A model generated the notes under the pieces. That model was not told the DNA's origin, did not search any database, and saw only the letters and a program-made list of their open reading frames with translations. From a virus (lineage: Duplodnaviria > Caudoviricetes), in the IMG/VR virus record IMGVR_UViG_3300029825_000035, positions 1-31,363 of that record: a stretch of 31,363 nt of DNA. One strand, written 5' to 3'. Below, in pieces: positions 1-31,363 of the stretch. Position numbers and translations under genes: made by a program. The number at the start of each line of letters is the position of its first letter. Position 1 is the stretch's first letter.

Positions 1-20
1 GTGCCGTCCAATGTAAAGCG

Positions 21-272
21 TTATCGCCTTACACCACCGGGGGATACTTCCACGTTCAAACACCCATCCACACAAGATGCAAAGCAATACGCCGTTTTAT
101 CCTCTCCGCTCGACCAATCAACACCAACAAATGCATTTGGCTTTAGATTATCGACGAACTTCTCTGCTTCTTTCCTTGTTCCAAACGCGTATCCCGTTTG
201 TTCCCAATGGTTGTTCCACCTCATGATTTCGTAAACACCAATCGAGTAATTGTATCTCACTTTATATTCCAT
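21..272 (-). CDS. hypothetical phage protein
   Basis: ORF 21..293; AGGAGG RBS upstream of the ATG at 272 (MEYKVRY...) suggests this start; overlaps the end of the HNH gene. Confidence 0.65.
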   Translation of the reverse strand: MEYKVRYNYSIGVYEIMRWNNHWEQTGYAFGTRKEAEKFVDNLKPNAFVGVDWSSGEDKTAYCFASCVDGCLNVEVSPGGVRR

Positions 273-657
273 GTTGTTTGTCCTCCTGTTCATCTATGAT
301 CCTTTGCACATCCACATACGGTATCGCACCACTCTCGCACATCTCGTGATGCACAGAGCAAACCAACAACAGGTTATCGTTGTCCAGTCTCTTGTCATAG
401 TCCACGTCCAACGGCACGGCATGATGCACTGAGCAGTTATCATACGTCAGTCTCGACACAGTGCCAGGTAGATTGCGCATGCAACACTGACACAGGTTCA
501 TGTCTCGTTGTCTGATCTCTTCCCGCTTCCTCTTCCATGCCGTCGTGTTACGGAACTTATCAGGCGTGCGCCCCTTGATCTTCTGATACACTGGCTTACG
601 TCCGCAGTCGTACTTACTATCATGCACACGCCCACAGTATTTACACGACCTCAGCAT
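262..657 (-). CDS. HNH endonuclease (packaging-associated type)
   Basis: CKYCG..H N-terminus, W...R..I..RD..LCQCC, SVHHAVP, LDNDNL..VCSVHH; typical position before terminase; start probably ATG 657 (MLRSC), ORF extends to 720. Confidence 0.9.
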   Translation of the reverse strand: MLRSCKYCGRVHDSKYDCGRKPVYQKIKGRTPDKFRNTTAWKRKREEIRQRDMNLCQCCMRNLPGTVSRLTYDNCSVHHAVPLDVDYDKRLDNDNLLLVCSVHHEMCESGAIPYVDVQRIIDEQEDKQHGI

Positions 658-910
658 TGTCAGTTCTGTAATGCTCCGTCTCTTCTCCCACGGTTGATAG
701 CATGACGCAGTGATCACCACTCATGAACGGGAACGAACGCTTGTCTACCTTCACTCTCTTTGCGTGTAGATTCATTACAGTCTGGCACGCAATGCAGCGT
801 CGTCCTACATTACCAAACCTACCATCGTTACCCACACACTTGCTCTCAATGCCAACTGACATATCATCATCGTACTCTTTGAGCACTTCCTTCAACTCAC
901 CTACTGTCAT
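641..910 (-). CDS. hypothetical phage protein
   Basis: 89 aa, MTVGELKEVLKEYDDDM..V N-terminus common in small phage proteins; AAGGAGG RBS. Confidence 0.75.
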   Translation of the reverse strand: MTVGELKEVLKEYDDDMSVGIESKCVGNDGRFGNVGRRCIACQTVMNLHAKRVKVDKRSFPFMSGDHCVMLSTVGEETEHYRTDNAEVV

Positions 911-979
911 TGCCCATCCTCCTTCATGTACAACACGACCGCATGAACATCTACATCCACGCGGTCGTCATGTTATATT

Positions 980-1070
980 CCCTGTCTCTTCCAGAGTTGT
1001 CACCGAACTACTGCTGCACTACTGAGTAATGCAGCCCCTTTGCAATCGTCACCGTCCGAAAACGGCAGGG
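980..1070 (-). ncRNA. putative structured non-coding RNA
   Basis: Hairpins CCGTT-TTCG-GACGG, CTGCATTA/TAGTGCAG and CTCTG-GAAGAGA-CAGGG; CCCTG..CAGGG could alternatively close the whole element. Confidence 0.45.
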
Positions 1071-1078
1071 TCTATTCA

Positions 1079-1152
1079 TGGAGCCAACGGAGTCGGTATG
1101 TCCAACTCTACCATGCCTTTACGGATTTCTAGTCCGTCAGGATCACGTCAGC
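1079..1152 (-). ncRNA. tRNA-like RNA lacking a D arm, anticodon-like AGA (Ser)
   Basis: 7-bp acceptor GCTGACG/CGTTGGC followed by T-CCA; anticodon arm ACGGA-CTAGAAA-TCCGT; hairpin GAGTTGG-ACATA-CCGACTC in the T-arm position. Confidence 0.55.
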
Positions 1153-1156
1153 ATAT

Positions 1157-1219
1157 ATAGCAACCAGAATTGCACTGGCGACGCGGTAAGAGTCGCGCTG
1201 CCTCTTTTACGCTTGAGGC
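1157..1219 (-). pseudogene. degenerate tRNA-like remnant, possibly tRNA-Lys(CTT)
   Basis: CGCGA-CTCTTA-C-CGCG resembles a Lys(CTT) anticodon arm; GCCAG-TGCAATT-CTGGT resembles a T arm; acceptor stem not intact. Confidence 0.35.
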
Positions 1220-1259
1220 ATATATAAAATAAAAAGGAGACATATGAAAAACAATCTAT

Positions 1260-1330
1260 TGGTGCCGGTGAACGGTATCGAACCGATGACATCCTGTATT
1301 ACCAGTGCTCTACCCCTGATCTACACCAGC
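1260..1330 (-). tRNA. pseudo-tRNA-Thr(GGT), 5' strand of anticodon stem missing
   Basis: GCTGGTG/CACCGGC acceptor plus ACCA; TAGATCAG..GGTAGAGCA D region; GGTTCGATACC T arm; loop CTGGTAA followed by TACAG with no 5' partner; 71 nt. Confidence 0.75.
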
Positions 1331-1339
1331 GTATTATAA

Positions 1340-1648
1340 CTACGGATCATCATTTAACGTTCCGCATCTTTTTGAAACATTCATGTAATGTTCGATTTTT
1401 TCAATTTTCTTTCCTAAATCTAAACCGCTTAAGTTCTGGTCGCATTCGATATGGCCCTCTCTTGCAAGCATAACTTCAGTCGCCCTTAAATCTTTCAACT
1501 CCTGTTTCAGATCGTAAGAGTTTGTCGTGCGCATAGGATCATCCGGATTGTATCCATCAAAACCAAATCGCAAGCACTTTGAAGCGGCCTGTTGAACTTC
1601 TGCTGCTTCCTCCATCAGGTGAATAAGTAGGTACTCAGTTTTGTTCAT
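1340..1648 (-). CDS. MazG-like nucleotide pyrophosphohydrolase
   Basis: LMEEAAEVQQAASKCLRFG ... LKQELKDL acidic helical motif; AAGGAGG RBS before ATG 1648. Confidence 0.7.
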   Translation of the reverse strand: MNKTEYLLIHLMEEAAEVQQAASKCLRFGFDGYNPDDPMRTTNSYDLKQELKDLRATEVMLAREGHIECDQNLSGLDLGKKIEKIEHYMNVSKRCGTLNDDP

Positions 1649-1809
1649 ATTTTCCTCCTTGCGATTCTTCAATTTCAGTAAATAGTATCATCTTACTTAT
1701 ATTTGCGGGCGACGGAGTATGGAATCGCGCCGCCCGCTTGAAAGGAGGCAAACAAAAAAGAGAGGTATAGACAGCAAGGGGGTCTTCCCCTCACCTTTCT
1801 ACAGCTTAT

Positions 1810-1838
1810 ACTATATCACAGATCAGTATAAACTTCTA
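1810..1838 (-). promoter_or_regulatory. putative activator-dependent late promoter (extended -10 TGA-TATAGT, weak -35)
   Basis: TGnTATAGT at 1810-1818 with TAGAAG 17 bp upstream of the -10; lies just downstream of the ArpU/RinA-like gene, where such promoters usually sit. Confidence 0.5.
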
Positions 1839-1999
1839 TCAACTGTTTCCATTTTTTCTAAATATTCTGAATATTTTTCATCGTCCAATTCATGGTATGG
1901 GCATTCTTCCCACTTACACTCATAAAATTTTCCTAGTCGATCCGTGCAATACTTACACCCTCGCTTGTTTATTTCGTCCAACGTCAATCTTCTGCTCAT
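1823..1999 (-). CDS. small Cys-rich hypothetical protein
   Basis: CKYC...CKWEECPY; ATG 1999 overlaps the upstream stop (ATGA). Confidence 0.65.
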   Translation of the reverse strand: MSRRLTLDEINKRGCKYCTDRLGKFYECKWEECPYHELDDEKYSEYLEKMETVDRSLY

Positions 2000-2451
2000 A
2001 CTCCAGCACCGCACTCAACTCCATCACGCTCAACTATCTCACGCTCTTTTAAAAGCTTGTCCACTTCCAAGAGCGCCTTGCCATGTAATTTACAAACCCA
2101 CTGATAAGTATAGCCCATACCTACTGCAATCTGCTCCCATGTCTCATAGCAGAAGTACCTCCGATATAGTACATCACACAATGCACCATTTATTCCATCA
2201 ATTATTTTCATCGCTTCATCTTTCAAATCCACAAGCCTGTCAATCTGCTCATTGATCTCTTCTTGCAGCTCAACAATTTTGCAGACAATTGTCCCCACTT
2301 TGTCGCTGTCTCCACCGCCACTCACTACATCGTCTTTCAACACGCTTGTCACTGATAATATCAGTTCTTTCAGACTCTGCACTTCTTGCAATTTATTCCG
2401 AATCAGGGTGTCGCATTTCCGAATCTGGCTCAAATAGCTTTTCGCTGTCAA
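1996..2451 (-). CDS. ArpU/RinA-like (DUF1492-like) late transcriptional activator
   Basis: MTAKSYLSQI N-terminus; C-terminal VLYRRY...TWEQIAVGMGYT....KLHGKAL sigma-region-4-like HTH; AAAGGAGG RBS with TTG start. Confidence 0.85.
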   Translation of the reverse strand: MTAKSYLSQIRKCDTLIRNKLQEVQSLKELILSVTSVLKDDVVSGGGDSDKVGTIVCKIVELQEEINEQIDRLVDLKDEAMKIIDGINGALCDVLYRRYFCYETWEQIAVGMGYTYQWVCKLHGKALLEVDKLLKEREIVERDGVECGAGV

Positions 2452-2473
2452 TTTTAATCCTCCTTTAATCGTG

Positions 2474-2836
2474 CGTTCACAATTTGTTCATAAACACCTA
2501 CATTTGTTCATAGTTCATTCACAACAACTATGCAAATCAATCGTTTATGAACCATTTGTTAATACTTTGTTCATAAAGTTCAAGATGGATAAACCTAGTC
2601 GAACACTATGCTGAACACCTTTTAGCGTTGATATATCAACGTTTTTCAGGGGTCAGTATCAAAAGTTCAAGATAAAACCCCTATACTCTATATATTTTTT
2701 ATTTTTTCTCTATATAGTCTATTTTAAAAATGTTATAAACATAGTGTTTGTGCATGAACAAGTTGAACTGCTCCATTTTTTGTTGATATATCAACGTTTT
2801 TTGCAGTTCAAGTTAGTATCAAAAGTTCAAGATGAA
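2474..2836. repeat. repeat- and AT-rich non-coding region, putative replication origin
   Basis: TTTGTTCATA x3, AAGTTCAAGAT x3, AGTATCAAAAGTTCAAGAT x2, palindrome GTTGATATATCAAC x2, central AT tract. Confidence 0.65.
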
Positions 2837-2839
2837 ACG

Positions 2840-3187
2840 TCATTTTTCTCTGATACTTCGATCTCGAATATTACGAACACTCACCACCGCAGGGTAACGG
2901 TCTTGGAAAGGCGCTAAATCTTCACCAAATATACGCCTTAAATTATTGTCCAGCACTTCAATTATATAGTCCCTTTCGGGGTCATTTGAACACACTTTGT
3001 CCAGCTCTTGCGCTTGATTTTGCCACGCTTCAAGGACGTCAGTAATACGCTTTTTCCCAAGCACACCGTGTCCCATTATTCCAATGTCGTTCAACACCAA
3101 TGCAAGAGCATCACAATCTATTTGTCTGGTGATTTCTTTCGCTGCATTGATTTCCGCGTTCCTTTGCTTTATAAATTCTTTGTTCAT
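2840..3187 (-). CDS. hypothetical phage protein
   Basis: ORF 2840..3229; likely start ATG 3187, coupled to the upstream small ORF by ATGA. Confidence 0.75.
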   Translation of the reverse strand: MNKEFIKQRNAEINAAKEITRQIDCDALALVLNDIGIMGHGVLGKKRITDVLEAWQNQAQELDKVCSNDPERDYIIEVLDNNLRRIFGEDLAPFQDRYPAVVSVRNIRDRSIREK

Positions 3188-3261
3188 TTCCCTGCACCAG
3201 CCATAGAATGAAGAATCACTCCGACACATATTCCCAGTACAAACGCCATTAAAACCGCCAT
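3184..3261 (-). CDS. 25-aa hydrophobic peptide (not in ORF track)
   Basis: GGAGG RBS; MAVLMAFVLGICVGVILHSMAGAGK*; ATGA overlap with the next gene. Confidence 0.6.
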   Translation of the reverse strand: MAVLMAFVLGICVGVILHSMAGAGK

Positions 3262-3319
3262 ATGCTTTCCTCCAAAATTAGAGGGCAGCGCCCAGCGTTT
3301 GAACGCTGCCCATTGTCGT

Positions 3320-3973
3320 TTATTCGTTAGTGGTTGAGGTGATCAGATAGTGATATTGAAGCGTTTTGATCCAATCGCAGAAAACGTGCCATTCATCCAG
3401 CTTGTGATCTTTCCGTGCATGGTAGATATTCCGCAGCACTTCATAGTTCAAGTAGATCGTCCGTCTTTGGTTGTAGCTCTCAGGCAGCAATTGAATCATA
3501 TTCCACCAATAATTTTTTCTGAAAATAGGATCGTTTTCCATATTGAACCACTTTCTATTTTCATTTAGCTCATCTACAATTTGCAACAGCAAGTTTGTTG
3601 CATTTGCGGAAGTCAGGTGTTCATGCGAAAAGTCTTCAAGTGCGAATTCTTTTGCAGCTATTTTGTGCATCGTAGAGCATGAATTTTTACTCACTCCGAC
3701 TGTGTAAGTATCAAATTGTTTCCACCAGTAAAGCGGTGCCACTACGTCAGCAGAAACATAAATCGAACGCATGAATTTCCTATGATCCTTGCCAGCATTT
3801 ACCAACTTTCTCATTAAAGCAAGGTCATTTGCTCCAACTTCAAATTGATACCTTCTTTCGTCAGAATTCCAATAGCCCACGCTGTCGGAATTGTCCCAGC
3901 TATTCATAGGATTTCGCATTCCACGAATGGCAGCATCCCAACCACATACGGAAGTATTCTCAATTTTAATCAT
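3320..3973 (-). CDS. divergent ThyX/Thy1-like (flavin-dependent thymidylate synthase fold) protein
   Basis: AAIRGMRNP, L...GKDHRKFMR, APLYWWKQFDTY, LLPESYNQ, NYEVLRNIYHARKDHKLDEW pattern resembles the ThyX C-terminal half; canonical RHR motif absent. Confidence 0.6.
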   Translation of the reverse strand: MIKIENTSVCGWDAAIRGMRNPMNSWDNSDSVGYWNSDERRYQFEVGANDLALMRKLVNAGKDHRKFMRSIYVSADVVAPLYWWKQFDTYTVGVSKNSCSTMHKIAAKEFALEDFSHEHLTSANATNLLLQIVDELNENRKWFNMENDPIFRKNYWWNMIQLLPESYNQRRTIYLNYEVLRNIYHARKDHKLDEWHVFCDWIKTLQYHYLITSTTNE

Positions 3974-4299
3974 TAAATATCACCTTCCTCTCTATTTTTT
4001 GAACGCTCAACTTCAAATCCGTCAGGATACCTTTTCCGTAGCTTGTCCACATTCATTTGCATGATCGTGTCCAAGTCATACCCCATTGCATAAGCGCCAA
4101 GGGCAATGTACCAAAGAATGTCTCCCAGTTCTTTTGCAAAATGTACTTCATCAAATGTTTGCCCTTGGAACATGGCCTTTTTGATCATATCCGCACATTC
4201 CCCAGACTCACCGCACAGCCCTAGAACTGCATTCTCCAAGTGGTTACCCTGTGCATTCATGGTTCTCATTGATTCCTTTTGATATTCGTTACCAGTCAT
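3973..4299 (-). CDS. MazG-like NTP pyrophosphohydrolase
   Basis: LGLCGESGECADMIKK ... ELGDILWY ... N..KL.KRYPDGF. Confidence 0.9.
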   Translation of the reverse strand: MTGNEYQKESMRTMNAQGNHLENAVLGLCGESGECADMIKKAMFQGQTFDEVHFAKELGDILWYIALGAYAMGYDLDTIMQMNVDKLRKRYPDGFEVERSKNREEGDI

Positions 4300-4449
4300 T
4301 TATTTATCCTCCCTACAAACTTCATATTGTGCCATTTCACCAGCTTCACGAGCTACCATATTTGCAACAAGAAGTAGCTCATATGCGCTCAAATCACTGT
4401 CCAGCATCATGTTTAAAACCTTTGCTTTCAAGTCGGTTACCTTCTCCAT
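4300..4449 (-). CDS. 49-aa hypothetical protein (not in ORF track)
   Basis: MEKVTDLKAKVLNMMLDSDLSAYELLLVANMVAREAGEMAQYEVCREDK*; fills the gap exactly, stop abuts the next ATG. Confidence 0.55.
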   Translation of the reverse strand: MEKVTDLKAKVLNMMLDSDLSAYELLLVANMVAREAGEMAQYEVCREDK

Positions 4450-4456
4450 GTCCACT

Positions 4457-4696
4457 TTATTCGTCCTCCACAATTTCCTCTGCTCTTAACTTCTTATTCT
4501 CTTCCCTTGCAATTTCATTTGCAATACTACTGGCAATCCAAGTTTTCCAAAAACTGTCAAGGCCAGTGTGCTGATAATGTGTTCCATATCCGGTCATACC
4601 TTCGCACTTGAACGTGTCTCTTTCTCTGAATTCAAACGGAACACCTAAAGCGTCACCGACTGCAAACCCATATACTGCATCTCTCAATTTGCTCAT
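4457..4696 (-). pseudogene. N-terminal fragment of ADP-ribosylglycohydrolase fused to an unrelated tail
   Basis: AVYGFAVGDALGVPFEF...GYGTHYQ is the ARH/DraG N-terminus; the expected G.WSDD motif and the rest of the domain are absent. Confidence 0.75.
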
Positions 4697-4699
4697 AAA

Positions 4700-6586
4700 T
4701 TACTCCTTTTCGTACATACTCACCAGTGTCCCCTTGATCCGTTTTCGCTTTACACACACTCCACAGCGCTTTGACAGCTCTTTGGAAAATGCAGATAGTG
4801 ACATTTCGTTGAATCCGTTTTCAACACAAAATATCCGATATGCTTTGTGAACGTCTTTCGTTGTATGGTTTACAATATCCCCCAAATCACGGTCTTTTAA
4901 CCATAGCATGATGGGATTATTTTCCAGTTCATAGTCTTCGATTTCTTTCGCAACTTTCTTTGACTGGGTGAAGTCTTGATTCTCAAGAACTCTTTTTAAT
5001 CCCGCTATCCCCAATTGAATCAAATATTCCATTGCTTCCTGTGTCTTCAATTTGTGGGTCAGCATGGAGTCATAGTCAGGATCATCCTTTGAGAATTTTG
5101 CATTGAATGGGATAATAACCAATCTTCTTTTGATTGCAGCGAACCCCCTTGAACGGATTCTTGGAAGGGCATTCGCAGAGAAAAAGAACTTTGCATAAGG
5201 TTTCATCGAAAATGTATCTTGCCCTTTATACTCTGCTTTGACAGTATTGCCAGAGACAAGCTTCCTGAATTTTGCAGTGCTGCGGCCATGCCAAAATTCG
5301 TCAGAAATATCATCACCAATATTGGCAAGTTTGCTTGCTAGGGAAGAAACTGAAAATCTTTCGTCTAATTCTTCCAAATCTAGGGAAGACTTATTTTGTT
5401 GCCCCACTACATTCCCAACCATGTCCAAAAACGTACTTTTGCCATTACAGCCATCACCGGTCAGAAAAAATGCCTTTGATAACTCGTTACGCCGATAGAA
5501 CGTATACCCTAGTGATTCTTCCAAAACCGCTCGAATCTCAGCGTCATTGCATGATACGTTGTCCAGTGTCTTGTCCACCAACTCACATTCTGCACTTGGG
5601 TTATAATCCCATGGTATTTTATTTGTAATTATGATTTCCGGTGAAAAATCCTCCAGTGTATTTGTCACCAAATTGTAAAGTCCGTTATTGAAAGCAATGT
5701 AATTCGCTTCTGCCATCGGCACATCTTCCGGACAAATGATTTCCAAATATTTCAAGACTTCTGTACGCTGCGCTGATTTCAGAGTTGGGATATATTCGAC
5801 CATCATAGACTCAATCTCTCTTGCACCCGGAACGTAAGTCCCATTTTTGTAAACGTGCAAAACTCCGTTAATGCGCTTTATGTCATTGTTATTTTTTAGA
5901 AAAATGGCAAAATTATTATGCAGGAACGCCTTGCCCTTGTAAAATGTTTCCTCTGGAAAAGCGCCATCTCTTGTGATAGTATCAATTTCGTCCTCTGAGA
6001 GTGGTTCTTTCAAAATGTATTCATTGATAATGTTGATACATTCCCGTGTCTCTGCCTTTGAAAACCCTGCATTCGTAAGTGCCAGAATGTAAGTATAAAG
6101 GCTTGTATTTCGTCCGTCCCCTTCTTCCATATTAAAGAAGTCAATTTTCGTGTTGACTGGGTGCAGCCACTTTGGCATTTTGGAAGTATCTTCATCATCG
6201 AACCAATGTTCTATTTCCCTCTTTTCACCGTCAATCTTCAAACACTCAACTGCATTTTTGTTTCCAACTTTTATATCAGCCAAAAGTCCACAGGCAAGCT
6301 TTTTCTTTATGCCCCCACTCTCAACTCCAGAATTTAAGAATGTAAAATGCCGTCCCTTTTTGGTTCTGATAACTTGACAATTCAAATGTCTTTCTTCCAC
6401 AATAGAGAGCAGAATTTCAGATTGTAAATCATCGTCAATATCAATCAAAATTGCTTCATCTGAAAGCACACCGCCGTATGACTCAAATTGCTGCACGTTC
6501 TCAAGCGTTCTAAAGTCCGTCACGCCATCAATGTAGTCCATGGGTCTTTTCCCATCGTTTTTCGTATAACCCTTGTATATACCCAT
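4700..6586 (-). CDS. P4-family primase-helicase (D5-like SF3)
   Basis: N-terminal LIDID...GRHF primase-like region; EGDGRN PriCT-like segment; IAFNNG, GDGCNGKST Walker A, FSAN.LP, RRLVIIPF. Confidence 0.92.
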   Translation of the reverse strand: MGIYKGYTKNDGKRPMDYIDGVTDFRTLENVQQFESYGGVLSDEAILIDIDDDLQSEILLSIVEERHLNCQVIRTKKGRHFTFLNSGVESGGIKKKLACGLLADIKVGNKNAVECLKIDGEKREIEHWFDDEDTSKMPKWLHPVNTKIDFFNMEEGDGRNTSLYTYILALTNAGFSKAETRECINIINEYILKEPLSEDEIDTITRDGAFPEETFYKGKAFLHNNFAIFLKNNNDIKRINGVLHVYKNGTYVPGAREIESMMVEYIPTLKSAQRTEVLKYLEIICPEDVPMAEANYIAFNNGLYNLVTNTLEDFSPEIIITNKIPWDYNPSAECELVDKTLDNVSCNDAEIRAVLEESLGYTFYRRNELSKAFFLTGDGCNGKSTFLDMVGNVVGQQNKSSLDLEELDERFSVSSLASKLANIGDDISDEFWHGRSTAKFRKLVSGNTVKAEYKGQDTFSMKPYAKFFFSANALPRIRSRGFAAIKRRLVIIPFNAKFSKDDPDYDSMLTHKLKTQEAMEYLIQLGIAGLKRVLENQDFTQSKKVAKEIEDYELENNPIMLWLKDRDLGDIVNHTTKDVHKAYRIFCVENGFNEMSLSAFSKELSKRCGVCVKRKRIKGTLVSMYEKE

Positions 6587-6909
6587 TAAATCAGCTCCAG
6601 TGCTACTTTTAACGCTCTGTGTACTCCCATCATTGCGTTAGCCCCATAATGACCAGCCACTTTCAATACGTCTTTCTGCGAAACAGTAAAAATTTGTTCA
6701 CACAATGTAGTCGAACGATAGCCCACTCTCCAATGAGTCGGTAAACTTTTTTTATTTGCAGAAGTCAATGGAACCACCATGCAAATCTCAGAATGTTCAT
6801 TGCCCGTATCGTTTGAAACTACCAAATAAGGCCGATCCCCGCCTTGAATGTGTTTTGATTTTTGAAAAGGAACTTTCAAATAAACTACATCACCCCTCAT
6901 TACTTTCAA
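6586..6909 (-). CDS. PemK/MazF-family endoribonuclease-like protein
   Basis: RGDVVY, QGGDRPYLVVSND.GN, VVPLTS, LCEQIFTV. Confidence 0.88.
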   Translation of the reverse strand: MKVMRGDVVYLKVPFQKSKHIQGGDRPYLVVSNDTGNEHSEICMVVPLTSANKKSLPTHWRVGYRSTTLCEQIFTVSQKDVLKVAGHYGANAMMGVHRALKVALELI

Positions 6910-7202
6910 TCCAATACACCTTCTTTCTCTCTATTCTTTGTTCTGGTTTTCATAGTCCTTTGAAATGCGTCAGAAGTATGCTTGTTTTTGACTGCCCTAA
7001 TGAATGAATGTTTTTCGTCAAAAGAAGCGCACCATGTATCACGGTCTTTCGCTGCTATGGCATTTAACGCATCATGCTCCCTTCTCTTATTTATGTAGAT
7101 TTCGCAGTCAGAATGGCAGCCAACGTGCCTATTCTCACACCCTTCACAGTCGTACTTTATGCTAGATGAATTTACAAACCCAAAATTTTTCCATCTCATC
7201 AA
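6906..7202 (-). CDS. hypothetical Cys/His-rich phage protein
   Basis: CEGCENRHVGCHSDCEIY motif; ATGA overlaps on both sides. Confidence 0.75.
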   Translation of the reverse strand: MMRWKNFGFVNSSSIKYDCEGCENRHVGCHSDCEIYINKRREHDALNAIAAKDRDTWCASFDEKHSFIRAVKNKHTSDAFQRTMKTRTKNREKEGVLD

Positions 7203-8902
7203 ATCACCCCGAACCCTTTCAAACGTTTGTTCGCTTCTTCAACATACCATTGCTTGTCTAATTTTGCTGGAACCTTTTCCCCATTCACAACTCCATTCCA
7301 GAGAAAACAGTGTTCAGGTGTACCTTCCACCTTTGCGGGGCGTTTTGTTTTTGCGTGGAACTTAATTAAACCGCCGTCAGCGCTGTTTTTAGATGCAAAG
7401 CATCTAACACACTGTTCATTTAGAATGCTCCCGCCATGCTCAATTCTGCTATACTTCATGCCTATTTTTTTCACCATCTGGAACTCTTTCAAATCATCAC
7501 AACCAAAAATGGTTGATTCTACTGGAGTACCATGCAGCATATATTCTACAAGTGCCTTTTGCACAATTGCCATATCATAGTCCAAATCAGATTTCTTTTT
7601 TAAGTACGCTCCCTTGCATTTCATGTCCCCTGTTTCCCGATCCACAATCAAATAATTGTTTACGTCTTTCTGGTAAATCTCCCCAAAGAATTGGTCAATG
7701 TCCATTTTCATCCCAGTCCTGCATTCCCAGTCATAGACAATGTCATCCACTCTGTCAAAATCCTCATAGTCTCGCAGCTTAATTATAACGCCATCTGTGT
7801 TATTGTTTACTAGGGTGCAATATGGTTCCAAATGCTCTATCAAATCCAATAACAAGAGCTGCCCATTTATGCAGATTGAATTGTTCCCCATGGGGTCATA
7901 TAAGGCAGAAGTCTTCTGTTTCATCTGCCCAGAAATAGCATTGTCCATGATCTTAAACGGTTGTCTGGCTTTTTTGTCCCCAGAACGTTTGAATTTTATA
8001 TTGCTGTTATGAATGAACTCAAAATTTTCAGGGTTGTTCATCACCCGATAACCAAAATGAAATTTTTCTTGCAAGCTAGGATAATATGCCGTAACGTCAA
8101 CAATTAAAAATATTCCTTTTTCGTGATATTTTGGAATTGCTCCATGACCACCACCCCAAGCGAATGTATGGGGAACCCCGCAGACAGTGGCGCTTTGATG
8201 CTTGGAATAGTCGTGATTCTCAGGTCTGGTGTACCAGTCTGCGATGTGACGGTATTTTTTCAGCTCAATGCATGGTAGAATTTCAAACCCAAATTCATCA
8301 TCAAATGAAGCGCCCTTATAATTCCCGCCTAAAATCTTTGCTGCAAGTTGTGGCTTTGTCTTGGAAATGTCGGAAATTGGAAGGTCAAAGTGATTGATGA
8401 AATACATAACCGTGTTAAATTCTTCCAGACGTTTGACGAACACGTTCATGCACTCTTCAACGTCATTGCGACAATAGCCAATAGTACGTCTTATTTCATC
8501 CTGAGTCAGCTTTCTATCAATGTCGAATGGAACGTCACTCTCACGAATATCGCAGCCCATGAAGCCTTCAAATACTTTTAAACCACGGTCTATGCGCTGC
8601 ATAATATCAAACGTATAGAGCTTGAATTTTCTAAATAAGTCGGAAAACTGCCAGCCAGGTTTCCCATCTATGATGATAAAATCATTTATTTTCTTTGGGT
8701 TGAATCCGCACAGAATCCCTTTGAAAATGTATTGGTCATAGTGATTGACGTTGAACCCAGACCAAATATCTTCACAATGAATTGAATAATATTTTTCAAG
8801 TTTATCTTTGTCGTTTACAATCACAGTCTCTTTTCTTGCGCTTGCGTCAATTGCAACCAGAAACCAATCATATTTGTAAACTTCCATATCAAAGAAAATC
8901 AT
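7199..8902 (-). CDS. family B DNA polymerase with N-terminal 3'-5' exonuclease
   Basis: ExoI FDME, ExoII GFN..HYD, ExoIII YC.ND; motif A DVTAYYPS, motif B KIMDNAISG, motif C NTDG, KDVNNY, K.KG. Confidence 0.88.
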   Translation of the reverse strand: MIFFDMEVYKYDWFLVAIDASARKETVIVNDKDKLEKYYSIHCEDIWSGFNVNHYDQYIFKGILCGFNPKKINDFIIIDGKPGWQFSDLFRKFKLYTFDIMQRIDRGLKVFEGFMGCDIRESDVPFDIDRKLTQDEIRRTIGYCRNDVEECMNVFVKRLEEFNTVMYFINHFDLPISDISKTKPQLAAKILGGNYKGASFDDEFGFEILPCIELKKYRHIADWYTRPENHDYSKHQSATVCGVPHTFAWGGGHGAIPKYHEKGIFLIVDVTAYYPSLQEKFHFGYRVMNNPENFEFIHNSNIKFKRSGDKKARQPFKIMDNAISGQMKQKTSALYDPMGNNSICINGQLLLLDLIEHLEPYCTLVNNNTDGVIIKLRDYEDFDRVDDIVYDWECRTGMKMDIDQFFGEIYQKDVNNYLIVDRETGDMKCKGAYLKKKSDLDYDMAIVQKALVEYMLHGTPVESTIFGCDDLKEFQMVKKIGMKYSRIEHGGSILNEQCVRCFASKNSADGGLIKFHAKTKRPAKVEGTPEHCFLWNGVVNGEKVPAKLDKQWYVEEANKRLKGFGVI

Positions 8903-8957
8903 ATGTTACCCCATTCATGGGGGATTGCGAGTCCCCCATGGTGGAATTTAAGTAGTT

Positions 8958-9446
8958 TTAGGTTTCGAATACGTCCACGATCTTAATCGTGTCGAACCGG
9001 TCTTTGTCGTAGTCAATTGAATATTCCAGCTTTTCACATTCTTCGGCAGCGTCCATGACATCATCCGCAAACGTTTTGTAGCTTTCAAAGACAATGGGGG
9101 AACCCAGTCCAAGCTTGTCCAAGAATGTTTCAACCGACTTGATCATGGAACCGTCATTTTTCGTGCCGAACATGACGCGGTTCATGAAAACGCATGGTTT
9201 TTTCTTTTTGTACTTGGAGAGGAATTTTTCTTCGGCAGTCCCGCAGCCCTCAATGAGACGCATTTGCAGTTTGAACATGGGTCTTTGATCCTTCTTTGTA
9301 ACCCCAAGTTCCATGTTTTCGATTTTTGCGATATAGCAGCCCTTCGGAATATCCTCAAACCCGCCGTTTTCCGCAGCTTCCTTTTTCTGTCGTTCAATTT
9401 CCTTCATGTCCACTTTGGAGTCAAATTCTTTCCAGTCAATAGCCAT
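8958..9446 (-). CDS. DUF669-like single-stranded DNA-binding protein
   Basis: FEDIPKGCYIAKI..MELG..K...PM signature; located downstream of the Sak4-like ATPase. Confidence 0.75.
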   Translation of the reverse strand: MAIDWKEFDSKVDMKEIERQKKEAAENGGFEDIPKGCYIAKIENMELGVTKKDQRPMFKLQMRLIEGCGTAEEKFLSKYKKKKPCVFMNRVMFGTKNDGSMIKSVETFLDKLGLGSPIVFESYKTFADDVMDAAEECEKLEYSIDYDKDRFDTIKIVDVFET

Positions 9447-9461
9447 ATTTTAAACTTCCTT

Positions 9462-9521
9462 TCATTTCCAAATCAGTATACATAACAGTATGATTATTAC
9501 AATTCCTTGACCGTAGCTCAT
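9462..9521 (-). CDS. 19-aa hydrophobic micropeptide (not in ORF track)
   Basis: MSYGQGIVIIILLCILIWK*; ATGA overlap with the upstream stop. Confidence 0.4.
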   Translation of the reverse strand: MSYGQGIVIIILLCILIWK

Positions 9522-9940
9522 TCCAACTCACCGTCTGGAGAACTGTTCACAGGCCAACCTCCGTCCTGCTTTTCGTCTTCGAACTCAACGCCAAATTCAA
9601 CATTTGTGACTTTGGTTCCGTCTGCAAGCTCCTGTTTTCCGCAAGCGTTATATTCCGCTGCTTCTTCCTCAGTCGGCTCATAGGATTCATCAACTTTCAT
9701 ATCCAAATCCGCAGCAAGCTTGTCAAATCCCATGTTAACAACCGCATCGGTGAATATGCTCGCCAGTTTAGCATCTGATAGAACAAGCCCCATGAGAGAC
9801 AACTTCACAACATTGTCAACGGACGGTTGATCTTCCTTGCCCAAGCCATCCTTTCTAGCCATTGCATGAGCAACATTCAGCGTATTCTGGAGACGGTCAA
9901 TAGCTCCCTTTTTTTTCAGTGCTGCAATTATTCTTTCCAT
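9518..9940 (-). CDS. hypothetical protein
   Basis: 140-aa ORF with RBS, acidic C-terminus. Confidence 0.7.
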   Translation of the reverse strand: MERIIAALKKKGAIDRLQNTLNVAHAMARKDGLGKEDQPSVDNVVKLSLMGLVLSDAKLASIFTDAVVNMGFDKLAADLDMKVDESYEPTEEEAAEYNACGKQELADGTKVTNVEFGVEFEDEKQDGGWPVNSSPDGELE

Positions 9941-9943
9941 AAT

Positions 9944-10804
9944 TTACCTTTCCTTTCTAACTCTGCGCGTCCGCTTTGGTGCTTCCTCTGCTTCCTTTTC
10001 TTCCTCAGTATCTTCACCCATGGTGAACGGCAAATCGTCTTCTGAATCGTCTGGTGCTGTCTCAGTGGGCTTTTTATCAGTTCTGCTATGCCGTTGCTTT
10101 TTCACACGTCCACCGGAACCCTTCTCAATGTCTTCGGCAGCAGCTTTTTTGTCTTCCTCAGCCATTTCATCATCCGTCTTTGCGCCGTCCATATAGTAGT
10201 AGTTACGGATTTTGTCATCAATGTAAGACAGGTCATTTTCGACTGCGTAAGACGGAAACATTCCAAGAGGGCTTTTAACCGTGTCTTTTCCGCTGTTCTG
10301 AGTCAAGAAGTAGTATTTCCCATCAACCACTTGAGTCCGCAGAACGATAGTAAATAAGCCCTCAATGGTGATTTTCTCCCTCAGCATCTTCCCAATCAGT
10401 TTGACCGTAGTTGTGCCATTGTCCAATGTCTCGCAGTGGGAGAGAAAATAGACCGTCATATCGTCTGGCAAGTCAGCGCAAGCATCAATGATCTGGAAAT
10501 AGTTACTTCCAAAATCGTTCCACTTGTCCCATCCTGCTTCCTTGATTCTGTTCATGTAAGGGATCGAAAGAATGTATTGAAAATCATCAATGACAATCAT
10601 TCTCTTTCCAGCTCTCGCTTGATCTCGCATGAATGAAATGATTTTTCGTGCGTCCACTTCGCCATTCAGCATTTCAAACTGTCCACGGAACGGAAGTGGT
10701 TTGTTGACCGGATTGACAATTGCTGTCAATTTTGGGTCACAGTTGCGAATGCTTGTGCTTTTCCCGGTTCCAGACTCCCCGATAATCAGAACTTTTTCAG
10801 CCAT
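9944..10804 (-). CDS. AAA-family ATPase, Sak4-like ssDNA annealing protein
   Basis: IIGESGTGKSTS Walker A, IVIDDFQY Walker B, IEGLFTIVL, KSPLGMF; context with SSB and Gp157. Confidence 0.85.
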   Translation of the reverse strand: MAEKVLIIGESGTGKSTSIRNCDPKLTAIVNPVNKPLPFRGQFEMLNGEVDARKIISFMRDQARAGKRMIVIDDFQYILSIPYMNRIKEAGWDKWNDFGSNYFQIIDACADLPDDMTVYFLSHCETLDNGTTTVKLIGKMLREKITIEGLFTIVLRTQVVDGKYYFLTQNSGKDTVKSPLGMFPSYAVENDLSYIDDKIRNYYYMDGAKTDDEMAEEDKKAAAEDIEKGSGGRVKKQRHSRTDKKPTETAPDDSEDDLPFTMGEDTEEEKEAEEAPKRTRRVRKER

Positions 10805-10998
10805 TGCTTCCCTCCATTGTCCTCCATAATTTTGTGTAACTCAGATTTTTCAATCTTGTGGCATGATTCATGGTCAACGTTCCACTCACGAATCATATTA
10901 TAAAGATACTTCATATCATCATAATAGACCAATTCTACATCCAAATGTGCAACCATGTCACCATTTTCCAAGACTTCGACTCCACATTTATTTTGCAT
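10786..10998 (-). CDS. hypothetical protein
   Basis: 70-aa ORF in operon, TAATG coupling. Confidence 0.6.
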   Translation of the reverse strand: MQNKCGVEVLENGDMVAHLDVELVYYDDMKYLYNMIREWNVDHESCHKIEKSELHKIMEDNGGKQWLKKF

Positions 10999-11108
10999 TA
11001 TTCGTTCTCACTTTCTTGCAGCTCGTGTTTGATTCTTTTGTCTTTTTCCTGCTCTTCCAGCATTTCCCGCACTTCGTCCATTCTTGCCTTTGTATATTCG
11101 TTTTCCAT
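10998..11108 (-). CDS. 36-aa hypothetical protein (not in ORF track)
   Basis: AGGGGG RBS; MENEYTKARMDEVREMLEEQEKDKRIKHELQESENE*; TAATG overlap. Confidence 0.55.
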   Translation of the reverse strand: MENEYTKARMDEVREMLEEQEKDKRIKHELQESENE

Positions 11109-11121
11109 TGTAAAATCCCCC

Positions 11122-11589
11122 TTATTTAATTTGAATGTTATTCTTCAAGACTAACTCACAACCCGGTACTTTTTCCCCTGATTTAAGAGCGATCTTGATT
11201 TCTCGCTTATCTGGTGTCTCTGTGATCGTTTCCGTCACATATTCGTCAGGCACAATGTCAAGGTTAGTGATATTTACAGACTCAGACTTTCTAAAACTAA
11301 CGGATACCCGCGTTGTATCAAATCTTTTGTTGCTGAGAGCCATTGTAAGCCACTGAGACAGGCTTTCAAGTTTCTTACTGGCCTGTTTAACCCTTTCTGC
11401 AAAAACGTCCCTTTCTGCCTTAAACGCTTCCACATCTGATTTTAGATTTTTAATCCATAGCGCAACGCCCTCAATTTTTACTTCTCTTGCAATTTGTAAT
11501 TCAGTGAGCTTGTCCAAGTCCAGAATTTCACCAGTTTCTTCATCAATGCAGCTTAAAATTTCGCTGTCAATTTCGTAGAGGCTTGCCAT
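11122..11589 (-). CDS. Siphovirus Gp157-family protein
   Basis: SLYEI....DEETGE, KIE..A..IKNL, SFRKSESV, PDK..IK.ALK.G..VPG.EL...NIQIK. Confidence 0.9.
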   Translation of the reverse strand: MASLYEIDSEILSCIDEETGEILDLDKLTELQIAREVKIEGVALWIKNLKSDVEAFKAERDVFAERVKQASKKLESLSQWLTMALSNKRFDTTRVSVSFRKSESVNITNLDIVPDEYVTETITETPDKREIKIALKSGEKVPGCELVLKNNIQIK

Positions 11590-11828
11590 TTGTTATCTCC
11601 CTTCTTTTCCCATTTACTTTCTTGCTCAACGTGAACTTTCCCCATCACAAAATCAATGAATTCCTTTTCCAAGTCAACCCCTTGTATGTGCCTAAACAAG
11701 TTTTCCTCTTTCTCCCATTTCTCCATGTATTCTTCACACAAAGGAACATCTTCACAATCATATGGCGGAAGTTCTGAAACGTCCATAATCGCTTCATACG
11801 TCCTCTGGAACAATTCCAGCTTGTCCAT
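11553..11828 (-). CDS. hypothetical protein
   Basis: 91-aa acidic ORF with GGAG RBS. Confidence 0.65.
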   Translation of the reverse strand: MDKLELFQRTYEAIMDVSELPPYDCEDVPLCEEYMEKWEKEENLFRHIQGVDLEKEFIDFVMGKVHVEQESKWEKKGDNKWQASTKLTAKF

Positions 11829-12009
11829 CTGTCTCCACCTTTCTCAGTTCCGCTTCGTATTCCTCAAGCACCCCAAGTTCTCTTGCTTTTTCTCTGAGCC
11901 ATGCAAAATAAAATTCGTCCAGACCATTGTCAACAATCACTTCTGCAAGCTTTGGGTCATCTGTTTCAAAGAAGTTTTCAAACAATCTTTTTACAAAGCC
12001 TAGTTCCAT
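11794..12009 (-). CDS. hypothetical protein
   Basis: 71-aa ORF; GAGG RBS; TAATG coupling to the FNT gene. Confidence 0.65.
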   Translation of the reverse strand: MELGFVKRLFENFFETDDPKLAEVIVDNGLDEFYFAWLREKARELGVLEEYEAELRKVETDGQAGIVPEDV

Positions 12010-12806
12010 TATTTCCTCACTTTCTTTGCAATGGCGTTGTAAGGAATTTCAACGAACACTATTGCCCCAATCGTATTCCCTATGGTAACCAATAGCAAGT
12101 TCCACAAATAGCCTGTTAGCGTGATTTTAAACCCGCATGGGTTAAGCAGCGCCACCCCAATAATGCTCATATTGGCAACCGAATGCTCAAACCCGCAAAT
12201 CATGAAAATCAGAATGCACCAGAAAACCATGATCAGTTTCGCAGCTTCATTTTGCAATCTCACACTGCACCAGACCGCAAGGCATACGCAAATGTTACAC
12301 AAAATTCCTCTGGTAATAAGTTGCAATGCAGATAAGTGAATTTTCACGTTTGCAGCATTCGCAAAATACTGAGCAATTGGAATATTTTGGGTTATGCCAG
12401 TTCCTTGAAAAATAAGTACCAGAATCCATGAGCCAATCAAATTTCCGATCCAGCATAGAGCCAACATTGCAAACGTGCTTTCGATCCTCATGTATGATTT
12501 TGGAACGTACTCGCGTTTCGACTTGAAATAGAACGAAAGTACCATTGCATTTCCGGTGAACAATTCGCACCCTGCACCTATGACCAGACTGAGCGCAGCA
12601 GCAAACACAAAGGAAACTAGGAATTTAGCATTTGTGGAACCGGCAGCAGTAGCAAGACCACCAATTGACATTGACGCAAAGCTTCCAAGTGAAATAAACA
12701 TACCTGCAAGCATGGAAGAAATGAGATAACCGAATCTATTCTGATAGAACAAAATTCTTTTGCGCTCTCCAGACAGGCACACGGCTATGCAATCTTCTTT
12801 AAACAT
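12009..12806 (-). CDS. formate/nitrite transporter (FNT) family channel
   Basis: SMLAGMFISLG, G.ELFTGN, WIGNLIG, RGILCNICVCLAVW, F.ICGFEHSVANM, NLLLVTIGNTIG; about six TM helices; start ATG 12806 or TTG 12815. Confidence 0.95.
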   Translation of the reverse strand: MFKEDCIAVCLSGERKRILFYQNRFGYLISSMLAGMFISLGSFASMSIGGLATAAGSTNAKFLVSFVFAAALSLVIGAGCELFTGNAMVLSFYFKSKREYVPKSYMRIESTFAMLALCWIGNLIGSWILVLIFQGTGITQNIPIAQYFANAANVKIHLSALQLITRGILCNICVCLAVWCSVRLQNEAAKLIMVFWCILIFMICGFEHSVANMSIIGVALLNPCGFKITLTGYLWNLLLVTIGNTIGAIVFVEIPYNAIAKKVRK

Positions 12807-12834
12807 TGCCGCCAACCTTTTTGTAAGTTAACAT

Positions 12835-13623
12835 TCAATCATCCTCCCCATATTCTCTTTCGTATTCTCCTTTCTCGCATTTTGATTTTCTGTTCACCAT
12901 ACATTCATCTGTATGCGTAATTTTTTCTTCTCCTATCCGTTTTTCTGCAATATCGAAATATTTCCGATCTAATTCCATCCCGATAAATTTTCGACCAGTA
13001 TTTACGCAAGCCACTCCGGTAGAGCCAGAACCCATACAGTTGTCTAACACAATTTCATTTTCTAATGTGTAAGTTTTAATTAAATATTCTAAAAGCGCAA
13101 CTGGTTTTTGTGTCGGATGAACTTTATTCCCATCTTTAGGAAAAGATATAATGGTTAATGGATTTCTTTCGCCGTGTTTCGATTCGCTATATGCTGTCCT
13201 TCTATCACCGTAATTATCTGACAAAGTACCATTCTTGGTTCGTTTGTATGCTGTTGAATACCAAAACTGTTTATTATATATCGGTTTCTTTTTATAAAAA
13301 ATTGCAATATCTTCGTGTGATTTCAACGGTTTTACATTTGCATTTAAAAAATCGCACCCTCTTTGTTTATCCCAAACTAAGTTATAGCGCCACATTTTTT
13401 TGTTTGACTGAAGTAAATTAGAAGTGAACATCCCATCGCAAAATAAAGCAATAGCGCCATTGTCTTTAATTACTCTATTATATTGTTCCCACAACTTATC
13501 AAACGGGATTATTGTATCCCATTTATTTTGAGTCATTCCGTAAGGCAGATCACAAAGGATCATATCAACAGATCCATCTGGAATATCTTTCATCAGCTCA
13601 AGGCAATCTCCATGTAACAACAT
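12835..13623 (-). CDS. site-specific DNA methyltransferase (N6-adenine/N4-cytosine, beta class)
   Basis: GDCLELM, DLPYG catalytic motif, HPTQKP, VLDNCMGSGSTG SAM-binding motif, FIGMELD. Confidence 0.95.
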   Translation of the reverse strand: MLLHGDCLELMKDIPDGSVDMILCDLPYGMTQNKWDTIIPFDKLWEQYNRVIKDNGAIALFCDGMFTSNLLQSNKKMWRYNLVWDKQRGCDFLNANVKPLKSHEDIAIFYKKKPIYNKQFWYSTAYKRTKNGTLSDNYGDRRTAYSESKHGERNPLTIISFPKDGNKVHPTQKPVALLEYLIKTYTLENEIVLDNCMGSGSTGVACVNTGRKFIGMELDRKYFDIAEKRIGEEKITHTDECMVNRKSKCEKGEYEREYGEDD

Positions 13624-13666
13624 TTATTCCGTCCCCTCCTTTTTGAGCACCTCGCTCCAGTTCTTA

Positions 13667-13759
13667 TCAAACATATGCTTGATCAATCTTTTTCTTGCAG
13701 TTTGGAATTGTCAGTTTGAAACCTGTTCCACCAATGTCCAAGCATAAATAATTATCCAT
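13667..13759 (-). pseudogene. N-terminal stub of ROK-family/sugar kinase
   Basis: AGGAGG RBS; MDNYLCLDIGGTGFK matches the hhhDIGGT phosphate-1 motif, then stops after 30 aa. Confidence 0.55.
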
Positions 13760-13801
13760 TTAAATTCCTCCTATGTAGCGCAGTGTTTTACTGCGCTTTT
13801 A

Positions 13802-14179
13802 TTATGCGGTGTAGACCAGTTTTGCACCAACGTAGTCATATCGTGCCAGCACTTCAAAATCATGCTTTGAGTCGATCATCATATAACTGTGAACCGTTGT
13901 ACCAGCCTTTAGATGCTCCCCACGATAACTAATATAGCTTCCATCCTCAAGCCAACCGTCAGCACCGTTCTTGCCGACTGTGCCGGTGCATTCCCAAACG
14001 TAGATTGTATTTTTGTCAAGCTTGTAATCAGGGTTTCCATACTGCTCAGTGGTAATGGTGACCATTTTGGGAGGGGATTTCAGAGCCTTTTTGTTTACTG
14101 CAAACGCAAATGCGGTCAGAACGAATGCACAGACAAGCACAAGGGCGAATGCCAGGATAGTAGTACGAATGTTTTTCAT
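13802..14179 (-). CDS. hypothetical exported or membrane-anchored protein
   Basis: GGAGG RBS before ATG 14179; MKNIR plus hydrophobic stretch ending AFA; soluble beta-rich C-terminus. Confidence 0.75.
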   Translation of the reverse strand: MKNIRTTILAFALVLVCAFVLTAFAFAVNKKALKSPPKMVTITTEQYGNPDYKLDKNTIYVWECTGTVGKNGADGWLEDGSYISYRGEHLKAGTTVHSYMMIDSKHDFEVLARYDYVGAKLVYTA

Positions 14180-14195
14180 AAAATTACCTCCAAAT

Positions 14196-14354
14196 TTAAT
14201 AAGTGTGTCTCCCTGTGTCTTTGGGATTTTCTGAAACGTCCTCAACGGACATTTTCACCAGCTTTGAGAAAATACCCTGTTCCATGATTGTCTGGTTCAG
14301 TTTACTCACTTCCTCTCCGGTCAAATCTCTCAGAACGATAATTGCTTGCTTCAT
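14196..14354 (-). CDS. 52-aa hypothetical protein (not in ORF track)
   Basis: MKQAIIVLRDLTGEEVSKLNQTIMEQGIFSKLVKMSVEDVSENPKDTGRHTY*; fills the intergenic gap. Confidence 0.5.
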   Translation of the reverse strand: MKQAIIVLRDLTGEEVSKLNQTIMEQGIFSKLVKMSVEDVSENPKDTGRHTY

Positions 14355-14358
14355 TCTC

Positions 14359-14697
14359 TCACCACCCTTTCAGCCGTAAGTAGTTTGGATACGCAATGGA
14401 TTTTCTACCGCGCTTTATGTCGTTAACCCAAGTCTTGAATTCCTCAAATCCGTCAGGATAGAGCAACCAACCATAACCGCTCGCCTTTTCAATCTGAGAC
14501 AGGTTCCACAATTGCAGATCGGACGGTTTTCCCTTCGGCGCTTTTAATTCGATCCCTACAAACTCACCGTTGCAACATACCAGCAAATCCGGAACCCCCG
14601 AACGCTGCACTCCGTTTGACCATGTTTTCAGAGTCCAACAACCTTCTTCTTTCAGAAAGGTTTTCACCTGTCTTTCAAACACTTTTTCTTTTGCCAT
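14359..14697 (-). CDS. VRR-NUC domain nuclease (Holliday junction resolvase-like)
   Basis: EK.FE..V, GVPDLL.C..G.FVGIELKAPKGKPSDLQ PD-(D/E)xK motif. Confidence 0.92.
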   Translation of the reverse strand: MAKEKVFERQVKTFLKEEGCWTLKTWSNGVQRSGVPDLLVCCNGEFVGIELKAPKGKPSDLQLWNLSQIEKASGYGWLLYPDGFEEFKTWVNDIKRGRKSIAYPNYLRLKGW

Positions 14698-14743
14698 GTT
14701 TCCCTCGCTTTCTTATGTATGCACTGCCCTCTCAGCAGTGCTA

Positions 14744-14772
14744 ATTATATGCCATTTCAAATGGCTTTGCAA
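14744..14772 (-). promoter_or_regulatory. sigma-A promoter with palindromic operator in the spacer
   Basis: TTGCAA-17 bp-TATAAT; spacer contains GCCATTT-G-AAATGGC. Confidence 0.75.
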
Positions 14773-14791
14773 TTGACAGAATGCACAAAAG

Positions 14792-16099
14792 TCACTCTAC
14801 ATTTTTGAACAATTCGTCAGTAAAATCTTCCCCGCGCTCCAGTGCCTTGTAAATATCTTCTTCCACGCTGCCTTTACAAATCAATTTGTAGTAGTAGCAA
14901 GGGCGGTCTTGCCCAATTCGATGAATGCGTTTTTGTGACTGCATGAACAATTCGCAACGCTCAGGCGGTGAGAAATAGATAACTTTGTTTGCTTTCTGCA
15001 AATTCAATCCCATTGCCCCGGCTTGATACTGCACGAAAGTAACACTATTTTCAAAGTCATTATAGCAAGTCAAATCTTTGTAATTGCCATTAATGAAAGA
15101 AGTTGGTCTGTTTCTTCCAGTATCCACCATTGCTTCCCACATCGTCATATACTCGTTGGAAAAATTGTAGAACACAATCAATCTATCATTTGTAGAGTCA
15201 AGCAAGTCCAAAAACGCTTGCAATTTTTCTTTGGAGTAAACCCCGCAAAGCTGCCTTGCGTAAAGTCGTTTGGTTAAATTTGTGTCACCGACCAATTCAG
15301 TCTCAAATTGCGTTGCTATGCAATTGCCCTTTACTTGCACAATGGAAGACTTCATGAATTTTTTGTATTCTTTTGAAGTTGAAACATTGACTTCAATGAA
15401 AGTTTGCTCTGGCAGGTCGAAACAATCTTCTGTTTTCAAAAAGACTGCGCCGTGTTCACGAAACTTATTTTTCAAGCGCTCCACGTTTTTGTAAGGATTC
15501 TCTTTGTCCACAACTTGGACATACTTACCACCCGTTAGTCGTAAAGTTTTCCAATTTACAAATTGACGTTTGTAAAGCGCTTCTGATATATCCCACCCAA
15601 GCAAATGTGCTTGCGTCCATAGGTTTTCATACTTGCCAGCAGTCGGAGTGCCAGAGAGTAGAATGACATTTTGTGCTTGCAGTTTTAAAATAAATTTTGT
15701 CTGCTTCGCTTTTCTATTTTGGATCAATGAACTTTCGTCAAGCATCAAAGTACCAATGTCAAGTTTCAGCAAATCTTTTCTTCTCCATGCCAACTCATAA
15801 TTGATAATACCGACACGCTCATATGGTGATTCGTCTTCTGAAAGAAGAAATGCTTTCATATCGACTTTGCTAGTCAAATCAAAAACCAAAAATTCCCCCA
15901 TATGATTCTGAAAAAAGTGTTCGTACCAATCGTTTATTTTTGATTTCTGGCATATAAGCAGATTCACCCTTTCCCCAAGTCGAACCATTTTTTCTGCACC
16001 TGTGAACGTTTTACCTAGCCCCATATCATGGTAGTACGCGACTTTATTTAGACCTTCCGTCTGCTCAAGCGCTTCTCTTTGATGCTTGTATAATTCCAT
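14792..16099 (-). CDS. SNF2-like SF2 helicase
   Basis: LYKHQ, DMGLGKT, IINYE, LDESS, LSGTP, GLNLQ, QS.KRIHRIGQ. Confidence 0.93.
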   Translation of the reverse strand: MELYKHQREALEQTEGLNKVAYYHDMGLGKTFTGAEKMVRLGERVNLLICQKSKINDWYEHFFQNHMGEFLVFDLTSKVDMKAFLLSEDESPYERVGIINYELAWRRKDLLKLDIGTLMLDESSLIQNRKAKQTKFILKLQAQNVILLSGTPTAGKYENLWTQAHLLGWDISEALYKRQFVNWKTLRLTGGKYVQVVDKENPYKNVERLKNKFREHGAVFLKTEDCFDLPEQTFIEVNVSTSKEYKKFMKSSIVQVKGNCIATQFETELVGDTNLTKRLYARQLCGVYSKEKLQAFLDLLDSTNDRLIVFYNFSNEYMTMWEAMVDTGRNRPTSFINGNYKDLTCYNDFENSVTFVQYQAGAMGLNLQKANKVIYFSPPERCELFMQSQKRIHRIGQDRPCYYYKLICKGSVEEDIYKALERGEDFTDELFKNVE

Positions 16100-16110
16100 T
16101 TCATCCCCCT

Positions 16111-16308
16111 TTAGCGGTCTTCATAGAATAGCACCCAATCAAACCCAAATACCTCACCAATGGCTTTTGCGGTGTCTATAGACGGCTTTGCAAGGCCACA
16201 CTCAATATTAGAAATGGTTTGACGGATAACGCCGACACGCTCCGCAAGCTGCTCTTGCGTAATGCCAGCAGCGGTTCTAACGTCCTTTAAATTAATCGTA
16301 AATATCAC
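16111..16308 (-). CDS. XRE/Cro-like helix-turn-helix regulator
   Basis: LKDVR...GITQEQLAERVGV.RQTISNIECG...PS; start codon uncertain (see findings). Confidence 0.9.
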   Translation of the reverse strand: MIFTINLKDVRTAAGITQEQLAERVGVIRQTISNIECGLAKPSIDTAKAIGEVFGFDWVLFYEDR

Positions 16309-16321
16309 CCCCTTTCAAGCC

Positions 16322-16350
16322 ATAGTATGTGAATTATTTTTATTGTTCAA
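16322..16350 (-). promoter_or_regulatory. putative sigma-A early promoter for the cro-helicase operon
   Basis: TTGAAC-17 bp-TACTAT directly upstream of the cro-like RBS. Confidence 0.55.
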
Positions 16351-16660
16351 TCAAAAGTTCGTCACAGTCTGCACAAATCACTTTGACTTTCTTGGTAGCA
16401 CGAATGATCATGCCACATTTTGGGCAAACATACTTTCTACTGCTAGACTTGCCAGCACCCTTTTTCTCTGGTGCTGCTTCTGCCTGTCTGTAAATCTCAA
16501 AAGAAGTTTTGTCAATGAAGTCCATAAAATCTTCAACTTCTGCAAGCGCCCCATCATCTAGCATGGTGTCAGAGAATCCATATTTTTCAGTGCTTCCAGC
16601 CAACAAACCATGCGCTTCGGCAGTCTCCTTGAACCGCTTATTATGGTACGTCCCGCCCCG
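16340..16660 (-). pseudogene. C-terminal fragment of SprT-like metalloprotease-domain protein
   Basis: RGGTYHNKRFKETAEAHGL...YG.S.T and SSSRKYVCPKCG.IIRATK.V.VIC.DC zinc ribbon; HExxH-containing N-terminus and start signals missing. Confidence 0.7.
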
Positions 16661-16677
16661 GTGTCAACCGGGGGCGG
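16652..16677. repeat. perfect GC-rich inverted repeat (11-bp stem, 4-nt loop)
   Basis: CCCGCCCCGGT-GTCA-ACCGGGGCGGG. Confidence 0.9.
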
Positions 16678-16785
16678 GGGAGGCGCTACAGTACTTACGT
16701 TACCTACAGTACTTATAAGGAAAAATTAAAACGTCGAAAATCGTTGATATTACAACATTTTTTAGACTTTTTTTGCGTCTATTCA

Positions 16786-16914
16786 GTATACAAATCTGCG
16801 GGGTTTGGTATACAAATCTGCGGGGTTTGGTATACAAAAGTGCGGGGTTTGGTATACAAATCTGCGGGGTTTGGTATACAAAAGTGCGGGGTTTGGTATA
16901 CAAATCTGCGGGGT
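16786..16914. repeat. 22-bp tandem repeat, about 5.9 copies (iteron-like)
   Basis: GTATACAAA(TC/AG)TGCGGGGTTTG starting at 16786, 16808, 16830, 16852, 16874, 16896. Confidence 0.97.
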
Positions 16915-17012
16915 ACTTATTTCGACATTTTAAACGGGTTTGACGGATATAAGGTGAGTTCAACCCCGGAATAAGCCCGCCCCGGCCAGTACGGACAGAA
17001 TAAAATATTTTC

Positions 17013-18611
17013 TCACGCTGCTCTCACCACTGCCAGAATGTCGTGGTTCCATTCATATCCGGACGTTACGCTCAAATTGATGTACTGCTTGTTAGCGTCT
17101 GTGATCGTCTTCCCTTCTCTGGCGGTCAGAATTGATCCGTCACCAATCCAGATGCCGATACTGCTATCGTGCACCAGCACATCACCAGGCTTTAATTTAG
17201 CTGCATATGCGGAGATTTTAGCATTGGGGTATGTAACTACGCACCAGATCAGCTTGTCCGCATTTACAAGCGATTTTTCTCCAGCACCAAAACCGGCTGC
17301 CGAGTGGCTCAAAATAATGCCAGATTCCAGAAGGCCAACCGCCTGCAGCACCCAGCTAACAAAATGGGCGCAACTGCACCCGGGCTTGTCCAGAGCCTTT
17401 GTGGCGGCGAAGGTGCCTTTTGCAATAAATCCTTTACCCTTGTAATGTAGCTTATGCTGCACGATATAGGAGGCATATGCTACTGCAGTTGTGACAATCG
17501 CGCATTGGATCAGCTTTGCATTGGTCTTCGGGCCAACAATCCCGTCCGTCGCAAGATCATTCAACCGCTGGAACTTGATAACCGCCGATCTGGTAAACGT
17601 GCCGAAAATGCCATCATCAGAAAGCGTACTGCCCACGATATTCAATCGCCGCTGCAGCCACTTAACCGCGTCACCCGTAGAACCAATCTTTAATAACGCC
17701 ATCAACTCACCGCTCACCGCCTTTTTCAGCGTCGACCATGTCTTAGGCCCTGCCACGCCATCAACGGACAACCCGGTCTGATGTTGGAAAACGCACACAG
17801 CGGCATGAGTTTTGTTTCCGAACTTCCCATCAACCGTCAGTTTATTTCCGAGCTTGTTAAGAGCGGATTGCAGCGTTTTCACCGCGCTACCGGCACAGCC
17901 CTTTTTAACTGTGCGGTATGTAGTCGCAGCACTGGAGGTTGCGCTTGCTGCTGCGCTGGAGGTCGCAGTTTTGCCGGTTGACAGATCGGTGTAGAAATAG
18001 GACTTGTCCACGGTCCCGCCAATACCGTCCACACTACCTTTACTAGTGTACTGCCATGCTGCATAGCTCTTAACCACCTTCGGCGGCGTGGTGCTGTATT
18101 TTGCCACCCAGAACGGGTAGGCGGACAGTTTTGACATGATCAGCTTTGTTCCAAACCAGCTATCACTAGCGTAGACACCAGCCTTATACCCTGCCGCTGT
18201 GATAGCAGCCAGGAACGCCTTGCCGCAGGTCGTGCGGTTGTCCGCGCTCAGTTTATTGAACGCCACGCCGTTGGCCCCATTTTGCCTTGTCAGCCCAGCG
18301 GCTTCGCTGTCCAGCCACACGCCGAAATTGATAGACGCTTTATATGGTGCTAGCAGCTTGATCAAATAAGCCGCGTCCGCTTCTGCCTGCGCAACGGTGA
18401 TCTGAGTCGTCCACCAGTAAACGCCGATCCGCTTTACTCCAGCGGAAATAGCGCCCGCAATGCGTTGCAGGAAAAGCGGGTCCGTGGCCAACGAGCCGCC
18501 GGTCCCCCGGTACCCCGCCCGGATCACAACGCCATCAATCTGCTTGACTGCCTTATCAAAATTAACGGACGAGTTCCACCGACTCACGTCGATAATGTTT
18601 AATTTTGCCAT
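17013..18611 (-). CDS. endolysin: GH25 muramidase, two PG-binding domains, C-terminal NlpC/P60-like domain
   Basis: IIDVSRWN, VVIRAGYRG, WLDSE, WVAKY, WQYTSKG; repeated G..V..LQ..L...DG.FG..T..AV..FQ...L..DG..GPKT; C-terminal C..FVSWVL...G and LKPGDVL. Confidence 0.93.
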   Translation of the reverse strand: MAKLNIIDVSRWNSSVNFDKAVKQIDGVVIRAGYRGTGGSLATDPLFLQRIAGAISAGVKRIGVYWWTTQITVAQAEADAAYLIKLLAPYKASINFGVWLDSEAAGLTRQNGANGVAFNKLSADNRTTCGKAFLAAITAAGYKAGVYASDSWFGTKLIMSKLSAYPFWVAKYSTTPPKVVKSYAAWQYTSKGSVDGIGGTVDKSYFYTDLSTGKTATSSAAASATSSAATTYRTVKKGCAGSAVKTLQSALNKLGNKLTVDGKFGNKTHAAVCVFQHQTGLSVDGVAGPKTWSTLKKAVSGELMALLKIGSTGDAVKWLQRRLNIVGSTLSDDGIFGTFTRSAVIKFQRLNDLATDGIVGPKTNAKLIQCAIVTTAVAYASYIVQHKLHYKGKGFIAKGTFAATKALDKPGCSCAHFVSWVLQAVGLLESGIILSHSAAGFGAGEKSLVNADKLIWCVVTYPNAKISAYAAKLKPGDVLVHDSSIGIWIGDGSILTAREGKTITDANKQYINLSVTSGYEWNHDILAVVRAA

Positions 18612-18632
18612 AGTTAATCCTCCCTTTTCAGT

Positions 18633-20960
18633 TTAATAAAAACACTCCGGGAGTATCCCACGGAGTGTAGTGTAAATTAGTTTGTTTCCGTTTTCCGTAG
18701 GGTGTACGCCATCGGACAGCCTATAATCAGCCGTGATGATACTGTACAAATCTACATATTTGTACCCGAGTGCTATAATCTGAGCGTTTGCGTCCGTTAC
18801 AAACGTGGTATTGTCTGTATCGGTGCGAATCGGGATCGTACACAATATCGGTTCGGCATCTTTGCTAACAACAAAATCAATAATTGATTGCAAATCAGCC
18901 ATAAATGTTGATACGGTTACACCGGGAGCGATACTATCATTTAGTCCGATATTGATATAAGCATATTTATAATTGCCCGCTAATCCATCAGTGGTTAATC
19001 TGTTGATTAGCTGGACTGTAGTAGCGCCACCATGCCCAGATGCAAAACAACGATCTCCTAGATCATCATGTACCAAATACGCAAACGCCTTGTTTGACTC
19101 CAACAAAGTTGTGCCGCACTCGACGTAGCTGTCACCGATTAAGAGTAAATCAAAGGTATCTGATACAGAATATTTCTGCGCCATTTCATACATGCGAAAC
19201 ATGCTGCTTCCGATAGCCTCAAACGCGATCCCACCCCAGCCTCTAATTTTATTAGTGAGCTGAGTATCTACGGCTGTATGCACGTATTCAAAAACTTTAG
19301 TTTGATCAGTCATACAAGACAACCGGAACGTGGTTTGATAGGTTCCGACTTTGATTATTTCTGCAATATAGTATTCGCCATACAACATATCAAAACTAAA
19401 AGTTAGATTCCGTTTAACGGAATCCGTTCCGCCCCAGTCAGAATGTTGAATTTGAAACGTTTTTGCGGACGGATCAACCAAACACCTATATCCGCAATTA
19501 TCTCCGTTTGCGTCTCTCGTACCAAAGGCAAACGATCCAATAGTGTTGATTTTAAACATCCAGGTGCATCTTTCGAATAGAGCATCAATAACCGCATTGC
19601 GATATACTTTAACCCCGTTAGATACTAAAAGAGACCCGTCCGAATCCAATGTTGGTGTTGTAATTGTACCAGCGTTGTCTTTTTTGAAATCTGAAAATGT
19701 CTTGTGCATCGACCAATAAGATTTAATGTTATCAAAATAAAATCTAATATTGGTATATGCGTAGTCAATTTCCGAAACAGATCCATCGGAGTTTTTCACA
19801 TCAATGAACATTTTTTCAAATGCAGTACCGTTATACGTTTCTGGTATAACATACTCAGATACAAACTCTGTATAACCTACCTGTACGTCGTCACTTGTGG
19901 CAAACCATACCCGTGCAGTGGATATGCCACCACATTTTATTTTTGTGCCAGCTGGCAAATCAGATAACGTTAACGCATCACTCATTAATCGCAGAGCGAT
20001 TACTCCGGTATCTGTGCCATCTTTTATTTTTGTGGTTTCTCCGTCAACGTAATTGACGTGGTACCCTCGCTGTAACGCGACGTAATATTCACCCAATCGT
20101 TTTCGTAGGTACTGCAAACTATCCGGTGTATGCCCTATTGCGTTGTACACGCCATTGCTTGTAACGAGATTATTACTGTCCTCTGTTGGTGCGTCATCTT
20201 TTTGAAGGTTAGGCGCAGAAATATTAAAATTAAACGTCACCGTCCCATCTGCATTTAGCACCTGCGAAAACACGCCGTCGATAGACGCACCGATTTTAAC
20301 GGGGTCGTAGGTAATCACGCCCTCTGCGCTTTTTGTCAGGCCAACCAGCCTGTTTCCATTCTCTGACTTGAAAAGAACAACGCCGGAAAACCCGTTAGGG
20401 ATAAGCGCAGCATCGTAGCCAGTTGCGGCGAATCCGTCTGCGGCCTCAATGCCTTTTAGAGAGACGATATCTCCGGTAATGGTTAGATCCCCGTCGATGC
20501 TCTGATTGCCTGTTTTCGTTACGGCGTTTGCTAATGTAGCAGCAGCGGCGTTTTTGCTTTCCAATGCGGATTGAGCTGACGCAGCAGCCGCATCTCTAGC
20601 AGCCTGCGCCGCCGCAACAGCCGTATTCATTTCCTCTTCGATTTCTGCCCAGGTGGTAATCTGAGTGGGTGTGTATACAAATCCAGAGGGTGCCGGTCTT
20701 TTTTCAACTGTCCATGCGTGCTTCTCGATGGAATGATCTGTTTTATACGCCCAGGCAAGCACTTGACCAGGCGTTAGAAACAGCTCGTTTGGAATAAGCA
20801 CTTTTCCGGCTACAACATCCATGCAAGCGGCGTCTTCTTGCCCTGGCATGTAGAAATGCACTTGCGTAGCATCTCCGGTAACAGTTAGATACTGGTCTTT
20901 ATCCCACTGATAAAAAAACTTGGTGCCTAACGCATTTGTTAACATGCTTTCAGTTGCCAT
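18633..20960 (-). CDS. large protein with BppU-like N-terminus and C-terminal SGNH/GDSL esterase
   Basis: FYQWD N-terminus, Ala-rich linker, D.APT..S.NLVTS.GVY; SGNH blocks IGDSY, GHGGAT, IGLND, DGVHP. Confidence 0.82.
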   Translation of the reverse strand: MATESMLTNALGTKFFYQWDKDQYLTVTGDATQVHFYMPGQEDAACMDVVAGKVLIPNELFLTPGQVLAWAYKTDHSIEKHAWTVEKRPAPSGFVYTPTQITTWAEIEEEMNTAVAAAQAARDAAAASAQSALESKNAAAATLANAVTKTGNQSIDGDLTITGDIVSLKGIEAADGFAATGYDAALIPNGFSGVVLFKSENGNRLVGLTKSAEGVITYDPVKIGASIDGVFSQVLNADGTVTFNFNISAPNLQKDDAPTEDSNNLVTSNGVYNAIGHTPDSLQYLRKRLGEYYVALQRGYHVNYVDGETTKIKDGTDTGVIALRLMSDALTLSDLPAGTKIKCGGISTARVWFATSDDVQVGYTEFVSEYVIPETYNGTAFEKMFIDVKNSDGSVSEIDYAYTNIRFYFDNIKSYWSMHKTFSDFKKDNAGTITTPTLDSDGSLLVSNGVKVYRNAVIDALFERCTWMFKINTIGSFAFGTRDANGDNCGYRCLVDPSAKTFQIQHSDWGGTDSVKRNLTFSFDMLYGEYYIAEIIKVGTYQTTFRLSCMTDQTKVFEYVHTAVDTQLTNKIRGWGGIAFEAIGSSMFRMYEMAQKYSVSDTFDLLLIGDSYVECGTTLLESNKAFAYLVHDDLGDRCFASGHGGATTVQLINRLTTDGLAGNYKYAYINIGLNDSIAPGVTVSTFMADLQSIIDFVVSKDAEPILCTIPIRTDTDNTTFVTDANAQIIALGYKYVDLYSIITADYRLSDGVHPTENGNKLIYTTLRGILPECFY

Positions 20961-21148
20961 TAAGACACCTCCGGAAGACCTGCAACACTGGTCAGCAGGC
21001 TCAAGATTCCTGCCAGCGCTGCTGCGCTTGCGACTGCAACCCAGTTCACGCCGCCCATAGCGGCAGCCGTTCCAATGGTTGCGATCCCTGCCTGTGCTAC
21101 TGTTTTAATTGCGCGGACGCCCGCTGCTTTCCACCAATTTTTACCCAT
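20960..21148 (-). CDS. holin (r1t-like)
   Basis: WWKAAGVRAIKTVAQ ... VNW..V.S...LA..LSLLTS.AGLPEV. Confidence 0.9.
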   Translation of the reverse strand: MGKNWWKAAGVRAIKTVAQAGIATIGTAAAMGGVNWVAVASAAALAGILSLLTSVAGLPEVS

Positions 21149-21572
21149 TTTTATCTTCCTTTCTTTTCGACGTGTGCTTTAATACGTCGATTGCGTTAAT
21201 GATTACCTGCGGGACCGGTACACCCATAAGTCCCGCATTTTCAACAATAGAAATACTCTCGCTCGCGGTGAATGCAATGCACACCGCGTCCTTAACATAT
21301 GTAGTCCCCATTGCCAGATCAAGCCGGTACGCCACCAATACAAGCGCCAGAATCATACACTTTCGCACTAGTCCCTTAAAACACGCTTTACTTTCCAGGG
21401 CTCCGTTCGGACTCTTCTGGCTCTTGTGGAACACCCCGGCACAAACTAGACCAGATGCATAGTCAATTGCCATAAGCGTTAGCAGCGTTGTCATAGCGGC
21501 ATTCCATCCACCAAACAACGCTGCTATTGCTGCTCCAAAAGCGCCAAACACCAAACAAACAAAATCCTTCAT
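21141..21572 (-). CDS. holin (toxin secretion/phage lysis holin family 4)
   Basis: LFGGW...L..LM.IDY.SG, L.S...FKGL.RK, E.ISIVENAGLMGVPVP. Confidence 0.92.
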   Translation of the reverse strand: MKDFVCLVFGAFGAAIAALFGGWNAAMTTLLTLMAIDYASGLVCAGVFHKSQKSPNGALESKACFKGLVRKCMILALVLVAYRLDLAMGTTYVKDAVCIAFTASESISIVENAGLMGVPVPQVIINAIDVLKHTSKRKEDKNG

Positions 21573-21597
21573 CTTCGTTTCCTCTGCTTCTTATTTT

Positions 21598-22815
21598 TTA
21601 GACCGGGTATGTTATGCTGAAATTGTATTCTCTGTTTGCGGTACCGCCTTGAATGGCAAGGCCTCCGGTAGCTTGTACCCGCACTCTCGCAGGATCGTCA
21701 GATGCAGAATACCAACTTGGAACTGTTGGTGTGATATTTGCTCCATGCTCAGGAGCGGGTACTTTTTCAGAGTCTAACACTTGCGTGAAATTCGTAACCG
21801 CAGCGCTTGGCTTTAGATATCCAAATACCTGACACCAACCAATTTTTTTAACCACAACTATAGACCCTCCAGATAAAACACCACCATCGAAAGAAGTATA
21901 GGTTTGCTGCCCGTTCCCAGGAACAGTGATCTCGTTATTTTCCGATATGATTTGCATGTTACCCGTGCAATGCAGCGTCAAGTCGCCGCTTTGGTCTAGT
22001 GTGATCTGACTGTACTTTACATCTTCCGTCACGGAAGCGTAGGTGGTCGCGGTCAGAACAATTTCGTTTGCACTTGAACTTTCCGGGTCTTCCGGGTCCT
22101 CGTAATTCGCCTGAATTCCAATATACCCCGTCTCGTTTTTGATTACTTCCATGTTAAAGGACTGCGTAGAGATGACATCTGCAAACAAGCTGTTGACGTC
22201 AATGGCTTTCGCCTGGAATAATTGCGGTATCCATGCTGTTCCATTCCAGGAGTACATTTTGTTTCCATTGGATGTATCGTACCACGCATCGTTTACCGAA
22301 TATGTTCCTCCGGTTGGCGCAGTTGCTTGATAATATGAGGCTGTTTTGGAGTTTATCTTTTCATCTTGCGCATCTACCCACGCGGTTCCATCCCACCTGT
22401 AAAGGTGGTTCCCGTCGTTTGTGTCATACCACAGATCACCGACAGTAAAAACATATTCGTCTGGATTCGGCTCTTCGTCTTGGTGATACGTCTGGATCTT
22501 TGCATCTCCGGTTACCTGTGCGCCGCCGGTTGCCAGCGTGGAATCAGCATCCGATCTGTCAAACTGATCCACAAGCTCGTCGTCGTATTCCTCAGTTTCT
22601 TCCGTGTCATCAATCGGATATTCCTGATCCGCGTTTTCGTCCACCTCAGACCAGATATAATCGTCTGGATTGGTGGATTCGTCCGCGCTCGAGCTGTTGT
22701 ACTGGCCGATATACGTTGCATCGTCGTTTTCCGTGATGGAGAAATCGACAGATCCATCAGAGGCGTTGGAATATGCAGTGTGCAGATATGAGTTACCGTT
22801 AATCTGAAAAACCAT
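21598..22815 (-). CDS. tail fibre / receptor-binding protein
   Basis: YLHTAYSN..DG...FS...YIG.Y....S.NP.DY.W antireceptor-type module; two W-Y-D-T..GN..Y.W.G.AW repeats. Confidence 0.75.
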   Translation of the reverse strand: MVFQINGNSYLHTAYSNASDGSVDFSITENDDATYIGQYNSSSADESTNPDDYIWSEVDENADQEYPIDDTEETEEYDDELVDQFDRSDADSTLATGGAQVTGDAKIQTYHQDEEPNPDEYVFTVGDLWYDTNDGNHLYRWDGTAWVDAQDEKINSKTASYYQATAPTGGTYSVNDAWYDTSNGNKMYSWNGTAWIPQLFQAKAIDVNSLFADVISTQSFNMEVIKNETGYIGIQANYEDPEDPESSSANEIVLTATTYASVTEDVKYSQITLDQSGDLTLHCTGNMQIISENNEITVPGNGQQTYTSFDGGVLSGGSIVVVKKIGWCQVFGYLKPSAAVTNFTQVLDSEKVPAPEHGANITPTVPSWYSASDDPARVRVQATGGLAIQGGTANREYNFSITYPV

Positions 22816-22823
22816 TTCTCACC

Positions 22824-23285
22824 TCAGATCATTGCGATCCAGTTAACGATTGTGTTAACTACGTTCGTCCGGTTCAGTGTGATAGAAAAACCGGTTGTGC
22901 TGATGCTGGTTACGCCGAACGATACCTTGGCAGGAGATCCGGTGACGGGCGTTGCTGAAACAATCGGAACGGATGTAAACGCTTGAGGAAATAAAACAGA
23001 TTTTGTATATGTTGTGTTGGCGGCCTTTACAGTTACCGTAGCTTTCCCGCATTGCACGTTTCGCACATTGACGTTCCCGTTCGCGTCGATAGTAAACTCT
23101 TGCATAGCAGCGTCGACAGCATCCGCAATCTCAGTATTAAGGTTTTCCGCGTTGAGCGGAGTACCTGGGTTGGTTTCCTCTCCCTCATCCCGCACAACGT
23201 CATACGTCTTAACGTCATTAGCATCTGTAACGTTTGTCAACGTCACCCTGCCAGGGTACTGTACCACCCTATCTTCAAAAGCCAT
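22824..23285 (-). CDS. minor tail protein with H-type-lectin/gp53-like C-terminus
   Basis: DRVVQYPGR, GTPLNAENLN, Q.G......V.FPQAFTSVP.V, TTGF, VNWIA. Confidence 0.7.
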   Translation of the reverse strand: MAFEDRVVQYPGRVTLTNVTDANDVKTYDVVRDEGEETNPGTPLNAENLNTEIADAVDAAMQEFTIDANGNVNVRNVQCGKATVTVKAANTTYTKSVLFPQAFTSVPIVSATPVTGSPAKVSFGVTSISTTGFSITLNRTNVVNTIVNWIAMI

Positions 23286-23660
23286 TTAATAACCCCCCAC
23301 ATAATAATCGCCCTGCCCGCTGTACAACTCTCCGCTGTATACCGTCAACAGGTTTTGTTTGCGTAGCAGTCCTACGCGTTCATAACAGCTTTGTATGAGC
23401 GATTCTATTTTGTTGATGTTGTCGTACGTCCAAGCGGTTGTCATACCGTTACCGGGCAACCCAAGATTGAGGCACATGGTCTGTATAGCTGTCTCAACAA
23501 CCGATAGCCACGTTGTCAAAATATCGTTATCTGTAACGTCAGAAGGAACAACCGCGTTGCTGTCCAGATATTTGATATTGCCAGTGATGCGGTTGCAATC
23601 ATCCGCTGTCATGTACTCTCCGCCTGTTCGATCCATTACAGGATCAATCCACGCCATCAA
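23286..23660 (-). CDS. minor tail / baseplate protein
   Basis: WIDP..DR....D.NRI..N, Y..IN.IE; position in tail operon. Confidence 0.65.
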   Translation of the reverse strand: MMAWIDPVMDRTGGEYMTADDCNRITGNIKYLDSNAVVPSDVTDNDILTTWLSVVETAIQTMCLNLGLPGNGMTTAWTYDNINKIESLIQSCYERVGLLRKQNLLTVYSGELYSGQGDYYVGGY

Positions 23661-25447
23661 ACCACCCCCAGCCTATAAGTAATGGCAGCGGAAGTCCCGC
23701 CGCCCTCATGTGTCAATGTGATCGTCTCAAGCGTGCAGATTTCCGTATGCCCATCCAGTCTGTGGAACGTAAAAACGTCCCGTGGCTGCATGCGCGGATC
23801 ACCCTTCCAGGTGAATGACCCAGTTATGTTAGACTGAGCGAAAACGCAGTCATACGCCGGATATACAATCATGTTGTTTCCAGAACTGCCAGCGATTGCT
23901 TTACCGTGGGAAATAACGCTGATTGGCTGCGTCACTCCTGGGCGGTTGTACGTTTTTGATTGAGACGAAATATCGTTATTGATTGGATACCCATAAAGCG
24001 TAACTGATCCAACAGAAACCTTTACTTTCTTTTTGATATAGTACGCTACTTTTTTTCTCTTGCCGTGGTAACGTCTCTTAGACAGTCGATAATGCTTTTC
24101 GTGGACGATCTTATAAAACTGCCCCGGGATAAATGTTACTTCGTTTGCCGTTTGCGACGTAACCTTACCTGGCGTAACCGTCATGTTTGCAAAGTACCGG
24201 TCATTCTCAACTTTTTTGTGAGTTGATTTTCCCTTGATGCAGCTGCCGAACGTCTCGACCTTTATCTTCTTTCCAACGGAACAGGAGGAAACAAGGCCGA
24301 ACGTGGAATCATCCGCTTTGAGCGTCCTGATATTTCTGTCAGCGCTCCGAACAACGTCACCGCAATCAGCCTCGTATATATCCCACTTTGACGTAGGTTT
24401 TGTGCGTCGTACAGACGGAATACCAGCATCAACGAATACCGGCCAAAAATACGTCCCGCCAATCGACGTTAAATTGACATGAGACAGTGACATGATAGAT
24501 GCCACAAGATCGCGGGCATTCTCTTTCTCAAAAAGAAGCAGGTTCTTTGTTTTCGTGCTTCCGATTGCTCCGGGCGCGCTTTCCTTTTTTCTAAGCTTGA
24601 TTCCAGCGTCCGTGATATACTTGATCATTTTGTTGTACATATCTCGGTGCGCGTATCGCATTTCAGAGTAAACGGTTTCTGCTGCGCAATCTCGGTCAAG
24701 CTTCGATGATGCATCTTGACCTTTTAGCGTCAGCACGTTTTTTTGTACGTCGGCCTTTTCGGACAGATAGAAATACCTAGTTTCGGAACGATCATCATCA
24801 TATCCAGAGTAATAATAGATCCTCGTCCCATCACTCATGGACGAGATAGCCGTGATAATATCGTCTGGCCAGTAGGCGTTAATCTCAATCTCAGATGCCG
24901 GCCACTGAGGGTTTACCAGCGTCAGATCGCTGCGCAGAGACACAACGCAGGAAATTAGGTTTGTGTTGTCAATCTCGAACTCCACACCAGGGTACACGCT
25001 CTCAATCTCAATCCGATCATCCGGATCATCATTTGTGATAGTGAATGTTTTCGTCTTAGCGTTGAATGGAAACACAAGCCCGTCCCGGAACTCATAGGTG
25101 GTTGTCCCGTCTGTGATTTCTCCGATCCCGCGCCCACGGATCGTGATTGCAGGAATGATCGTTGCGCAGGTAACTTTAAGCGTCATGCCGGCGCCCGCGT
25201 TGCTGCGCATCCCTATCCCTTCCGACATCGTGGCAGGATCGTACGAAACGCAAGATCCATCAAGCGGGAACCCGCCTCCAGACAGGTCATCCAGATTGAT
25301 TAAATCCTTGTCTGTCTGGAGTTCCCCCATGGCCTTGTAGTTTGTTCCGACAAACGTTAAATCCTCGTCAGTGATCTTTGAGAGGCCGCAGTGCACTTGG
25401 AACGGCGTACGAATGCTTTTCGCGTTCTCAGCGTTAATTGTGGGCAT
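23657..25447 (-). CDS. minor tail / baseplate hub (Tal-like) protein
   Basis: 596 aa after the Dit-like gene; C-terminal WKGDPRMQPRD hub-type motif. Confidence 0.7.
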   Translation of the reverse strand: MPTINAENAKSIRTPFQVHCGLSKITDEDLTFVGTNYKAMGELQTDKDLINLDDLSGGGFPLDGSCVSYDPATMSEGIGMRSNAGAGMTLKVTCATIIPAITIRGRGIGEITDGTTTYEFRDGLVFPFNAKTKTFTITNDDPDDRIEIESVYPGVEFEIDNTNLISCVVSLRSDLTLVNPQWPASEIEINAYWPDDIITAISSMSDGTRIYYYSGYDDDRSETRYFYLSEKADVQKNVLTLKGQDASSKLDRDCAAETVYSEMRYAHRDMYNKMIKYITDAGIKLRKKESAPGAIGSTKTKNLLLFEKENARDLVASIMSLSHVNLTSIGGTYFWPVFVDAGIPSVRRTKPTSKWDIYEADCGDVVRSADRNIRTLKADDSTFGLVSSCSVGKKIKVETFGSCIKGKSTHKKVENDRYFANMTVTPGKVTSQTANEVTFIPGQFYKIVHEKHYRLSKRRYHGKRKKVAYYIKKKVKVSVGSVTLYGYPINNDISSQSKTYNRPGVTQPISVISHGKAIAGSSGNNMIVYPAYDCVFAQSNITGSFTWKGDPRMQPRDVFTFHRLDGHTEICTLETITLTHEGGGTSAAITYRLGVV

Positions 25448-25811
25448 TGATAAACCTCACCCCCACTGAAATATCTTTCCATACAACGCTACCATCTAGC
25501 TTAGTTGTCCGAGTGGATACCCACACCTGAGTCGTTGGGATGATCGTTTCCGTGTGTTCCACACCGTCAGCATCGTCGAAAACCAATGTGCATTCCCCTG
25601 ACATGGCTAGCAGCTCGTCAAGCTGATCTTGTGGCAGCGTGTCCCACTGCATCGTCATGTCTGAGTATTTCCATCCGATCAGATCCGCGATTGTTTTACC
25701 TGTGCATGTTGTTATCTCAGCGGCATAGATATTTTCCCGTGCTGGGGAAAAATCAGTGGGGCGGAAAATATCCGTCCCATTGATCTTGATTGTGTTAATT
25801 GCTCCAATCAT
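25434..25811 (-). CDS. distal tail (Dit-like) protein
   Basis: 125 aa immediately after tape measure; IKING..I..P, TG....D.IG. Confidence 0.6.
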   Translation of the reverse strand: MIGAINTIKINGTDIFRPTDFSPARENIYAAEITTCTGKTIADLIGWKYSDMTMQWDTLPQDQLDELLAMSGECTLVFDDADGVEHTETIIPTTQVWVSTRTTKLDGSVVWKDISVGVRFINAHN

Positions 25812-28800
25812 CCGCCTAACCTCGGATTATAGGTGTTGTATGCTTTCACGATCTGTTCCCCCATTTTCGGGCCGTTAGGATAAAGGTAATTGATCACCTT
25901 AATATCTCCAACCTTCCCGCCGGACGATGCTTTCATCATGGTCCCAACACCGGACACGATGCTGTCCGCCATGCTATTGAACATTGCGTTCAGCTTTTCG
26001 ATTGGAAGTACAGCCTCAGGACCAGCTTCGCCTACGCCGATAACAGAAGGAGAATTGAAAATGCCACCATCCTTGAACCACTTCAAGTGCGGTACAGATG
26101 GAGGATTTATACTTAGTTTCCCCACTATTTTTAGTGAAGGCAATTTCGGAAGGGAAATGCTTGGTATTCTTAAATGCAGACCTTTGAAAAAGCCGGCTAT
26201 TGCTTTAATTGCTTTCCCAACTGCGTCTCTAGCTGCGGCCATCTTGTCTGCGATAGCTCCACCGGCTTTTCCAAATATGCTGCTTGTGAGCTTCGGAACT
26301 CCGCCACCCATGGTCTTTACGGATTTCTCAATCTTTCCCTTTGATCCGGAGATTGTTTTCGCGTATCCGTCCGTGCTGGCCTTCGCATTCCCTTCCAGTC
26401 TGGCTTTTGTGTTTCGCTCAACATATCCTTTCAGCTTTGCAGCTGCTTCCGAAACGCTTGTTTTCCCACTCGCAATACCTTTTGACAGGCTCTTTGCTGT
26501 TTTTGATCCGCTGACACCAGATTTTTTCGCCATATCGTTGAATGACATAACGTCTTTTGTTCTCTGGATAGCTGTTTTGACTGATACTTTCCCGCTCTCA
26601 ACGCTATTTGAAATCGTTTTCGGTATTTTTTTTGCGTCAATCCCAGCCTTTTGAACGCTCTTGTCAAAGTTGATCAGTCGTTTCAGGCCGTTGACGCTCT
26701 TAGGCACTGCGTAGCTTCCGTTTGTAATTCCTTGCGATACGGATTTAGGAATTTTTACGCCAGCCGCTTTCGCTTGTTCCGCAAGAGAATTAAGAGACGT
26801 TTGGATATCCATAGATTTTAGCTTTTTTTGAGCATCTTTGGTATAAAACGTTATTTCTCCGTCATACTCTTTTAAATTCCCTTTCCCTTCCTTTATTTTT
26901 CCTTTCACCTTGTCAACAGCCTCTTTAGCTATTTGTGCGTCCCTAACCGCCTTCGCCGCGTCGTCGTCTACAGAAGCTAACATATGAGGTTGCTTGGCTG
27001 CTGCAACCTTTTCATCCGCAATCTTCTTCTTCTTATTGTAATTATCTTGTGCTTTTGCTTTTTGTTCAGTTAGCTTTGCGAGTTCCATTTCCTGCTTTGC
27101 TCTTTTCTCTGCAACGTCGGAAATTTGTGCTTCATCTGCCTCGGCGATTAGTTGGAGTTGTCTGTACTTTATGTTATTTTTGATCGCTGTAGTAGACTTA
27201 TTGAGAGAGTCCTTTTCCGCGTCGTATTTTAGTGACAGATTTGGAACAACATCATTCAGCTGATCTACATAATATTTGATCATAGCTTTCTGATCTGCTG
27301 ACTTATGTTCCACTTTCATCAGCTTTTCAAGCTGTTTCCTATAGAAATCTGCCTGATCTCCTTCTATTTTCGCGGCTTCAACGTTTTTCTTGCGTTCATC
27401 TCTACCGCTCTTCATCTCACTTGTTAAGTCACTCTGCTCGTCAGCTAACTTTTTTGTGGCTGCGTATGTTGTATCCGACATTTTAGCGGAATCTGCCATT
27501 GCGGAATTTAAGAAACCAAACGCCGTAATGGCCCCTGCAATCGCTACGGCTAGACCAATCGGCCCGATAAGCGCAGCGCTTAGTCCTCCAATTGCACTCG
27601 CTCCGGCGCCGGCTTCGGAGGATATTGCAATTATCTTTGCAACTATGCCAGCTATTCCAATTGAAAGCTTTCCGATTCCGGTTACCAGGCTGCCGACTGC
27701 CACCAGAACAGGAGATATAGCAATCGTGATCGCTCCAAGTGCAATAGCAAATTTTTGTGGCCCTTCCGGCATCTTCGTAAATTTGTCCACTACGTCAGTC
27801 AGTTTCTTTACAAAATTGGTCAGCGCAGGGATAACATATTCACTCAGTTTGATTGCAAGAGATTCCAGAGCGCCGGACAGCTGTTCCAACTTGTTTTTAA
27901 GGTTGTCCTGCATGGTGGCAGCAGTCTTTTTTGCTACTCCGTTTGAGTTTTCCATGGATTCAGAAAGAGCATCATAGTCTTTCTGCGACATGTTAATGAC
28001 GGACATCATGCCAGCTACAGCGTTTTTACCCGCTATCGTCGCTATGATCTGCGCTTTCTGTTTGTCGGTCATACCCTGCATTCCAGTACGCATATCAGCC
28101 AAAATTTTAGACATGCCCTTGAACTTCCCATTCGCGTCAGTGACTTTAAGCCCGATTTCATCCATTGCAGCAGCCTGATTTTTGGTCGGCTTAGTCATGT
28201 TAAGGAATCCGGTGCGTAGGCTTGTACCTGCCTGGGATGCCTTTATGCCAGACTTAGACATTGCTGCAAGGGCCGTAGTTGTATCCTCAATGCTGAACCC
28301 CATTGCCTTAGCAACGGGCGCCACATACTTAAACGATTCTCCCAAGTCGTTGATGTCGATTGTCCCGGTGTTGGCTGCTTGCGTAAGCAAATCAGCTACT
28401 TTCGTGGAGTCTTTTGCAGCGAGTCCAAACCCGGAAATAGCATTTGCTACGATATTGGATACACTGCTTAGGTCTTCCCCCGATGCCGCAGCAGCATCCA
28501 AAACACCAGACATGCCGTCTATAATCTGAGTGGCAGACCAGCCAGCCTTTGCCATGTCCGTCATGCCGTCGGCAACTTCGCCAGAGCTGAACGCGGTTTT
28601 CGCTCCCAGGTCGATTGCTACATCTCGCAGTTTCTTAAAATCGTCACTGCTTGAGTTGGTAACTGCCTTGACCTTTGACATCTTCGCTTCAAAATCGGTT
28701 GCCACTTTCAGCCCGACGCCAGCAACCGCAGCCATTCCAGCGGATACCGGAGCCATTGCTTTCCCGGCGCCGCTTATGCTATTGCCAACGCTACTCATTT

Positions 28801-29422
28801 TTTGGCCGGTGCTTGTAAGCTTTTGAACGGCTGTATTCGCCAGGGCAGCTTTCTTTTCCAGCGATTTCAGATCGTTTTCTGTGTCAATGATCTCACGTTG
28901 CAGCGCATCGTACTGTTTTGGAGAGATCGGCTTTCCAAACTCGTCATCAACCTCTTTCGCCTGAGTTTTCAGGCTCTTGAGCTTGTCTTCTGTTTGGGTG
29001 ATGTTGGATTGCAGCGCGTCATACTGCTTCTGAGAGATTTTCCCGTCTGCCAACTGTTTGTCAGCGTCAGCGGCTTTCTTTTTCAGATCTGCAAGCTTTT
29101 TGCTGGTGTCGTCGATCTCTTTCTTGATTGGATCATATTTTTCTTTCCAAGCATCGTAGTTCTTGACGTTCTTCGATACCTGGTCATTGGCCTGTTTCAA
29201 GCTTTCCAGCTTTTTCTTCGTGTCTGAAACAGACTGGCCCAGGAGCTTTTGCTTCTGAGCCAGTAATTGAGTGTTCTTTGGGTCGAGCTTTAGCAGGCGT
29301 TCTACGTCCTTTAGCTGCGACTCGGTGCTTTTAATGGTGGAGTTTACGCTTTTAAGTGACTTATCAAGCCCAGTGGTGTCACCACCGATTTCAATTGTAA
29401 TGCCTTTAATTCTATTTGGCAC
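25808..29422 (-). CDS. tail tape measure protein (TP901 family)
   Basis: RIKGITIEIGGDTT N-terminus, DFE..MS.V.A, GESFKYVAP, AGT.LR core, GGI......GEAGPEAVLP C-terminus. Confidence 0.96.
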   Translation of the reverse strand: MPNRIKGITIEIGGDTTGLDKSLKSVNSTIKSTESQLKDVERLLKLDPKNTQLLAQKQKLLGQSVSDTKKKLESLKQANDQVSKNVKNYDAWKEKYDPIKKEIDDTSKKLADLKKKAADADKQLADGKISQKQYDALQSNITQTEDKLKSLKTQAKEVDDEFGKPISPKQYDALQREIIDTENDLKSLEKKAALANTAVQKLTSTGQKMSSVGNSISGAGKAMAPVSAGMAAVAGVGLKVATDFEAKMSKVKAVTNSSSDDFKKLRDVAIDLGAKTAFSSGEVADGMTDMAKAGWSATQIIDGMSGVLDAAAASGEDLSSVSNIVANAISGFGLAAKDSTKVADLLTQAANTGTIDINDLGESFKYVAPVAKAMGFSIEDTTTALAAMSKSGIKASQAGTSLRTGFLNMTKPTKNQAAAMDEIGLKVTDANGKFKGMSKILADMRTGMQGMTDKQKAQIIATIAGKNAVAGMMSVINMSQKDYDALSESMENSNGVAKKTAATMQDNLKNKLEQLSGALESLAIKLSEYVIPALTNFVKKLTDVVDKFTKMPEGPQKFAIALGAITIAISPVLVAVGSLVTGIGKLSIGIAGIVAKIIAISSEAGAGASAIGGLSAALIGPIGLAVAIAGAITAFGFLNSAMADSAKMSDTTYAATKKLADEQSDLTSEMKSGRDERKKNVEAAKIEGDQADFYRKQLEKLMKVEHKSADQKAMIKYYVDQLNDVVPNLSLKYDAEKDSLNKSTTAIKNNIKYRQLQLIAEADEAQISDVAEKRAKQEMELAKLTEQKAKAQDNYNKKKKIADEKVAAAKQPHMLASVDDDAAKAVRDAQIAKEAVDKVKGKIKEGKGNLKEYDGEITFYTKDAQKKLKSMDIQTSLNSLAEQAKAAGVKIPKSVSQGITNGSYAVPKSVNGLKRLINFDKSVQKAGIDAKKIPKTISNSVESGKVSVKTAIQRTKDVMSFNDMAKKSGVSGSKTAKSLSKGIASGKTSVSEAAAKLKGYVERNTKARLEGNAKASTDGYAKTISGSKGKIEKSVKTMGGGVPKLTSSIFGKAGGAIADKMAAARDAVGKAIKAIAGFFKGLHLRIPSISLPKLPSLKIVGKLSINPPSVPHLKWFKDGGIFNSPSVIGVGEAGPEAVLPIEKLNAMFNSMADSIVSGVGTMMKASSGGKVGDIKVINYLYPNGPKMGEQIVKAYNTYNPRLGG

Positions 29423-29433
29423 GGTGTAACCCC

Positions 29434-29628
29434 CTAAAACCTGTCAAAGTCCTCTTGCGTTGCGATAGTTTGGTACTCTGCACCATCGTTGATCTTCTCC
29501 GTACACATGTCGAAAACCAGCCCAACAGTAAGTAGATCAAGATCGTTGATTGAGATTCCAAGCTGAACGCAGCGCAAGAGAAAGAGCGGGGTCGTTACTT
29601 CCCGCTCACTTTTTCCAAGTTTTTTTTT
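29434..29628 (-). CDS. tail assembly chaperone, -1 frameshift extension (gpGT-like)
   Basis: No own RBS/start; frame entered at the A9 run; TTPLFLLRCVQLG...DLDLLT.G...DM..E..ND...ATQEDFDRF. Confidence 0.8.
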   Translation of the reverse strand, partial: KKKLGKSEREVTTPLFLLRCVQLGISINDLDLLTVGLVFDMCTEKINDGAEYQTIATQEDFDRF

Positions 29629-29969
29629 GATTCGACCATTGTTTTCGCATTTGAAGTCCACAGATCGATGATCTCAGGCAAGATTTCATAGATCGAGAAC
29701 ATATCGAATTGGTCAAGCCAATCGTTGATATCTTCCGGGATCGTATGGTCTGCGTGATAGGCCATGATGTAGGCCACGTTCTCAAACAGCTCCAAATCCT
29801 CAATCGGAATACCTTCGCCATCTTCTTTGCTACCAGAGAACGATTGTGTAAGCTTCTGCATGTCCTTGAACATATCGCGCTCGAATTTAGCGCGATACAA
29901 TCTAGGGACGGTTGCGGAGGCGCGGAACGGCACCTTGTTCCCGCAGATTTCGATTTCTTTGTACAGCAT
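29595..29969 (-). CDS. tail assembly chaperone (gpG-like)
   Basis: Between major tail and tape measure; FRASA..PRLYR.KF.RD, WLDQF.MFSIY..LP, ends ESKKN. Confidence 0.85.
   Translation of the reverse strand: MLYKEIEICGNKVPFRASATVPRLYRAKFERDMFKDMQKLTQSFSGSKEDGEGIPIEDLELFENVAYIMAYHADHTIPEDINDWLDQFDMFSIYEILPEIIDLWTSNAKTMVESKKNLEKVSGK
29619..29628 (-). other. programmed -1 ribosomal frameshift site A-AAA-AAC
   Basis: TCA AAA AAA AAC near the chaperone 3' end; the -1 frame stays open to 29434. Confidence 0.8.
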
Positions 29970-29986
29970 ATTTCATCACCGCCCTA

Positions 29987-30568
29987 TCAAGGAGCGGTGA
30001 CAGGCACAGGAACGTACACAGCTCCATACCAGCCGTTATAGGCGGTATCTGTGGTTGTATCTCCGGTGCGTGCCTTGATCAGGCCGTCGGAACGCGGATC
30101 TGCAGTGATGGACAGCTTTTCGGTGTTCGGAGTGATCTTGTCCTCTTTCGTATCAGAGGCGATGGTCGGTCTAGCTGCGGAGCAGCAGTACAAAACGTGA
30201 CGGATTGCCTTTGCGTCGCCGTCGAACTCAAATAGGAGAGCATGCTTGACGGTTTCGGTGCTTTTGTTGTCCTCGATCAATACCTTATTGGTGTCTAGGC
30301 TTTCCTGCAGGATGTCGGTACGATAGCTTTCAGGCAGCAGGCCAAATTCGATGTCACCGGAATAGCCATTGTTGGTTTGTGCGCGATAATAGACAATGCC
30401 GTCAGCGTAGAACGGATCGTTGCTGCCCTCAGCATCAAGGGACAAGCTTACCGCTCCAGGGATCGCGACAGGCGTTGCATAGGAATAAGTAGATACGCCG
30501 TCCGTTACCGTTTCGGTCAGCTTTGCGTAATGTACGTTTTTCAGGTTAAATTTTACTTTGTTTCCCAT
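29987..30568 (-). CDS. major tail protein (phi13 family)
   Basis: NKVKFNLKNVHYA, PGAVSLSL, FYAD, NNGY.G, LLFEFDGD, RH.LY.C.A.RP; GGAGG RBS before ATG 30568. Confidence 0.93.
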   Translation of the reverse strand: MGNKVKFNLKNVHYAKLTETVTDGVSTYSYATPVAIPGAVSLSLDAEGSNDPFYADGIVYYRAQTNNGYSGDIEFGLLPESYRTDILQESLDTNKVLIEDNKSTETVKHALLFEFDGDAKAIRHVLYCCSAARPTIASDTKEDKITPNTEKLSITADPRSDGLIKARTGDTTTDTAYNGWYGAVYVPVPVTAP

Positions 30569-30570
30569 AT

Positions 30571-30888
30571 TTAGGCCCTCCAATCGAAAATGTACAAAAC
30601 TTGGAACAGTTTTTCGCTGTCAATCCATAGTTCGTACTTGTTGTAAAAAACTTCGTGACCATCGAGCGCAGCTTCAACGGCGTGTTCGCTCGCAAGGTCT
30701 TTTTTGTCCGTGTATAACTCGATGTGCACTTCATTCGCGTGGAAATACACCGTCCCATCAGCCGAAAAGTTGTCACTTTGCGGAATCAGATAGCAAATGA
30801 AAGGAGGATCTATGACTTCTCCTTCTGCGAAGTGATCGTAAGAGAACTGAATCCCCATTTCACCGATCATTGTTAATAATTCATCCAT
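30571..30888 (-). CDS. tail completion/terminator protein
   Basis: YDHFAEGE..DPPFI.Y, NF.ADG.VY, IELYTDKKD, WI.SEKL. Confidence 0.8.
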   Translation of the reverse strand: MDELLTMIGEMGIQFSYDHFAEGEVIDPPFICYLIPQSDNFSADGTVYFHANEVHIELYTDKKDLASEHAVEAALDGHEVFYNKYELWIDSEKLFQVLYIFDWRA

Positions 30889-31264
30889 GTGCTATCACCT
30901 TCGCAATCTCGCTCTCAAGGCGCTCTATGCCGGACTGTTCCGCTTGCGCTAGGTGCGGGCGGGCTGATACTCGCCCTCCGCCGCGCTTCGCATGTCCAAA
31001 TTCCAGAAGATGCGCGATCTGGTAGCGGTTTCTGGAGTATACGATGGCAGAAGCAGACGTTGATGTTTCGCTTTCGTTCTTAACTGCCCAGCTATCCGCA
31101 TAATCGCCTGTTCGGTTTGGAGCAGTTTCTTTGATCTGCGTCCTCACAGAATTTGCGGTTTTACGGACTGCTTTTTTCATTCCGTCGGTTGTCACTTCCG
31201 CGTAATCTTCCAACTGCTTCATGACTTCGTTCGCAAGATCGCCGATCTGGATTTTATTTCCCAC
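30881..31264 (-). CDS. HK97 gp10-family protein
   Basis: AP.RTG.Y..SW, AHLLEFGHA..GGGRV.ARPH. Confidence 0.88.
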   Translation of the reverse strand: MGNKIQIGDLANEVMKQLEDYAEVTTDGMKKAVRKTANSVRTQIKETAPNRTGDYADSWAVKNESETSTSASAIVYSRNRYQIAHLLEFGHAKRGGGRVSARPHLAQAEQSGIERLESEIAKVIAHG

Positions 31265-31268
31265 TCAA

Positions 31269-31363
31269 TCACCGGCTCTCTTTCAAGCAGCGTAGTTTGA
31301 TCGTCTCGTTTTTGTACTGGACGTTGTCAACGCTGGTGATGTTGTAGTTGTGGCCGCGGAAAA
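31269..31363 (-). CDS. head-tail adaptor/head closure protein, C-terminal part (truncated by window)
   Basis: FRGHNYNITSVDNVQYKNETIKLRCLKESR*; position before the gp10-like gene. Confidence 0.75.
   Translation of the reverse strand, partial: FRGHNYNITSVDNVQYKNETIKLRCLKESR

What the first reader, a model, noticed from the sequence alone, without database searches (positions are those of the whole stretch)
1079..1152. D-arm-less, CCA-ended tRNA-like RNA with an AGA anticodon
Seen: the minus strand reads GCTGACG-TGATCCTG-ACGGA CTAGAAA TCCGT-AAAGGCATGGTA-GAGTTGG ACATA CCGACTC-CGTTGGC-T-CCA (74 nt). It has a 7-bp acceptor stem (two G-U pairs), discriminator plus encoded CCA, and a perfect anticodon arm with canonical C32 U33 ... 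A37 A38. An 8-nt linker replaces the D arm, and a 7-bp/5-nt hairpin replaces the TpsiC arm. Known: D-arm-less tRNA-Ser is characteristic of metazoan mitochondria, and A34 anticodons other than Arg(ACG) are rare in bacteria. Inference: all three stems pair, so this looks maintained rather than randomly decayed. It could be a tRNA mimic (decoy for anticodon nucleases or synthetases) that tRNA scanners would miss.
Basis: partly seen in the sequence, partly recalled or inferred. Interest (0 to 1): 0.78.

Follow-up and report, generated by a model that had tools for sequence, protein, structure and literature searches.

The report
D-armless tRNA mimic in phage leader
A bacterial virus carries a 74-base tRNA-shaped sequence that keeps the anticodon arm and CCA end but lacks the D arm and T loop, lies in a noncoding block shared with a related virus, and likely acts as a non-translating tRNA look-alike rather than a working tRNA.

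Summary
In detail: three stems, an AGA anticodon loop and an encoded CCA at 1079-1152 (minus strand). A permissive descriptor finds it once in the window and never in 300 shuffles; ARAGORN and Rfam miss it. It is not alone. It is the third of three irregular tRNA-like units upstream of an HNH gene of a Clostridia-type siphophage, a site where relatives often carry tRNAs, including arm-deleted and A34 ones. One diverged relative keeps 999-1262 at about 96% while flanks and the upstream tRNA differ; its changes spare the stems, the anticodon arm is unchanged and the 5-nt 'T' loop is rewritten. Conservation and the only two-sided compensatory change extend 80 nt past the CCA, so the unit under selection may be about 220 nt. 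It fails tRNA tests (14-bp acceptor/T branch, no T loop, no variable-arm helix), so Ser decoding is unlikely. Best reading: a tRNA-derived, likely non-translating mimic or decoy (0.38); rivals are pseudogene decay (0.3) and a domain of a larger leader RNA (0.25). Evidence is thin: three partial relatives, no family, no expression data.

The parts
1079..1152 (-). Element C: D-armless, T-loop-less, CCA-ended tRNA-like unit (the finding)
1146..1152 (-). Acceptor 5' strand (G1, C2), followed by U8 G9; pairs with 1083-1089
   Evidence: nearest acceptors are Leu and Thr, 4 of 17 letters different
1121..1137 (-). Anticodon arm, AGA; unchanged in X9/X11/X16 as far as listed; predicted 3-bp extension 1141-1139 with 1116-1118
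   Evidence: 2 letters from Phe, Cys, Tyr and Leu arms
1090..1108 (-). 7-bp hairpin in the T-arm position; inner 5 bp look like a T stem; 5-nt loop has no T-loop consensus and is rewritten in X11
1079..1089 (-). Acceptor 3' strand, U73 and encoded CCA
   Evidence: sequence
1153..1222 (-). Element B: three hairpins (6 bp; 5 bp with an 8-nt loop holding a CUU triplet; 5-bp T arm with a 7-nt T-like loop), no convincing acceptor stem, no CCA
   Evidence: one T-loop change in X11
999..1078 (-). Element D: structured 3' flank; hairpin 1066-1051 with UUCG loop and one compensatory pair in X11; 10-bp hairpin 1035-1013
1260..1330 (-). Element A: tRNA-Thr-derived gene with CCA, intact D and T arms, anticodon arm about 4-5 nt short; replaced by another tRNA in X11
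   Evidence: Rfam tRNA 32.3 bits; best match Thr(UGU) among 336 tRNAs; loose end
999..1262 (-). Noncoding block kept in the diverged relative X11 (9 other letters, 9 gap letters)
1810..1818 (-). Extended -10-like motif after the regulator gene; candidate late promoter (read by eye, not called by the promoter scan)
   Evidence: sequence; similar motifs after related regulator genes; one search found no minus-strand promoter
1996..2451 (-). Phage transcriptional regulator (ArpU/RinA-like; that name is recalled)
   Evidence: phrog_36, E 1.1e-22
1340..1672 (-). NTP pyrophosphohydrolase-like gene just upstream of the cluster
   Evidence: phrog_4856, E 9.6e-20
641..910 (-). Small hypothetical phage gene downstream of the block
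262..720 (-). HNH endonuclease gene
   Evidence: phrog_144, E 3.7e-16

Best explanation
The element is a tRNA-shaped unit with acceptor stem, anticodon arm and CCA but no D arm or T loop, set in a noncoding block shared with a related phage, and it likely works as a non-translating tRNA mimic. Inferred steps: it arose from a class II or Cys-like tRNA gene; it is transcribed with the late leader between the regulator and HNH genes; it is trimmed to, or folds as, a CCA-ended domain; lacking the 12-bp branch and the elbow it is not delivered to the ribosome; its intact anticodon arm and acceptor end bind a host tRNA-recognising protein, most likely an anticodon nuclease of a defence system, and so spare real tRNAs.
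For: Shape beyond chance. Stems match canonical tRNA cores: the anticodon-stem plus T-stem pattern returned 113 distinct non-window rows, nearly all ordinary Tyr, Leu, Cys or Ser tRNAs by eye. Site is a tRNA hotspot: 32 of 160 related HNH loci carry ARAGORN tRNAs; 26 acceptor/T-arm units on the sense strand, 0 on the antisense, 0.05 per shuffled set. Relative X11 keeps the block at 9 changes in about 255 nt against 10 in 93 next door (Fisher p 0.014), with a different upstream tRNA and a 322-nt replacement downstream; listed changes spare the three stems and leave the anticodon arm untouched, while the 5-nt loop is rewritten. Phage tRNAs are known to counter tRNA-cutting defences through the anticodon stem-loop (PMC11464382, passages).
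Against: Only three partial relatives, two of them short contigs of depth 3-4.5. Four compatible events have chance probability 0.22. No two-sided compensatory change inside the 74 nt; the only one is in element D, past the CCA. X16 has a change at 1117 that breaks the predicted stem extension. The acceptor stem is only 0.30 probable when 999-1222 is folded. Phage mosaicism can give high local identity without selection. Neighbour A is visibly broken. The known case is an uncleavable working tRNA, not a decoy. No partner protein is identified.
Confidence: 0.38

Rival explanations
1. A decaying tRNA cluster: A, B and C are tRNA pseudogenes at a common phage tRNA site, each broken differently, and the identity with relatives reflects recent exchange of the cassette.
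For: A lacks part of its anticodon arm, B lacks an acceptor stem, C lacks D arm and T loop. Truncated and weak tRNA-like sequences are common at this site. No homologue in 166 HNH or regulator loci or in the genome samples.
Against: Random decay should leave mismatches, yet all 19 pairs of C are Watson-Crick or G-U; the T-like stem is 2 bp longer than a T stem; lower divergence than the neighbouring gene (p 0.014) and a compensatory pair in D.
Confidence: 0.3
2. C is one domain of a roughly 220-nt structured RNA (B+C+D) acting in the late leader, for example in processing or read-through of the late transcript, or as a stand-alone RNA; the CCA is internal or only a cut site.
For: Conservation covers B, C and D in X11 (999-1262), X9 (1001-1177) and X16 (1079-1229). 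The compensatory pair 1064/1053 lies in D. A 6-bp helix 1182-1177 with 1004-999 (probability 0.52 in the 999-1222 fold) ends where X11's match ends.
Against: That helix vanishes in wider windows (0.00-0.01); the block folds only at z -1.37; it does not explain the canonical anticodon loop and NCCA; no Rfam family matches.
Confidence: 0.25
3. A working D-armless tRNA that reads UCU/UCN codons, like metazoan mitochondrial tRNA-Ser.
For: Canonical anticodon loop, U8, 7-bp acceptor, CCA; relaxed ARAGORN mitochondrial mode calls a Ser(aga) over part of it, as 1 of 8 mostly noisy calls. UCU is 77 of 354 Ser codons in 13 late ORFs.
Against: 14-bp acceptor/T branch against the 12 bp read by EF-Tu (PMC5389517, passages); no T loop; no variable-arm helix for SerRS (recalled); U73, whereas 7 of 7 Ser tRNAs with CCA in my set have G73; -mtmam finds nothing.
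Confidence: 0.05

Closest known systems
Metazoan mitochondrial D-armless tRNA-Ser (group 4 of PMC4394434; passages)
   Same: No D arm, 5-12-nt connector (8 here), 5-bp anticodon stem with 7-nt loop, Ser-type anticodon
   Different: T-position stem 7 bp (4-5 there), loop 5 nt (6-7 there), longer 3' connector, phage setting with bacterial machinery
Allo-tRNAs and polycistrons of irregular tRNAs (Mukai et al., PMC5389517; passages)
   Same: Tandem irregular tRNA-like sequences, odd anticodons, found in Clostridia and phages, some probably non-translating
   Different: Those keep a 12-bp branch (8/4, 9/3), a D stem-loop and a long variable arm; this has 7+7 bp, no D arm, no T loop
Phage tRNAs that neutralise tRNA-cutting defences, e.g. 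T5 tRNA-Lys against PARIS (PMC11464382; passages)
   Same: Phage-borne, anticodon stem-loop is the likely point of contact
   Different: Those are complete tRNAs that resist cutting and replace the host tRNA; this could only be a decoy; untested
Canonical tRNA (Rfam RF00005), Tyr/Leu/Cys/Phe/Thr isotypes
   Same: Anticodon arm within 2 letters, acceptor within 4 of 17, T-stem-like core
   Different: No Rfam or ARAGORN call; mixed isotype signals, so the parent cannot be named

Membership tests
canonical bacterial tRNA | 7-bp acceptor stem, discriminator, CCA | tested here: met
canonical bacterial tRNA | 5-bp anticodon stem with 7-nt loop, U33 and purine 37 | tested here: met
canonical bacterial tRNA | D arm with G18 G19 | tested here: not met
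   8-nt connector
canonical bacterial tRNA | 5-bp T stem with 7-nt T loop; 12-bp acceptor branch | tested here: not met
   7 bp, 5-nt variable loop, 14-bp branch
canonical bacterial tRNA | Score over RF00005 or ARAGORN cut-off | tested here: not met
canonical bacterial tRNA | Processing, aminoacylation, EF-Tu delivery | not testable with these tools
   needs RNA data and biochemistry
mitochondrial D-armless tRNA-Ser | No D arm, connector 5-12 nt | tested here: met
   8 nt
mitochondrial D-armless tRNA-Ser | T stem 4-5 bp with 6-7-nt loop | tested here: not met
   7 bp and 5 nt; ARAGORN -mtmam 0 genes
allo-tRNA (8/4, 9/3) | 12-bp branch, D stem-loop and long variable arm | tested here: not met
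bacterial tRNA-Ser | Long variable-arm helix and G73 (identity rules recalled) | tested here: not met
   12-nt linker without own helix, U73
Rfam structured RNAs (ribozymes, tmRNA, GOLLD and others) | Covariance-model match | tested here: not met
   no credible hit to E 10 over 960-1260 or 600-2000
anti-defence phage tRNA or decoy | Rescues phage from a tRNA-cutting defence | not testable with these tools
   host and defence system unknown

The most novel reading that the evidence does not exclude
Clostridial phages keep a set of arm-deleted tRNA mimics in their late leader; this one is a D-armless, elbow-less, CCA-ended RNA made during infection that soaks up anticodon nucleases or synthetases, the bacterial-world counterpart of armless mitochondrial tRNAs but used as a decoy, and invisible to standard tRNA scanners.
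Probability: 0.22. Interest if true: 0.8.

Novelty: new variant of a known kind. Interest (0 to 1): 0.5.

Why it matters
Phage tRNA counts rest on ARAGORN-type scanners, which miss this unit and its neighbours. If it is made and bound by a host protein, it would show that phages fight tRNA-cutting defences with stripped-down decoys as well as with resistant tRNAs, and it would tell which tRNA parts such nucleases need. The survey also shows that the site upstream of this HNH family holds several other irregular tRNA-like RNAs that no Rfam family covers. If it is a pseudogene it is an ordinary relic.

Tried and rejected
Homologue searches that found nothing: exact patterns in viral contigs (0; 35 loci: 9 loci, none homologous: 122 loci from 14 of 64 parts of the collection, ordinary tRNAs); metagenome pattern (1 locus, L006, 100% identical over 1401 nt, so not independent); blastn of the block against phages (0) and plasmids (3 hits at E 3); blastn in genomes (0 of 5, 0 of 401, 0 of 401; with a 9-kb query gave 9 of 399, none in the block); one-sequence covariance models of C (only itself in 86 sources, one E 1.2 hit in 80 loci, 0 of 150 and 0 of 1 genomes), of D and of B (0 in 100 of the 160 HNH loci); nhmmer and blastn on 160 loci. 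One-sequence models are weak and the host is unknown, so these are 'not found in those searched'. Expression: no RNA holder listed; runs labelled RNA are flagged as probably DNA and are contigs. Considered by eye and dropped: permuted two-piece tmRNA or tRNA-Ala (a G-rich strand at 1038-1032 could pair with 1080-1086 with a G3-U70-like pair, but it is locked in a 10-bp hairpin at probability 0.99 and there is no T arm); HDV-like/theta and hammerhead ribozymes (core motifs recalled, not present; no Rfam hit); a protein-coding explanation (only 20-49-aa ORFs overlap; not searched for homologues). Earlier scan notes: 4 look-ups, nothing. PMC13015707 (passages) gave nothing on pseudo-tRNAs or decoys.

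Full report
Observation. Its MFE fold has the three stems named, at -23.5 kcal/mol, z -2.26, 2 of 200 shuffles as stable. All 19 pairs of the three stems are Watson-Crick or G-U. A permissive descriptor for acceptor stem, anticodon arm, stacked hairpin and NCCA finds this element only, and nothing in 300 dinucleotide shuffles of the 31-kb window; the descriptor was written after seeing the element. ARAGORN, Rfam to E 10 and Rfam at gathering scores do not call it. Folding adds a 3-bp extension of the anticodon stem built from both linkers, and shows that the acceptor stem is the context-dependent part (probability 0.98 alone, 0.30-0.79 in four larger windows).

Setting. The window is the whole record, a siphophage fragment with primase, DNA polymerase, tape measure and endolysin genes. 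Relatives of its HNH gene lie mostly in Clostridia genomes; the host itself is unknown. On the minus strand the order is: transcriptional regulator (1996-2451), a -10-like motif read by eye at 1810-1818 (the promoter scan called none on this strand), an NTP pyrophosphohydrolase gene, a 430-nt noncoding gap, a small gene and the HNH gene. That the gap lies in the late leader is inference from gene order.

The finding is one of four structured units in that gap. A (1260-1330) is a tRNA-Thr derivative with CCA and a shortened anticodon arm (Rfam 32.3 bits; best match Thr(UGU) among 336 tRNAs). B (1153-1222) has three hairpins, the last a proper T arm, but no acceptor stem or CCA. C is the finding. 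D (999-1078) holds a UUCG hairpin and a 10-bp hairpin.

Ancestry. A pattern made of C's anticodon stem and the inner five pairs of its last hairpin returned 113 distinct rows besides the window, nearly all ordinary Tyr, Leu, Cys or Ser tRNAs with D arms and T loops, judged by eye (only 14 of 64 parts of the collection were scanned). C's anticodon arm is two letters from Phe, Cys, Tyr and Leu arms; its acceptor ends are nearest to Leu and Thr (4 of 17 letters, 305 tRNAs); G1-C72, C2-G71 with U73 occurs in 12 of 12 Gly and 6 of 11 Thr tRNAs. So C is very probably tRNA-derived, but the parent cannot be named and 'Ser' rests on the triplet alone.

The site is a tRNA hotspot. 32 of 160 loci with a related HNH gene carry ARAGORN tRNAs. 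In the 1.6 kb upstream of HNH there are 26 acceptor/T-arm units on the sense strand, 0 on the antisense and 0.05 per shuffled set, among them anticodon-armless units (L094, L095, L135) and units with a 4-bp T stem (L062, L067, L081). Ser(ACU) tRNAs with A34 occur in L096, L098 and L099, although A34 other than Arg is rare in bacteria and phages (PMC8007984, passages). None of these is a homologue of C.

Conservation. Six runs from three studies hold the stretch almost unchanged and L006 is identical; these add no variation. Of 4 small-share runs laid, 3 cover the element. X11 (depth 25) matches 999-1262 with 9 other letters and 9 gap letters, against 10 other letters in 93 nt of the neighbouring gene region (Fisher p 0.014); beyond 1262 it carries a different tRNA 3' end, and 927-999 is replaced by 322 other letters. 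Its listed changes: in C one G-U to A-U pair (1094) and a rewritten 5-nt loop (1097-1101); in B one T-loop letter (1168); in D a two-sided compensatory pair (1064/1053) and two loop letters; a 7-nt deletion in the linker at 1222. X16 (157 nt, depth 4.5; 2 of its 4 other letters listed) turns an acceptor A-U into G-U (1148) and changes 1117, which breaks the predicted stem extension. X9 covers 1001-1177 with one unlisted change. The anticodon arm shows no listed change. For C alone, four compatible events would arise by chance with probability 0.22, so this is suggestive, not proof; the D hairpin was picked after seeing the variants, though it lies 0.1 kcal/mol from the local optimum. Recent exchange between phages could also give this identity.

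How it most likely works. Shown: shape, tRNA-like stems, position, conservation in one good relative. Inferred: transcription, processing and target. A translating role is unlikely: EF-Tu reads a 12-bp acceptor/T branch (PMC5389517, passages) and this one is 14 bp, with no T loop, and no variable-arm helix or G73 for SerRS (rules recalled; 7 of 7 Ser tRNAs have G73). What is kept is what tRNA-recognising proteins touch at the two ends, the anticodon arm and the acceptor-CCA end, while the loop that would form the elbow varies freely. I therefore favour a non-translating mimic, most likely a decoy for an anticodon nuclease (0.38). The precedent is indirect: T5 tRNA-Lys beats PARIS as an uncleavable working tRNA (PMC11464382, passages). 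Rivals are pseudogene decay (0.3), a domain of a 220-nt leader RNA (0.25) and a working D-armless tRNA (0.05).

Comparison with known kinds. It works, if at all, like the irregular, probably non-translating tRNAs of Mukai et al., but is not an allo-tRNA. It resembles mitochondrial D-armless tRNA-Ser in outline but fails the T-arm sizes given in PMC4394434 (passages). Five literature searches listed no paper that by title or abstract start describes a D-armless tRNA-like RNA of a phage; the library lacks most subscription papers. Fremin et al. (PMC10690425; passages) report tRNA-like candidates in phages; three motifs of C were absent from 6 supplementary files searched, but 3 files, two of them very large, were not searched and could hold it.

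Verdict. A real, scanner-invisible, tRNA-derived structure in an unusual form, with thin but consistent signs of selection, no known family and no evidence yet of expression or function. New variant of a known kind; interest 0.5.

Noticed in passing
L062:2224-2312, L081:2711-2799 (also L067; 3' part in L045): An irregular tRNA-like unit upstream of HNH with a 7-8-bp acceptor, 4-bp T stem, true T loop and a conserved internal motif; stems differ between the two copies but still pair; no Rfam hit at E 0.05. Candidate new family.
   Followed up: partly
L060:2793-2894, L064:2793-2894, L081:2822-2923: A second irregular tRNA-like unit: acceptor, 5-bp hairpin with 7-nt loop, hairpin with 3-5-nt loop, T arm; many differences between L060 and L081 keep the pairing; no Rfam hit.
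   Followed up: partly
L094:1225-1293, L095, L135:1843-1911: tRNAs with perfect acceptor, D and T arms but no anticodon arm, of two unrelated sequences; the mirror case of the finding.
   Followed up: partly
L096, L098, L099 near 1745-1833; L136 near 717-818: tRNA-Ser(ACU) genes with A34, and an irregular tRNA-like unit with AAU triplet and long anticodon stem, at the same pre-HNH site.
   Followed up: no
window 1115-1106 (-): A D-loop-like motif (UGGUAGA) sits in the 3' linker of C rather than before the anticodon arm; could hint at a rearranged tRNA or be chance.
   Followed up: no
window 1232-1339 (+): A strong ribosome-binding-site-like motif and ATG open a 31-aa frame antisense to tRNA A; a similar start occurs in another X11 contig with a different continuation.
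   Followed up: no
window 865-925 region in run X9: The loose end before 865 reads like the start of the HNH gene, suggesting a relative lacking most of the small gene 641-910 (compared by eye).
   Followed up: no
window 16786-16914: Tandem repeat of 22 bp, 5.9 copies, 92% matches, in the gap between endolysin and the early genes; could be operator or iteron sites.
   Followed up: no
window 12009-12815 (-): A 268-aa hydrophobic protein among replication genes; PHROG of unknown function; looks like a formate/nitrite channel by recall, not tested.
   Followed up: no
window 1263-1330: Element A scores 32.3 bits (cut-off 29) in the permissive Rfam scan but is lost in the whole-window gathering scan and by default ARAGORN.
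   Followed up: yes
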